A stretch of 64,000 nt of DNA from an uncultured bacterium (GTDB lineage: Bacteria; Oederibacteriota; PGYV01; CAWJRG01), in contig CAWJRG010000011.1 in assembly GCA_963845185.1 (NCBI GenBank), positions 96,001 to 160,000 of the forward strand, in the 5' to 3' direction. Of the stretch, positions 1 through 64,000 are shown piece after piece. The notes beneath the pieces are model-generated. The model searched no databases and was not told the DNA's origin. It saw nothing but the letters and a program-made list of their open reading frames with translations. Numbering within the stretch: position 1 is the first letter of the stretch; every line of letters starts with the position of its first letter. The translations under genes and the position numbers were made by a program.

Positions 1-340
1 CATTTTCCTCATAAGGCAGCCTCGATGCGTCTATCATAACTGATGTAAAACCTCCATCAACACACGACTTACAAATTTCAAAATCTTCGCCATGGTCAAG
101 ATGTATTGCTATTGGAAGTCCCGAATCCTCTTCTGCTGCCTTAATAAGATGTATTAGATAGCCCGGCCTTGCATACTTTCTTGCGCCTGCGGATACCTGA
201 AGTATAAGCGGAGCTTTTTCTTCTTTTGCTGCGTCCACAATTCCCTGGACTATTTCCATGTCATTTACATTAAAAGCCCCGACTGCATAACCTTCCTTAT
301 TTGCTCTTGCAAACATTTCTTTTGTTCCAACTAATGGCAT
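1..340 (-). CDS. fba: class II fructose-bisphosphate aldolase (5' part; runs off window)
   Basis: Not in ORF track; manual translation MPLVGTKEMFARANKEGYAVGAFNVNDME...IHLDHG...GFTSVMIDAS; SD GGAGG upstream. Confidence 0.93.
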   Translation of the reverse strand, partial: MPLVGTKEMFARANKEGYAVGAFNVNDMEIVQGIVDAAKEEKAPLILQVSAGARKYARPGYLIHLIKAAEEDSGLPIAIHLDHGEDFEICKSCVDGGFTSVMIDASRLPYEEN

Positions 341-350
341 ATTTTTCCTC

Positions 351-902
351 CTACTTTTTAGGTTCCTTTTTTTTCTTTTCTTCTTTTTTTTCGGTTTTTG
401 GTTTTTCCTTTTCTTTTACTTGCTTTAATTCTTTTCCATCTTTTACTTCTTTTTTAGGTTTTTCTGCTATCTCTTTTTTAGGTTTTTGTGCTGCTGCAGG
501 CTTGCCTTTTTCATCCTTTTTTATTTCTTCCTTCTTGTATATTTTCTCAAAATCAACGAGTTCAATAATCGAAAGTTCGGCGTTATCGCCGGCCCTGTTT
601 CCAAGCTTTAGAATTCTGGTATAACCACCATTCCTTGCCGAGTATAATCCCGCTATTTCAGAAAAAAGCTTTTTTATAAGGTCTCTGTCATCTATCAACC
701 TGGCCACCTGCCTCATGTCATGCATGGTCCCTGATTTTGCCCTTGTAATAAGCGGTTCTACTACTTCCCGTAAATACTTTGCTTTTGTTGTAGTTGTTTT
801 AATACGTCCATGAAAAAGCAGTTGTTTAGCAAGGTTCCTTATCACTGCCTTCCTGTGCCCTATATGCAACCCAAGCGTCGTACTTTTTACTTTATGTCTC
901 AT
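351..902 (-). CDS. rplQ: 50S ribosomal protein L17 with Lys/Glu-rich C-terminal tail
   Basis: MRHKV...RNGGYTRILKLG.RAGDNA; after rpoA. Confidence 0.98.
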   Translation of the reverse strand: MRHKVKSTTLGLHIGHRKAVIRNLAKQLLFHGRIKTTTTKAKYLREVVEPLITRAKSGTMHDMRQVARLIDDRDLIKKLFSEIAGLYSARNGGYTRILKLGNRAGDNAELSIIELVDFEKIYKKEEIKKDEKGKPAAAQKPKKEIAEKPKKEVKDGKELKQVKEKEKPKTEKKEEKKKKEPKK

Positions 903-920
903 TTTAAACTCCTTGTTAAT

Positions 921-969
921 AAAATATTACTCTTGCTTGCACCCGTTTTAAGCCTAGGATAAATGGTAC
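921..969. repeat. partial, degenerate copy D of the intergenic two-hairpin element
   Basis: 921-947 aaaatattactcttgcttgcacccgtt is identical to 61351-61377 in copy C; residual first hairpin GTACCATTT..AAACGGGTGC on minus strand. Confidence 0.75.
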
Positions 970-1961
970 TATTTTTTAAATAGTTTCTTGATTTCTTTAA
1001 GCAGCTCTTTTGGTATCTTCATGCCAAGCGACAATCCCATTTCGGTTAATACTTCCTTTATTTCATTCAGCGACTTTCTCCCGAAATTTCTGTATTTCAG
1101 CATATCCACTTCGGACTTTGTAACTAGGTCAGCTATTGTCTTTATGTTTGCATTTTTCAGGCAATTTGAGGAACGTACGGAAAGTTCAAGTTCTTCCACG
1201 CTTTTCGCGAGAGTTGTTTTCATTTTTTCCTTTTCCTCATCGATTTTTTCTTCCTTAATTTCAATCTCGCCTTCCTGCGTAATAAATATATTGAGATATT
1301 CCCTCAAAATTAAAGCCGCCTGTGTAAGCGAAGTCTCCGGGGATATCCTACCATCCGTTGTTATTGAAAGTATCAGCTTGTCGTAATCCGTTATCTGGCC
1401 TACCCTGGTATTTTCAACCTCAAGCTTCACGTTTATCACAGGTGTGAATATAGAGTCAATAGGAATCATACCTATGGGCATGTCATCCCTTTTATTTTTA
1501 TCAGCCGTTACATAGCCCCTGCCCTGGTCGACTTCCATTTCGATAAAAAGTCTTGCGTCCCTGCTGGTAAGCGTGGCTATATGCAAGCCGGCATTAAAAA
1601 TCTTTATGTCGCTGTCCGGCTTTATATCGCCTGCCGTTACTTCCCTTTCGCCTTCGGCCTCAATATATATTTTCTTCGGGGCCTCGCCGTAAAGCAGAAG
1701 TTTCAGCTGTTTCAGATTTAGTATTATCTCCGAAACGTCTTCCATTACACCGGGTATCGTGGCGAATTCATGCTGTACCCCTTCTATCTTTATTGATGTG
1801 ATGGCCGCGCCCGGTATTGACGATAATAGAATTCTACGCAAGGCATTTCCAATTGCAATCGCATATCCTCTTTCAAACGGTTCTGATATAAACCTGCCGA
1901 ATGTGTCGCTTAATTCTTCTTTCTCAAGCTTTTTTGGTTTTTGCAAATTTTTCCATTTCAT
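969..1961 (-). CDS. rpoA: RNA polymerase alpha subunit
   Basis: EPFERGY..GNALRRILLSSIPG; CTD ELELSVRSSNCLK..NFGRKSL. Confidence 0.99.
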   Translation of the reverse strand: MKWKNLQKPKKLEKEELSDTFGRFISEPFERGYAIAIGNALRRILLSSIPGAAITSIKIEGVQHEFATIPGVMEDVSEIILNLKQLKLLLYGEAPKKIYIEAEGEREVTAGDIKPDSDIKIFNAGLHIATLTSRDARLFIEMEVDQGRGYVTADKNKRDDMPIGMIPIDSIFTPVINVKLEVENTRVGQITDYDKLILSITTDGRISPETSLTQAALILREYLNIFITQEGEIEIKEEKIDEEKEKMKTTLAKSVEELELSVRSSNCLKNANIKTIADLVTKSEVDMLKYRNFGRKSLNEIKEVLTEMGLSLGMKIPKELLKEIKKLFKK

Positions 1962-1980
1962 TATATTATATACACCTCCG

Positions 1981-2616
1981 TTATTTAGAGTACAGTTCTA
2001 CTATTAACTGTTCCTGCACCGGCAGAGCAATATCTGCCCTTATGGGGTCGTTTTTAATACTAGCTTCCAGCCTGTCAAAATTCATTTCAATCCAAGTAGG
2101 AGTAGTCCTTCCTTTTTTTGACTCCTCTATGGCTTTTTTTACCGTCTGTAATTCCAAAGTGCTTGCCTTAAGTGTCACCTTGTCGCCCGGCCTTACTTCG
2201 TATGAGGCAATATTAATCTTCCTGCCGTTTACCAGCACATGTCCGTGCCCGACAAACTCTCTTGCCACCCTGCGTGACACAGTAAAACCGCTCCTGAATA
2301 CAACATTATCAAGCCTTTTCTCAAGCATTTTGAGCAGGTTTTCACCTGTTTCACCTTTTTTCCTATCGGATATCTCAAAATACCTTCTGAACTGGCGCTC
2401 GTATACCCCGTAAATTCTCTTTACCTTTTGTTTTTCCCTCAACTGTTTTCCATATTCGGATATTTTCCTGCCTCTGGAATCGTCGTGATGTTGCCCGGGA
2501 ATATAAGGTCTTCTTGAATAAGCGCATTTATCCGTCTGGCACCTGTCGCCTTTTAAAAAAAGCTTCATGCCTTCTCTCCGGCATAATCTGCATAAACTTT
2601 CCCTATATCTTGCCAA
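1981..2616 (-). CDS. rpsD: 30S ribosomal protein S4
   Basis: MARY..CRLCRREG..EKQKVKRIYGV..LEKRLDNVV; TTG start. Confidence 0.99.
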   Translation of the reverse strand: MARYRESLCRLCRREGMKLFLKGDRCQTDKCAYSRRPYIPGQHHDDSRGRKISEYGKQLREKQKVKRIYGVYERQFRRYFEISDRKKGETGENLLKMLEKRLDNVVFRSGFTVSRRVAREFVGHGHVLVNGRKINIASYEVRPGDKVTLKASTLELQTVKKAIEESKKGRTTPTWIEMNFDRLEASIKNDPIRADIALPVQEQLIVELYSK

Positions 2617-2671
2617 TTTTAGAACCTCCTATTTTTAGCAATTTCAAACTAATTTTATATACAATTAGCAA

Positions 2672-3043
2672 TTATACTCTTCTCCGTTTTGGAGGTCTGC
2701 AGCCATTGTGAGGTATCGGAGTTACATCCTTGATTAAAACTATAGTAAGCCCCACTGCTTGTAAAGCCCTGATGGCAGGCTCTCTTCCTTCACCAGGTCC
2801 CTTTACGTACACTTCAACCTTTTTTACACCCATATCAAAAGCTATTTTGCCTGCTTTTTCAGCAGCAAGTTGTGCCGCAAACGGCGTGCTTTTCCTAGCG
2901 CCTTTGTATCCAACTGTTCCACCGCTTGCCCAAGAAAGCACTTCGCCGTCCCTTGCAGTCAGCGAAATAATAGTGTTATTAAACGTCGCCTGTATGTGAG
3001 CTATTGCTGTCTCTGGTACTACTCTTTGCTTTTTCTTGGCCAA
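2672..3043 (-). CDS. rpsK: 30S ribosomal protein S11
   Basis: [32 protein letters not shown]. Confidence 0.99.
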
Positions 3044-3098
3044 AACAATACCTCCTGATTAATTAACAATGTTTACCCTTCCATTGAAAGAGGGTATA

Positions 3099-3503
3099 TT
3101 ATTTCTGTGCCGGCGCTTCCGACGGCGCAGCTGCCATTTTCTTTGCGCCTACGGTCTTTCTCGGCCCTTTCCTTGTCCTCGCGTTTGAACGGGTCCTCTG
3201 TCCCCTGACTGGAAGGTTTTTTCTGTGCCTTATACCCCTATAACAGCCTATATCCATCAGCCTTTTTATGTCCTGGGAAATCTCTTTTCTTAAATCTCCC
3301 TCAACTTTTAATTGCTTATTCAATATTGCTTCTTGTATCCTGTGCACCTCGTCTTCGGTAAGGTTGTAAACCCTGGTATCAGGATTTACATTCGCGTCAC
3401 TTAGTATTTCCTTGGACAATGAAAGCCCTATCCCATATATATAGGTTAAAGCAACTTCAATCCTCTTGTTCTTTGGTAAATCAACTCCCGTTATCCTAGC
3501 CAA
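3099..3503 (-). CDS. rpsM: 30S ribosomal protein S13
   Basis: [27 protein letters not shown]. Confidence 0.99.
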
Positions 3504-3515
3504 ATTAATTACCTC

Positions 3516-3629
3516 CTAACCCTGTCTTTGTTTATGTTTGGGGTTGCTGCAAATAACCCTTACGACTCTTTTCCTTCTTACAATCTTGCATTTCTCGCAA
3601 ATCTTTTTTACCGATGCTCTTACTTTCAT
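3516..3629 (-). CDS. rpmJ: 50S ribosomal protein L36 (zinc-binding type)
   Basis: Below ORF-track cutoff; manual translation [37 protein letters not shown]. Confidence 0.98.
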
Positions 3630-3647
3630 TTATTTCACCTCTTCAAC

Positions 3648-3869
3648 CTATTTACCGTGTCTGTATATTATTCTGCCTCTACTCAAATCGTAAGGTGATA
3701 CCTGTACCGTAACTTTATCTCCTGGAAGCAGCTTGATAAAATTCATCCTCATTTTCCCGGAAACATGAGCAAGTACTTTATGCCCGTTTGACAGTTCCAC
3801 CCTGAACGTGGCGTTAGGTAAAGGCTCCACTATTGTGCCTTCACATTCGATTAAATCTTCTTTTGACAA
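3648..3869 (-). CDS. infA: translation initiation factor IF-1
   Basis: [22 protein letters not shown]. Confidence 0.99.
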
Positions 3870-3872
3870 ATT

Positions 3873-4628
3873 CTACACTCCTAGTTTACTTAAAATAACA
3901 GGACCATTTTCAGTTATAGCTACATCATGCTCAAAATGGGCTGAAAGCCCTTTATCTTTAGTCACAACAGTCCATTCGTTTTCAAGTATCTCTATTTCAT
4001 AACCCTTCTCATTTACCATTGGTTCTATTGCGAGTATCATGCCGGGTTTTAAATCAGGTCCTGTCCCTTGTTTCCCGTAATTCGGTACAAGCGGCTCCTC
4101 ATGCAGTTCCCTGCCTATACCGTGTCCTACAAAATCCCTTACCACGGAAAAATTATTTGACTCAACATATTGTTGTATGCCTGCCGATATATCGCCAAGC
4201 CTATTCCCAGCAACTGCTTTTTCTATGCCTTTATATAAGGCTTTTTCGGTAATTTCAATTAGCCTTTCTGCTTTGGCAGAAATATGCCCAACCCCTACCG
4301 TTATTGTGGCATCTCCGTAAAAACCCTCATACTCTGCGCCAAAATCAATGCTTACAATATCACCTTCTTTTAAAAACCTGCCTTTAGAAGGAATCCCGTG
4401 TACTACTTCATCATTTATTGAAATGCAAACGCTCGCAGGAAAGCCCCTGTAGCCTAAAAAAGCAGGCCTAGCTCTAAGCTGTTTGCTTGCTTTCCTTGCC
4501 AACAGGTCAAATTCCATGGTCTCAACGCCCGGTTTTGCGATTTCTTTCAACCTTAAAAGAACCTCTGCGACTATCTTTGCGCTTTTTTCTAATTTCTTTA
4601 TATCTTCCGCTGTTTTTAATACTATCAT
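3873..4628 (-). CDS. map: type I methionine aminopeptidase
   Basis: CISINDEVVHGIP, GHGIG..LHEEP, IEPM, SAHFEH. Confidence 0.98.
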   Translation of the reverse strand: MIVLKTAEDIKKLEKSAKIVAEVLLRLKEIAKPGVETMEFDLLARKASKQLRARPAFLGYRGFPASVCISINDEVVHGIPSKGRFLKEGDIVSIDFGAEYEGFYGDATITVGVGHISAKAERLIEITEKALYKGIEKAVAGNRLGDISAGIQQYVESNNFSVVRDFVGHGIGRELHEEPLVPNYGKQGTGPDLKPGMILAIEPMVNEKGYEIEILENEWTVVTKDKGLSAHFEHDVAITENGPVILSKLGV

Positions 4629-4649
4629 AAACTTCCTTATTGATATTAA

Positions 4650-5300
4650 TTATTTATTTTCTAAAAGTCCTATTATCTTCTGCACTATTTCGTCTATGGT
4701 CCCTTCGGACGCTTCAATATCCTTTAAAATACCTTTATTCGTGTAATAAGCTGTCAAAGGTGACGTCTGCCTTTCATAAACAGATAGCCTTTTCTCTATG
4801 GTCTCCGGCTTGTCGTCATCCCTCTGATAAAATTCTCCACCGCATTTATCGCATTTGCCTTCCACAGCCGGCGGCAGGGTATATACGTTAAAATTGGCCC
4901 CGCAGCTTTTACATAACCTTCGTCCTGTAAGCCTTTTTGAAAGCACGTCTTTTTTTACTGTTATGTTTATTACCGCGTCAAGCGCCAGTTTAGCCCTTTT
5001 AAAAATAAACTCAAGCGCGTCGGCCTGTTCCACCGTTCTCGGGAATCCGTCTAAAAGAAAACCCGCCTTGCAGTCCGGCGCTTTAATCCTGTCATCCACT
5101 ATTCCGACTATTATATCGTCAGGGACAAGCAAACCTCTGTCCATATAATCCTTTGCCTGTACGCCAAGTTCTGTCTTATTTTTTACTGCTTCTCTCAATA
5201 TATCACCGGTTGAAATTTGCGGAATCTTATATTTTTCAACAAGCTTCTGTGAATAAGTGCCTTTCCCTGCTCCAGGCGGCCCTAATAAAATAAATATCAT
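4650..5300 (-). CDS. adk: adenylate kinase with Cys4 lid
   Basis: GPPGAGKGT, LDGFPRT, CKSC..CDKC. Confidence 0.99.
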   Translation of the reverse strand: MIFILLGPPGAGKGTYSQKLVEKYKIPQISTGDILREAVKNKTELGVQAKDYMDRGLLVPDDIIVGIVDDRIKAPDCKAGFLLDGFPRTVEQADALEFIFKRAKLALDAVINITVKKDVLSKRLTGRRLCKSCGANFNVYTLPPAVEGKCDKCGGEFYQRDDDKPETIEKRLSVYERQTSPLTAYYTNKGILKDIEASEGTIDEIVQKIIGLLENK

Positions 5301-5319
5301 ATTTTGCCTCCTTTTTTTA

Positions 5320-6657
5320 TTACCCTCTTCTTCCCTTTATTCTGCCTGCTTTCATAAATCCTTCATAATGCCGCATTAAAAGATGCGATTCTATCTGTTG
5401 CACGGTATCGAGCGCGACTCCCACGACTATAAGTAAGGTAGTTCCGCCAAAATACCATCCTATAGACAACTGTTTTCCCAGAAAATCCGGAATGATAGCA
5501 ATGATAAGGACAAGCACAGCGCCTCCAAGGGTAATGTGCGTAAGAATATCATTGATATATTCCGCGGAAGGCTGTCCTGGCCTTATCCCAGGAATAAACC
5601 CTCCGTATTTTTTCATATTATCAGCAACATCCGTTGGGTTAAAAGTGATTGCGGTATAAAAATAGCAGAAGAAAATTATCAAGCCTGCATACATCAAAAT
5701 ATAAAGAAATTTGCCAGGCGAAATCCAGTCATTGACAAATCCGACTACTGCCTGCAAAAGGTTGCTTTGATTTGGCCTTTCCAAAAATTTTGACACCATT
5801 GAAGGTATAATCATTATTGAAGAAGCGAATATGACGGCTATAACTCCAGAATAGTCTATCTTTAAAGGAAGCTGAGTGCTTTGTCCCCTGTACATCTTCC
5901 TCCCTATTATCCTTTGCGCATATTGGACCGGTATTCTCCTGTATGATTGCTGGGAAACTACGGCAAGGGCAGTTAAAAAAACGATAACGACCACAAAAAA
6001 TAATATCTGGAACAGGGAAACCGTGCCTGCCTTCCAAAGGCTTATCATACTTCCTATCTCAATCGGTATCCTCGCCACAATACCGGCAAAAATCAGCATC
6101 GACATGCCGTTGCCTACTCCGTATTCCGTCATCTGTTCGCCAAGCCACATCAAAAATATGGTGCCGCATGTCAGCGTAAGTATGGTTGTAATCTGGAAAG
6201 CTATATTATAATTGATAACTATGCTAATCCCGCCAATCGGAGGTATGTTCTTAAGCCAGAAAGTTACGGCCAATGACTGGAAAGCGCATATTCCCACGGT
6301 AAGATAACGTGTATACTGGGTTATTTTCTTTCTGCCCGCGTCTCCCTCCTTTTGCAATGCCTCAAGTGAAGGTATTACCGCTGTTAGTAGCTGCATTATT
6401 ATAGATGATGAAATATAAGGCATTATACCCAGCGAGAATATGGTAAAATTTCTCAATGCTCCGCCGGAAAATAAATCCATGAATCCCAGGAAACCGCTTG
6501 CCTGCGCCTGAATAAGTGCGTTCATAGCGTGCGTGTTTATACCTGGCGTTGGTACATGCGCGCCAAGCCTGAATACAAATATCATGCCCAGGGTAAACAA
6601 TACCCTTCTTTTCAACTCCGGTATTTTAAATATATTTTGTAATGAATCTATCGGCAT
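5320..6657 (-). CDS. secY: preprotein translocase SecY
   Basis: LGIMPYISSSIIMQLL, GFIPGIRPG, FGGTTLLIVVGV. Confidence 0.99.
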   Translation of the reverse strand: MPIDSLQNIFKIPELKRRVLFTLGMIFVFRLGAHVPTPGINTHAMNALIQAQASGFLGFMDLFSGGALRNFTIFSLGIMPYISSSIIMQLLTAVIPSLEALQKEGDAGRKKITQYTRYLTVGICAFQSLAVTFWLKNIPPIGGISIVINYNIAFQITTILTLTCGTIFLMWLGEQMTEYGVGNGMSMLIFAGIVARIPIEIGSMISLWKAGTVSLFQILFFVVVIVFLTALAVVSQQSYRRIPVQYAQRIIGRKMYRGQSTQLPLKIDYSGVIAVIFASSIMIIPSMVSKFLERPNQSNLLQAVVGFVNDWISPGKFLYILMYAGLIIFFCYFYTAITFNPTDVADNMKKYGGFIPGIRPGQPSAEYINDILTHITLGGAVLVLIIAIIPDFLGKQLSIGWYFGGTTLLIVVGVALDTVQQIESHLLMRHYEGFMKAGRIKGRRG

Positions 6658-7100
6658 ATTAATACCTCGGTTGTACCGCCTGCTTTTTTTATTTTTTCCT
6701 CAGCGCTTTTCGAAAACTTATCGGCTTTAACTTTTAAAGCCTTGACGAGGTCGCCGTCGCCGAGAATTTTTAGTTTCTTTGTTTTGCTGGATATAAGGCC
6801 TTTTTCAAACAATATTTCCTTTGTTATTTCTGCTCCCGCCTCAAATTTTTCGTTGAGTATGCTTGTATTTATTATTTCAAATTCTTTCTTAAAAATATTT
6901 TTGAACCCTGATTTGGGTATAAGCTGGGTTAGCCTTTGCTGTCCGCCCTCGAACCACGGCGGTTTACCCGCGCCGCTTCTTGCATTCTGGCCCTTGTGAC
7001 CTTTGCCGGCTGTTTTTCCCCAGCCGCTGCCAATGCCTTTCCCAAGACGTTTTTTTGTTTTTCTCTTCTTTTTATTTATCTTCAGATCGGACATTTTCAT
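6648..7100 (-). CDS. rplO: 50S ribosomal protein L15
   Basis: GKTAGKGHKGQNARSG..FEGGQ. Confidence 0.98.
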   Translation of the reverse strand: MKMSDLKINKKKRKTKKRLGKGIGSGWGKTAGKGHKGQNARSGAGKPPWFEGGQQRLTQLIPKSGFKNIFKKEFEIINTSILNEKFEAGAEITKEILFEKGLISSKTKKLKILGDGDLVKALKVKADKFSKSAEEKIKKAGGTTEVLICR

Positions 7101-7101
7101 C

Positions 7102-7281
7102 TTAAATCTCCTTGACTGTTAAAAGGTAAGAAACTTTTTTTATCATGCCTGCTATCGCTGGATTGTTCTCAAAAATTTTCTCATCGCCTATTTTTTTCAG
7201 ACCTAACGCGGCAACAATTTTCTTGTTCTTTTTTATTTTGCCAGCCATGCCTCTTTTTAATGTAACTTTGATTTTTGCCAT
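7102..7281 (-). CDS. rpmD: 50S ribosomal protein L30
   Basis: 59 aa, below track cutoff; manual translation MAKIKVTLKRG..ALGLKKIG..NPAIAGMIKKVSYLL; between rpsE and rplO. Confidence 0.95.
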   Translation of the reverse strand: MAKIKVTLKRGMAGKIKKNKKIVAALGLKKIGDEKIFENNPAIAGMIKKVSYLLTVKEI

Positions 7282-7283
7282 GA

Positions 7284-7772
7284 TTATTTAGCCTGCCTCA
7301 ACTCAAGTATTTTCTCGGGTTCTTTTATCTGATTCAAAGCTTCAAAAGTCGCGTATACAATATTATATGGGTTCGATGTCCTGCCAAGGCATTTCGAAAG
7401 GATATCATGGATACCAGCTGACTCCATTATGGCCCGGATTGCGCCGCCGGCTATGACTCCCGTACCTGTGGAAGCTGGTTTCAGCAGCACTTTTGCGGAA
7501 CCAAATTCACCTGTCACCTCGTAAGGTATGGTTGTGCCCTTTAAAGGGACTCTAATCAGGTTTTTTTTCGCACGTTCCACTGCTTTTTTAATCGCGTCAG
7601 GCACTTCGCGGGCTTTTCCGAGAGCATATCCTACATGCCCGTGCCCATCACCCACGATTACAATAACGCTGAATTTAAATCTCTTTCCTCCCTTGATGAC
7701 TTTCGCGACTCTGTTTATATGTACCGTTCTTTCCTTTAAATCCAGCTTTGTATAATCAATGGTTTCCTTCAA
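7284..7772 (-). CDS. rpsE: 30S ribosomal protein S5
   Basis: [22 protein letters not shown]. Confidence 0.99.
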
Positions 7773-7792
7773 AACTTTCCTCCTGTATTACT

Positions 7793-8167
7793 TTATAGTT
7801 TTATGCCCGATGCCCTTACAGCGTCGGCGAATTCCTTTATAACTCCGTGAAATTTATATCCTCCGCGGTCAAAAACCACTTCCTTTATGCCTTTTTCAAG
7901 GCATTTTTTGCCTATGACTTCACCTAATTTTTTCGCGGCTTCTTTGTTGTTATTTTTTATCTGCTCTTTTACTTCCTTTGAATATGTGGCCAGACCTAAC
8001 ATGGTCTTTCCTGCCTCATCGTCTATTACTTGTGCGAAAAGGCCCCTTGTGCCTCTAAACACATTAAGCCTTGGCTTTTCGGCATATCCGTTTATTTTCT
8101 TTCTTACCCTGCTGTGTCTTATTATTCTCTTCTCAGTCCTTTTATTCATGTCCCTGGAAAACTTCAT
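7793..8167 (-). CDS. rplR: 50S ribosomal protein L18
   Basis: PRLNVFR..VVFDRGGYKFHG. Confidence 0.98.
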   Translation of the reverse strand: MKFSRDMNKRTEKRIIRHSRVRKKINGYAEKPRLNVFRGTRGLFAQVIDDEAGKTMLGLATYSKEVKEQIKNNNKEAAKKLGEVIGKKCLEKGIKEVVFDRGGYKFHGVIKEFADAVRASGIKL

Positions 8168-8190
8168 TATTTTATTTTCCTCCGTAATGC

Positions 8191-8760
8191 TTATTTTTTG
8201 CCGCCGGTAGTCGTGCTTGCCGCGCTCTTTCCGGCCTTTCTTCTTATTCTCTCGCCTTCGTACATTATGCCTTTGCCGCCGTAAGGTTCTGGTTTTTTAA
8301 GCATTTTTATTTTTGATGCCGTAAGCCCAACAAGACCCTTGTCCGGCCCCGAGAGGACGATTTTTGTCTGCCCTTCCACCACGGCCTTAATCCCTGCAGG
8401 TACCTTGAATTTCACAGGGTGGGAAAAACCAAGTGTAAAATTCAAGGTATCACCCGCAAGCTGCGTCCTATATCCGATTCCCGAGAGCAGCAGGGTTTTT
8501 ACATATGCTTCTTTTACGCCGTTTATTTTATTGTTCAATATTGCCCTTTCCATGCCGTAAAATGCTTTAAGCCCTTTATCCCTGGTAAAATCCTCTTTTG
8601 ACGTTATGCTTATGACGTTATTTTCAATTTTATAATCAAAAGCTGCGTTTATATTGTGCTCAAGTTTTCCGGCTGGCCCTTCTATTTTTATTTTATCGGC
8701 TTCTTTTGTTACTTTTACTTTATCAGGTACCTGTATTATCTTTTTACCTATCCTTGACAT
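8191..8760 (-). CDS. rplF: 50S ribosomal protein L6
   Basis: MSRIGK..LGFSHPV..PEPYGGKGI. Confidence 0.98.
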   Translation of the reverse strand: MSRIGKKIIQVPDKVKVTKEADKIKIEGPAGKLEHNINAAFDYKIENNVISITSKEDFTRDKGLKAFYGMERAILNNKINGVKEAYVKTLLLSGIGYRTQLAGDTLNFTLGFSHPVKFKVPAGIKAVVEGQTKIVLSGPDKGLVGLTASKIKMLKKPEPYGGKGIMYEGERIRRKAGKSAASTTTGGKK

Positions 8761-8772
8761 TTTTCATCTCCT

Positions 8773-9162
8773 TCACCATATCTCGCAGATTGCTTCCCCA
8801 CCGATTTTCATTTCTTTTGCTTTTTTGTCGGTCATTATGCCTTTCGAAGTGGAAAGCAGTATGACTCCAAGCCCGCTCTTTACCTTCGGTATCTCGTTTG
8901 ACGCCATATAAACCTTGCGAGAGGGCTTGCTTATCCTTTTTATGCTACCAATGATTTTTTCCTTGTTCGGGCCGTATTTCAAATAAACCCTTATAACTCC
9001 CTGTTTATTGTTTTCAATGTACTTGTATCCCTTTATAAAACCTTCTTCTTTCAGGAGTTTAATTATATTCTGTTTCATTTTCGAGGAAGCAATATCCACG
9101 TAATCCTTGCTCTTCATATTTGCGTTCCTGATTTTTGTAAGCATGTGCGCTATCGTATCCAT
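8773..9162 (-). CDS. rpsH: 30S ribosomal protein S8
   Basis: IAHMLTKIRNA..STSKGIMTD. Confidence 0.98.
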   Translation of the reverse strand: MDTIAHMLTKIRNANMKSKDYVDIASSKMKQNIIKLLKEEGFIKGYKYIENNKQGVIRVYLKYGPNKEKIIGSIKRISKPSRKVYMASNEIPKVKSGLGVILLSTSKGIMTDKKAKEMKIGGEAICEIW

Positions 9163-9172
9163 GAAATCTCCT

Positions 9173-9358
9173 TTACCAGCTTGATTTTGTTACGCCGGGT
9201 ATCTCGCCGTTATGAGCAAGTCTTCTGAAGCATATCCTGCATATGCCGAATTTTCCCATATACCCTCTCGGTCTCCCGCATATATGGCACCTGTTTTTTT
9301 TCCGTGTTTTAAATTTTGGTTTCTTGTTTGTCTTGTTTATTATTGCTTTTGTAGCCAC
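9173..9358 (-). CDS. rpsN: 30S ribosomal protein S14 (short zinc-binding type Z)
   Basis: [27 protein letters not shown]. Confidence 0.98.
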
Positions 9359-9369
9359 TTAATTTCCTC

Positions 9370-9915
9370 CTATTTCTTCCTGAACGGCATTCCGAGAAGT
9401 TCCAGGAGCATAAAGCCGTCCTCGTCGCTTTTTGCGGTTGTTACGAAAGTTATATCCATGCCTAGCACCTGTAGAATCTTGTCGTAACTGATTTCAGGGA
9501 ATATGGTTTGTTCCTTTATGCCAAAGGTATAATTGCCCCTGCCGTCAAAGGAATTCTTCGGAACCCCGTTAAAATCCCTAACCCTGGGCAATGCTATGGA
9601 TATGAGCCTGTCTGTGAATTCATACATCCTTTCGCCACGCAGCGTCACCTTGCATCCTATGGGGATATTTTCACGCAATTTAAAGTTTGAAATCGAGCCT
9701 TTTGATCTTGTAACAATCGGTCTCTGTCCGGTTATCAAGCCAAGGTGCTCTACTGCCTGGTCTAGTATTTTGATGTTCTGCGTTGCTTCGCCTACGCCCA
9801 TATTTATCACTATTTTTTCCAGTCGCGGGGCCTGGTATTTGTTTTTGAAATTTTTCCTTTTCATAATTTCAGGGATAACGTTTTTTTCGTACTTTTCCCT
9901 TAATCTGCTTGCCAT
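9370..9915 (-). CDS. rplE: 50S ribosomal protein L5
   Basis: [24 protein letters not shown]. Confidence 0.99.
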
Positions 9916-9933
9916 TTACATCTTCCTCCTCAT

Positions 9934-10257
9934 CTACTTTTCATCAATCATTTCATTGCACTTTTTACAAATTCTTACTTTCTTGCCGTCCGATATTTCT
10001 CCGAGCTTCACTTTCGTCGCTTTGCCGCATTTATTGCATATAAGCATTACCTTGGCTATGCCTATGGGTGCCTCTTTTTCCACTATGCCACCCTGCTGGA
10101 TTTTCTGCGACGGCTTTGTGTGCCTTTTTATAAAATTAACCTTTTCAATTATAAGAGTTTTAGCTTTAGGGAATACTTTTAATATTTTCCCGCTTTTCCC
10201 TCTGTCTTTGCCCGACATAACCGTCACTATATCGTTTTTCTTTATTTTTAAGCGCAT
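9934..10257 (-). CDS. rplX: 50S ribosomal protein L24
   Basis: KOW motif V.VMSGKDRGKSG. Confidence 0.98.
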   Translation of the reverse strand: MRLKIKKNDIVTVMSGKDRGKSGKILKVFPKAKTLIIEKVNFIKRHTKPSQKIQQGGIVEKEAPIGIAKVMLICNKCGKATKVKLGEISDGKKVRICKKCNEMIDEK

Positions 10258-10266
10258 TATTTCCTC

Positions 10267-10635
10267 CTATACTACTTCGGGCGCGAGCGATATTATTTTC
10301 AGGAAATTTTTCTCCCTGAGTTCCCTTGCGACCGGTCCGAAAATCCTGGTTCCGCGCGGGTTCATCTGGTCGTTTATTATGACTGCTGCATTATTGTCAA
10401 ACCTGATGTATGAACCGTCCTTCCTGCGGACTTTCTTCCTGACCCTCACTATAACGGCCCTGACAACCTCTTTCTTTTTAACCTGCGCGCCGGGTATCGC
10501 ATCCTTGACAGACGCCACTATTATATCCCCGAGTGTAGCGTATCTGGCCCTTGTGCCGCCCAGGACCTTTATGCACATTATCTGTTTCGCGCCGGAATTA
10601 TCCGCGACTTCCATCCTTGACATTTGCTGTATCAT
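10267..10635 (-). CDS. rplN: 50S ribosomal protein L14
   Basis: [21 protein letters not shown]. Confidence 0.99.
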
Positions 10636-10934
10636 TTTGCTTCACTCTCAGTCGTGTCACCAAGCAGATCCTGTTTGGCAACCGCCTTTTTTATGATTTT
10701 CATGACAACAAAATTTTTATTCTTGCTTATAGGCCTTGTTTCCTTGATTTCTACGATGTCTCCTGTACCGCACTCGCCCTTTTCGTCGTGAGCCATGATT
10801 TTTGTCGTTCTTTTGATGTATTTTTTGTAAAACGGGTGTTTAACAAGGCGCTCAATTGCCACTGTAACCGTTTTTTTCATCTTATTGCTTTTCACCGTTC
10901 CCACAAATTTCCTTCTGTGGCTTTTATCGCTCAT
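10632..10934 (-). CDS. rpsQ: 30S ribosomal protein S17
   Basis: [19 protein letters not shown]. Confidence 0.98.
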
Positions 10935-11146
10935 TTTTTAACAGCCTCCTTGAGCCCCGTGGCCTTCTTTTCCTTCAATATGGTAAGAAGCCTTGCTATG
11001 TCTCTTTTAATAATTTTAAGCGGCGACGTGTTTTCATTCTGCTTGGTGGACAGCTTCATCCTTATCTTAAACAAGTTCTCTTTGAGTTCTTTTATCTTTC
11101 TTTCTGCTTCGTCAGGTGTCATATCCCTTATTTCTTTCGGTTTCAT
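10931..11146 (-). CDS. rpmC: 50S ribosomal protein L29
   Basis: [11 protein letters not shown]; position in S10 operon. Confidence 0.96.
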
Positions 11147-11159
11147 TTATTCCTCCACA

Positions 11160-11573
11160 TTACATCTTGGTTCTTTCGATATATTTTGTCTTTATCGGGA
11201 ACTTTGAAGCGGCCCTTGCAAAAGCGCGTCTGGCTACTTCCTCTGTCACACCCTCAAGTTCCAGTAGAACCCTGCCCGGTTTTACAACCGCTACCCAGTA
11301 TTCTGGCGCGCCCTTTCCTTTTCCCATTCTGGTTTCCGCCGGTTTCTTTGTAAAAGGCTTATCCGGAAATATCCTTATCCACAGCTTGCCGCCTTTTTTC
11401 AGGGTTCTGTTTATTGCTATCCTTGACGCCTCTATCTGTCTTGCCGTTATCCAGGCTGGTTCCAGGGCTTTAAGCCCGTATTTGCCAAAACTTATTGTAT
11501 TCCCGCTCGTGGCTATTCCGCTCATTCTGCCTCTCTGTTGTTTCCTGTATTTTACCCTACTCGGCATTAACAT
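11160..11573 (-). CDS. rplP: 50S ribosomal protein L16
   Basis: [21 protein letters not shown]. Confidence 0.99.
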
Positions 11574-11593
11574 GTAAATTCATCCTCCGCTGT

Positions 11594-12235
11594 TTAATCT
11601 CCGCCCAGTTTTTCACCTTTAAAAATCCATACCTTAACTCCTATGCATCCATAGGTTGTATGTGCCGTGGCCGTGCCGTAATTGATATCAGCCCTTAATG
11701 TCTGCAGCGGCACCCTTCCTTCAACATACCATTCCGTCCTTGCTATTTCCGCGCCACCAAGCCTGCCAGCGCAGCATATCTTGATGCCCTGCGCGCCGCC
11801 GGACTCGGATTCCATGGCTGTCTGTATGGATTTTTTCATGGCCCTTCTATATGATATCCTTTTTTCGAGCTGCTGTGCAATATTCTCAGCCACAAGCTGG
11901 GCTTCTGTCTCAGGCTTTGTAATCTCAACCGGCTCGATAAGCATCTGCTTGCCGGTCATTTTCTCCAGGTCTTTCCTTAAGTCTTCTACTTCTGTGCCTT
12001 TCCTTCCTATTATCATCCCCGGCTTTGAGGTAAAAATTTTAATGATAGCTTTCTGTCCCGCCCTTTCGATTTCCGTGCGTGATATGCCTGCATTGGAAAG
12101 TCTTTCTTTTATGTATATCCGTATATCCCTGTCTTCAAGGAGCAGGTCTTTAAAATTTTTCTTGGCAAGCCATCGCGATTTCCACGTTTTTGTTATGCCA
12201 AGCCTCAATCCCTCAGGATGAACCTTATGTCCCAT
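11594..12235 (-). CDS. rpsC: 30S ribosomal protein S3
   Basis: [22 protein letters not shown]. Confidence 0.99.
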
Positions 12236-12252
12236 AAATTAACGGCACCTCG

Positions 12253-12606
12253 TTATTTCTTGTTTTTTACGTCACTGACCACGGCAGTGATGTGGGAAGT
12301 CCTTTTATGAATCGCGCTCGCCCTTCCCATTGCGCGCGGCATGAACCTTCTTGCCCATTTTAAAATCGGACCGTTTTCAACTCTTAATTCCTTTATATAT
12401 AGGGTCTCGGCATCGGCGCCGAAGCTTTTAACAGCGTTTGCTACAGCTGATTTGATTACTTTCTCAATCATTGGCGCAGCGGATTTTCTTAAAAAATGCA
12501 GTTTGTCAAGAGCTACGCTCACTTTATTGTTTTTTATTTCTCTTACTATTGCCCTTGTTTTTCTCGGCGATATTCTCGCGAACCTCGCGACTGCTTTTGC
12601 TTCCAT
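12253..12606 (-). CDS. rplV: 50S ribosomal protein L22
   Basis: RISPRK..PRAMGRA..KRTSHIT. Confidence 0.98.
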   Translation of the reverse strand: MEAKAVARFARISPRKTRAIVREIKNNKVSVALDKLHFLRKSAAPMIEKVIKSAVANAVKSFGADAETLYIKELRVENGPILKWARRFMPRAMGRASAIHKRTSHITAVVSDVKNKK

Positions 12607-12622
12607 TTCCTAATACTCCTTT

Positions 12623-12907
12623 TTATGTCAGTTCTGCTGAATCTTTTCTTGCTTCGCCGTGTCCCTTGAATATTCTGGTCGGCGCAAATTCGCCCAGTTT
12701 GTGTCCGACCATGTTTTCAGTCACAAAAACAGGTATAAATTTTCTGCCGTTGTGCACTGCAAAAGTATGCCCTACCATCTCCGGCGATATAGAACTCCGC
12801 CTTGCCCATGTCTTTATTACTTTCTTATCTCCAGCCTCGGTCATCTTTAAAACTTTTTCCTGTAATTTTTCATCTACAAAAATTCCTTTTTTTAACGACC
12901 TGCTCAT
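12623..12907 (-). CDS. rpsS: 30S ribosomal protein S19
   Basis: [21 protein letters not shown]. Confidence 0.99.
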
Positions 12908-12943
12908 TACTCAAATAACCTCCGTTATCGGTTGTGGAAAATA

Positions 12944-13768
12944 TTATTTTCTCCTCGTTATAATAAGGCTGCTCGACTGTTTCTTTTTATTCCGTGTCTT
13001 AAATCCTTTTGCCTTTACATTAGTAGGCGATACCGGATGCCGTCCGCTCTTGCTCTTACCCTCGCCGCCGCCCATAGGATGGTCGCATGGATTTTTTACT
13101 ATTGCCCTTGTAGCCGGTCTTATACCCAGCCACCTGCTCCTGCCTGCTTTTCCTATTACTATATTTTCGTATTCAAGGTTGCCTACCTGCCCTACAGTAG
13201 CGTAACAATCTTTTCTTATTTTTCTTAACTCTCCCGACGGCATTTTTAATACAACGTGATCCCCTTCTTTTCCCATTATCTGCGCAAAAGCGCCTGCGCT
13301 TCTTGCCAGTTGACCGCCCTTTCCCGGTACCATCTCAACATTATGCACCACTGTGCCGTCCGGCATGCTACGCAAAGGAAGCGCATTTCCTGCCTTTATA
13401 TCGGCATTTTCCGAGGCCATAACCTTGTCCGTAACGTTTACACCGAGCGGGGCTATTATGTAACGCTTTTCCCCGTCCTTATATTTTATCAGGGCGATCC
13501 TGCAATTTCTATTCGGGTCATACTCGATTGCAGTTACCACGCCCTCCACGTTTTTTTTGTCCCTCTTAAAATCTATTATTCTGTATTGTTTCTTATGGCC
13601 GCCTGTTATAAACCTGGAAGTTATCCTGCCGTTATTATTCCTTCCGCCAGTTCTTTTTAATGTTTCAGTAAGGGACTTTTCCGGTCTTTCCTTTGTTATG
13701 TCTTCTTTCGCATCTATGGTTATAAACCTTCTTGACGGCGTATACGGGTTAAATTCCTTAATTCCCAT
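12944..13768 (-). CDS. rplB: 50S ribosomal protein L2
   Basis: [16 protein letters not shown]. Confidence 0.99.
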
Positions 13769-13771
13769 TTC

Positions 13772-14059
13772 TTATACTCCTTCGACCATTTCTATTTTTT
13801 CGTTCTCTTTAAGCTTGATAACGGCTTTTTTAAACCTGTGCGCCGCGCTTTCCGAGCGGCCAAACCTTTTTGCCTTACCCGGCATGGTTGTTGTATTTAC
13901 CTTCAAAACATGTACCTTAAATATCCTCTCAATTGCGTCCTTGATTTCGCCTTTTGAAGCATTTTTATCAACCTTAAAAACATAATAATTCCCATTTCCC
14001 CTGACAAGGGTTGCCTTTTCGGTAATAACAGGCTTTTTAATTATCTGATAAATATCCAT
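13772..14059 (-). CDS. rplW: 50S ribosomal protein L23
   Basis: PVITEK..KVNT..KKAVIKL. Confidence 0.98.
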   Translation of the reverse strand: MDIYQIIKKPVITEKATLVRGNGNYYVFKVDKNASKGEIKDAIERIFKVHVLKVNTTTMPGKAKRFGRSESAAHRFKKAVIKLKENEKIEMVEGV

Positions 14060-14682
14060 TACGCGATTCTCCTTATGAGCGCTTCCATTGATTTTTTAGT
14101 CATCAGTACTTTTGAATTCGAGAGCAAATCGTAAATATTCAGGTTTTCCGGCCTTGTTACTTGTAAATTGCCTATGTTCCTGGTGGCCCTCAAAAAAATG
14201 TCGTTTACACTGTCGTTTACCAGCAAAACCTTGCTCCCTGCGAGGTTGAGCTGTTTTAAGACAGCAAGCGCGCTTTTTGTTTTTGGCTCTTTTATTTCAA
14301 TGGATTCTACTATGGTAATCTCGCCGTCCTTTAACTTGCCGGCTACTACCTGCCGCATTGCTTCTTTTTTTGCGTTTTTATTTACCTTGAACCTTACCTT
14401 CAACGGCCTTGGCCCGAATACCACGCCTCCGCCTTTCCATATAGGTGACCGTATGCTTCCGTGCCTTGCCTGGCCAGTGCCTTTTTGCTTCCATGGCTTT
14501 TTACCGCCGCCCCTGACCTCGGCACGTGTCTTTGTATTTGACGAGCCTGTATGCTGGCTATTTAAATAAGCAAGCAGCACGTCGTGCACTAGGTCGTCTT
14601 TTCTTTTAATATTTATAAAGTTGTCGTCTATTTCAAACTCTGCGATCTTTTTATTTTCAACATTAATAACATCAAGTTTCAT
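14059..14682 (-). CDS. rplD: 50S ribosomal protein L4
   Basis: KPWKQKGTGQARHGS.RSP..GGG. Confidence 0.99.
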   Translation of the reverse strand: MKLDVINVENKKIAEFEIDDNFINIKRKDDLVHDVLLAYLNSQHTGSSNTKTRAEVRGGGKKPWKQKGTGQARHGSIRSPIWKGGGVVFGPRPLKVRFKVNKNAKKEAMRQVVAGKLKDGEITIVESIEIKEPKTKSALAVLKQLNLAGSKVLLVNDSVNDIFLRATRNIGNLQVTRPENLNIYDLLSNSKVLMTKKSMEALIRRIA

Positions 14683-14701
14683 TTTTTACTGCTCTCCTTG
14701 T

Positions 14702-15349
14702 TTATTTCTTTTTTACGCTCTTTTTTATCATAAGCAGTCCGCCCTTTGCGCCCGGCACTGCTCCGCCTACAAGTATAAATTTATTTTCAGCGTCTATTTT
14801 TACCACCTTTAAATTCTGAACCGTAACATTTTCATTTCCCATCCTACCTGCCATTTTCTGGTTTTTAAATACTCTTGCAGGAAAAGTGCTCGAGCCTATG
14901 GAGCCCGGCGCCCTGTGCTGCATTGAGCCGTGGGAATCCGGTCCTCCTGCGAAATTCCATCTTTTAACAACTCCCTGGGTTCCTTTTCCTTTCGAAACCC
15001 CTGACACATCAACCCACTTTTGGTTTAAATCCTTGAAAACCTCAAGCGTCACCGCGTCACCTTGTTTATATTTGTCTAGTTCGGTCTTGTCTATTTTGAA
15101 TTCTTTTAAAACCTTTTTTAATGGCACATTTGCCTTGGTAAATATTCCCTTTATGGGCTTATTCACCCTTTTTGGTTTTTTGGCGTCGGTATTGCCAAGT
15201 AAAAGTGCGCTGTATCCGTGTTCCTCCTCGGTTTTTTTGCCCACGACAACGGAGTCCTCAACTTCGATTATTGTCACAGGCACGGCTTCGCCTTTCTCGT
15301 TAAAAATCTGCGTCATGCCGACTTTTTTTCCTAAAAATGCTGACAGCAC
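14702..15349 (-). CDS. rplC: 50S ribosomal protein L3
   Basis: GKKVGMTQIF..SKGKG.QG..HRAPGSIG; GTG start, SD AAGGAG. Confidence 0.99.
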   Translation of the reverse strand: MLSAFLGKKVGMTQIFNEKGEAVPVTIIEVEDSVVVGKKTEEEHGYSALLLGNTDAKKPKRVNKPIKGIFTKANVPLKKVLKEFKIDKTELDKYKQGDAVTLEVFKDLNQKWVDVSGVSKGKGTQGVVKRWNFAGGPDSHGSMQHRAPGSIGSSTFPARVFKNQKMAGRMGNENVTVQNLKVVKIDAENKFILVGGAVPGAKGGLLMIKKSVKKK

Positions 15350-15362
15350 CTTATTTCTCCTT

Positions 15363-15461
15363 AGAGTCCGTTGATTTTGCTAAGCGTCAACAGCGGCAGC
15401 AAAATCTTACGGAGTCTTATACCCGCTCAAGTCCGAGGCATACGCCGTGGACAAACGGTAT
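15363..15461. repeat. copy A of the intergenic two-hairpin structured element (rpsJ-rplC)
   Basis: Shares core tacccgctcaagtccgaggc and stem architecture with 36506-36608 and 61250-61414. Confidence 0.88.
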
Positions 15462-15465
15462 TTAT

Positions 15466-15777
15466 TTACAGTTTAATTTCGACGTCTATGCCCGCCGGTA
15501 AATCAAGATTCCTGAGTTTTTCAACAGTTTCATGGTTTGGTTCGACTATATCTATTATCCTTTTATGTATTCTCATCTCAAACTGTTCCCTTGATTTTTT
15601 ATCTACATGCACTGACCTTAAAATAGTGTATTTTTGTATTTTTGTAGGCAGAGGTATCGGGCCTGATACTCTCGCTCCGGTTTCTTTTACTTTTTTTATG
15701 ATATCAACCACCGACTTGTCAAGAAGTTTGTGGTCGTAAGCTTTTAATCTTATTCTTATTTTCTGCACATCTATCAT
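15466..15777 (-). CDS. rpsJ: 30S ribosomal protein S10
   Basis: [25 protein letters not shown]. Confidence 0.99.
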
Positions 15778-15801
15778 TTTTGGGGTTCTCCCTTCAGACT
15801 T

Positions 15802-17004
15802 TTATTCAACTATATCCGTGACAACGCCGGAGCCCACGGTCTTTCCGCCTTCCCTTATTGCAAACCTTACTTCTTTCTCCATTGCTATCGGCGTTATCAG
15901 CTCCACGTCCATCAGCACATTGTCCCCGGGCATTACCATCTCTATCCCTGCCGGCAACTTTATGCTCCCTGTCACATCCGTTGTCCTGAAATAAAACTGC
16001 GGCCGGTAATTGTTAAAAAACGGCGTGTGCCTCCCGCCCTCTTCTTTTGTCAGTATGTATACTTTCCCTTTGAATTTCTTATGCGGCGTTATCGAACCTA
16101 TCTTTGATACTACCTGCCCTCTCTCTATATCCGTCTTCTCTATTCCCCTAAGCAACAACCCTACATTGTCTCCGGCTATACCTTCGTCCAGCAGTTTCCT
16201 GAACATCTCTATTCCTGTCACCACTGTCTTCTTCGTATCCTTTATCCCTACTATTTCAACTTCTTCGTTTAATTTTACTTTGCCCCTCTCTATCCTTCCT
16301 GTCGCTACTGTTCCCCTGCCGGTTATTGAAAATACATCCTCTATTGCCAAAAGAAACGGCTTGTCTATGTCCCTTTTCGGCTCTGGTATCTCTGTATCAA
16401 GCGCGTTTACAAGGTCTAATATCGGCTTCGACGCCTCTCCATTTGGATCCTGCAATGCCTTTATTGCCGATCCCCTTATCACTGTTATCTTGTCTCCGGG
16501 AAATTCATATTTCGTTAACAGCTCCCTTACCTCTACCTCTACCAGATCTAGTATCTCAGGGTCGTCTACTAAATCCACTTTATTTAAAAATACCACTATG
16601 TTATGCACTCCCACCTGCCTTGCCAGCAGTATATGCTCCCTTGTCTGCGGCATTGGCCCGTCTGCCGCGCTTACCACTAGTATCGCTCCGTCCATCTGCG
16701 CCGCTCCGGTTATCATGTTCTTTACGTAATCTGCGTGCCCGGGGCAATCTATGTGCGCGTAGTGCCTTTTATCTGTCGAATACTCAACGTGCGATGTCGC
16801 TATCGTCAATATCTTTGTCGCGTCCCTTCTTCCCTGTGATATTGACGCCTTTGCCACCTCATCGTACGGTATGTATGTCGCTAGTCCTTTGGCTGCCATT
16901 ACTGCTGTTATTGCCGCTGTCAGCGTCGTTTTTCCGTGGTCCACATGCCCTATCGTCCCCACGTTTATATGCGGTTTTGTCCTCTCAAATTTCTGCTTAC
17001 TCAT
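15802..17004 (-). CDS. tuf: elongation factor Tu with variant switch I region
   Basis: [28 protein letters not shown]. Confidence 0.99.
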
Positions 17005-17088
17005 CTCTTAACCTCCTGAATTTGTGTTATGCGGGAATCTAATTTGTCATTACTTATCATATACCACTTCCCACTTTTAACTTTTTAT

Positions 17089-19185
17089 CTATCTTACCGT
17101 GCCAGTTGCCTTTGCAACTATTGTTTCCTGTATACTTGAAGGTACTGGCTCGTATTTTGAAAACTGCATTGTATAAGTCGCCCTTCCCTGGCTCATTGAC
17201 CTTAATTCTGTCGCGTAACCGAACATATCAGCCAGCGGCACAAAAGATTCTATAACCTGGGACTTGCCCCTTTTTTCAAGTTTTTCTATTTTTCCCCTGC
17301 GTGCGTTCAAATTTCCTATGATATCACCTAAAAATCCCTCGGGAGTGACAACCTCTACTGCCATTATAGGCTCAAGTATAATCGGGCCGGCTCTCCTAAA
17401 TCCGTCTTTAAAAGCCAGCGATGCGGCTATTTTAAAGGCGTTCTCGTTTGAATCAACCTCGTGAAACGACCCGTCAAAAAGTGTTACTTTTACGTCGCTT
17501 ACTGGATATCCAGCAAGTACGCCGTTTTCTACTGCTTCCGCTATTCCCTTGTCTATTGCCGGTATATATTCCCTCGGTATTATTCCGCCCACTATATCAT
17601 TAACAAATTCATACCCTTTGCCCCGCTCATTCGGCTCTATATCTATTACAACATGCCCGTAGTTTCCCCTGCCTCCCGACTGCCTTATATATTTGCCTTC
17701 GGCTTCGGCCTTTTTTGTTATTGCTTCCCTGTAAGCCACTTCAGGTTTGCCTACATTTGCCTCAACCTTAAATTCCCTTTTCATCCTGTCCACTATGATT
17801 TCAAGGTGCAGCTCTCCCATGCCTGAAATTATGGTCTGTCCGGTTTCTTCATCGCCCCTCACCCTGAATGTCGGGTCTTCTTCGGATAATTTGTTTAAGG
17901 CTATGCTCATTTTTTCCTGGTCTGCCTTTGTCTTGGGTTCGACCGCAACAAAAATAACCGGCTCCGGGAATATCATTTTTTCAAGGCCGATTAAATTATT
18001 TTCATCACATAACGTGTCTCCGGTAAAAGTATCCTTCAATCCTATGCCCGCGACTATGTCCCCGGCGTAAGCTTCTTTTATCTCTTCCCTGTGATTTGCG
18101 TGCATTAAAAGAATACGGCTTATTCTTTCCTGTCCGTCCCTAGTCGCGTTATAAACATATGACCCTGCTGAAAGCGTACCGGCGTATATCCTGAAATAAG
18201 TAAGCCTGCCCACATAAGGGTCAGACATAATTTTAAAAGCAAGCGCGGTAAAAGGCTCTTTTTCGTCGGCTTTTCTTATGATTTCCTGGTCGGGATTTTC
18301 CGGTGAATGTCCTACCACAGGAGGCACGTCAAGAGGTGACGGCAAAAAATCAACCACGCCGTCAAGCAGCGGCTGCACGCCCTTATTTTTAAACGCAGCG
18401 CCGCAAAATACAGGCACTATAGAGAATGTGAGCGTGCCTTTTCTTATTGCCCTTTTTATCATTTCCGGGGTAACCTCTCCGGCCTTGCCTTCCAGATATT
18501 TATGCATAAGTTCGTCGTCAAAATCCGCCACTGCCTGGAGCATTTTATCCCTGTTATCTTCTGCCTGTACTTTGTACTCGGCAGGTATTTCCTTTATTTC
18601 AAACTTGGCTCCCAGAGTTTCCTCGAGCCATATGATTGCCTTCATATTAATTAAATCCACGACCCCTATAAAAGTGTCCTCTGCTCCTATTGGCAGCTGA
18701 AGCGGTACAGGATTTGCACCCAGCTTTTCCTCTATTGAATGCACAGACATCCAGAAATCAGCGCCTACCCTGTCCATCTTGTTTAAAAAGACCACCCTTG
18801 GTACTTTATATTTGTCTGCCTGGCGCCAGACTGTCTCGGATTGGGGCTCTACGCCGTTTACGACGTCAAAAACTGCCACGGCACCGTCAAGTACCCTCAG
18901 GGACCTTTCGACTTCTATTGTAAAATCAACATGCCCCGGCGTGTCTATAATATTAATCCTGTAGTTGTTCCAGTAACATGTTGTCGCAGCCGAAGTTATG
19001 GTGATTCCGCGCTCCCTTTCCTGCTCCATCCAGTCCATGGTGGCAAGCCCCTCGTGCACCTCGCCTATTTTATGAACCTTGCCCGTGTAATAAAGCACCC
19101 TTTCGGTAAGCGTAGTCTTACCTGCATCTATGTGCGCCATAATTCCTATGTTTCTTGTTCTCTCAAGCGGGTATTCACGTGGCAT
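17089..19185 (-). CDS. fusA: elongation factor G
   Basis: [29 protein letters not shown]. Confidence 0.99.
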
Positions 19186-19225
19186 TTTCTTTTACTTCTC
19201 CTCGGTTTTTAACATTAAACTTGTT

Positions 19226-19693
19226 TTACCATCTATAATGTGCAAAAGCTTTGTTTGCTTCCGCCATCTTATGCGTGTCGTCTTTTTTCTTTATTGCTCC
19301 GCCCTGGTTATTTATCGCGGACATTATTTCATTCGCAAGCCTTTCCTGCATGCTTTTCTCTTTTCTTGCCCTTGCGGCTTCGATAATCCACCTGACGGCA
19401 AGTGAAGTGCTCCTGTCCGGGTTAACCTCCACGGGTATCTGGTAATTCGCTCCGCCTATCCTTCTTGTTTTTAATTCAAGGAGCGGCTTGACATTATCGA
19501 CCGCGTTTTTAAAAGCCGCAAGCGGTTCCTTTCCCTGCTTTTCCATCATCTGGAAAGCGTCGTAAACTATAGATTCAGCCGTGCTTTTCCTGCCTTCGTA
19601 CATTATGCAGTTGATTAACTTGGCGACAAATTCATTTTTATATTTTGAATCCGGTGTTATTTCTCTTTTAACTACTTTTTTCCTTCTCGGCAT
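19226..19693 (-). CDS. rpsG: 30S ribosomal protein S7
   Basis: RRIGGANYQIP..HKMAEANKAFAHYRW. Confidence 0.99.
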   Translation of the reverse strand: MPRRKKVVKREITPDSKYKNEFVAKLINCIMYEGRKSTAESIVYDAFQMMEKQGKEPLAAFKNAVDNVKPLLELKTRRIGGANYQIPVEVNPDRSTSLAVRWIIEAARARKEKSMQERLANEIMSAINNQGGAIKKKDDTHKMAEANKAFAHYRW

Positions 19694-19710
19694 TGTTTAC
19701 CTCTTTTTAA

Positions 19711-20103
19711 TTATTTTGCGGCCGCTGGCTGCTGTTTTGGCATCTTTGCGCCGTATTTGGACCTGCCCTGTTTCCTGTCGGATACGCCCTGCGTATCAAG
19801 TGTGCCCCTGATTATGTGGTACCTTACACCCGGCAAATCTTTTACCCTGCCACCCCTTATCATTACGATAGAGTGTTCCTGAAGGTTATGTCCTACACCT
19901 GGAATATAGCATATTACTTCCATTTTATTCGTAAGCCTTACTCTTGCCACTTTTCGCAATGCGGAATTCGGCTTTTTTGGCGTAACGGTATACACTCTTG
20001 TGCATACCCCTCTTTTTTGCGGGCATGATTTCAAAGCAGGCGCAGACGTCTTATTCTTTGCATGTTTTCTTTTTCTTTTTACAAGCTGGTTGATTGTAGG
20101 CAA
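19711..20103 (-). CDS. rpsL: 30S ribosomal protein S12
   Basis: [30 protein letters not shown] start. Confidence 0.99.
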
Positions 20104-20212
20104 TTACTAGCCTCCTTGCTTAAACTTTTATAAAGGAACATCCCAGTTCCCTCCGGAAAAGTATAATTAATCCCCCATCCGAAATCGGGGAATTTTTTTC
20201 GGATAAAATAAC

Positions 20213-20244
20213 AAAAGACGGCTCTAACGGCTCCGTCTTTTTTT
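20213..20244. terminator. terminator-like hairpin inside the putative rpsL leader
   Basis: aaaagacgg/ccgtctttt stem with T-rich tails on both strands. Confidence 0.5.
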
Positions 20245-20308
20245 ACAGCAATTTACCTATTTTATTAGTAAAACCATATCCAATGAGCCTTTTTGAATAA
20301 GCGCAAGT

Positions 20309-20337
20309 ATAATATTAAAAATGTTATACTTTGTCAA
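20309..20337 (-). promoter_or_regulatory. sigma70-type promoter of the str operon
   Basis: TTGACA-17bp-TATTAT on minus strand, about 200 nt upstream of rpsL. Confidence 0.7.
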
Positions 20338-20463
20338 GGTTTTTTTTGATATTTTTTAAGTTAATCCTGCATAGGTTAAAGCATATGGTTCACAATTTAT
20401 GGCATATATTTAAGATTCTTTTGCGTCCCGCTTCCCCCTTACCAACTGCCACCCGCATTTCTC

Positions 20464-22851
20464 CTACTGCCCCTTTATCCTCCTTTCCTTTGCCTGCTCC
20501 AGTTGGTTGTATAAATTCACAATCTGGGGGTCGTTGCCGAATAGCGGTATAGCATCCTGCAGTGTCGAAAGCGCCTTGTCGATTTTGCCCATTTTATAAT
20601 ATGTATATGCCACATACATATACATGCTCAAACTTTTGTTTATTCCCCTTGCCCTGATAAAATACTTCAAAGCCGTGTCATAATTATTGTTTTTAAAATA
20701 ATAAACCCCTATATTTTTATTAACGTCAGCCGTCCTGTAATTTTCGCCTATCAAAAACTCGTATATATCAATGGCAGTTTCATAATTGCCTTTTGCCATC
20801 ATTTCTGTCCCCTGCGTAAAAAGCGCTTCATACTGCTTGTTTAAATCGATATTTCCTATAGCGTCTATATATGTCTGCAGCAATGCCCTGTTGTCGCTGC
20901 CGTATTGTATTGCCTTTTCAAACATTTCCTTTGCCATAGGCAGGATTTTGTTGTTATAATAAATCATTCCCAGCGCTGCGCACGCAACCCAGTAATCCTT
21001 TTTTATTGCAATGGACTTTTTAAGGCAATTGATTTCCTCGTTTTCATTACCCAATTCTTTATACGCCAGGGACATATTATAGTAAGTTTCTGCAGTCTCA
21101 GCACTCATTGCTTTCATGTTGTCTGTGTAGCAGAAATATAACGCCTTTTTATATACCCATAATGCCTCATTCGGCCTGTGATTTAGCAGCAACTCAAACG
21201 CTTGAAGCATCATAGTTTCAGGATACCATGTGACAAGATACAGGTTTTCCCCGTTATATTTCACATACCTGTCAAAAGTCCCCCTGTCATAAGCGTAAAG
21301 TTTATATATATCAGGCGAAACCTGCTCGTTAGCTAAGGTGTACTTGCGAACCAGCCCTTTTTGCTTGTAATTATATGCTATTTTAATCTTATCGACGAAC
21401 GGCGAATAAGTACTCCTGTAGACTCCTGTATTGCGTACAAAAACGCCTATTACATTATTCATATTATTGCCGAATTCATTCTCTTTCATCGGCATATTCC
21501 CATATTTATTTATAAAATCATTTATTCCCCACTTTATCCTGAGATTAAGAGCCGGCACAAATTTTATATCCGGCCTTTCTTTCTCAATAGCTTGTATATA
21601 ATAAACCGGCATCATGTTATGGTCGCCCTCAGCGAGGTACATGCTTCCCTGCTCCATGCTGTTTAATATATTTTTGCCGTAGTCGTAAGCCAGGTAGTCA
21701 TATCGCCTGTCGTTTTTTTGAAAATGCATGATGCCGGCAAATAAAACTGTTGCCACGACGAGGCCGATTAAAACCTGTTTTAGCATCCTTTGTTTAATAC
21801 ACACCATTGCAAAACATGCGCCGCACACCACAAACATCAGCAGTACATACTGCGCAGGCATAAGAAAAATATCTATCATCCATGCCCAGCCTGTTTCTGT
21901 GCGGTTGTAAAAAACTACCATCCCTGTGTATATAATGATTGCGCTTAAATAAAAGAAAAAGACCGGCCTGATTTTTTTTGCCAGTATATAACCACCGAAA
22001 AATATCAAAACCCACAATAATGAATAATTATTTATGAATAGATTCAGGAATTCTTTTACCTGGCCCATGTAAAGGCTCAATGACGGAGCAGGCAGCTCTG
22101 AATATCCGCTTCTAAGCAGCGTCCACCAGAAATCCGACCAGGTATTCGGTTTTGCCATAAAAACAAACGCGCCTTCACTGCCGCCTCTTATAGGCAGGTA
22201 AATATATGCGCTTAATCCGGTTATCAGGAATAACAGCGTAAAAACAGCGTTTTTTATGCTGATTTGGCGTACAAAACGTATAAAAAAATAGCCGAATACA
22301 GGCAAGAGTATTATCATGCTTGGCCAGTGGTTTGCAAGCGATAACCCGAAAATATACGATATTAAATAAAGATATTTAGTACTGAAATTGTTGAATAAAC
22401 GCAGGCTAAAAAACAGCATGATTGAGAAAAACAAAAGATTCAGCATATATATGCCGCCCTTTGCTTCTATTGCCTGGTTCCAGAATATATATGAAAAAGC
22501 AAGAATAAAAACTCCAAGGAAATTCATGATTTTATTTTCATAATTAAAAATGCGGAAGGTATTCTGCCTTATCAAGAAATAGGTTAAAAGCAGGATAATC
22601 ATCGCGAGAAAAACCGCGAACAGATTTATCCTGAAAGCAGGCGCGCCGATCGGCAGCCAGGAAAATATTTTTGCAGCCATTGTAAATAAAGGATAGCCGG
22701 GCGGATGGCTTATGCCAAGCATATATGCAGATGTTATGGTTTCCGGCGAGTCGTTGCTTTTAAATGCCGGCGGCATGGTGTAAATGTATATTTGAAATAT
22801 TGCAATTAGAGACAGCAGCAATATTATTGTATCTTTATATTTTTTCCACAT
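20464..22851 (-). CDS. DUF2723 / TMEM260-like GT-C membrane glycosyltransferase with C-terminal TPRs (copy 1)
   Basis: DSPE..LGISHPPGYPL motif, FWNQAIEAK, LSLANHW, many TM helices, TPR tail; start moved to MWKKY (SD AAAGGA, matches paralog start). Confidence 0.85.
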   Translation of the reverse strand: MWKKYKDTIILLLSLIAIFQIYIYTMPPAFKSNDSPETITSAYMLGISHPPGYPLFTMAAKIFSWLPIGAPAFRINLFAVFLAMIILLLTYFLIRQNTFRIFNYENKIMNFLGVFILAFSYIFWNQAIEAKGGIYMLNLLFFSIMLFFSLRLFNNFSTKYLYLISYIFGLSLANHWPSMIILLPVFGYFFIRFVRQISIKNAVFTLLFLITGLSAYIYLPIRGGSEGAFVFMAKPNTWSDFWWTLLRSGYSELPAPSLSLYMGQVKEFLNLFINNYSLLWVLIFFGGYILAKKIRPVFFFYLSAIIIYTGMVVFYNRTETGWAWMIDIFLMPAQYVLLMFVVCGACFAMVCIKQRMLKQVLIGLVVATVLFAGIMHFQKNDRRYDYLAYDYGKNILNSMEQGSMYLAEGDHNMMPVYYIQAIEKERPDIKFVPALNLRIKWGINDFINKYGNMPMKENEFGNNMNNVIGVFVRNTGVYRSTYSPFVDKIKIAYNYKQKGLVRKYTLANEQVSPDIYKLYAYDRGTFDRYVKYNGENLYLVTWYPETMMLQAFELLLNHRPNEALWVYKKALYFCYTDNMKAMSAETAETYYNMSLAYKELGNENEEINCLKKSIAIKKDYWVACAALGMIYYNNKILPMAKEMFEKAIQYGSDNRALLQTYIDAIGNIDLNKQYEALFTQGTEMMAKGNYETAIDIYEFLIGENYRTADVNKNIGVYYFKNNNYDTALKYFIRARGINKSLSMYMYVAYTYYKMGKIDKALSTLQDAIPLFGNDPQIVNLYNQLEQAKERRIKGQ
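22597..22837. repeat. 241-bp near-identical block shared with 24751-24991
   Basis: Manual alignment, 3 mismatches. Confidence 0.92.
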
Positions 22852-23004
22852 TAAATTATCCTTTTGATTGTATTGTTTGTTCCCCTGTAATTTAACATGA
22901 AATAATATTTTTTCCATTAAAAAATTTTATATTTTATGTCATTTCTTAAAAATATATTGTTCCATTAAATAATGAATTTTAAAATTGATCATTACCAAAA
23001 TATG

Positions 23005-25005
23005 TTATTGTATATTCCCCATGCTCTGATTTATTGATGATATATATTGTTCAAGGCCCTGTCTGTTCGGGCTTCCGTATCGTATCGCATTTTCAAACAT
23101 TTCCTTAGCCTCCGGCCCTAGTTTTTGATTGTAATAAATCATTCCCAATACTTCAAACGGCCTATAAAAAACATCACTTGCATTAATATTAGCAGCTTCT
23201 TTTAAGCATTTTATCTGATTATCTTCATCATTTACTAATGCATATGCCATTGATAAAGCATAGTAAGTATGGGCTTCATATTTTATTACAGGCATGTATA
23301 ACGCTTTTTTAAATATATCTATCGCATCATTATATTTTTTTTGATTTAAAAAATCACTTCCCTGAGATGCCATACGCCAGCTATAAATTGATATTAATTC
23401 TTTATCAAAATGAATTTTTGTTTTAATATCATAAATTCCCCTGTAAGAATAATTTTTAAAAATATTCGCAGATATATATTCGTTTTTATCTGCCATTTTG
23501 TTCACAATTCCGTCTGCCCGCTGGTAATAATTATTGGTATTATTTTCCAAATCATTTCTATAAAGGCTCAAATAAATATTATCTTTTAAAATGAAATTAT
23601 TAATAATATTAATTACATTATCAGTCAGATAATCTTTTTTAAGCCCGATATTACCGTATTTCTTTATAAAATCCTCTATTCCCCATTGATAATTTAATGA
23701 AAATAAATTTAAATATTTTATGTCATTTATTTTATGTTCAACGGACTGGAAATAACATAACGGCATTATATAATAATCGGCTGTAGCTATAAAAAAGCTG
23801 CCGGGTTTTATTGTTTTTATAATATTATTGCCAAAATCATAAGCAATATAATCATATCTGTTGTTATTAATTTTATAATTTTGAAATCCCATATTTAATA
23901 TTATTCCAGTAAATATAATCATAAAAGAATACTTATACCTTTTTAAGTTTAGTATTTTCATAACATAATATGCCCCAAATATGATTAAAATATATGATAT
24001 ATATTGTGAAGGCATAAGAAAAATATAAATTAAATCAAATGCTATTTTTTCACCCCGGTTAATTAATACAACAGCAAATACAACAATTAAAAATCCGCTT
24101 AAATAAAAAAATAGTATTTCTCTACTTCTTTTAAATAAAATATATGCCCCGAAAAATATTAACAACCATATATATGAAAAATTGCTTAAAAACAAATGAA
24201 TAAATCCTTTTATTTGGTCTATATATAAATTTATGGTTGGAAGCTCCAGATAAGTATAAGCATTTCTTAAGATTGTCCACCAAAAATTTTCCCATGTATT
24301 TGTCCGTGCCATAAAAACAAAAATGCCGTCCGTTCCGGCTCTTATAGGTAAGTAAAGATAAGGGCTCAAACCGGTAAAAAGCAGCAAAACCATTGTTATA
24401 ATATTTTTTTGATCTATTTTTTGCCTATATTTAAAAACTAAATATCCAAAAACCGGTAAAAGTATTATCATACTCGGCCAGTGGTTAGAAAGCGACAACC
24501 CGTAAATAAACGCCATAAGATAAATATATTTAATATTCAATCCTCTGAATAATTTTATGCTCAGATACATCAATATTGCAAGAAACAATAGATTTAATAT
24601 ATATATGCCACCTTTTGCCTCAATTGCTTGGTTCCAGAATATAAAAGAAAATGCTAAAATAAATACACTAAAAAAATTTATTATCTTATCTTCGTAACCA
24701 AAAATAAGCCATGTATTTTGTTTCAACAAAAAATAGGAAAAAAATAAAACAATCATCGCAAGAAAAACCGCGAACAGATTTATCCTGAAAGCAGGCGCGC
24801 CGATCGGCAGCCAGGAAAATATTTTTGCAGCCATTGTAAATAAAGGATAGCCGGGCGGGTGGCTTATGCCAAGCATATATGCAGATGTTATGGTTTCCGG
24901 CGAGTCGTTGCTTTTAAACGCCGGCGGCATGGTGTAAATGTATATTTGAAATATTGCAATTAGAGACAGCAGCAATATTATTGTATCTTTAATTCTTTTT
25001 TGCAT
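23005..25005 (-). CDS. DUF2723 / TMEM260-like GT-C protein with TPRs (copy 2)
   Basis: Same motifs; N-terminal about 80 aa identical to copy 1, remainder diverged and visibly AT-richer. Confidence 0.85.
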   Translation of the reverse strand: MQKRIKDTIILLLSLIAIFQIYIYTMPPAFKSNDSPETITSAYMLGISHPPGYPLFTMAAKIFSWLPIGAPAFRINLFAVFLAMIVLFFSYFLLKQNTWLIFGYEDKIINFFSVFILAFSFIFWNQAIEAKGGIYILNLLFLAILMYLSIKLFRGLNIKYIYLMAFIYGLSLSNHWPSMIILLPVFGYLVFKYRQKIDQKNIITMVLLLFTGLSPYLYLPIRAGTDGIFVFMARTNTWENFWWTILRNAYTYLELPTINLYIDQIKGFIHLFLSNFSYIWLLIFFGAYILFKRSREILFFYLSGFLIVVFAVVLINRGEKIAFDLIYIFLMPSQYISYILIIFGAYYVMKILNLKRYKYSFMIIFTGIILNMGFQNYKINNNRYDYIAYDFGNNIIKTIKPGSFFIATADYYIMPLCYFQSVEHKINDIKYLNLFSLNYQWGIEDFIKKYGNIGLKKDYLTDNVINIINNFILKDNIYLSLYRNDLENNTNNYYQRADGIVNKMADKNEYISANIFKNYSYRGIYDIKTKIHFDKELISIYSWRMASQGSDFLNQKKYNDAIDIFKKALYMPVIKYEAHTYYALSMAYALVNDEDNQIKCLKEAANINASDVFYRPFEVLGMIYYNQKLGPEAKEMFENAIRYGSPNRQGLEQYISSINQSMGNIQ
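24751..24991. repeat. 241-bp near-identical block shared with 22597-22837
   Basis: Manual alignment, 3 mismatches. Confidence 0.92.
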
Positions 25006-25153
25006 TTAATCGTCCTTTTTGATAATCATTAGATTTTCCCATTAATTTAACATGAAATAGTGTTTTTTTCATAAAAAATTTTGGAATTTATATTTATATT
25101 TTTTTCTCGGTCATTCTATTCCATAAGGTATCATTGATTAATAACAAAATTTG

Positions 25154-25520
25154 TTATTGTATCTTATCTAAACTCTTGTCTATTTTTGATATATATTGCT
25201 CAAGTACCTGTACGTCCGGACTGCCGAATTGTATAGCTTTTTCAATCATTTCCTTTGCCATGATCAAATTGCCCTCCTCAAAATAGACCCCGCCAAGCGC
25301 TTGATAAGCCTGCCAATAATTTACTTTTAACAAAATAGCTTTTTTTAAGTATTTTATTTGGTTATCTTTGTCATTTAAACTTCTATAAGCATTAAAGAGA
25401 TCGTAATAAAAATTCGGTTCATTCTCTTTCATTTCATTTTTAAAAGGGAAAAACATAGCTTTTTTAAATATTTGTAGTGCTTCGACCGTATTTCCTCCAT
25501 ACGAAAGTTCTTCTCCCTTT
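25154..25520 (-). pseudogene. 5'-truncated third paralog (TPR C-terminus only)
   Basis: In-frame ...ALQIFKKAMFFP...DNQIKYLKKAI..AKEMIEKAIQFGSP..LEQYISKI aligns with the C-terminus of copy 2; downstream intergenic sequence also homologous. Confidence 0.75.
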
Positions 25521-25555
25521 GGACAATGAATTTTCCCCCTCTTTTTATACTATTA

Positions 25556-25765
25556 TCATCTATTTTTTATTGCCCTTCTGACAGAAGTGACGGAAATGCC
25601 CGACATATCGGCAATCTCCTTGTATATTCCCATGAAATTATATTTAAAATTGTCTTTTTTTAAACATTGAAAAGCTTGGTATATTATTTCGTCCCTGCGT
25701 TTTATATAATTAAGTCTTTGTTTGATATTCAGGAATTCATTTCATATGATTTTATTTTTTGCCAT
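25556..25765 (-). pseudogene. small HTH DNA-binding protein gene with in-frame TGA at codon 8
   Basis: Manual translation MAKNKII*NEFLNIKQRLNYIKRRDEIIYQAF..IYKEIADMSGISVTSVRRAIKNR; SD AGGGG. Confidence 0.6.
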
Positions 25766-25867
25766 AGTTTATCCCCTACAGTAAAACCTAATAGGTAATA
25801 CACTAAATAGAAAAAATTAATACATGGATTTATTTCCGTTTATTAAAGCCTTTATACCCTGAATATA

Positions 25868-25896
25868 AATGTATTACTATATTGATATTTTGTCAA
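25868..25896 (-). promoter_or_regulatory. sigma70-type promoter
   Basis: TTGACA-17bp-TACATT upstream of the HTH pseudogene. Confidence 0.55.
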
Positions 25897-26159
25897 CACG
25901 AAATCTTGTCAATTTCGAATTGAGAAATTATATGTCACCAAGCATAACAGTCCGGGACTTTTAGGAGTTTTTAATTCATAAACGTGAAGATGGGCTTTGA
26001 AGATTTTGTATTAGACTTTCCCTTGCAATGTATGTCAAGGTAGAGGTCGTAGGATATTTTAACTGCTTTTATTGTTTTTCAACCCCGACTTTTTTGTCAC
26101 ATAAAAGGTAAAAAAATTCCAAATTTTTCTCTCAATCTATTTTAAACTACAGATTATTT

Positions 26160-27185
26160 TTAATTCGGTTTTATTATGACTTTCAGGCATTCTTTGCTTT
26201 CGCTTGCCAGGCGAAAACCTTCTGCTATTTGATCAAGCAGTAAAATATGCGTGATAATATCCGTAACTTTCATCCTGCCCGAGCTTATGAGTTCTATGGC
26301 CTGCTTATTATCCTCTGGCGCCGAACCATAGCTTGTTTTTATGCTGATATCGTCGCGCCAGAAAGGCGTAAAATCTATTGCCACGGTTTCACCCGGCTTT
26401 GGCACTGCAAAAAATACTATCGTTCCTCCCCTGTCCACACACTTCAATGCCTGGTTCGCGGCAGGCAAAGCGCCGGCGCATAATATTACTTTATCAGCAA
26501 GCCTTCCGTTATTTGCCTTTTTCACCATTTCAGGCACGTTTTCCGCTGCGCTTATTATTGTATCAGCGCCTGCTTTTCGGGCAGCTTCCATTTTATACGG
26601 GCTTATGTCAGTCGCTATTATCTTGCCTGCTCCTGTTTCCTTTGCCAACATTATGCTCAGAAGCCCGGTTATGCCGCTTCCTATTATAAGAACAGTATCG
26701 CCTTTTTTAAGCCCGGCTGCGCGCAGGCACCGCACGACCGTGCCGACCGGCTCTATAAAAGTCGCCTGTTCGTAAGACATATTTTCGGGAAGTTTGAACA
26801 CCCCCGTTTCAATTGACCTGCCCGATACTTTTAAAAACTCGGCAAAGCCGCCGGGAGTAAAATTATTTTCCGAATGAAATACTTCGCAGGCTGTCTCATG
26901 TCCGTTTTTACAATAAATACATTCGCCGCATGGTACATGGTGTGTGGCAAAAACCCTGTCCCCCTTTTTTAAGCCTTTGATATCTTTGCCGGTTTCCATG
27001 ATTTCACCGGCCATTTCATGTCCGAGCACGATTGGCGCCTTTTTTATCCTGTACCATTCCAGTACATCGCTGCCGCAGATGCCGCATGCCATGACCTTTA
27101 TCAATATATCTTTAGGGCCAATTTCCGGAACCGGCCTTTCCTCTATTCTCACGTCCCTGTTATTATAATAAACTCCTGCTTTCAT
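26160..27185 (-). CDS. zinc-dependent medium-chain alcohol/polyol dehydrogenase
   Basis: CGICGSD, GHE, CxxCxxC..C, GSGITG. Confidence 0.93.
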   Translation of the reverse strand: MKAGVYYNNRDVRIEERPVPEIGPKDILIKVMACGICGSDVLEWYRIKKAPIVLGHEMAGEIMETGKDIKGLKKGDRVFATHHVPCGECIYCKNGHETACEVFHSENNFTPGGFAEFLKVSGRSIETGVFKLPENMSYEQATFIEPVGTVVRCLRAAGLKKGDTVLIIGSGITGLLSIMLAKETGAGKIIATDISPYKMEAARKAGADTIISAAENVPEMVKKANNGRLADKVILCAGALPAANQALKCVDRGGTIVFFAVPKPGETVAIDFTPFWRDDISIKTSYGSAPEDNKQAIELISSGRMKVTDIITHILLLDQIAEGFRLASESKECLKVIIKPN

Positions 27186-27190
27186 TTTGC

Positions 27191-28069
27191 TTACTTCTTA
27201 ATTAAGCTGTTATAAAATTCAAGCGCTTCTTTCGCGGTTTTACCTTCGTGCACCACACTTCTTATTGTGCGTATCATTGCCACCGGGTTCTCGTTCTGGA
27301 ATATGTTCCTTCCCATGTCAACGCCTATGGCGCCTGCGTTTATGGCGTTATACGTGAACTCAAGCGCTTCCTTTGTCGGCCTTTTTGTGCCGCCTGCAAT
27401 CACAATCGGCGCCAGGCAGGATTCAACGACTTCCTCGAACCCGTCACAGTAATATGTTTTTACTATATCCGCTCCGTTTTCCGAGACGACCCGGCACGCG
27501 TGTTTTAAATATTTTATGGCTTCTTTCTTGTCTTCCTTTGACAGCTCGCCCCCGCCCTCTGCCTCGCCTTTCACGAATTTCCCGAGCACAGGGTCGCTCC
27601 CGACAGCCGTAATGCCTATTGAAATAAGGCCGTATTTATGGCCCTCATTTGTATGGTCAGCCAGGTTTTTTATGGTCTGCTTCTGGTGTGGAAGGCCGAT
27701 ATAGCATGAAACCGTAAAGCCGATTGCGTTTAACTTCAGGATTTCGTCTATTGTGACTGTTATTACCTCATCGTCCAGCTCATCCGGTTTTCTCATGCTG
27801 TTGCCGCCAGTTGCCCTCAATATAATAGGCGTCGTGCACCACGGGTCCATGCTGGTTTTCAAGCCTCCAACAGTAGGGCTTATCGCGTCGCAGTACGCTA
27901 TCAGTGGCTTTATCGTGTTTCTTAAATCCTCCAGCCCTGCCGGCGCGCCCTGAAAATAGCCGTGGTCAACGGCAAGCAATACCGTCCTGCCCGACTCCGG
28001 GTTCACCATCCTTGCGAGCCTATTTGTCAGCCCGCTCCATTCAGTCTGATATTCAAATATCTTTTTCAT
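27191..28069 (-). CDS. lsrF: LsrF-like class I aldolase/thiolase (DhnA family)
   Basis: LAVDHGYFQG, GADIVKTYYC, PIVIAGG, GVDMGRNIFQ. Confidence 0.85.
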   Translation of the reverse strand: MKKIFEYQTEWSGLTNRLARMVNPESGRTVLLAVDHGYFQGAPAGLEDLRNTIKPLIAYCDAISPTVGGLKTSMDPWCTTPIILRATGGNSMRKPDELDDEVITVTIDEILKLNAIGFTVSCYIGLPHQKQTIKNLADHTNEGHKYGLISIGITAVGSDPVLGKFVKGEAEGGGELSKEDKKEAIKYLKHACRVVSENGADIVKTYYCDGFEEVVESCLAPIVIAGGTKRPTKEALEFTYNAINAGAIGVDMGRNIFQNENPVAMIRTIRSVVHEGKTAKEALEFYNSLIKK

Positions 28070-28110
28070 GTTTTTCTCCTTTTGGTTTTAATCTTATAAA
28101 TCGGATTATA

Positions 28111-28911
28111 CTATTCCAAATGTGTTTTGTCAAATTTGTAAGGCGAATCTGGAATTGATGCAAGAAGCAGTTTTGTGTAGTCGTTTAAAGGCTTTTTATA
28201 TATATCGCTTACTTGCCCCTCTTCCACTATCTTTCCTTTGTTTAAAACAATCATCTCATCTGCTATGTTTTTCACAACCCTTAAATCATGTGTGATGAAA
28301 ATTATTAATATCTTTCCCTCTTTGTTCAGTCTTGAGAAAAGCTCAAGTATCTGTGCCTGCACTGATACGTCGAGTGAGGATACGGGCTCGTCCGCAACCA
28401 GGACCTCTGGTTTCATGGTAAGCGCCCTTGCCACAACTGCCCTTTGCCTCTGGCCGCCTGATAATTCGTGCGGGTATTTCTTTAAGATCGAGACAGGCAG
28501 CCCCACCAGGCCAAGGTATCTTTTTACTTCCGTTTCAAGCTGCTCATCTTTTAATTTAAAGTGAAAGTTGATGGGTTCTGAAAGCGCGTCTGATATTTTA
28601 ATCCGCGGATTTAAAGAAGCGAATGTATCCTGGAATATATATTGTATTTTCCTTCTCGTGTAAGGGTTTTTAAAATCAATCGGCTTGCCTTCAAAGAATA
28701 TTTCGCCTGAATCCTGCGTTTCAAGCCCGCATATGCACCTTGCTATGGTTGTCTTGCCTGACCCGCTTTCGCCTACAACTGCAAGCACCTTGCCTTTAAA
28801 AAGCGTAAAACACACCCCGTCCACTGCCTTTACAGTGTCTTTTTCCTCTGAAAACACATGCTCTATTTTAAAGCTCTTTTTTAGTCCTTTTACTTCAATA
28901 ATTTTTTCCAT
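28111..28911 (-). CDS. oligopeptide/dipeptide ABC ATPase (OppF/DppF-like)
   Basis: GESGSGKT, YPHELSGGQRQR, DEPVSSLD. Confidence 0.93.
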   Translation of the reverse strand: MEKIIEVKGLKKSFKIEHVFSEEKDTVKAVDGVCFTLFKGKVLAVVGESGSGKTTIARCICGLETQDSGEIFFEGKPIDFKNPYTRRKIQYIFQDTFASLNPRIKISDALSEPINFHFKLKDEQLETEVKRYLGLVGLPVSILKKYPHELSGGQRQRAVVARALTMKPEVLVADEPVSSLDVSVQAQILELFSRLNKEGKILIIFITHDLRVVKNIADEMIVLNKGKIVEEGQVSDIYKKPLNDYTKLLLASIPDSPYKFDKTHLE

Positions 28912-28934
28912 GTTTGCCTCTTAGTATTTCACGA

Positions 28935-29023
28935 TGTCATTGCGAGGAGCGAAGCGACGAAGCAATCTCGCATTTTAGGAAAAAACGAGATTGCCACGCT
29001 CCCTTTGGTCGCTCGCAATGACA
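28935..29023. repeat. 89-bp palindromic intergenic element (GTCATTGCGAG...CTCGCAATGAC type)
   Basis: tgtcattgcgag/ctcgcaatgaca terminal stem, inner gcaatctcg/cgagattgc stem, GCGAAGC mini-hairpin. Confidence 0.85.
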
Positions 29024-29055
29024 GAATACGTAGTTGTAGCGAACGATCCCATTAA

Positions 29056-30021
29056 CTACTTTACCGGGAAATAACACCTTACAAAATGTCCCTTCTTTAA
29101 TTCCTCTATTTCCGGGTGCTTTTTTGTACATTTATCCCTGCCGTACTCGCACCTGCCGTAAAAATAACACCTGCCGAGCACCTGCTTTAATTCCGGTACT
29201 TCTCCTTTTATTACCTTGAATTCCCTTTTATCTTCCCTTACATCCGGTATCAGCTCGAATAATGCTCGTGTGTAAGGATGTAAAGCTTCTTTTTCTTTTT
29301 TAATCCTGCAGTCTTCCATTATTTCACCTGCATACATTACAACAACCCTGTCTGCCGTATCTATGGCCAGGTGCAAATCGTGCGTTATTAAAATCAGCGT
29401 AAGCCCCCGCTCCTCTTTTAACTTTTTAAGCGTTTGCATTATCTGCGCCTGCACGGTCACGTCAAGCGCGGTCGTGGGCTCATCCGCGACCAGGATTTCA
29501 GGGTTGCACGACAGGGCAATGGCTATCATTGCCCTTTGCTGCTGGCCTCCTGACAACTGGTGCGGGTATGAGTTGTATACCCTTTTCACGTCGTCTATGC
29601 CTGCTTCTTTTAGAAGCCTTTCCCCGGTATTTTCAAGCTCCTGCTTTTTTGTGTCTTTGTAATGCGCGAGCACGGTTTCCTCAATCTGCTGTTTTATAGT
29701 AAACACCGGGTTAAGGGCAAAGCCTGCTTCCTGGAATATTGTGCTTATTATTTTCCCCCTAATTTTTTCAAGTTTCTTGTTGCTTTTGTCAATCATGCTG
29801 TTGCCGTCTATCAGGATTTCGCCTCTTACAGCTGTATTTTGCGGCAGCAGGTTTATAAGCGCGTTTGCAAGCGTTGTCTTGCCGCAGCCAGACTCGCCGA
29901 CTATTGCTATGCTTTCGCCTTTTTCCACTTTTAAATCAATGTTCCTGAGGGCAAACACTTTTTCCCCGGGATTTATCAGATATTCGACGTTTAGGTTGTT
30001 GACTTCGATGATTTGGCTCAT
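29056..30021 (-). CDS. oligopeptide/dipeptide ABC ATPase (OppD/DppD-like, Cys-rich C-terminus)
   Basis: GESGCGKT, YPHQLSGGQ, DEPTTALD, HPYT. Confidence 0.93.
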   Translation of the reverse strand: MSQIIEVNNLNVEYLINPGEKVFALRNIDLKVEKGESIAIVGESGCGKTTLANALINLLPQNTAVRGEILIDGNSMIDKSNKKLEKIRGKIISTIFQEAGFALNPVFTIKQQIEETVLAHYKDTKKQELENTGERLLKEAGIDDVKRVYNSYPHQLSGGQQQRAMIAIALSCNPEILVADEPTTALDVTVQAQIMQTLKKLKEERGLTLILITHDLHLAIDTADRVVVMYAGEIMEDCRIKKEKEALHPYTRALFELIPDVREDKREFKVIKGEVPELKQVLGRCYFYGRCEYGRDKCTKKHPEIEELKKGHFVRCYFPVK

Positions 30022-30036
30022 ATTTCCCCTTTAATT

Positions 30037-30052
30037 GTAGAGACACGCCATG
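30037..30052. repeat. left half of REP-like palindrome plus target duplication CATG
   Basis: gtagagacacgc-catg; joins 31667-31682 to give the perfect 28-bp palindrome GTAGAGACACGCCATGGCGTGTCTCTAC. Confidence 0.88.
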
Positions 30053-31666
30053 GAGTCTGTCTCAAAACTCTTTTAAACGCCTTGCATTGCCTACACTTAT
30101 CGCGTTTTTTAGCCCCTATCTTTATTATTTCTCTTCTTTTCGATTTGTGGTTCTTTTCTTGTCAGGTTGCGAACCTTAATTTAACCTTACCTTCCCTCCA
30201 CAAGGCATACATTGTCTTTATGTTATGGGCGGCGCATATAAAAGACCATTGTGTTTTTACGCTTTCGATTCCTCTAACACTAAATCTTGTAAAACCAAGT
30301 ACGTTTTTTATACGTCCCAATAATGGCTCAACTATTGTTTTTCTCTTTCGAAGCTGTTCTTTCCAGTTATTGACCCTAGCTTCTTCTCTGTATATTGACA
30401 CTATCTCCTCATACTCATGCTTATTTGCTTCTATTATCCTTCCGGATTTTACCTTGCTGCATTCGTATTTATAAATACAATCCCTATGATCCCCGCATCG
30501 GTATATCATTGTCTCTTTTCCGTTTTTCTTCTTCCTTATACTGGTATATTCAAGCCTGCCATTTTTAGGACATACATATTCGTTTTTTTCTTTGTCGTAT
30601 TTAAAATGCGCTTTGCCATACGGCCTATCGCTGTCATCCTCCGGCAAGTTAACAATTATATTCCTTTTTTCTTCTTTGGCTTTTGCCAGTTCTTCCGGTG
30701 AATAATACCCTCCATCCGCAAGCGTTACTCCTGATTTTTGTCCGGTATTCGACTCTGCTTTTTCTATCATATCATTCAGCATGTGAGCATCCGATTCCTT
30801 GTTTGTCACATTCTCTGCCACAATTATCTGTTTCTTTGCGTCCACAACAACCTGTGAGTTATATGCCTGTTGCAGTCCTTTACCTCTTGTCATCATGAAC
30901 CGGCTGTCTCTATCTGTGGGGTTTTCAGTTGTTTTTCCTTCACTTTTCATACGTTCTATATGTTCTCTTATTACCTGACGCAGTTTCTCCTTTTCCTGCA
31001 ATTCTTTTGGCATTCCGCACTTACTTTTGCCCTCTTCATCGTCTTGTTCGTCATTTTTCTCAATTTCCACCATTATTTTGTCTATTTCTCTGTCTAATTC
31101 TTGTATTTTTTTATTCATGTCTTTTATTGTTTTGGTCTTTTCCTTATTTACATCTGCCTGTATTTTTGTGCCGTCCACGGCTTGAATTTCAAAACCAACC
31201 AAATTGTTGTTTGTTGCCACACGCACCGTCTCCTTCAGTAAAACCCTTATCTGCTCTTTATTTCCTTTAAAAAATCTCCATAGCGTATTATGGTCGGGAT
31301 GATTATTCCCGGTTATCCATATCATCCCCATTGAATCGTAAGTCATTTTTTCAACTTTTCTGCTGCTCTTTTTTCCTTCCAGTATGCCGTACATCCATGC
31401 CCCAAGTAAAAGATCTACAAAATATCCCGGTCTTCCGGTTTCTTCTTCCATTTTAAAACCCATCTCTTCAAGCGGTAATTCTTCTACGAATTCTACGACA
31501 AATCGAGCTAAATGATCTTTTGAAACCCAATCTTCTATTGCCGGTGGCAGTAGATACATTTGATTTCTATCGGCTCTTATCGTTGGCATTTGGTTTCTCC
31601 TTCGCTAAATTTTGAAACCATTATACCATTTATGTCAAAGAATTAAGAGGCTTTTGAGACAGACTC
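30053..31666 (-). mobile_element. IS1182-family insertion sequence, about 1.6 kb, intact
   Basis: Perfect 15-bp terminal IRs gagtctgtctcaaaa / ttttgagacagactc; flanking CATG direct repeat (or CCATGG if the IR is 1 bp shorter); single transposase. Confidence 0.93.
30162..31589 (-). CDS. IS1182-family DDE transposase
   Basis: DRNQ..LLPP.IEDW...HLARF, SSRKVE, PDHNT, AVDGTKI.A, ADGGY, RK.IVEP..G.IK. Confidence 0.95.
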   Translation of the reverse strand: MPTIRADRNQMYLLPPAIEDWVSKDHLARFVVEFVEELPLEEMGFKMEEETGRPGYFVDLLLGAWMYGILEGKKSSRKVEKMTYDSMGMIWITGNNHPDHNTLWRFFKGNKEQIRVLLKETVRVATNNNLVGFEIQAVDGTKIQADVNKEKTKTIKDMNKKIQELDREIDKIMVEIEKNDEQDDEEGKSKCGMPKELQEKEKLRQVIREHIERMKSEGKTTENPTDRDSRFMMTRGKGLQQAYNSQVVVDAKKQIIVAENVTNKESDAHMLNDMIEKAESNTGQKSGVTLADGGYYSPEELAKAKEEKRNIIVNLPEDDSDRPYGKAHFKYDKEKNEYVCPKNGRLEYTSIRKKKNGKETMIYRCGDHRDCIYKYECSKVKSGRIIEANKHEYEEIVSIYREEARVNNWKEQLRKRKTIVEPLLGRIKNVLGFTRFSVRGIESVKTQWSFICAAHNIKTMYALWREGKVKLRFAT

Positions 31667-31682
31667 CATGGCGTGTCTCTAC
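31667..31682. repeat. target duplication plus right half of REP-like palindrome
   Basis: catg-gcgtgtctctac. Confidence 0.88.
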
Positions 31683-31692
31683 CTTAATTTCA

Positions 31693-33115
31693 TTACATAA
31701 AAAGCTTCTGGGAAATCTCCATGGTTAAATTCACAAAATAAAAAGGAAAAATTCCTATTAAAATTATGCCCGCTATTGTCAAAAGCAATGCAAGCCTCAA
31801 GGCAACAGGCAGCTTTATCTTCGGGTATTCTTTTGTCCTGTCGAAAATGTACATTTGCTTGAGCACAAGCAGATAATAATAAAGCGATATTGTGCTGTTC
31901 AGCGCGCCGGCTATGACAAGCCACAAATACCCTTTCTGCATTGCGGCGTAAAAAAGGTAAAATTTCCCGACAAAGCCGGCCAAAGGAGGTATTCCCGCAA
32001 GCGACAGCAGGGCCAGCAAAAACGTCAGCGCGAGCAGCGGTTCCCTCTGCGCCAGGCCGGCGTAGTCCTCAAGTTCGTCTGAGCCTGTAACATTTGAAAA
32101 TCCTATAATGACGGCAAACGCTGCCATATTTGTCACGGTATAGGCAATCAGGTAAAACAAAACCGAGCTCATGCCTGTTACTGACGCTCCCACAAATCCC
32201 ACGAGTATATACCCTGCCTGCGAAATCGTCGAGTATGCGAGCAACCTCTTGACATTTTTCTGGTGAATGGCTACCAGATTGCCCAGTGTCATTGTCAAAA
32301 AAGCAAGTATTGATACTATCGGTACCCAGACAAAAGTAAATTTAACAAAGGTGTAGCCGAGCACGCGCAAAGCGAATACAAAACCGGCTGCCTTTGATGC
32401 TACGGATATAAATGCAGTAATGGCCGTGGGCGCTCCCTGATAAACGTCCGGCGTCCACACGTGCATCGGCACCATTGAAAGCTTGAACCCTATTCCGAGC
32501 AGCATCATTATCACGCCCGTTACGAACAATGCGTTTGACCCGTTTGTTCCGGTAAATGACTGGATGCGCGCTAGCGACGTCGTGCCCGCGGCCGCGTAAA
32601 CAAGGCTGATGCCGTAAAGCAGTATCGCTGATGAAATCACGCCGAGTATAAGGTACTTGATCCCGCCTTCGAGCGACAGGTCGTCGTTCTTATAAATTGC
32701 AGTAAGCGCGTATAAGCTCACTGTTGTGGTCTCCAGCCCCACGTACATTGTTATTAATTCCTTTGAGGATACCAGCACCATCATGCCGAGCACGGATGAC
32801 AGCAGTATGGCATAATATGCGCCTAAATATTTTTGCTTTATTTTCAGCGAATTAAGCGAAAGCAGCCCGGTCAGAAACGCACCTGCTAAAATTATTATTT
32901 TTGCAGAGCCACGACAGGCCGTCATATACATACACACCCGAGAATAAAACCCCTTCCCTCCTGAAATACGCCACGAAACATAGGAGCAGGAATGTAAAAA
33001 GCACGTAAAAAGACCCGATTACGGCCTTTCTATCCCTGGTAATAAAATCAAGCAACAGTATAACCGCTATGGCGCCTGTGGTTGCTATTTCATCAGACAT
33101 CAGGAGATAACTCAA
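31693..33115 (-). CDS. nuoN: NADH-quinone oxidoreductase subunit N (apparent 1-nt frameshift near 32900)
   Basis: ORFs 32852-33115 and 31693-32937 join as ..LSWLCK-IIILAG.. if one A of the A5 run is removed; GFKLSMVPMHVWTPDVYQGAP, LAGIPPLAGF. Confidence 0.9.
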
Positions 33116-33116
33116 T

Positions 33117-34592
33117 TTACATGCCTCCCAGTCTGGCGGCTATTGGCATTACAGCCGAATATATTACGTTCATCATGTAAAACGGATAAAATCCCACGGT
33201 TATTATGAAAAACATCAGTATCGCGAGCGCGATAAATTCCACGTTATTTGCATCGGTTAAGTGTTCATGGTGCGGGTCTGATATCTTGCCGTAAAAAATC
33301 ATTTGTATAACGCGTAAAACGTAAAAAGCCGTTATTACTATTCCTGTAACACATATGATTGCTATCACCGGGTTATATTTAAAAGCGCCTACAAATACAA
33401 GCAGTTCCGCGACAAAACCCGACATCCCTGGCAAGCCGAGCGAGCACAGGCCAGTAAGTACAAAAAACGCTGCCAATTTGGGCATCCTCTTTGCCAGGCC
33501 CGACATTTCATTTATCATCCTTGTATGCGACCTGCCGTAAACCATGCCTACGAGGCCGAAGAAAAGCCCGGTCATTACGCCGTGCGAGAACATCTGCAGC
33601 ACGGCCCCCGATATGGCCGTCGCGTTCCTTGAGGCTATGCCGAGCAGCACTATTCCCATGTGGCTCACGCTTGAATAAGCCACTATGTATTTTAAGTCCT
33701 TTTGAGCGGTCGCGCCCAAAGAGCCGTAAACGATATTGACAATGGTCAGCAAAGCCACAACAGGCAGCCAGAACTTTGCTCCCTCAGGCAGCAGGAAAAC
33801 AGCCACTACAAGGCATCCGTATGCGCCGAGTTTCATAAGCACGCCTGCGTGCAGCATGGAGACCGCAGTAGGCGCAGATGCATGTCCGTCCGGCGACCAT
33901 GTGTGAAACGGCCACAGCGCTGCCAGAATGCCGAACCCTAGGAAAAGTATTGGGAAAAATATTTTCTGGAAAACCGGGTCAAATGAGACTTTTGAAAGCA
34001 CGTCGAAATCAAAAGTATTCAGGCCGGAACCGAAATATAACCCCAGTATGCCGGCGAGTATAAGAGCACTGCCCACCATGAGGTAAAGCGTAAGTTTCAT
34101 TGCCGAGTATTCCTTTTTGCCTGTCCCCCATATGCCTATCAAAAGGTACATTGGCAAAACAGCGACTTCATAAAACAAAAAGAACAGGAATAGGTTATAA
34201 GCCATGAAAACACCGAACACGCCAGTCACGAGCGTAAGCAAAAACGCGAAAAACTCTTTTGGCCTGTACGAGACATCCCATGACGCGAGCACTCCTGCCA
34301 CTATTATTATGCCTGTCAAAAGCACCAGGGTTATATTTATGCCGTTTACAGCCATGAAATAATTGATGCCTATAGCCGGTATCCAGCTCATGCGCTCGAC
34401 AAACTGAAGCCCGCCCGCCTTGTAATCATAGGAAAAAAACAGGAGAATGGAGAGTATCAAGGCAATCGAAGTCAGGCCGAGCGCCACGAATTTAACTGCC
34501 TTATCGTACTTTTCAGGTATAAAAAGTATTATTATAAGCGCGAGCAAAGGCATGCAGAATATTGTAGTAAGTATCGGGAAAGGAAAATGCAT
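33117..34592 (-). CDS. nuoM: NADH-quinone oxidoreductase subunit M
   Basis: PFHTWSPDGHASAP, MKLGAYG, AYSSVSHMG. Confidence 0.95.
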   Translation of the reverse strand: MHFPFPILTTIFCMPLLALIIILFIPEKYDKAVKFVALGLTSIALILSILLFFSYDYKAGGLQFVERMSWIPAIGINYFMAVNGINITLVLLTGIIIVAGVLASWDVSYRPKEFFAFLLTLVTGVFGVFMAYNLFLFFLFYEVAVLPMYLLIGIWGTGKKEYSAMKLTLYLMVGSALILAGILGLYFGSGLNTFDFDVLSKVSFDPVFQKIFFPILFLGFGILAALWPFHTWSPDGHASAPTAVSMLHAGVLMKLGAYGCLVVAVFLLPEGAKFWLPVVALLTIVNIVYGSLGATAQKDLKYIVAYSSVSHMGIVLLGIASRNATAISGAVLQMFSHGVMTGLFFGLVGMVYGRSHTRMINEMSGLAKRMPKLAAFFVLTGLCSLGLPGMSGFVAELLVFVGAFKYNPVIAIICVTGIVITAFYVLRVIQMIFYGKISDPHHEHLTDANNVEFIALAILMFFIITVGFYPFYMMNVIYSAVMPIAARLGGM

Positions 34593-36491
34593 TTACCTGC
34601 CTCCGAATATCTTTAGGGCTTCGGGATTGTAAATCGCGAAAACCAGTATTACTATAACGGCACCGCTGAAAATTATAAGCGCGTAATTTTGCACTTTGCC
34701 GGATACCGTAAGTTTTAGCTTCGAACCCGACCACCTGCATAAGAACGCCACCAGGTTTACCGCTCCGTCAACTATGTGCCTGTCGAACCACGCTATTACT
34801 TTTGTAACTGCCAGGAATGTATATTTTATTACAAAAAGGTAAATCTCATCTATGAAGAATTTGCGTTTGGACAGCACATAAAGCGGCCCTGTTATTTTTT
34901 TCATTGTCTCTGCCTTGATTATTTTAAGGAAATAAATTATAAAAGCCAGGAATATGCCCGCAAGGGCCGCAGCATTTGATGTAACGGCTATTTTCATGTT
35001 AAACTCTGTCGCCTGCGGTGACTCACCCAGGTAAAGAAAATTATAAATGCTCACCTGTTTACCCGGTATGCCTATAAACCCGGCGAATATAGAAAGCAGG
35101 GCAAGTATGACGAGGGGTATTGTCATGACTGGAGGCGATTCGTGACCGTGGCCTTCATCGTTTCCCTTGCCTGTAAAAGTCACAAAAAACAGCCTGAACA
35201 TGTAAAAAGCTGTCATAAACGCTGTGATAAGAGCCGAATAATAAAGCATTTTGTGCCCGCTCTCCTGCGCCGCTACGAGTATTTCATCCTTGCTCCAGAA
35301 CCCGGACAATGGGAAAATGCCTGCTATGGCAAACGCTGCTATTAAGAATGTAGCTGCCGTGATAGGCATCTTTTTGCCCAGTCCGCCCATTTTCCATATA
35401 TCGTTTGTCGCGACTGAGTGTATTACGCTGCCCGCGCAAAGGAACAGCAAAGCCTTAAAAGCCGCGTGCGTAGTAAGGTGAAACATGCCTGTCGTATATC
35501 CTCCTACGCCGAGCGCGAGCATCATATACCCGAGTTGGCTCAGCGTGGAATAGGCCAGTACGCGTTTTATATCATCCTGCGTTAGCGCTATGCTCGCCGA
35601 GAATATTGCTGTAAAAGCTCCAAGGTACGCTATTACAAGCATTGCTTCGTGGCTTGACGCGAATATTCCGAATAACCTTGCCACCATAAAAACCCCGGCT
35701 GCGACCATGGTTGCCGCATGAATCAGGGCAGATACGGGAGTGGGGCCTTCCATTGCGTCCGGCAGCCAAACGTGCAGCGGGAACTGCCCGCTTTTGCCCA
35801 TGGCTCCGGAAAACAGTAAAAGCGCGATTATCATCATCATTTTGGGCGTTATGCTCCCCGACGCTACGCCTGCTTTCACGAAATCTTCCGCTTCGTGAAA
35901 GTTAAAGGTCTTAGCCAGATAGCTTAATATTAATATGCCGATTAAAAACCCAAAATCCCCAAAGCGGGTCACGACAAACGCCTTTTTGGCCGCGTCGCTG
36001 GCCTCGGGTTTTTCATACCAGAAACCGATTAAAAGGTACGAGCATAATCCCACGAGTTCCCAGAAAATATAAATCTGTATGAAGTTGTTCGCGAGCACCA
36101 GGCCAAGCATTGAAAAGGAAAAAAGAGATATAAAAGCGAAAAATTTCGGGTATGTCCTGTCCCCGTGCATGTATCCGACTGAATATATCTGCACCAGCAA
36201 GCTCACCGTGGTAACAACCATGAGCATTATTCCGGTCAGCGGGTTTATCAGTATGCCAATATTCCAGTTTATATTGCCAATGTGGAGCCACGGAATATTG
36301 TATTCAAACGACATTTTTACTGCCAGCAGGCTGTACAGGATAAAGCAAGAAAACAAAAACGACAGGCCTATGCCGAGTATGGATATTGTGCTGCTAAGTA
36401 AGTTATATTTTTTAGTCAGCGCAACTATGATAAGGAATGCCGCAAACGGGCAAACCGGAATCAGCAATCCTGCCAAAACAATCGTGTTCAA
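34593..36491 (-). CDS. nuoL: NADH-quinone oxidoreductase subunit L
   Basis: GKSGQFPLHVWLPDAMEGPTPVSALIHAATMV; TTG start. Confidence 0.97.
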   Translation of the reverse strand: MNTIVLAGLLIPVCPFAAFLIIVALTKKYNLLSSTISILGIGLSFLFSCFILYSLLAVKMSFEYNIPWLHIGNINWNIGILINPLTGIMLMVVTTVSLLVQIYSVGYMHGDRTYPKFFAFISLFSFSMLGLVLANNFIQIYIFWELVGLCSYLLIGFWYEKPEASDAAKKAFVVTRFGDFGFLIGILILSYLAKTFNFHEAEDFVKAGVASGSITPKMMMIIALLLFSGAMGKSGQFPLHVWLPDAMEGPTPVSALIHAATMVAAGVFMVARLFGIFASSHEAMLVIAYLGAFTAIFSASIALTQDDIKRVLAYSTLSQLGYMMLALGVGGYTTGMFHLTTHAAFKALLFLCAGSVIHSVATNDIWKMGGLGKKMPITAATFLIAAFAIAGIFPLSGFWSKDEILVAAQESGHKMLYYSALITAFMTAFYMFRLFFVTFTGKGNDEGHGHESPPVMTIPLVILALLSIFAGFIGIPGKQVSIYNFLYLGESPQATEFNMKIAVTSNAAALAGIFLAFIIYFLKIIKAETMKKITGPLYVLSKRKFFIDEIYLFVIKYTFLAVTKVIAWFDRHIVDGAVNLVAFLCRWSGSKLKLTVSGKVQNYALIIFSGAVIVILVFAIYNPEALKIFGGR

Positions 36492-36505
36492 ATTCTGTTC
36501 TCCTT

Positions 36506-36608
36506 AGATTTCGTTTACTTTGCCAAGCCGTCAACAGGTGCAGGCAAAGTATTACGAAATCTTGTACCCGCTCAAGTCCGAGGCCGCCAGGCCGAGGACA
36601 AGCGGTGC
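36506..36608. repeat. copy B of the intergenic two-hairpin structured element (nuoK-nuoL)
   Basis: Stems agatttcgt/acgaaatct, tactttgcc/ggcaaagta, gtcc/ggac, ggcc/ggcc; core shared with copies A and C. Confidence 0.88.
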
Positions 36609-36659
36609 TTATTATTATTCAGTTTTTCAATCTAAGATCAAAAATCTAAAATGCACTAC

Positions 36660-36971
36660 TCAGTATTTCATAAGATTCATTTCATCCGCATGAATCTTCA
36701 TTCTTTTCCTGTAAATCGCGAGTATTATCGCAAGCCCCAGAACGCTTTCCGCCGCTGCCACGGTTATAATGAAAATTGCGAATATCTGGCCCGGTATTTC
36801 GTTCGGAGTGATATATTTCGACACGGCAACCATGTTTATATTTACCGCGTTTAATAGGAGCTCGGTTGACATGAGTATGCCAATGGCGTTTCTCCTTGTC
36901 AGCACTCCGAATATTCCTACGGCAAAAAGTATTGCCGACAGTATTATGTAATGCGTGAGCGTGATTGTCAT
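36660..36971 (-). CDS. nuoK: NADH-quinone oxidoreductase subunit K
   Basis: RRNAIGILMSTELLLNAVN..VAAAE..GLA. Confidence 0.97.
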   Translation of the reverse strand: MTITLTHYIILSAILFAVGIFGVLTRRNAIGILMSTELLLNAVNINMVAVSKYITPNEIPGQIFAIFIITVAAAESVLGLAIILAIYRKRMKIHADEMNLMKY

Positions 36972-37477
36972 TTTACGCCCTCCTTGTCTTTTGCCACTAT
37001 TACTATCGCTCCTATAAGAGCGGCAAGCAGTAGGACCGACGCAAGTTCAAAAGCCGGCATATAATCAGTAAGAAGCAGCCTGCCTATCTGGGCAGTGTCG
37101 TTTAGCGGCTGGTTCGGCGGCGCTGTTATTGCCAAGTATTTTGTCTTCATAAGCGCGAGTATTATAAGCGTTGCACCAAGTCCTGCAGTGAGTAATGCCG
37201 GTAAAATCTGCTTGTTGATAAGCGGCACTGGCTCGCCCAGGATTTCCTTTGTAAGGTTGATGACAAATATTGTAAGCACTACAACCGCTCCTATGTAAAT
37301 AAGCACCTGTATCCCCGCTATAAAATACGCGTTTAAAAGCACGAATACCGCAGCCACGCCGAAAAGCGTAAGCGCGAGGTATAAAGCGCTGTGAAAAATG
37401 TTTTTTGACGTTACCATCAAAAACGCGCTCAGTAGTATTATCGCCGAGAACGCGTAAAACAGTACTGCTTCAGTCAT
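36968..37477 (-). CDS. nuoJ: NADH-quinone oxidoreductase subunit J
   Basis: QVLIYIGAVVVL..FELASVLLL. Confidence 0.95.
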   Translation of the reverse strand: MTEAVLFYAFSAIILLSAFLMVTSKNIFHSALYLALTLFGVAAVFVLLNAYFIAGIQVLIYIGAVVVLTIFVINLTKEILGEPVPLINKQILPALLTAGLGATLIILALMKTKYLAITAPPNQPLNDTAQIGRLLLTDYMPAFELASVLLLAALIGAIVIVAKDKEGVK

Positions 37478-37480
37478 GCT

Positions 37481-37972
37481 TTACTCCGTTTCTTCTTTAA
37501 ATTTTGTCTTCCACCAATTTGCTTTTTTGCCCTGCAGGCCGTACTTTTCCGACACAAGTTCAAGCATAAGGCCTGATTTGTCCGGTGTGGCAAGTTCGTA
37601 CTCGTCGGACATTACTATGGCAAAAAACGGACACGATTCCACGCATAAATTGCAGAACATGCAGGTGGCCATATTGTACATGAACTTTGCCGCCTTTGGC
37701 TTTGGCTTGCCGGTCTCGTCCACGATTTTCTCCACTTCAAGCGACCTGTTCGGGCATGCCTTCACGCAAATATTGCAGGCAGTGCACCTGTTGTCGTTTT
37801 TGTCCGGGTCAATCGGCATGACAAGCCTCCCCCTGAACCGGGTCGGCAGGTCCGGCTTTTCATCCGGGTACTGCATAGTATACGGCTTGACAAATAAATA
37901 CTTAAAAGTCACAGCCAGTCCCTCTGCCAGCGATATGATTCCCTTTATGATATCTGCTATATACTTGAACAT
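37481..37972 (-). CDS. nuoI: NADH-quinone oxidoreductase subunit I (2x[4Fe-4S])
   Basis: CTACNICVKACP, CMFCNLCVESCP. Confidence 0.96.
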   Translation of the reverse strand: MFKYIADIIKGIISLAEGLAVTFKYLFVKPYTMQYPDEKPDLPTRFRGRLVMPIDPDKNDNRCTACNICVKACPNRSLEVEKIVDETGKPKPKAAKFMYNMATCMFCNLCVESCPFFAIVMSDEYELATPDKSGLMLELVSEKYGLQGKKANWWKTKFKEETE

Positions 37973-37981
37973 GTCAACTCC

Positions 37982-38061
37982 ATAAGTTTAATGTTTCCTG
38001 TTTAAGGTTTGAAGTTAAACTGCTCTTTCTTTCAACTTTGAACATTGAACTTTAAACCTTA
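37982..38061. repeat. inverted 7-bp tandem array with no enclosed gene (nuoH-nuoI)
   Basis: (ataagtt taatgtt tcctgtt taaggtt tgaagtt) spacer (aactttg aacattg aacttta aacctta). Confidence 0.8.
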
Positions 38062-39123
38062 AACTATTTTTATAACTACTGCCGTCACTATCAGGTTCAG
38101 CAGCGCAATCGGCAAAAGCACTTTCCACGCGAATTCCATAAGGTGATCAACCCTTATCCTCGGGAAAGTCCACCTGATCCACATGAGTATCGATACCACA
38201 AAATATGTCTTTATGAAAAACCATACAAACGGCGGCAAAAACGGCCCCTGCCATCCTCCAAGAAAAAGCGTCGTGGCAACAGCGGAAACCAGGAATATAT
38301 TTGTGTATTCAGCAAGGAAAAACATAGCGAACTTCATGCCGCTGTACTCTGTTATAAACCCTGACACAAGCTCAGACTCAGCTTCAGGCAGGTCAAAAGG
38401 AGCCCTGTTTATCTCGGCGTTTGACGCTATAAGGAACAAAATAAACCCAACGGGCTGGAATATTACAAACCATGTCTTTGACTGTGCCGCCACTATGTCT
38501 CCCATTTTCAATGAGCCTGCCATAAGTATGACGGACAGTACTATTAAAACAGAAGGTATTTCATAGCTGACTATCTGGGCCGCCGACCTCATCCCGCCTA
38601 TCAGCGAGTATTTGTTGTTTGACGCCCAGCCGCCGGCAAGTATACCTATAACGGAAAGTCCTGTTATGGCGAGTATATATAATACCCCGATATTCAAATC
38701 CGCGGCTATTATGCCCTTGCCAAATGGTATCACGAGGAAAACCGCGAAAGTTGCAAGCATGACTATAATAGGCGCTATTGTAAAAACATTCTTGTCGACT
38801 TTTGCAGGCACTATGTCTTCTTTTATAAGGAGCTTGATTGTATCCGCGACAAGCTGCAGCGAACCCTGCCATCCCACCCTGTTCGGGCCGTACCTGAGCT
38901 GCATCTTCGCCGACAGACGCCTTTCATAATATATGATCCACAGGGCGTTTAAAGCCAGGAAAACCACGACAATAACTGCGACCACGAGCTGTATTATAAT
39001 ATCAAGGATCACGCCTGGCAAATGCCAGCTGGCCCACAACGCATGCGACTGTGTGTAAATCCACGCCACAATCTTATCTGTATTGTAAAAAATGTCCTTT
39101 ACAACCTGCCAGAAATTCATCAA
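38059..39123 (-). CDS. nuoH: NADH-quinone oxidoreductase subunit H
   Basis: ERR....Q.RYGPNRVG, NRAPFDLPEAESELVSG. Confidence 0.98.
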   Translation of the reverse strand: MMNFWQVVKDIFYNTDKIVAWIYTQSHALWASWHLPGVILDIIIQLVVAVIVVVFLALNALWIIYYERRLSAKMQLRYGPNRVGWQGSLQLVADTIKLLIKEDIVPAKVDKNVFTIAPIIVMLATFAVFLVIPFGKGIIAADLNIGVLYILAITGLSVIGILAGGWASNNKYSLIGGMRSAAQIVSYEIPSVLIVLSVILMAGSLKMGDIVAAQSKTWFVIFQPVGFILFLIASNAEINRAPFDLPEAESELVSGFITEYSGMKFAMFFLAEYTNIFLVSAVATTLFLGGWQGPFLPPFVWFFIKTYFVVSILMWIRWTFPRIRVDHLMEFAWKVLLPIALLNLIVTAVVIKIV

Positions 39124-39130
39124 ATCTCCT

Positions 39131-39165
39131 TACAGTTTTCAGTTTACGGTTTACTATTTCCAGTC
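39131..39165. repeat. 7-bp tandem array at the 3' end of the four-helix-bundle gene
   Basis: tacagtt ttcagtt tacggtt tactatt tccagtc. Confidence 0.75.
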
Positions 39166-39566
39166 ACCTTTAAACTGTCTTTATACTTCGTTCCTTTAAA
39201 ATCCGTTCTATTTAAATACTTGATCAATCCATATATCATCGAGCTAACTTCGTCAGCTATTGAATACATTTCATCAAATTCCGTCTTAGTTATATAACTC
39301 TGGTCCAATGCAATATGTATCAGGTTTCTTACTTCGCCCGAAGAACCTTTTGCTATTGATAAAAATTGTTTAAACTCTTTGCTGCCGCCGCGTTCAAATC
39401 CTTCAGCTATGTTTGACATTATTGAATAGCTTGCCCTTTTAATCTGATCGCGTAAAGAAAAATCTTTATTAAAAGGCTCCTTAGCTATGACTTTATAAAT
39501 ATAATTATTTAAGTTTCTCGCCTTTTGCCAAGCTTCAATATCTTCAAATTTCTTAAAGCCTGCCAT
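39144..39566 (-). CDS. four-helix-bundle protein (23S rRNA IVS-protein / TIGR02436-like)
   Basis: FEDIEAWQKA..LRDQIKRA..SI.SNIAEGFERG..EF.QFL.IAKGS.GE. Confidence 0.93.
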   Translation of the reverse strand: MAGFKKFEDIEAWQKARNLNNYIYKVIAKEPFNKDFSLRDQIKRASYSIMSNIAEGFERGGSKEFKQFLSIAKGSSGEVRNLIHIALDQSYITKTEFDEMYSIADEVSSMIYGLIKYLNRTDFKGTKYKDSLKVTGNSKP

Positions 39567-39579
39567 ATTTACTCCTTAT

Positions 39580-39659
39580 AACTATTTCCTGTTTCCTGAT
39601 TAAAGTTCCCTGTTTAAAGTTTTCAACTGTAAACCTTAAACAGTAAACTCTAAACTGTT
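39580..39659. repeat. inverted 7-bp tandem array upstream of the four-helix-bundle gene
   Basis: (aactatt tcctgtt tcctgat taaagtt ccctgtt taaagtt) ttc (aactgta aacctta aacagta aactcta aactgtt). Confidence 0.82.
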
Positions 39660-39660
39660 T

Positions 39661-40794
39661 TTACCTGTCTATCTCCGGTATTATCACGTCAAGGCTTCCG
39701 AGTATTGCCACAACATCCGCAACTTTATAACCTATAATAAGTTCTTTTATCACGCTTAAATTCGAGAATGACGGTTTTCTCATTTTAAGCCTGTAGGGCT
39801 TGTCGCTGCCGTCGCTGACTAAATACACACCTATGTCTCCGCGCGGGCCTTCTACCCTGGTGTAAACCTCGCCAGGCGCCGGCTTTATTACTTTCGGAAC
39901 TTTTGCCATGACCTCGCCGGCGGGTATACCTTCAATTGCCTGCCTTATTATAACCGCGCTCTGGCGTATCTCATCCATCCTGACCTTGCACCTATCCCAT
40001 GTATCGCCGTTTTTACCTACAGGTATCTCAAAATTAAATTTCGGATATACCGAGTATGGCTCGTCTTTTCTTACATCGTGCGCTATGTTTGAGCCACGCA
40101 AAGACGGCCCTGACAATCCGTAATTAATCGCCTTTTCCTTGCTTATTATAGCTATGCCCTTTGTCCTGCTTGTCAATATAACGTTATTTATCAGCAGGGC
40201 CTCATACTCGTCCACATCATCGTCTATGCGGTCAAGCACCTTCTTCAGGCCTTCAAAAAATCCTTTGGGCAGATCGTTCTTAAACCCTCCAAACCTGAAA
40301 TATGTATGCAAAAGCCTTGCCCCCGAAGCCGCTTCCACAAGCGACATCAGTTCTTCCCTTTCGCGGAAAGCGTACCAGATTGGTGTCAGCGCCCCCACGT
40401 CCATGCCGAAAGCCGAATACCATAAAAGGTGGCTCATCATCCTGTTGATTTCTGCCATTATTACCCTGATATACTGCGCGCGTTCAGGCACCTGTATGCC
40501 CATTAATTTTTCCACGGCCATGACATAAACAAAATTATTAGCTATAACGGAAAGGTAATCCGTCCTGTCTGTATAAGGAATTATTTGCTCGTATTTCTTG
40601 TTTTCAAACAGTTTTTCCATGCCGCGGTGCATAAAGCCGAGGTACGGGACCACGTCTTTCACTACTTCGCCGTCCATTTTCAAAACAAACCTCAGCACGC
40701 CGTGAGTGCTGGGATGCTGCGGCCCCATGTTCAGTATGTATTCGTCTGAAGTCAGGTTCTTTATCTCGAGTGGTACTTTTGCGTCCATATTCAC
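39661..40794 (-). CDS. nuoD: NADH-quinone oxidoreductase subunit D
   Basis: NMGPQHPSTHGVLR, HRGMEKL, GSLDVIIPEIDR; no NiFe CxxC motifs. Confidence 0.97.
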   Translation of the reverse strand: MNMDAKVPLEIKNLTSDEYILNMGPQHPSTHGVLRFVLKMDGEVVKDVVPYLGFMHRGMEKLFENKKYEQIIPYTDRTDYLSVIANNFVYVMAVEKLMGIQVPERAQYIRVIMAEINRMMSHLLWYSAFGMDVGALTPIWYAFREREELMSLVEAASGARLLHTYFRFGGFKNDLPKGFFEGLKKVLDRIDDDVDEYEALLINNVILTSRTKGIAIISKEKAINYGLSGPSLRGSNIAHDVRKDEPYSVYPKFNFEIPVGKNGDTWDRCKVRMDEIRQSAVIIRQAIEGIPAGEVMAKVPKVIKPAPGEVYTRVEGPRGDIGVYLVSDGSDKPYRLKMRKPSFSNLSVIKELIIGYKVADVVAILGSLDVIIPEIDR

Positions 40795-40800
40795 CTTATT

Positions 40801-41265
40801 TTACTTATCATCCGGCATCGGAATTAAATTTTCATGCTTAAAATCTTTTCTTAATGGATATCCTTCAAGCCCGTCCGGCGTAAGAAGAGGTCTTAAGTCC
40901 GGATGGTTTATGTAATTTATTCCGAACATTTCAGCCGTTTCCCTCTCGTGCCATTCCGCCGTCCTGTATATGTCGCTCACTGTTTCTATCTCAGGCTTGC
41001 TCCTGTCAAGTTTCGCCCTTACAACAATTTTATCTTTTGTTTCGTATGAAAAAAGGTAATATATTGCCTCTATATTATTATTTGCCGGCCAGTCCAGCGC
41101 GGTTGTAAAAAACATAAAGTTAAATTTAAGTTCATTCTTTAAATAAGAGAGTATTTGCCTTATTTGCGATTTTTCTATTTCCACATTCAGTATGCCGAGG
41201 TCTTCTTTTGATCCGGCAATCTGGAATTTTGCTTTTATGTTGTCCAGGAGTTCGACAAAAGTCAT
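40801..41265 (-). CDS. nuoC: NADH-quinone oxidoreductase subunit C
   Basis: AEWHERE..EMFGI...HPDLR..YPLRKDF. Confidence 0.96.
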
Positions 41266-41783
41266 TTTTTCCCTCCTGTAAGGAACTTATCCTTCATTAT
41301 TTTTTTCTGAAGCTGCATAAACCCGTAAAGCAGCGCCTCTGGCCTCGGAGGGCAGCCAGGCACGTAAATGTCGACCGGTATAATCTTGTCGACTCCCTTT
41401 ACTATTGTGTATGAATCGTAAACATATGGCCCGCCCGATATGGCGCAGGAGCCCATTGCGATGACGTATCTTGGCTCTGCCATCTGCTCAAACAGCATCC
41501 TTACCGTCGGCGCCATTTTTTCCACGATCGTGCCCGCTATTACCATGACATCCGACCTTCTCGGTGACGCGGCAGGTACCTCAAACCCGAACCTTGCCCA
41601 GTCGTATTTTGTGGCTCCGGTGTGCATCATTTCTATGGCGCAGCAGGCAGTGCCGAAAGTGAGCGTCCAGAGTGAATTGCTCCTCGATATGTTTATTGCC
41701 CACTCGGCTGTCGCGAGTATTATCTGGCCGCCTGGAATTTTGTATACTATATTATCCTTGTCAAGCCCGTTCATTAATCCCAT
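41262..41783 (-). CDS. nuoB: NADH-quinone oxidoreductase subunit B
   Basis: [28 protein letters not shown]. Confidence 0.97.
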
Positions 41784-42127
41784 TTAAGCTCACCTTTTTT
41801 CCAGGCATAGGCCAGGCCTAGTATGATGATAAAAAGGAATATAAGGATTTCAATCAAAGGCATTAACCCGGAAAGCGACCTGTAAACAACGGCCCACGGG
41901 ATCAGGAATACCGATTCAACTGCAAATACGACATACATAAGGGCAAATACGTAAAATCTCAGGTTATAACGGACGTGCGCTTCGCCTATCGGGTCCACGC
42001 CGCATTCATATGTTGAATTCTTGGCGTATGTCGGGTGATGCGGCATAAGGATTGCGTTCACAATAAATGCTGCCGCCACAAACACGACTGCGAATACCAG
42101 AAACATTAAAAGCATTCCGTATTCCAT
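41774..42127 (-). CDS. nuoA: NADH-quinone oxidoreductase subunit A
   Basis: [20 protein letters not shown]. Confidence 0.96.
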
Positions 42128-42149
42128 TTAATTCTACGCCTCCATATTT

Positions 42150-43145
42150 TTAATAAGTTCTTTCCAGAACATAATCAGCCAGCATTTCCAGTACTTCTTT
42201 TTTATTCTTAAATTTGACTTTTGCTTTTTTTAAATATAATTTTGCTTTTCTTATGTATCCGGCCGCTATATCAGCTGCGGTTTCGATTCCTTTATATTTT
42301 TTTATGAATTTTATTATTCCAGCTGTGTGATTTTTTTTACTTAAAAACAGTTTTTTTACTGAACGGCTGTTATTTTGCCCGGCGTTTTTCAGCGCAAGTA
42401 TAAAAGGCAGTGTTACTTTCCCCTCCCGGATATCATTACCGACAGGCTTGCCGAGCTTCTTTTCGTTTCCAGTTATATCAAGGATATCGTCCTTTATCTG
42501 AAAGGCAATGCCCATATTCTCGCCGTAATTTTCCAAATTCCATGTTGCGGCAGCCTTTGCGCACGAAAGATACGCCCCTGCTTTCACCGCAGTTTTAATG
42601 AGTAAAGCCGTTTTCTTTCGTATTATGTCCAGGTATACTTTCACGCTAAGGCTTGTATTGTATTTATTGTAAACTTCGTTTATCTCCCCTTCGCATATGC
42701 CCCTGGTGGCAGAAACAAAAAGCTTTAATAATCCCCAATCCTGATTTTGTAAGATCAAATTTGTAACATAATAAAAAATGTAATCACCTGTCAAAACAGA
42801 AAATTCATATCCAAGCCTGCGGTTTAAGGAATCCATGCCTCGTCTTGTTTCAGAGTTATCGACGATATCATCGTGTATCAGAGTAGCATGGTGCAAAAGT
42901 TCTACGGCGACAGCCGTATTAATAGCGTTTTGGCCTGTTTTTCCGATATTTAACTCCGCTGTCAACAGAACAAGTAGCCCGCGTAGCCTTTTACCTGATG
43001 ATATTTTGGTATTCTTGAAAATATATTGTATGCTTTTGCTTTTTATTCTCTTGATTAAATTTATTCTTTTATTTATTAAATTTAACCTTTCTTTTATTTT
43101 ATATTCATCGAGCATTTCATGACCTGCAATCTTGTTTTGATACAA
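42150..43145 (-). CDS. polyprenyl diphosphate synthase (start uncertain; ATG at 43115 possible)
   Basis: GKRLR, HATLIHDDIVD..RRG, FQIKDDILD, GKP.GND..EGK.TLP. Confidence 0.93.
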   Translation of the reverse strand: MYQNKIAGHEMLDEYKIKERLNLINKRINLIKRIKSKSIQYIFKNTKISSGKRLRGLLVLLTAELNIGKTGQNAINTAVAVELLHHATLIHDDIVDNSETRRGMDSLNRRLGYEFSVLTGDYIFYYVTNLILQNQDWGLLKLFVSATRGICEGEINEVYNKYNTSLSVKVYLDIIRKKTALLIKTAVKAGAYLSCAKAAATWNLENYGENMGIAFQIKDDILDITGNEKKLGKPVGNDIREGKVTLPFILALKNAGQNNSRSVKKLFLSKKNHTAGIIKFIKKYKGIETAADIAAGYIRKAKLYLKKAKVKFKNKKEVLEMLADYVLERTY

Positions 43146-43188
43146 CGGGAGGTTGAGAAATTTTTCTCAAAGTCGAAAAGACTTTTTT

Positions 43189-43216
43189 ATTGTATTACTA
43201 AAACTTTTTTTGTCAA
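43189..43216 (-). promoter_or_regulatory. sigma70-type promoter for the prenyl synthase-nuo unit
   Basis: TTGACA-16bp-TACAAT. Confidence 0.55.
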
Positions 43217-43233
43217 GAAAATTTATTTTTCAT

Positions 43234-46128
43234 TTAAAATCCAGGCGACAGCATATTATAAGTTACCGGCCCATATTCCTGCCAGCCGCTTCTTTTATAC
43301 ATTAACCTTAATGTTGAGCCCGGACCCGATTGAGTTAATACATACTTATAAGCTGCTGTAACTTTTATTCGTTTTTTACCTTTTCCCAAATTTACCGCAA
43401 TTGTATGCTCTTTCCCGTTTTCCCGTTTAAAAACAATATTATTGTCTATATTTATACTGCAATCATAAGGCCCGTTAAGCAAAAAAGCATATGTGTTTGT
43501 ATTATCTATATTTATATAACCGTTCCAACTGATATTATAATTCTTCTCCAGTTCTTCTTCCCCGCCTGCAAGCTTGCTTGCAGGCCTCTGGTGAAAATAA
43601 TACAGCCTGTAATCTATGACAGGCTCAAGCTCTTTATATATGACTTTTCCTTTGTCAAGATATACAGCATTTAACCCAAAAATCTTACTTGAATTTATCA
43701 GATAACAGCGCTGCAGCTCCGACAAGGTGGCGTCCTCCTTTTTTTTCCACTTGACTTTTACAGTCTGGGCATAATACTTCCCGAGAATAATTTTTATCCT
43801 GTGCAGGCCTTTGTAAAGCTCGACAGGCCCGTTTGCCAGGCTCCCGTTGATAAATAATTGGCCTGGCGCGCCTTCGACCTGGAACTGATAAATTCCGTAA
43901 TCTGGCACATCAACCATCCCGTTTATTTCAGCCCTGTCAAATTCAATGCCTTCAGCCCGCATAGGAAAAAATATCGGCATTTCTTTAATTTCTTTCCCTC
44001 CTTTGAAAAACTTTGCGCTAAGCGAAAATTTTTCATCAATGTCTTTCTTGGGTATCTCTGCAATGCTAAGCCTCGCAAACTTCACTTCGTCGTCGTATAT
44101 ATAAAAAGTGGTTAATCCCATGTTTAAATCTATTGTTTTATCAGGGTATTTCCATCCATAACAATATTTAAGGCTCGAGTTTTTGTCAAACTGCCAGTAG
44201 CTGTTGTCCCATAATGTCTGTATTTCCGCGTCGGGAAAATATTCCTTGTAAACCGGCAACAGCTTGTGGTATATGCCCTCTCCTATTACAACCGCGCCGT
44301 TTGCTTTATTGTCATAAAGTTTAAAAAGCTCAAAAAGGGATATGTCTTCATGCGAAACAAACTCCTGCAATTTCGGCGCAGACAAATCCTCCATCATGTT
44401 GTAATAATTATTATTTTCCAAAAAGTTTGAAACCAGCATGTGTCTGTCTGTATTTTTTAGCAGGCAATCAGCGGTCAACTTATAAACATACCTGTAATTG
44501 CTTTGAGTATCTGGGTCATTCGGGAAAACCACAAAATAATTGTGCAGGTTGCAAAAAGCAAACCAGCTGAATATATAAACAAGAACTAAAGGCATAACGT
44601 ATTTCAGGATTTTTGGCCAGAAACTTTCAATTTTAGCCCAGCTGCGCTCTATGCCCAATGCCAGAGTTATCATAATCGCAGGTATTGCCAGTACAACCCT
44701 GCCCGGATATGGGTCGTACGTCCCGTATTGCGACATAAACCCCGGTAGCAGCCCGAAAAATAGCCATAGCATGACAAAAGAACTCGCCTGTCTTTTCCAT
44801 GTAAATAACAGGTAACCCAGCCCTGCCAGCATTAAAACCGATATAAAAGCGTCGAAAAACGGTACACCCGGCAAGTTAAACCCGTTTCCAACTGCCGCAG
44901 CAGTAAAGAACATCTGTATTTCGTTTATAGTGTGCTGTATTAAATCCTTGTATTCGCTGCCTTTCGGAACAATTGAAGTTATAATCGCGAATTGCTGTAT
45001 CCTTTTAAAGTATAAATCCGGGTAATGTACCATGTAATCAATGACAGGCAGGAACACTAGTATCATTGACGCTGCCATAAGCGCCATGCCTCTCCAGTTT
45101 GCTGCCAGGCCTTTCCTGCTTTCCTTGCCAGTAAACAACAGTACCAGATAAAATATAATTACCAGCGGCGACGCTTTTGCCGCGCTGTAAAAATACAGCC
45201 CCAGGCCAAGTATAACCCCTGACGCAATAAAATATTCCGGATTTCCGCGCTTTATTGCCTTGATAAAAAAATAGTATCCTGCGGCTGCCAGGCATGGCAC
45301 AGGTATCCACAGATTGGCCATCCTGCTGAAAAAAATTTGCATAAAAAAGCATGACAAAAACATCGAAGCAAGCACTGCAGCGCGCCTGTTGAAAATCTCC
45401 TTTACGGTTAGATAAACAAACACAACTTCTGCCGAGCCGAAAATGACTGAAATCCATTTCGCTGTCACTATGTTTATCCCGAATATCTTGCCTGCCAGCG
45501 TAATAATATAAAAGTACAGCAGCGTCAGCCCGTTGTAAAGCCAGGAGTCCTGCACCACCTGCAGGATTTCGCCTTTTCCGAGCCTTTGTGCCATTGAAAT
45601 AGTTGAATTTTCATCCAGGTGAAGCCCCGGAGGGATGTCCATAAGTTTCCAGCTGAAAATTATCATGCTCAAAATAAATACGGCAATGCAATATACCCTG
45701 TCGAATAATTCTCCCTTTTTTTCTTCCGGCTTTTCAATAAAATAGCTTTCTCCAGCTCTTGCCATGCCAAACAGCAGGCTGCCAAGCGCAAAGAATATTA
45801 CTGAAATTTTGATATTGTATGCCTGCAGGCCGGTAAAAGCAAAATAATACAAAAAAAAAGAGGCGGTTACGCAAAGAATGGATATGATTTTCAGATTGGT
45901 TGAAGGCTCTTTAACGGCAGTTTTTTCTTCCGGTGCTTTATTCCGCCCTCTCAACCTGAATATATAGACCAGCTGGATAATCATGCATACATATGCGGCA
46001 ACCGCAAGGAAAGAATGGTTGGTTTTTACAAAAACCAGGCCTAGCAGGCCCAGCGCAATTGCTGAAAATGATTTTAAAAAGATTTTTTTTAAAGGCTGCG
46101 GCGTGTATACGGGTATAACAGGCATCAT
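43234..46128 (-). CDS. GT39/PMT-ArnT-like membrane glycosyltransferase with C-terminal PA14-like domains
   Basis: PPGLHLDE motif, multiple TM helices, C-terminal WNGYI..Y.F..DC.I.ID..L.KGKKRI pattern. Confidence 0.72.
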   Translation of the reverse strand: MMPVIPVYTPQPLKKIFLKSFSAIALGLLGLVFVKTNHSFLAVAAYVCMIIQLVYIFRLRGRNKAPEEKTAVKEPSTNLKIISILCVTASFFLYYFAFTGLQAYNIKISVIFFALGSLLFGMARAGESYFIEKPEEKKGELFDRVYCIAVFILSMIIFSWKLMDIPPGLHLDENSTISMAQRLGKGEILQVVQDSWLYNGLTLLYFYIITLAGKIFGINIVTAKWISVIFGSAEVVFVYLTVKEIFNRRAAVLASMFLSCFFMQIFFSRMANLWIPVPCLAAAGYYFFIKAIKRGNPEYFIASGVILGLGLYFYSAAKASPLVIIFYLVLLFTGKESRKGLAANWRGMALMAASMILVFLPVIDYMVHYPDLYFKRIQQFAIITSIVPKGSEYKDLIQHTINEIQMFFTAAAVGNGFNLPGVPFFDAFISVLMLAGLGYLLFTWKRQASSFVMLWLFFGLLPGFMSQYGTYDPYPGRVVLAIPAIMITLALGIERSWAKIESFWPKILKYVMPLVLVYIFSWFAFCNLHNYFVVFPNDPDTQSNYRYVYKLTADCLLKNTDRHMLVSNFLENNNYYNMMEDLSAPKLQEFVSHEDISLFELFKLYDNKANGAVVIGEGIYHKLLPVYKEYFPDAEIQTLWDNSYWQFDKNSSLKYCYGWKYPDKTIDLNMGLTTFYIYDDEVKFARLSIAEIPKKDIDEKFSLSAKFFKGGKEIKEMPIFFPMRAEGIEFDRAEINGMVDVPDYGIYQFQVEGAPGQLFINGSLANGPVELYKGLHRIKIILGKYYAQTVKVKWKKKEDATLSELQRCYLINSSKIFGLNAVYLDKGKVIYKELEPVIDYRLYYFHQRPASKLAGGEEELEKNYNISWNGYINIDNTNTYAFLLNGPYDCSINIDNNIVFKRENGKEHTIAVNLGKGKKRIKVTAAYKYVLTQSGPGSTLRLMYKRSGWQEYGPVTYNMLSPGF

Positions 46129-47714
46129 TTCAAGACAGCCACTTTACCCATGTATTTTGTTTTCTCTCCCCTTTGGGTAACTGCTTCTATAGAATAAATA
46201 TAAATGCCCGATGCCACTTTTTTATTGCTGTTATTATCGCAGTTCCAGGTGATATTTTTGAGGCGTATGGACGGGGTCATACCATAATTGTAATTAATGT
46301 CGTTAAATGCGGTTGAAATCTTTTTTATTGTTTCGCCCGAGACGTCATAGATAACAAGGTTTACCTGCGCTGATGTGGAAAGCCCGAAAATAAAATTGGT
46401 TTGTTTCTGCGCAGGGTTTGGATATGTGCCTTTAAAAGTAAATGACAGCGGCACCGGCGTTGGAGTTATCGTAGGTGTAATTGTTACCGTACATGTCAAA
46501 ATAGTCGTTGTTGTTGTATTTGAATAAGTTACTTCGTCATAATTCCAGTAAGGATCAAAAAACATGCTTTCTGCAACATTGTCCACTTCCACGCCTTGGC
46601 AAGGGTTTGAGTAGACGCTGAACCACTGGCTGTAAGCAGTATACGTGTTAGTGATGTTGCCGATATTCCACCATATTACATTGCCTGCGGTGTTATAACC
46701 CGCCGACGCATTAATAAAAATTGAGTTCCATGGAATAGTGTCCCAAATATTAATATTGCCGGGTACTGCGCTGCCGGTATTAGAATAGGTGAGTGTATAG
46801 GTCAGCGTATCGCCGTACATTATATTCTGCGTTTTGTCCACGGATTTTAATATGTCCACATGCGCGCCCGAAACATCGGGTATGCCGTAATATATTATAA
46901 AAGTTGATTCTGCGCCGGCAGTATAAGTGGTCGGCCCCCAGTACATTGCCGCGGCTGTATCGGTTATTGGCCCTGGTGTCAATGCATATGTCCACAGGTC
47001 AGCGTCATCTGCCATGCTAAACCATTTGCCTATTACAAGCATATCGGGTTTTGTCGCTTGTGGCACGAAGACACCTCCTGTGCTAAGGCCGCATTCTGCC
47101 TCAACCGAATAATTATCGAGGCTATAAAATGTCTTCCATGAGTCACCTATCGGGCCGCTGTCAGGCCATTCTGTTTCCTGTGCTACAAGGCCATAACCCT
47201 GTTCTGCGATTGGCGCAGCATCATTGCCGGGTGCCGTACTATTTAGTGTAAGAAAGGTATCAAGCACTATCCTTATCCCTATATCGTGGGATACAGTAGT
47301 GCTTGTATTTTGAACTGTATATTCTATTTGTATTGTGTCCGGATGGTTCCCTGTCCTCGGGTTTGGCACAATGGAAAGCTGCTCTTGTACCCATACGTCA
47401 TTAATCTGCCATGAGGAAACATTTACAGTATTACCGCTTAAATACTGGTATTGGGGCGTTGTTAAATTTCCGCCCTCTTCGCTCGAGTCTCCGTAAATAT
47501 AATCGACACCGTCCACCATGATTGTTGTGAATGTGGTTTCTATGTTGTCAGGGAATCCATAAAGCAGGCTCTGACCGCTGCCTGTACCTATGACATACCT
47601 TGCGTTAGAAGTACTTACTTCCAGGTCTATATATTGGTTTGAGATGGCAGGCACGCTTGCCGCGCAGATAAAGGTAAACATTATTATGGCTGTAAGCAGG
47701 GTTATTCCGCGCAT
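46125..47714 (-). CDS. secreted protein: DUF11-like domain, PT-rich linker, FlgD-Ig/T9SS-A-like C-terminal domain
   Basis: Signal peptide; KSVDK...GDTLTYTLTY.NTG; TPTITPTP; YPNP..IYDVSGE..W...ASGIYIY. Confidence 0.7.
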   Translation of the reverse strand: MRGITLLTAIIMFTFICAASVPAISNQYIDLEVSTSNARYVIGTGSGQSLLYGFPDNIETTFTTIMVDGVDYIYGDSSEEGGNLTTPQYQYLSGNTVNVSSWQINDVWVQEQLSIVPNPRTGNHPDTIQIEYTVQNTSTTVSHDIGIRIVLDTFLTLNSTAPGNDAAPIAEQGYGLVAQETEWPDSGPIGDSWKTFYSLDNYSVEAECGLSTGGVFVPQATKPDMLVIGKWFSMADDADLWTYALTPGPITDTAAAMYWGPTTYTAGAESTFIIYYGIPDVSGAHVDILKSVDKTQNIMYGDTLTYTLTYSNTGSAVPGNINIWDTIPWNSIFINASAGYNTAGNVIWWNIGNITNTYTAYSQWFSVYSNPCQGVEVDNVAESMFFDPYWNYDEVTYSNTTTTTILTCTVTITPTITPTPVPLSFTFKGTYPNPAQKQTNFIFGLSTSAQVNLVIYDVSGETIKKISTAFNDINYNYGMTPSIRLKNITWNCDNNSNKKVASGIYIYSIEAVTQRGEKTKYMGKVAVLK

Positions 47715-47736
47715 TTATCGCCTCTTTTTTCCTTCA

Positions 47737-48921
47737 CTAACTATAATCTGCGTTTATTTTCACGTAATCAACAGATAGGTCTGTGGTAAGCAGGTAATAA
47801 TCCTGTCGCCCTGCTTTTAAATCAAGCGTGATTTCAATTCTCTTCTTTTTAAGTTCCTGCCCGGCTTTATTGTAATTTTTCAAAATAATTCCGCCACCGC
47901 TGATAATCGAGATATTGCCTATTTTCAACGCTATTTTATTAATGTCCACCGGTTCAAAAGTCTGCCCCAGCGCGCTTATTATCCTGCCCGGGTTAATGGA
48001 TTCTCCAAAAAACATGCATTTTACAAGGGGCGAATTCGCTATCTGCCTTGCTATTTTCTCAGCTTGTTTTATGTCTTTCGCGTTTTTTATATTTATTTTT
48101 ATTAATTTTGTCGTGCCCTCGCCGTCTGAAACCATATCATCCGCAAGGGAATAAAATATCCTGCATAAAACGTTTTTAAACTTTTCATATTCCGGGCCGT
48201 AGCCTGATATTTTTTTGTTTTGGGCCCGGGCATTGGCAAGTACATAAACAGTGTCATTTGGGCTCATGTCCCCGTCAACCGTAATCCTGTTAAAAGAAAG
48301 TTTTATTGCTTCATAAGCAGCTGCTTTCAGCATTGGTTTTGATATGTTCACGTCCGTCATAGTAAAAACAAGCATGGTAGCCATATCCGGCGATATCATA
48401 CCTGCCCCTTTGGCAGCCGCAGTTATTATGCATTTTTTGCCGGCAATATTCAATGTTTCAGAAACGGTTTTTACCTTTGTATCCGTGGTCATTATGGCTT
48501 TCGGGAAATTTCTGTCTTTTCCGGAAAGTCCTGCTGTAAGTAGGATTAGGTTTTCGATTATGCTTTTAACCGGCAATAATTTGCATATTTTGCCTGTTGA
48601 AGCGCCGAGGATTGTGTTGGCTTTGACTTTCAGCAGTTTGCTTAAGTTTACGATTATTTTTTCCAGGTCCTTTATCCCCTGCTTGCCTGTAAGGGCATTG
48701 GCGCTGCCGCTGTTGGCAAATACGGCCCTTATGTTGTTTTTTAGTATTTTCTTCGCATGCAGTATATGGGCACTCTTTAACCTGTTCCTGGTAAAAAAAG
48801 CCGCGGCCTCGCACGGTGTATCCGAATAAATAAGCCCGGCGTCAAGGCTTTTGCCTTTTTTTATGCCGGCATGTATCCCGCTGCTTTTGAAACCTTTCGG
48901 CAGCAGGTATTCTTTCTTCAT
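47737..48921 (-). CDS. argJ: ornithine acetyltransferase / N-acetylglutamate synthase
   Basis: KGAGMISPDMATML, DGDMSPND, DGEG.TK, YVKINADY. Confidence 0.96.
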   Translation of the reverse strand: MKKEYLLPKGFKSSGIHAGIKKGKSLDAGLIYSDTPCEAAAFFTRNRLKSAHILHAKKILKNNIRAVFANSGSANALTGKQGIKDLEKIIVNLSKLLKVKANTILGASTGKICKLLPVKSIIENLILLTAGLSGKDRNFPKAIMTTDTKVKTVSETLNIAGKKCIITAAAKGAGMISPDMATMLVFTMTDVNISKPMLKAAAYEAIKLSFNRITVDGDMSPNDTVYVLANARAQNKKISGYGPEYEKFKNVLCRIFYSLADDMVSDGEGTTKLIKINIKNAKDIKQAEKIARQIANSPLVKCMFFGESINPGRIISALGQTFEPVDINKIALKIGNISIISGGGIILKNYNKAGQELKKKRIEITLDLKAGRQDYYLLTTDLSVDYVKINADYS

Positions 48922-49928
48922 GCAAGGCCTTCTTTTTCATCCATGCCGAACATTATGTTCATATTCTGCACCGCCTGACCCGAGGCGCCTTTCACAAGGT
49001 TGTCAATTGTTGTAATAACTATAAGGGTCTTGCTCTCTTTTACTCCGTCAATGCATATTTCGCAGAAATTGGTATTTTGCACGTTATGAACGCTCGCACT
49101 ATCCACCATCCTGACAAATGGCTCGTCTTTGTAGTAATCAGTGTATATTTTTTTTACCGAGTCAATGTCCTTCCATGTTTTTAGCTTAATGTAAATGCAA
49201 CTCAATATGCCGCTTGATATAGGGACGACTTGAGGAGTAAATATAATATCCGGTTTATTTTTAAATTCCCTGAAGATAACATCTTCCACTTCAGCAAGAT
49301 GCCTGTGCTTCCTTCCGACTTTATATGGCACAACGTTTTCATTTACATACAAATAATGGTTTGTCGGAGCGGGAGTTATTCCTGCTCCGGAAACGCTTGA
49401 TTTAGCATCTATTATAATGCTTTCCACGCTGAGTTTTTTTAAGGCCGGGATTATGCCAAGAAGTATTGACGTTGGGTAACATCCCGGGTTGGCAAGTATA
49501 CTGGTTTTTTTTATTTCTTCGCGGTACAACTCAGGCAAGCCGTAAACGGCCTGTTTTAAGAGCGCCTTGTATTCATGCTCCTTGCCGTACCATTTTTTAT
49601 AGCTTTCCGGGTCTTTAATCCTGAAATCCGCGCTTAAATCTATCACTTTTATCTTTTTTCCCGCAAATTTATTTACAAAGCCCATTGCCGCCGCATGCGG
49701 TAGGCAGACAAATGCAACATCCACGCCTGAATATATATCTTCTTCGCCGGCATTCATGAATTTGCCGTCAATCATGCTTGCCAGTTCTGGGAAAACCTTA
49801 ATTATGTCTGCGCCGGGATATTCAAGCGATGTAACATAATTGATTTTAACCCGGCTGTGCCTTGCAAGTATTTTTATCAGCTCTTTCCCGGTAAGTCCGG
49901 AGCCTCCTATAATTCCTGCCTTAATCAT
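48918..49928 (-). CDS. argC: N-acetyl-gamma-glutamyl-phosphate reductase
   Basis: IDLSADFR, ANPGCYPT, DNLVKGASGQAVQNMN; start moved to MIKAG (SD AGGAG). Confidence 0.97.
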   Translation of the reverse strand: MIKAGIIGGSGLTGKELIKILARHSRVKINYVTSLEYPGADIIKVFPELASMIDGKFMNAGEEDIYSGVDVAFVCLPHAAAMGFVNKFAGKKIKVIDLSADFRIKDPESYKKWYGKEHEYKALLKQAVYGLPELYREEIKKTSILANPGCYPTSILLGIIPALKKLSVESIIIDAKSSVSGAGITPAPTNHYLYVNENVVPYKVGRKHRHLAEVEDVIFREFKNKPDIIFTPQVVPISSGILSCIYIKLKTWKDIDSVKKIYTDYYKDEPFVRMVDSASVHNVQNTNFCEICIDGVKESKTLIVITTIDNLVKGASGQAVQNMNIMFGMDEKEGLA

Positions 49929-50041
49929 TTTTAGTCTCCTTATAGTTCTTACCTTATCCAAAATTTATTGTGTTCCTTCATTTTAAACTTCAGATTTAAA
50001 AACCTTTATATTTGGAATTTGCAACCTGAAATTTGAAATTC

Positions 50042-51019
50042 CTACTTGTCCATATATTTAATGTAAGCCTGCTCTTTTGCTTTTGTCGTCCATTCATCCC
50101 ACATTTTTTCAACTTTTCCTTCAATAACTTTTATTCTTACCTTATCGCGGATATCTTCGAAAACCGCGTCTTTCCCACCTTTCGAATCCACAAGTTTAAC
50201 AATAAGATATCCGTTGTTTGTTTCTATCGGAGAGCTGAAAGCGCCTTTCTTTAACTTCGCAACGGCCTTTTTTACGCTCTCGTCAAGGTTTGTGGTATCT
50301 ATCCATCCAAGCTCTCCTGCCGCAACCGTTTTATCGCTTTTCATTTCCTTGATTACATCTTCAAATTTTACTCCTGTTTGTAGTTTCGAGTAAGTATCGC
50401 CGGCCTTCTTCTTAATATCGGAGTTTCCGGCTTTTACTTTATCAAAAAATATCTGGGATATATTGACTTCGTCATCGGTTTTAAAATCGTCCTTGTTCTC
50501 GCTGAAATATTTTTTTATTTCTTCGTCGCTCACAGCCGCTTTTGCTATAAAATCCTGCTGTTTTTTTTGTTTGACTTTTGTAAAAATAAGATTGTCACGC
50601 ACCTGAGCCTCTATCTTTATCCTGAAATCCGAATAACTCATGCCTTCTTTTGCCAAAGCATCCTCAAATTCCGATTCGCTACCGAACTTATTACGCAAAT
50701 TGTCTATAAAATCGTTTGCTTTATCCGCCACAGCCTCGTCGCTCACCTCAATGCTTTCATCTTTTGCCATTGTAATAATCAGTTTTTGCTCTATAAGGTT
50801 CTGCAGCATTTTGTCTTTCGTGTCTTTCTCGTCTTCCTTTCCGGGTTCCTTTCCCGTGAGTTTAAGCTGTGTATCAAGCAAATTAATTGCCTCATCCAGC
50901 TCACTCTGGGTTATTATCTCGTTATTGACTATTACTATGATTTTATCCTCAAGTTTTGCTGCCAGTTGCATTGTAAAAAAAATTGCTACCGTTAAAACAA
51001 AAAATGCTGATTTTTTCAT
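50042..51019 (-). CDS. SurA-like chaperone / parvulin PPIase
   Basis: DKIIVIVNNEIITQSEL; GELGW; SSPIET..GY.IVKL. Confidence 0.88.
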   Translation of the reverse strand: MKKSAFFVLTVAIFFTMQLAAKLEDKIIVIVNNEIITQSELDEAINLLDTQLKLTGKEPGKEDEKDTKDKMLQNLIEQKLIITMAKDESIEVSDEAVADKANDFIDNLRNKFGSESEFEDALAKEGMSYSDFRIKIEAQVRDNLIFTKVKQKKQQDFIAKAAVSDEEIKKYFSENKDDFKTDDEVNISQIFFDKVKAGNSDIKKKAGDTYSKLQTGVKFEDVIKEMKSDKTVAAGELGWIDTTNLDESVKKAVAKLKKGAFSSPIETNNGYLIVKLVDSKGGKDAVFEDIRDKVRIKVIEGKVEKMWDEWTTKAKEQAYIKYMDK

Positions 51020-51975
51020 GCTTTTTCCTCCTTGACGAAAATCTTCAAATTATCCTCTAAAATTTCTATTTTGGCGTTTTTTCTCAATTCTTCCATCCAG
51101 CTGTTGAAATATTCATCTTTCTTTTCTTCAAAATAAGTGTGGTAAACCTCGTCTTTTACCTCTTCGAATTTCGGCGTATCTGCCTTTTGTATATCCTCAC
51201 ACTTGAATATATGATACCCATAAGCTGATTTCACTATGCCGCTGACTTCCCCCTTTTTTAATTCAAAAACGACATTTGTAATAAATCCCGGCATTTCATT
51301 TCTGCCGAAGTATCCCAGGTCCCCGCCATCTTTTCCCTCGGATGCTATTGAGTACTTTTCCGCCAGGGTTATAAAATCTACGCCGGCTCTGATATTTTCA
51401 AGAATGGCTTTAGCCTTTTCCTCGGTATCAACCAGTATCTGCCTTACCCTCACCTTATCAAAACGCCTGTAATCAATGATGTGTGTCCAGAAATAATCTT
51501 TCAATTCCTCATCCTTAATTTTCACGTGGTCTTTCACTGCATAATTGATTTCTTTTTTAATAAGGAGCTTGTCGTTTATGTCCCTTTTCCAGTCTCCATA
51601 CTGAATGCCCGCTGATTTAAGTGTTTTTTTTATTTCCGGCATTGACGAATCAGGCACAAAATTCCTAATTTCCCGGTTCAGTTCAGGGGCGGTCACGCTT
51701 ATTTTATCCTTTTTCGCCTGTTCAAGTATAAGATAATTATTTATAAGCAGGTTTAAAAATCTTTTGACATCATCTTCGTTGTTGATTGTAAGGTTGTAAA
51801 GTTTCGCCTTTAAGCTTACCTGCCTGTCGGTTATTTCATATTTATCCACTCTGGCAAGGATTATCTCTTTCCTGCCGAAACCCTGCCCGCACCCTGTTGA
51901 CAGCCAAAGCATAAAAAACGCTGTAATGAAAACCGGAAACCATTTACTTTTTTTTAATAATAATTTAATACACAT
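51016..51975 (-). CDS. PrsA/SurA-like parvulin PPIase lipoprotein
   Basis: Lipobox LSTGC; RQILV..F..LAEKYS..GGDLGYF..YGYHIFK. Confidence 0.9.
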   Translation of the reverse strand: MCIKLLLKKSKWFPVFITAFFMLWLSTGCGQGFGRKEIILARVDKYEITDRQVSLKAKLYNLTINNEDDVKRFLNLLINNYLILEQAKKDKISVTAPELNREIRNFVPDSSMPEIKKTLKSAGIQYGDWKRDINDKLLIKKEINYAVKDHVKIKDEELKDYFWTHIIDYRRFDKVRVRQILVDTEEKAKAILENIRAGVDFITLAEKYSIASEGKDGGDLGYFGRNEMPGFITNVVFELKKGEVSGIVKSAYGYHIFKCEDIQKADTPKFEEVKDEVYHTYFEEKKDEYFNSWMEELRKNAKIEILEDNLKIFVKEEKA

Positions 51976-52013
51976 AATTAAAAACCTTTACTTTAAAATC
52001 AATTTTCCTCAGT

Positions 52014-52733
52014 TTACTTTTTGCCAGCCTTGTCCGTTCCCGCTTTAGGAGCCGCCTGTTTTCCTTCATTGGGCTCAAGCACTTTAAGGTTTGCGCCTGC
52101 GTCGGTAAGAGGAGGCGCTCCAAGCTCATTTTCGTTTATTTTAATATTTGCGGTTTTTTTCAGGCTATCAAGCCACTTTTCTCTAGCTACCGAAAGTTTT
52201 ACCTGATCCTTAATTCCTGACAGCGGCTTGATTACCGCATTTGGATCCTGAGCTTTCGCGTTTTTTACATACTGGTCATAGCCGTCTTTTATCTCCTTGT
52301 CTGATACCTCGATACCCTTATAATCCTTGTTTTTCAAAACCTCGTTAATAAGCACTTCCTTTTTTGAGTCTTCCGATACTTTTTCAAGCTGTTTTTTCAG
52401 GCTAAAAATCTGTGTTTCTATGTCCTTTTTCATTTCGTCTTCATATTCCTTTATTTTCGCCTGAATTTCAGCTTTTGCGGTAAGACCTTCCTTTTCAGCT
52501 TCCTGTATTACGAGTTCCCTTGTTATCATGGAATCCAGGATCCTCTTTTTACCTTCTCTGTTCATCATAAACATTTTGTACTGTGCCGGTATGTTATCCA
52601 TCTCCGCGTCTAATTCATCCGAAGTTATAGCCTGTCCGTTTACGGTCGCAACTACATTGCCTTTTTTTGACATATTGCATGCTGCCGCTGCAAACAGCAC
52701 AATAACTATTGCAATAAAAACAAGTCTTTTCAT
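52014..52733 (-). CDS. SurA N-terminal domain lipoprotein
   Basis: Lipobox AAAC; VVATVNG..IT..EL; no clear PPIase domain. Confidence 0.75.
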   Translation of the reverse strand: MKRLVFIAIVIVLFAAAACNMSKKGNVVATVNGQAITSDELDAEMDNIPAQYKMFMMNREGKKRILDSMITRELVIQEAEKEGLTAKAEIQAKIKEYEDEMKKDIETQIFSLKKQLEKVSEDSKKEVLINEVLKNKDYKGIEVSDKEIKDGYDQYVKNAKAQDPNAVIKPLSGIKDQVKLSVAREKWLDSLKKTANIKINENELGAPPLTDAGANLKVLEPNEGKQAAPKAGTDKAGKK

Positions 52734-52893
52734 GTTATCTCCTTTTTAATTTTTTAAATTTTATTAAAAACAGCAGTTTCCTCCTTTCAAAATATTTTAA
52801 TTGTAATTTATCTAAATTTACCACAGTAAAAGGTTGAATGCAAGTTATTTGTAGGGTATTTTACGCTACAGTCTGCGTGTAAGCGGTTAAAAA

Positions 52894-53742
52894 TTATTTT
52901 TTATCAAACCGCGCCTTTTCACCTGCCGTCGCGGCCGTAGGCGTCGTGCTGTTTATTTCAACTTTGTAAAGCTTTGCATACTGGTTTTCATTTTCTCCGC
53001 CGGCGTATCCCACGCCTTTTCCATACCAGTTGTCCTCAATATGCCACACGCCGTCGCCCTGGTCGATGTTATTTCTTATATGAAATGCCTCAATTTTCTT
53101 GTCTCCCACTTTAATTTTTTCTATTGCCACAAACTTAAATTTCGCCGTTATATTACGCTCGATTTTCAAGGTCAAAACCTGGGTTTGTGCGCTTACTTTT
53201 TCCACCCATTCATCACCCGGCCTTGCGTTGAAATCAACAAATTTTATTTCCGGGTAAAAATAAATATCTATCGACATAAAATCAAGCACCGGATACGGGT
53301 ACCTGATAATTTTCATGTAAACACCGTTGCCGTCTTTCCTTAAAAACGACCTTATATTAAACTCCGGTGCATAATAATAATAGTATTCTTTGCCGTCAAC
53401 CGTCTGTGTATTGATTATCTCGGCTTTTACATCATAAATCTTTTTAGGTTCGCTTTTTTTATAGCCCTTGTAATACCACACATAACCTTTATCCACAGGA
53501 TAATAAGCTTGCGGGTTTTCAATAGGTGTAACTGTTAAAGTCGGGGTTGCCGTGCTTGATAAAGCCTGGGTTATTGTTCTTGTGCATGTGCTTGTGTTAG
53601 GCGGTATATAAGGAGTGATCGTCGGCGAAGGAGTGGCGAAAAAGTTTGGCATTTGCGGGATTTTCATATTCCAGGTATAAGCGCCGAAAAGCAAAAAAAA
53701 ACCAAACAAAAACAAAAATATGCTTTTGTTTATTTGTTGCAT
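52894..53742 (-). CDS. exported hypothetical protein with Thr/Pro-rich linker
   Basis: N-terminal TM, TPSPTITP.., YYP...G..WYY, WYGKGVG. Confidence 0.7.
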   Translation of the reverse strand: MQQINKSIFLFLFGFFLLFGAYTWNMKIPQMPNFFATPSPTITPYIPPNTSTCTRTITQALSSTATPTLTVTPIENPQAYYPVDKGYVWYYKGYKKSEPKKIYDVKAEIINTQTVDGKEYYYYYAPEFNIRSFLRKDGNGVYMKIIRYPYPVLDFMSIDIYFYPEIKFVDFNARPGDEWVEKVSAQTQVLTLKIERNITAKFKFVAIEKIKVGDKKIEAFHIRNNIDQGDGVWHIEDNWYGKGVGYAGGENENQYAKLYKVEINSTTPTAATAGEKARFDKK

Positions 53743-54071
53743 GTCGTATTATATTTGTAAACCAAAAACCTTTTAATCGATTCCATTTGTTTCGGCAGGA
53801 GCCCCGGTGTAGGACAAAGCCCTATGTACAGATTTTCCGGAGCATTGCCCGCTTTTTCAAGCCAGCAACTGTATTTATCGTGGGAAACAGGAAAATTCTG
53901 CGCGGTATCTATCTCTTCCGTCATTCCTATGTATAAAACGCCATAGTCATCCACTTTCTTTTCAGGTTTCTTAAGGAAAAAAATCCCAAAAAGTCCTCTT
54001 ATGTCGGTCTTCTGATAATCCTTTAAATTCTTAGGCCCGTCGAAAACATATCCTGCTAAAATTAAACTCAT
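53730..54071 (-). CDS. hypothetical protein, GIY-YIG-like motif
   Basis: GLFGIF..VLYIGMT..; SD GGAG. Confidence 0.55.
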   Translation of the reverse strand: MSLILAGYVFDGPKNLKDYQKTDIRGLFGIFFLKKPEKKVDDYGVLYIGMTEEIDTAQNFPVSHDKYSCWLEKAGNAPENLYIGLCPTPGLLPKQMESIKRFLVYKYNTTCNK

Positions 54072-54279
54072 CTTTTTGCTCCAATTTGTAATATTTTAAT
54101 CGAATAAAAATCTGCAGCCCGACACCGTGTCACTGCTTAAATTACTTATCTTTAATATATCAAAAATCCTTAAAAAATCAAGATATAATATCCCCTTTCG
54201 CCCTGCTCTTTCACATAATGCCGTCTGGATACCCACCCTCCTACAGCGCATTCCTTCAAAATTATTTTTATTTTTTATT

Positions 54280-55518
54280 TTAAAATTCCTGGACAAAATA
54301 GAATACAGGCAAAGATTTATTGAAAATAATAGCCTGCGCCAGCATAAAAGTAAACTTTACCTTGGACGTTTTGCCTAAAATACATCCGAATCTGACTCCT
54401 GCCCCAACGCTAAAGTGGTAATTCCGGATGCCCTGTATTTCGCCGACATTACCCACGCACCCGGAATCAAAAAGCAAAAAAGCGTCCATATCATTCCACC
54501 TGGCTGTAAATTGTTTCCATCCTAATTCCCATCCTATGTTGCTCAACATTTGCATGCTTAGTTTGAACCTGTTGAAAATTTTGTAATATCCGTAGAATTG
54601 TTCAAACCCGTAACCCGCCAGGTGGTCATAACCACCCAGATAGTAAAGTTTCCACTGCGGCACGTTGTACTGTTCCAGCATGTAGCCGGCTTCAAAAGTA
54701 TCGGTCACTTCATTAACACCCATAATCTTCAAAGTCTTATAGGCATCTATGTTTAAAAACATGAAATTATAGCTGGAATTCCCTGCAGGTATTGATTTTT
54801 CAATGCCAGCCTGGAAATAATAATCGGAATTTTCCTTTTTTTTATCGAATATCTCAATTTTACCGTTGGCAAGGTTGATGTTCCCCTGGTTCACGTTTAA
54901 ATTTTCCTGCAGGTTTGCAAAATAAAAATTTTCGTTTTTTGCTTCGGCGCTCAAAAGAAATATATCACAAAACATGGGCGTTTTTATGCCCCCGGATAAA
55001 CCTCTTGTACGCTGTATGTATTTGCTGTTGGCATAAACTTTTTCAAAATCAGTGTCGTCATACAGGCTTACAAAAGGCTGCAGAAATATATCAAGCGAGT
55101 AGCGGAGCATGTAATTTATTTTGCTGTATAAATAGTTATACTCGGTAAACGCTTCAAACAAGGAATTTTCAAACTTATTAGTAATGTTGATTTTAAAATC
55201 CGTGTCCGGAAGTACAAACTTAAAAGACGGCGTCACGTCAAGATGCAGCTCTTTTAACTGCATCTGCATATATTGGTCTTGAGGCAGGCATACCGCAGAT
55301 GTTGTTGTAGCCGTGGCATCCGCGCTTTTTGCGGACATTGACGTCACATTATACGTACCAGCTGCCGGTGCCGTTGTTGTTGCCATTTTGGCTGCGGAGT
55401 TTGTAATAGTATTATAAGTACCGCTTGTCTGGGCTGTTGTTGTTATATCATCCGCATATATAAATCCGTCAAAAGCAGCCAGCAAAACCGTAAAAACAAG
55501 TAGAATATATCTTCTCAT
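54280..55518 (-). CDS. probable outer-membrane beta-barrel protein
   Basis: Signal peptide from MRRYILL (ATGA overlap with rarA), Thr-rich N-terminus, alternating beta pattern, terminal FYFVQEF. Confidence 0.6.
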   Translation of the reverse strand: MRRYILLVFTVLLAAFDGFIYADDITTTAQTSGTYNTITNSAAKMATTTAPAAGTYNVTSMSAKSADATATTTSAVCLPQDQYMQMQLKELHLDVTPSFKFVLPDTDFKINITNKFENSLFEAFTEYNYLYSKINYMLRYSLDIFLQPFVSLYDDTDFEKVYANSKYIQRTRGLSGGIKTPMFCDIFLLSAEAKNENFYFANLQENLNVNQGNINLANGKIEIFDKKKENSDYYFQAGIEKSIPAGNSSYNFMFLNIDAYKTLKIMGVNEVTDTFEAGYMLEQYNVPQWKLYYLGGYDHLAGYGFEQFYGYYKIFNRFKLSMQMLSNIGWELGWKQFTARWNDMDAFLLFDSGCVGNVGEIQGIRNYHFSVGAGVRFGCILGKTSKVKFTFMLAQAIIFNKSLPVFYFVQEF

Positions 55519-56836
55519 TGCTGTCCCTGCCCGCGGTTTTTCCGCCATTTTTCAAGCCTTTCTTTTATTTTGGCTTCAATGCCGTTATCCGTCGGCCTGT
55601 AATAAACCCGGCCTTTTAATTTATCCGGCATGTGTTCCTGCTCAACGAAGTTCCCTTCGTAATTATGCGCGTATTTGTAGCCTTCCCCGTAGCCAAGGTC
55701 TTTCATCAATTTAGTCGGAGCGTTCCTGATATGCAGGGGCACTGGCTCATCCCTGAAATTCCTTACATCATCCTCTGCCTCGCCAAAAGCCGCATAAGCA
55801 GCGTTGCTTTTAGGAGCGCACGCGAGATAAAGGCATGCCTGCGCAAGCGCCAGCTCGCCTTCCGGGTGCCCGAGGAAATCAAAAGCTTCCTTGGCTGAAA
55901 GCGCCATCCGCAATGCTCCCGGGTCCGCGTTTCCTATGTCCTCGCTCGCAAACCGCACCATGCGCCTGGCTATATACAAGGGATCCTCGCCTGCGTCAAT
56001 CATCCTTGTCATCCAGTACAATGCGGCGTCCGGGTCGCTGTCCCTCAAGCTCTTGTGCAGCGCGGATATCAGGTTATAGTGTTCTTCGCCTGCTTTATCA
56101 TAAAGGAAAGTTTTCCTTTCCACGACCTGTTTTACGTCTTCTGCGGAAACTTCATATTCGTTTTTTGCCTTAAGCGCGTCTATCATTTCTATTATGTTGA
56201 GCGCTACCCTGGCATCGCCGTTGCCTACGCTGCTTATATAAAGGTAAGCGTCGTTCGCAATTTTTATCTTTTTATTCCCAAGGCCGCGTTCCCTGTCAAG
56301 TATAGCGGCGTCAATAATTGCTTTGATATCCTCGTCGGTCAGTGCTTTTAAAGTTATTACTTTCGTCCTGGACAGCAGCGCCGAGATTACTTCAAAAGAC
56401 GGGTTTTCCGTGGTGGCTCCTATAAGTATTATGGTTCCGTCCTCAACGTAAGGCAAAAACGAGTCCTGCTGGGATTTATTGAACCTGTGAATTTCATCAA
56501 CAAATAATATTGTTTTTTTGTTGTTTTTTAGGTTTAAAATCCCCCTCTCGACAACGTTCTTTATGTCTTTTACGCCGCTTGAAACAGCCGAAAGAGTCAC
56601 AAAATCTGCCCTGATATAATTGGCTATTATGATTGCAAGCGTTGTCTTGCCGGACCCGGCGGGCCCCAGAATATCATTGAAGATATCACGCCTTTATTCA
56701 GCAGGCTTTTTAAATAGCCCGATTCCCCTACTATGTGCTTTTGCCCGACGAATTCTTCCAGGTTCCGCGGCCTCATGCGAAACGCAAGTGGCTGTTTTTC
56801 GCCGTCAATGGTTTCTTTGTTGTCGAAAAGGTCCAA
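55515..56836 (-). CDS. rarA: replication-associated recombination protein A (apparent 1-nt frameshift in Walker A near 56656)
   Basis: PLAFRMRP..GPPG then frame change to SGKTTLA; DEIHRFNKSQQD, ATTENPSF, ASEDIGNADP. Confidence 0.92.
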
Positions 56837-56890
56837 GTTTTGCTCCTGTAAATAGGGTGAATTTTTTGCCTGCGTCGCCGCTGCAGTGAT

Positions 56891-58189
56891 TTATCTGTCC
56901 TCCAATTTATATACCAAAAGTCCGGTCGCGAGCTTGGGAAGAAAATAAGTGCTTTTTTGCGGCATTACTTCTTTATTCTCCGCTATTATCTTCACCTGTT
57001 CTATGGTGGCTGGTTTTATTAAAAAAGATATTTTTGCGTCGTTTGTTTCCACCGCCAACACGGCGTTATCCATGTCCTGGGTATATTCCACATTCCTGAA
57101 AATATATTCCTCGGGCATTTTCAATATTTTTTCGAGCAGGAGCCCGTGCAAAATCGATACGTCAAGCATGTAATAATCAATTATGTGTTCTCCGCTTTCA
57201 AGCGTCTTTTTATAATCCGCTTCCTTTAATTCGAGGAGCATGCACCCGTTTTTCGCAACCACGCCGATGTTCTTTTTGCCGTCGTTTTTTGCAATAATCT
57301 CCCTAAGCTTCATCGAATTTCTTATGTGAGTTGTTTTAAAAAATCTCTTTAAAGCCGGCGCGTCTTCCAGTTCCTCGCTCATAAAATCCCTGAATATCCT
57401 GTGTGTCGGAAGTATTGAAATGCCGGAGTGTTCCATGCTTATAAGGCACATCATTATATAATCATACGGCTTCCCGCCCTTGTCTGAGCCGTATTTTTGC
57501 CGCATTTCGTTCCTGAAATTCAGGGCTGTTTCATACCTGTGGTGCCCGTCCGCGATAAAAAGCTGCTTATCCCTTAAAAACCCGGTTATTTTCAGCAGTT
57601 CATCTTCCCCGCTTAAATGCCAAATCCTGTGCCTGCATCCATTCTCGTCTTTCGCGTCCACGTAAGGACCGTTTGATTCCGCGTACCCTTTTATGATTCC
57701 GTCTACCGCTTTTTCCCTGTCAAAATAAAAAGCAAGTATCGGGCTTGTATCTGCCATGCAAGCCCTCATCAGTTGCAGCCTGTCCGCTTTCGGCCCGCTG
57801 TGCGTCCTCTCGTGCGGCAGGATTATTCTTTTATCAAACTCCTCGAGTTTTGCCAGGGCCATAAACCCGAACATTTCCCTTTTTTCCCCGCCAGGCAGCG
57901 CGTATTCTTCAGCGTACAGGTAAATGCTTTTTTTACCGTCCCTGGTCATCATCCCCTCGGCCATCCACTTGTCAAAATACTCCCTTGCCCTTGTATATTT
58001 GTTGGACTTGTCGCTATCCCCTTCTTTTTCCATGCCCTTGTCGATCCTTATGATATTATGCTCGTCGCGCTTGTAATACCTGCCTATTTCCGTATCTTTA
58101 ATGATGTCATAAGGCGGCATAATCACCTTTGAATAATCAGCTTTATCCCTGTCAAAATAAACCGCCTGGAAAGGCTTTATTTCAGCCAC
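56891..58189 (-). CDS. DUF1015 family protein
   Basis: PPYDII, PHERT, IADGHHRYETA, MPQKSTYF.PK. Confidence 0.93.
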   Translation of the reverse strand: MAEIKPFQAVYFDRDKADYSKVIMPPYDIIKDTEIGRYYKRDEHNIIRIDKGMEKEGDSDKSNKYTRAREYFDKWMAEGMMTRDGKKSIYLYAEEYALPGGEKREMFGFMALAKLEEFDKRIILPHERTHSGPKADRLQLMRACMADTSPILAFYFDREKAVDGIIKGYAESNGPYVDAKDENGCRHRIWHLSGEDELLKITGFLRDKQLFIADGHHRYETALNFRNEMRQKYGSDKGGKPYDYIMMCLISMEHSGISILPTHRIFRDFMSEELEDAPALKRFFKTTHIRNSMKLREIIAKNDGKKNIGVVAKNGCMLLELKEADYKKTLESGEHIIDYYMLDVSILHGLLLEKILKMPEEYIFRNVEYTQDMDNAVLAVETNDAKISFLIKPATIEQVKIIAENKEVMPQKSTYFLPKLATGLLVYKLEDR

Positions 58190-58191
58190 TG

Positions 58192-59610
58192 TTATATCCT
58201 GTATTTCGCGATGTCTTTGCCGGCCTGTAAATCCTTGAGCTTTTCCCTGTATCCATGCCTGCCCATCATGGCGTACGTCGCTATCTTGCCCATTTCCACG
58301 CCGGGCTGGTCAAATGCGTTGATATTATAAAGCTCGCCTATAAACGCGGTTTCCACTTCCATGAGGTATAAAAGCTGTCCCAGTGTGAATTCTGAAACTT
58401 CCGGCAATGAGATGGTCATGTTTGCCCTTTTATTCCTGGTCAGCGCTATTTCTGTTGCTTTTTGTTCCGCGTTTAAGAGCTCGGCAAAAGTATGCCCGCT
58501 AAGATAGGATATCGATTCTTCATCCGAAAAATTATCCGGCATTACAGGATTTTCCCTGAACTTTTCCACCCTGATGAAAGTAACGACCTTGTCATAAGGC
58601 CCTTCCATGTACAATTGTGCCTGCGAGTGCTGGTCTGTTGCTCCAAGCGCCTTTATCGGCGTAAGCCCCACATTTACCGTCTTGCCGCTGTTGTTCAGCT
58701 TTTTGCCCAGGCTCTCTGCCCAAAGCTGGCAAAACCAGTCTGCCACGTCTTTTAAGGAATTCGCGTAAGGCATCATGACCGTTATCTTTTTCTCGAATTT
58801 GACATCCGACAGATAATGCAAAACAGCCCGCATGTAAGCCGGGTTTTTCCACACGCTGTCATTCGACATTATTATATTATCCATAAAAGCCGCGCCGCGC
58901 AAAAGTTCGTCGATATCCGTGCCCGTGCTCGCGAGCGGCAGCAGGCCCACCGGAGTCATCACGGAAAACCTCCCGCCCACATTATCCGGCACCACATAGG
59001 AAATAAACCCGTACTGCTTGGCTATTTTTCTCAGGACTCCCTTTTCCCTGTCCGTTGTAATTATTATATGGTCCTTTAATTTTTCCTTTTTAATCTGTTT
59101 TAAAAGCTTGTTCCATAAAAACTTCATGAAAGCTATGGTCTCGGCAGTTGAGCCTGACTTTGTTATGATATTTATTACGGATTTCTTTAAATCCACGACA
59201 TCCAGCAGCCCTGCTGCCCATTCAGGGTCCACGTTATCCATCACATAAAGCTTCGGCGCTTTCCTTTTATCCGCCGTAAGCTCGTTGACAAAAGGATGTT
59301 TCAGCGCGCGCGCCAGGGCTATGGTCCCAAGCGCCGAGCCGCCTATTCCCAGCGTGATAAAATTTTCGAATTTGCCCTTTATCACTTCCGCGACTTCCTT
59401 GACCTCCTCCTTTGTCTTCGCGTCATATGGCAGGTACATAAAACCCAGCTTGCCGTCGTCCCGTTTCTGCCTGATATTTTTAGCGGCGCTTTTTATCCTT
59501 GGCTTAAGCCGCGCAATATCGTTTTCGCTTATGCCTTCGCCGCCTATCTTGTGTTTCATCATATTGTTGAAATCAAGTGTAATTTTACTTCTCTTTTTTG
59601 ACTGTGGCAT
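58192..59610 (-). CDS. pgi: glucose-6-phosphate isomerase
   Basis: GIGGSALG, TKSGSTAET, VGGRFSV, QLWAESLGK, FDQPGVE; start moved to MPQSK (SD GGAGG). Confidence 0.97.
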   Translation of the reverse strand: MPQSKKRSKITLDFNNMMKHKIGGEGISENDIARLKPRIKSAAKNIRQKRDDGKLGFMYLPYDAKTKEEVKEVAEVIKGKFENFITLGIGGSALGTIALARALKHPFVNELTADKRKAPKLYVMDNVDPEWAAGLLDVVDLKKSVINIITKSGSTAETIAFMKFLWNKLLKQIKKEKLKDHIIITTDREKGVLRKIAKQYGFISYVVPDNVGGRFSVMTPVGLLPLASTGTDIDELLRGAAFMDNIIMSNDSVWKNPAYMRAVLHYLSDVKFEKKITVMMPYANSLKDVADWFCQLWAESLGKKLNNSGKTVNVGLTPIKALGATDQHSQAQLYMEGPYDKVVTFIRVEKFRENPVMPDNFSDEESISYLSGHTFAELLNAEQKATEIALTRNKRANMTISLPEVSEFTLGQLLYLMEVETAFIGELYNINAFDQPGVEMGKIATYAMMGRHGYREKLKDLQAGKDIAKYRI

Positions 59611-60223
59611 CCGCCTTAACCTCCTTTTTATCATATTTATAGTATGTAAAAACATTTACCCCGATATTGACAGCGGCAAAACAGCTTGCTGCTATTATAA
59701 GCGGCGTCCTGTAATAATTAACTTCATGAAATGCCGGCGGTATCTGCTGCTGTTTTATGCTTTCATATATCGCTATGCCCAGGAAGGAATAAGCAAGCGC
59801 GAAAGGCACTGATTCTACCGCGCTTACCTTGATGTCCTGGAACAAATCGCGGGGCGTGTGTGTTACAGATTCGTATTGCGGCCTGTAACTGTAATCTGCC
59901 GATGTTGTAAGCGAGTTGTATAAGGTTTCGCTGTCCATTTTTGCCTCTTCCTCGGGAGAAATCTGGGCCTGCTGGCTTTGCTGGCTGGAAGTGCTTATTG
60001 CCTGCTTAAGAGCCTGATTTACCTGGCTGGCTGTGCCTGTAACCGGGCTTGGCTGGCCTGATATGCTTGTGGTCGGGCTTGGCTGGATGGATGTGTTAGT
60101 GGCCTGGTTTGGCTGTCCTCCTGTATTTATTCCGCCTCCGGGCATCCAGGGCATGCCGGGGCCTGCTCCGTAAAGATAAGCAAAAAAAACGGTTGCAGTT
60201 AATATTAAAATCAGTTTTTTCAT
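59585..60223 (-). CDS. exported/membrane hypothetical protein, Gln/Ser/Thr/Pro-rich
   Basis: Start MKKLILIL gives a signal peptide; two C-terminal TM segments. Confidence 0.7.
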   Translation of the reverse strand: MKKLILILTATVFFAYLYGAGPGMPWMPGGGINTGGQPNQATNTSIQPSPTTSISGQPSPVTGTASQVNQALKQAISTSSQQSQQAQISPEEEAKMDSETLYNSLTTSADYSYRPQYESVTHTPRDLFQDIKVSAVESVPFALAYSFLGIAIYESIKQQQIPPAFHEVNYYRTPLIIAASCFAAVNIGVNVFTYYKYDKKEVKADATVKKEK

Positions 60224-60265
60224 AAATAATATTTGTCCTTTTTTATAATTGAATTGTTTTTCCGT

Positions 60266-60338
60266 GTAGGGGCGATTCATGAATCGCCCGAAACAAATCA
60301 AACAACAAATATAGGGGTAATTCATGAATTACCCCTAC
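60266..60338. repeat. GTAG-type REP-like palindrome doublet
   Basis: gtaggggcgattcatgaatcgccc ... ataggggtaattcatgaattacccctac. Confidence 0.88.
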
Positions 60339-60361
60339 GGAAAATATTTTTTTGAATGTCC

Positions 60362-61237
60362 TTAATATATGACTTTATTCAGCGGGTATTCGATTATATC
60401 TTCTGCGCCTTTTTGTTTTAAAAGCGGTATTAATGTCCTTACCTTTGCCTCGTCAATGACAACCTCGATTGCCGCCCATTTGTCCTTTTCGCCTATCAGG
60501 TAAGACACCGTAGGCCTCTTTAAAGCAGGCAGGATCTCAAGTATCGCGTTTAAGTTTCTTTGCGCCACATTCAGTTTCAGCCCTACTTTTTCTTCGGCGT
60601 TCAGCGCGCCTTTTAAAAGCATCATTACGGTCTGTATTTTTTGCTTTATCCATGCGTTCCTCATGGCTTTTTTGTTTGCTATCATGACAGTAGTAGACAC
60701 CATAACTGTATCAATAATTCTCAGGTTGTTCGCGGCAAGCGACGAGCCGGTTTCCGTAAGTTCAACAATGGCGTCTGCCAGGTAAGGCGGCTTTGCCTCG
60801 GTTGCGCCCCATGAAAATTCAACTGTTGCTTTAACTTTGTTCTTTTTCAAATAGTCTTTCGTTGTGTTTACAAGTTCAGTCGCTATCCTTTTGCCCTGCA
60901 AATCCTTGACTGTTTTTATCTTTGAATCATTTAGCGCTGCGAGTACCCATTTTACAGGCCGGAGCCCCTGCTTACCATAAACAAGCTTGTCAACGATTTC
61001 AACAGCTACCCTACTTTCTTTTACCCAGTCCTCGCCTGTCAGCCCGGCGTCAAATACACCCTCGTTGACATACCTGGCCATTTCCTGCGCGCGCACCAGG
61101 GTCAGGGAGATTTCAGCGTCGTCAATGGACGGATAATAGCTCCTGTTTGTCATCTTTATGGAAAAACCCGCTTTTTTAAAAATATTAAAAGTTGATTCCT
61201 GCAGGCTTCCTTTTGGTAATCCTAATCTCAAAATCAT
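60362..61237 (-). CDS. hisG: ATP phosphoribosyltransferase (long form)
   Basis: [31 protein letters not shown]-terminal regulatory domain; start moved to MILRL (SD GGAGG). Confidence 0.97.
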
Positions 61238-61249
61238 TTTTTCCTCCCA

Positions 61250-61414
61250 AGCAAGAGTTTTTTTTGCAAGCCGTCGAAGGCAGTCAAACAATCCTGTGGA
61301 TTATTTGACGAATAGTTACAATAAGTTATAATTATAAAAGCTACCCAGCAAAAATATTACTCTTGCTTGCACCCGTTCAAGTCCGAGGCTGAAAAGCCAA
61401 AGACAAGTGGTGCA
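61250..61414. repeat. copy C (expanded) of the two-hairpin element; spans most of the hisG leader
   Basis: agcaagagt/actcttgct stem, core gcacccgttcaagtccgaggc, extra 12-bp hairpin gtcaaacaatcc/ggattatttgac in the loop. Confidence 0.85.
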
Positions 61415-61433
61415 ATTTTTTCTAACAAAAAAA

Positions 61434-61462
61434 ATAATATCATAAATATAGTTTATTATCAA
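61434..61462 (-). promoter_or_regulatory. sigma70-type promoter of hisG
   Basis: TTGATA-17bp-TATTAT with extended TG. Confidence 0.55.
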
Positions 61463-61642
61463 CGATTAAATCCTTTTGATTGGAATTCCCCCAAAATTTG
61501 GTTTTCGTAGTTTTATATTTTGTTGCATTTGTATAGGAGCACTCGAGCCACAGTGATGGTCAAGCCCGCCGCTACATCAATGTAAATAATTTTACTTAAA
61601 AATTAATTTATTGATTTTTATTCAGGCAGGTATTCCTTTTTA

Positions 61643-63997
61643 TCACGAATAAAACTTTTCATCCCTCGATACTATATCAGGGTTGTTGACGTCGCCCTCT
61701 AATGTTATCCTGAGCCGTTTCTTGTCTTTCTTGTCTTCTACAGCAGGCGTTTCTTTCTTGATTTTTTCTTCCTTTTCCTCGTTTTTTAATATGGCAGAAA
61801 ATATATTTACTATCTTTGCGTCAAACTGGGTCCCTGCAAATTTCTCAAGTTCTTTTATGCTTTCCTGTATGCTCATGGCAGCCCTGTAAGGCCTGTTGGA
61901 AGTCATTGTCGAGTAAGCGTCGGCTATGCTTATTATCCTCGCGCCCAGAGGTATCTCGTCCCCGCGCAGGCCTCCGGGATAGCCCGAGCCGTTGACCCAC
62001 TCGTGGTGGCCCACGACCAGCGGCACGAGCTTTTTCAGCGATTCTATTTTTGATATTATATTCGCGCCCATCTGGGGGTGCATTTTCACCACGGCGTATT
62101 CTTCTTTGGTGAGTTTTGACGGCTTGTTTATTATATTTTCGCTTATGCCTATTTTGCCTATGTCGTGCAGCAGCGCCGCGTATTTGATATTCTCAATTTC
62201 TTCCGCCGGGAGTTTCATGGCCTCTGCCATCTTCGTGGAATATTTCATGACCGTTGTGGAATGCCCGTGGGTATAATGGTCCTTTGCGTCGACTGCCGCG
62301 GCAAGGGCGTATATGGTGTTTAGATAGTCCTCCTTGACGTCCTCGTATAAATTTACTATCTCTATCGAGCCTCCTATGTGGCTGGCAAGCACGGTCAATA
62401 GGTACAGGTCGTCCCTTTTATATTCGCCTTTTGATTTTGTCACGCATATCACGCCCATAACTTTGCCTTTCTGGTAAATTGGCGATACTATCCCGATTTT
62501 TTTAAGGTACATATTATCGGTGTCCGCATTGTAAAACCTCAATTTCGATGAATCCTTTATGAAAAGGTTCCTGTTGTTTTTATACACCCAACCGGCTATG
62601 CTGTTTTCCGCGACCTGTTTGTTGATGACATCGTCGCTTATCCCGTACTGGGCTTTTATCCGCAGCGCGTTCTTCTTGTCGACAAGCATTACGACTCCTG
62701 CCGAGGACATAAAAAGTTTTCTGATGCTCTCGGAAAGGGAGTTCCTTATTATTTCATCCATGTTGAGGGACGAGCCTATATTCAGCGTTACCTTCATGAG
62801 TTTTTCCATGCCGTCCGCTTTGCCTTTCATGTCATCGTACATGAGCCTGTTATGCAGTAACACGCCTATCTGTTCGCCCAGGATTTCAATCAATTCCATG
62901 TCGTTTTTATTGTAAATACTGACTTCCTTGTTGAATACGATTATAAGCCCCGATGTCTTCCCTTCCGAAACCAGGGGCGCGGCTATGCAGGAGCCGTCTT
63001 TTATTATCTCCTTCAGTATCGGGTCCTTTTCCCCTGACGTTTCCCTGAAAAACATCGTCTTCTTCTTTTTCAGTATGTCGTTGAATTCCGAATCCTGGTT
63101 AATCGTCCACTCATACCTGCCGCTTACCGCGTCCTGTCCTATGATATTTTTATAAACCTCCACCTTCAGGTTGCTCCTGCCTGAAGTAGTTGACAGTATT
63201 ATGCCGCCCGTGCCTTTCATGAGCGGCACTATTATGCCGAGCGCCATGTTCAGCAATTCTTCCCTTGTGTTCGCATCGTCTGCCGTCTTGTATATTTCAT
63301 GCACGGCAAGAAGGCTGATATTTTTTTTGACAAGCACCAGGTTTGTGTTCGCAAGGCTTGATGTTGCCCTCTTCACTTTTTCCTCAAGGTCAATGTTTAT
63401 TTTTTTTACCGTGTCCAGCAACTCTTCTTTTTCCGCGTTTATCTTCCTGATATCTTCATAATGCCCTGCCATCCGCTTCGCCGCCTGATTGCCGGTATAC
63501 CCCACAAACGCCAGCAAAAAAAACTGCACCAGGTAAGTATAAATTTCCGAGCTGAAAATACGCCCGTTGCTCGTAATAAGGTACATGGTCATGTAGCAGA
63601 CGCCGATTATTACAGTAAGGTAATAATAGACATACTCGATCAATACGTCAAAAATGCTGGAAAGCACTATCAAAAAGTAGATAAAAACAAGCGGGCTGCT
63701 TGATTTGCCCGTATAATAAATCCCGACAGTCGTAATAATGATGTCTATAGCGCCCGAGGCATAATATAAAGGAACAAAAACTTTCGGGTTCTTGATTAAA
63801 AAAATATAGGCAATGTTTGAAGCTACCAGGAGGGAATATAAAATTATTATCGGCACCGTGCTTAACTGCGGGTTCCGGTTGAAATAAATGATTACAATGG
63901 GCAGTACCAGGACGGCCACTACCCACCTTAACATTATATCCCTGATAAGGGATTTTTTTATTGTCGCGTTTCTTTCTTCCAGCTGGTTGCTGTCCAT
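61643..63997 (-). CDS. membrane-anchored GAF-GAF-HD-GYP cyclic dinucleotide phosphodiesterase
   Basis: N-terminal TM helices; DAKDHYTHGHS, LHDIGKIG, HHE..NGSGYP. Confidence 0.92.
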   Translation of the reverse strand: MDSNQLEERNATIKKSLIRDIMLRWVVAVLVLPIVIIYFNRNPQLSTVPIIILYSLLVASNIAYIFLIKNPKVFVPLYYASGAIDIIITTVGIYYTGKSSSPLVFIYFLIVLSSIFDVLIEYVYYYLTVIIGVCYMTMYLITSNGRIFSSEIYTYLVQFFLLAFVGYTGNQAAKRMAGHYEDIRKINAEKEELLDTVKKINIDLEEKVKRATSSLANTNLVLVKKNISLLAVHEIYKTADDANTREELLNMALGIIVPLMKGTGGIILSTTSGRSNLKVEVYKNIIGQDAVSGRYEWTINQDSEFNDILKKKKTMFFRETSGEKDPILKEIIKDGSCIAAPLVSEGKTSGLIIVFNKEVSIYNKNDMELIEILGEQIGVLLHNRLMYDDMKGKADGMEKLMKVTLNIGSSLNMDEIIRNSLSESIRKLFMSSAGVVMLVDKKNALRIKAQYGISDDVINKQVAENSIAGWVYKNNRNLFIKDSSKLRFYNADTDNMYLKKIGIVSPIYQKGKVMGVICVTKSKGEYKRDDLYLLTVLASHIGGSIEIVNLYEDVKEDYLNTIYALAAAVDAKDHYTHGHSTTVMKYSTKMAEAMKLPAEEIENIKYAALLHDIGKIGISENIINKPSKLTKEEYAVVKMHPQMGANIISKIESLKKLVPLVVGHHEWVNGSGYPGGLRGDEIPLGARIISIADAYSTMTSNRPYRAAMSIQESIKELEKFAGTQFDAKIVNIFSAILKNEEKEEKIKKETPAVEDKKDKKRLRITLEGDVNNPDIVSRDEKFYS

Positions 63998-64000
63998 TTG

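Follow-up and report, generated by a model that had tools for sequence, protein, structure and literature searches.

The window analysed here is a stretch of 64,000 nt (positions 96,001-160,000 of contig CAWJRG010000011.1) from a genome of 11 contigs and 3.50 Mb, with 42% G+C and a completeness of 99.38% (labelled G000 where needed). Every gene of the window is on the minus strand, and the element described in this work is therefore read as the reverse complement, that is, in the mRNA sense. Copy A (15363-15461, minus strand) occupies the space between the stop codon of rpsJ and the SD of rplC; copy B (36506-36608, minus strand) lies between nuoK and nuoL and is directly followed by the nuoL SD (36500-36505, minus strand); copy C (61250-61414, minus strand) is found upstream of hisG; and copy D, which is partial (921-969, minus strand), is found upstream of the SD of rplQ (909-914). 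Copies A, B and D are located inside operons. The SD of rplC (AAGGAG, 15357-15362) and its GTG start codon (15347-15349), likewise on the minus strand, are the gene's own and fall outside the repeat.

A covariance model (R1), built from 40 other copies in the same genome, matches the window at exactly these four places, with 108.1 bits for copy A (15362-15476), 111.7 bits for copy B (36505-36623), 57.0 bits for copy C and 23.1 bits (E 7e-4) for copy D. In copy C the loop of hairpin 2 is broken by a nested insert, a 64-nt two-hairpin repeat referred to here as module i (61283-61346, minus strand), and copy D retains a degenerate hairpin 1 together with the 5' half of hairpin 2. Folding places hairpin 1 of copy A at approximately 15419-15461 and hairpin 2 at approximately 15363-15418 (both minus strand), the latter with a single C.C mismatch in its outer stem, and the SD is unpaired in the minimum-free-energy folds of the window copies. 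The initial annotation of this DNA had described four copies in one orientation, with two hairpins each and an outer stem that in copies A-C ends close before the SD, and all of this is borne out: the copies are in the mRNA sense, the hairpins fold as drawn except for the mismatch in copy A, and in copies A-C 0-1 nt separate the outer stem from AAGGAG or GGGAGG. A stretch that had been called invariant, GCCUCGGACUUGARCGGGU, is identical in copies A-C, but genome-wide only GGACUKGARCGGGU and ACCNCUUGUCC are near-invariant, and the GCC tip varies.

Size and structure of the repeat family

The four copies first recognised, before rplC, nuoL, hisG and rplQ, are a much too low count for this genome. 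Matches to the covariance model at E<=0.01 number at least 149, which is a lower bound since 150 of 1318 candidates were scored, and an nhmmer profile finds 181 matches, 89 of them full length in one piece. The motif of hairpin 1 alone, with up to two mismatches, occurs 173 times. The copies are scattered over 8 contigs and include stand-alone and tandem forms, both missed initially. One perfect tandem array, at positions 916520-917191 of contig C9, consists of seven 100-nt units and an eighth, divergent unit, with TGTGATAAT upstream of the array and no SD between the units. A three-unit array was also seen in a relative (genome G014, C31:7617-7924).

The conserved stretch starts 3 nt before the ACC of hairpin 1 and stops with the outer stem of hairpin 2. 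It defines a unit of about 100 nt in which hairpin 1 is kept in sequence and hairpin 2 in shape only. Neither of its ends (RYACCGCTTG... and ...AAACGNNATCWW) is an inverted copy of the other. Mean pairwise identity among the copies is 0.68 and the median identity to the nearest copy is 0.88, with a neighbour at 0.95 or above for only 6 of 103 copies. Judged by these identities, the copies are old and not recent.

Pairing was assessed on an alignment of the 40 other copies of the genome, using a hand-drawn structure of 40 pairs. In this alignment 87.1% of the paired cells pair, compared with 73.4% in shuffles, and two-sided changes occur at 29 of the 40 pairs; the cells with such changes number 208, compared with 64.2 in shuffles, and none of 500 shuffles reaches 208. 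When the partner is slid by 1-3 columns, only 31-44% of the cells are paired. Similar values were obtained for relatives, where 29 copies from five genomes of two other families have 87.4% of cells paired and two-sided changes at 27 of the 40 pairs (0 of 500 shuffles), in an alignment fitted to the model, which favours structure. Within six subfamilies (66 copies), the rate per site of differences from the subfamily consensus is 0.073 where bases are paired and 0.235 where they are not, the paired rate being lowered slightly by the seven paired columns that define the subfamilies. Inside the subfamilies 105 of the 170 changed pairs still pair, 78 of them via a double change. Pairing has been maintained since the copies were amplified. 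The earlier proposal that the hairpin-2 stems vary and yet pair, as expected of a structure under selection, is likewise supported by the two-sided changes here and in the relatives.

Covarying stems, together with the conserved internal-loop nucleotides of hairpin 1 and the tandem unit-length arrays, could be taken to indicate a ligand-sensing riboswitch or a self-cleaving ribozyme common to many genes. However, a search of the 64-kb window against Rfam 15 gave no match at the gathering score, and a permissive scan of copy A returned only three matches, with E values of 1.9-8.4, to miRNA/sRNA models. The more than 100 genes downstream of the element are unrelated to each other; they include ribosomal protein, nuo and his genes and share no common class. 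In addition, there is no expression platform, and the SD is free in the predicted folds. We consider both the riboswitch and the ribozyme extremely unlikely and reject them, given the lack of an Rfam match, the unrelated genes and the free SD.

Ribosome-binding sites and empty sites

Genome-wide, 138 copies have an intact 3' end, and in 89 of them this end is followed by an SD-like motif within 18 nt, a start codon and an open reading frame of at least 50 codons. Among 20,000 random intergenic positions, 422 (2.1%) pass the same test, and the opposite end of the element, read outward, passes it in 0 of 159 cases. The distance from element to SD is 0-3 nt, and in 81 of the 89 passing copies the start codon lies 10-14 nt past the element. 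The link to ribosome-binding sites that had been proposed from the window copies is far above chance. As for the remaining 3' ends, 12 are followed by an SD-like motif but fail the reading frame rule, about 11 run straight into another copy, and the rest have unrelated sequence without an SD behind the element. Because tandem and orphan copies lack an SD, and because the conserved part ends at the outer stem, the SD belongs to the gene and not to the repeat.

The genome has an extreme gene-strand bias: about 90% of crude open reading frames agree with the sign of the GC skew, which switches near 730 kb of contig C9 and near 770 kb of contig C10, so that gene orientation and replication orientation are confounded. 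The local skew is opposed by 18 of the 181 matches, and about nine of these, with a complete 3' end, still sit immediately ahead of the SD and ATG of a gene on the lagging strand, which shows that orientation follows the gene. The downstream genes display no enrichment for signal peptides (30/89 versus 652/2031, p 0.73).

For the window copies, the orthologous junctions of relatives provide empty sites. In 22 of 22 relatives of the same order the rplC SD comes almost straight after the stop codon of rpsJ, and a closer metagenomic relative (L077, covered over 2.6 kb, with an L3 that is 85% identical) has TAA|AAGGTG...GTG where the present genome has TAA-ATAA-[element]-AAGGAG. The SD of rplC is kept at the same distance in relatives without the element. 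The nuoK-nuoL junction carries no element in 21 of 21 relatives, and the model has no match at the rplQ loci of 23 of 23 or at the hisG loci of 21 of 21. Even at E<=1, a search of 88 orthologous loci totalling 314 kb (23 rplC, including L077, 21 nuoL, 23 rplQ and 21 hisG) finds no match in relatives and recovers only the C and D loci of this genome. Such comparisons show each window copy to be a derived insertion. Many of the relatives' contigs break just upstream of rpsJ, probably because of a second copy of tuf; in the present genome the tuf gene by copy A (window positions 15804-17016) has a second copy of about the same length and at least 90% identity at C1:18353-19564.

Additional empty sites were sought within the genome itself, by searching junction sequences from which the element had been removed, and this gave clean comparisons of filled and empty sites for four paralogous pairs and one repeat family. 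In three of the pairs a good promoter precedes both members (TTGACA-17-TATAAT in one pair, TGTATAAT in two), and the element lies between a short native leader and the SD. None of the five filled/empty junctions has a target duplication, inverted ends are absent, and the 3' junctions carry a GGAGG-type or AAGG motif. In the fifth comparison the element lies 5' of GGGAGGGAG inside another repeat, of which at least 14 copies are empty and which starts no open reading frame; this suggests that an SD-like motif, and not a working gene start, marks the site. The junctions show insertion in the sense orientation, exactly at the 5' edge of the downstream gene's SD, with neither target duplication nor terminal inverted repeats. 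They also place the element within transcription units, downstream either of the stop codon that ends the preceding cistron or of the promoter that belongs to the gene itself.

The conserved blocks of the element can themselves be read as a promoter, with a -35 box (TTGAGC or TTGACC) and a -10 box (TAAnnT), in which case each copy would be a portable promoter driving the gene behind it. By eye, nearly all copies in the alignments of this genome and of the relatives have GGACTTGAGC and GTAAKATTTT, which can be taken as TTGAGC and TAAnnT with 15 nt of spacer between them, and the REP2 repeat of Neisseria is described as carrying a promoter (PMC3184786). Against this, the spacer is 15 nt long, a consensus scan finds no promoter inside copy B, and the last -10 position is a C in 15 of 103 copies, including copy B (pair 60-89). 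Moreover, good promoters that belong to the genes themselves are seen upstream of the insert in the paralog comparisons, three of the window copies (A, B and D) are located inside operons, and the pairing of hairpin 2 is left unexplained. We judge a portable promoter to be very unlikely.

Other repeats are found in close contact with the element. Module i, the insert of copy C, consists of GGGTAG...CTACCC and then a perfect 11-bp hairpin, is non-coding, and has 92 pattern matches on both strands, corresponding to about 46 copies genome-wide. It enters the same position of the hairpin-2 loop in several subfamilies; its other insertion places are the tip of hairpin 1 and the interval that separates the element from the SD. 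A dispersed repeat that occurs at C6:76476 onward and at no fewer than 14 other loci begins with GGGAGGGAGCATATTAGAG and contains a GGAGCA/TGCTCC hairpin; its start is SD-like, no open reading frame follows, and the main element lies just before it in five copies.

Relatives and described repeats

Matches to the model are present in 12 of 23 other genomes of the same order, with at least 1 to 18 per genome, and are lacking in the other 11; none of 17 genomes from other orders of the phylum has a match. Among 75 matches listed by a wide pattern scan of species genomes, seven loci are real by the model and the rest are chance. These seven score the same as the matches already found in relatives, and the scan thus gives no distribution beyond the order. 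In family f2, two or three of the four copies are SD-adjacent, as in the present genome. Hairpin 1 hardly varies in sequence from family to family, even though the L3 proteins of these families share only about 60% identity. Among the papers found on SD-adjacent repeats, no title or abstract describes the element, and among those found on 'Goldbacteria' none deals with repeats by its title or abstract. The element is an undescribed, lineage-restricted structured repeat.

Family f10, represented by four genomes, displays a different context. The copies in this family are not leaders and are mostly antisense to both neighbours, the two flanking open reading frames being on the opposite strand at most loci and the flanking genes being unrelated. 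A -10-like AT box precedes most copies at a fixed distance, and each of the 19 copies listed runs straight into an A-tract and a GC-rich, terminator-like hairpin. At one locus, which four genomes from two genera have in common, hairpin 2 shows compensating changes. These features raise the possibility of a multicopy small RNA or protein-binding RNA module, whose stand-alone form would be the original and whose leader copies would be a repeat-spread regulon acting through a factor that binds hairpin 1. The TGTGATAAT before the tandem array, the near-invariance of hairpin 1 between families and the excess of G.U over A.C pairs in the relatives (see below) point in the same direction. The consensus scan of f10, however, calls a terminator on the opposite strand only and no promoter before the element, several of the plus-strand T-tracts are weak, and promoter and terminator consensus scans do not rise above shuffles. 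In addition, there is no linked gene for a partner protein, and the flanking genes have nothing in common. We regard such a small RNA or RNA-module reading as rather unlikely.

Several classes of described repeats resemble the element in part. The ends of IS200/IS605 elements, their derivatives without genes (PATEs) and the REP/REPIN sequences of RAYT (Y1) transposases bear hairpins and a short motif, are orientation-specific, and lack both target duplications and inverted ends. The present element likewise has one orientation, a short fixed motif and, in five comparisons, no target duplication. It differs in that its two hairpins are unlike each other, in that its orientation follows the gene and not the replication strand, and in that Y1_Tnp and TnpB were not found in this 99.4% complete genome. 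The Y1 model (PF01797) had 0 matches, and as a control was positive in 6 of 14 genomes; TnpB also gave no match. With no Rfam match and no Y1/RAYT gene, the initial judgement that the element is not a known riboswitch, ribozyme, r-protein leader or REP sequence holds.

The Correia/NEMIS, BOX and ERIC repeats are small and non-coding, occupy 5' UTRs or intercistronic stretches and fold as part of the mRNA. They are MITE-like, with inverted ends and target duplications and at variable distances from the start codon, whereas the element has neither inverted ends nor target duplications and lies 0-3 nt from the SD. A MITE of a DDE transposon was rejected on the same grounds, as the ends are not inverted copies and the five junctions show no duplication. 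The attC sites of integrons, in which structure is conserved over sequence, form imperfect hairpins interrupted by small internal loops, closely precede the next gene and are not flanked by target duplications. The element, in contrast, is dispersed in core operons and not collected in one array, no R''/R' core sites were seen in it by eye, and no integrase is found above the cut-off: the best match to the integron integrase model (TIGR02249) reaches 86.2 bits against a cut-off of 265, and only generic tyrosine recombinases are matched. For want of an integrase, the integron reading was rejected as well.

Two further candidates among the genome's own enzymes were tried and dismissed. Five IS110 copies are present, but the element is not seen within 2.5 kb of any of them and is not related to their ends, and six matches to reverse transcriptase belong to a group II intron and not to the element. 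As Y1, TnpB and the integrase are absent and IS110 is unrelated, no mobilising enzyme can be named. The insertion sequences of the genome are IS5-like, DUF772-type, IS3, IS4-like and IS110. One of them, an IS5/IS1182-like insertion sequence of about 1.66 kb (DDE_Tnp_1_6, DDE_Tnp_1, DUF772) with about 15 copies in the genome, lies in the window at 30030-31690, with its open reading frame at 30162-31589 on the minus strand.

The closest described analogue is the REP2 repeat of Neisseria, along with the IR-A/IR-B repeats of Borrelia plasmids. REP2 is described as an intergenic repeat of 120-150 bp in about 26 copies, without terminal inverted repeats and with two internal stem-loops, placed just upstream of genes, and containing the promoter, RBS and ATG within the repeat; promoters and IHF sites are mentioned there for Correia repeats (PMC3184786). 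Compared with REP2 by description only, the present element also lacks inverted ends, has two internal stem-loops and lies directly upstream of genes. However, its SD and start codon are outside the unit, the gene's own promoter is upstream of it and its own promoter content is doubtful. It is also several times as abundant, with at least 149 copies, many of them inside operons, and has stand-alone and tandem forms.

Possible readings: leader, selfish DNA or insertion guided by the SD

The reading that we prefer, with only slightly more confidence than doubt, is that of a structured, non-autonomous repeat, restricted to one lineage (FCPU426-type), which is inserted next to SD-like motifs and transcribed together with the gene as its leader. 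The repeat would be copied by a site- and orientation-specific mechanism that leaves no target duplication and recognises the SD-like GGAGG motif; alternatively, this motif, being ubiquitous, might serve as microhomology. Once inserted, the element would be co-transcribed as a 5' leader or as an intercistronic spacer and, at the RNA level, would form a stable structural module flush with an exposed SD. Such a module may protect or process the 5' end, as a barrier by which the downstream message is made stable or uncoupled, may insulate the SD from upstream sequence, or may let a factor take hold by way of the conserved hairpin 1.

Several observations speak against this reading. No enzyme that could move the element was identified, the downstream genes have no class in common, and the f10 copies described above are not leaders. 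A further observation concerns the strand on which pairing is kept. In the 103 full-length copies, counted outside the P1b segment, the sense strand has 109 A.C cells (G.T on the complement) versus 45 G.U cells, which favours the complementary strand; by position, A.C occurs at 22 pairs and G.U at 9, and one U.G pair is fixed on the sense side. For 71 of the 103 copies the complement has the more stable fold. This excess of A.C in the sense strand and the stabler complement fit a constraint at the DNA level as well as one at the RNA level, or better. In the relatives the asymmetry is reversed, with G.U in 36 cells (17 of which are one fixed pair) versus A.C in 8. All of these are counts from mutually related copies and not independent events, and since the test gives contradictory answers in this genome and in the relatives, we do not use it to decide between RNA and DNA. 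The initial annotation had proposed either a small mobile element or a cis-acting RNA. The insertional nature is upheld by empty sites, nested repeats and tandem arrays, but for selection on the sense RNA the wobble counts are contradictory.

A strand preference of this kind is what might be expected if the element were purely selfish DNA, with hairpins that serve as single-strand or cruciform recognition sites for a recombinase targeting GGAGG-like sites, and with an RNA copy that has no function and is tolerated as long as the SD stays free. Several other results are in line with such an origin, namely the absence of both target duplications and inverted repeats, the insertion beside an SD-like motif that starts no gene, the site-specific nesting of a second repeat in the loops of the element, and the lack of class enrichment among the downstream genes. 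On the other hand, the wobble asymmetry is reversed in relatives, and copies that are old by their identities are still paired, many of them through double changes. Furthermore, one locus is kept with compensating changes in four genomes of two genera, and a candidate enzyme was not found in the genome, where Y1, TnpB, the integron integrase and IS110 were checked. Selfish DNA is therefore a possibility to be taken seriously, though in our view a doubtful one.

If the co-transcribed leader is the right reading, one structured sequence has been written before the ribosome-binding sites of a sizeable share of the genes of this organism, including at the rpsJ-rplC, nuoK-nuoL and rpoA-rplQ junctions, which are tight in all relatives examined. 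Landing in front of the SD is unusual and so far undescribed for a small mobile sequence. It raises the question of how an element that has no transposase, inverted ends or target duplication finds the 5' edge of the SD, and of how a stable hairpin, some 20 bp long and abutting the SD, affects mRNA stability, processing and translation initiation. A portable structural module that sits next to the SD may also be of use to designers of insulated expression cassettes.

A bolder variant of the leader reading, and one that we consider quite unlikely, is a mobile leader guided by the SD itself, either through anti-SD-like RNA pairing or through microhomology-templated copying between SDs. If this were true, a module that is a stand-alone small RNA in a sister family could be written before the RBS of any gene, and more than 100 genes, including ribosomal protein and respiratory operons, would have been placed under one RNA-level control.

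As a separate observation, the group II intron of the same genome homes to SD-spaced start codons. Its six near-identical copies (C11:61512-63461, C9:699923-701880, C9:811158-813108, C9:845001-846949, C10:383306-385241 and C10:831364-833311) are each in a different gene, and each starts with GTGCG one base past an SD-spaced ATG (...GGAGGNNNNNATGA|). The codons that follow the intron-bearing ATG resemble a lipoprotein signal peptide. Past domain V, the 3' end of the intron has an SD that belongs to the intron, together with an ATG whose frame is that of the 3' exon, so that the unspliced mRNA might still be translated.
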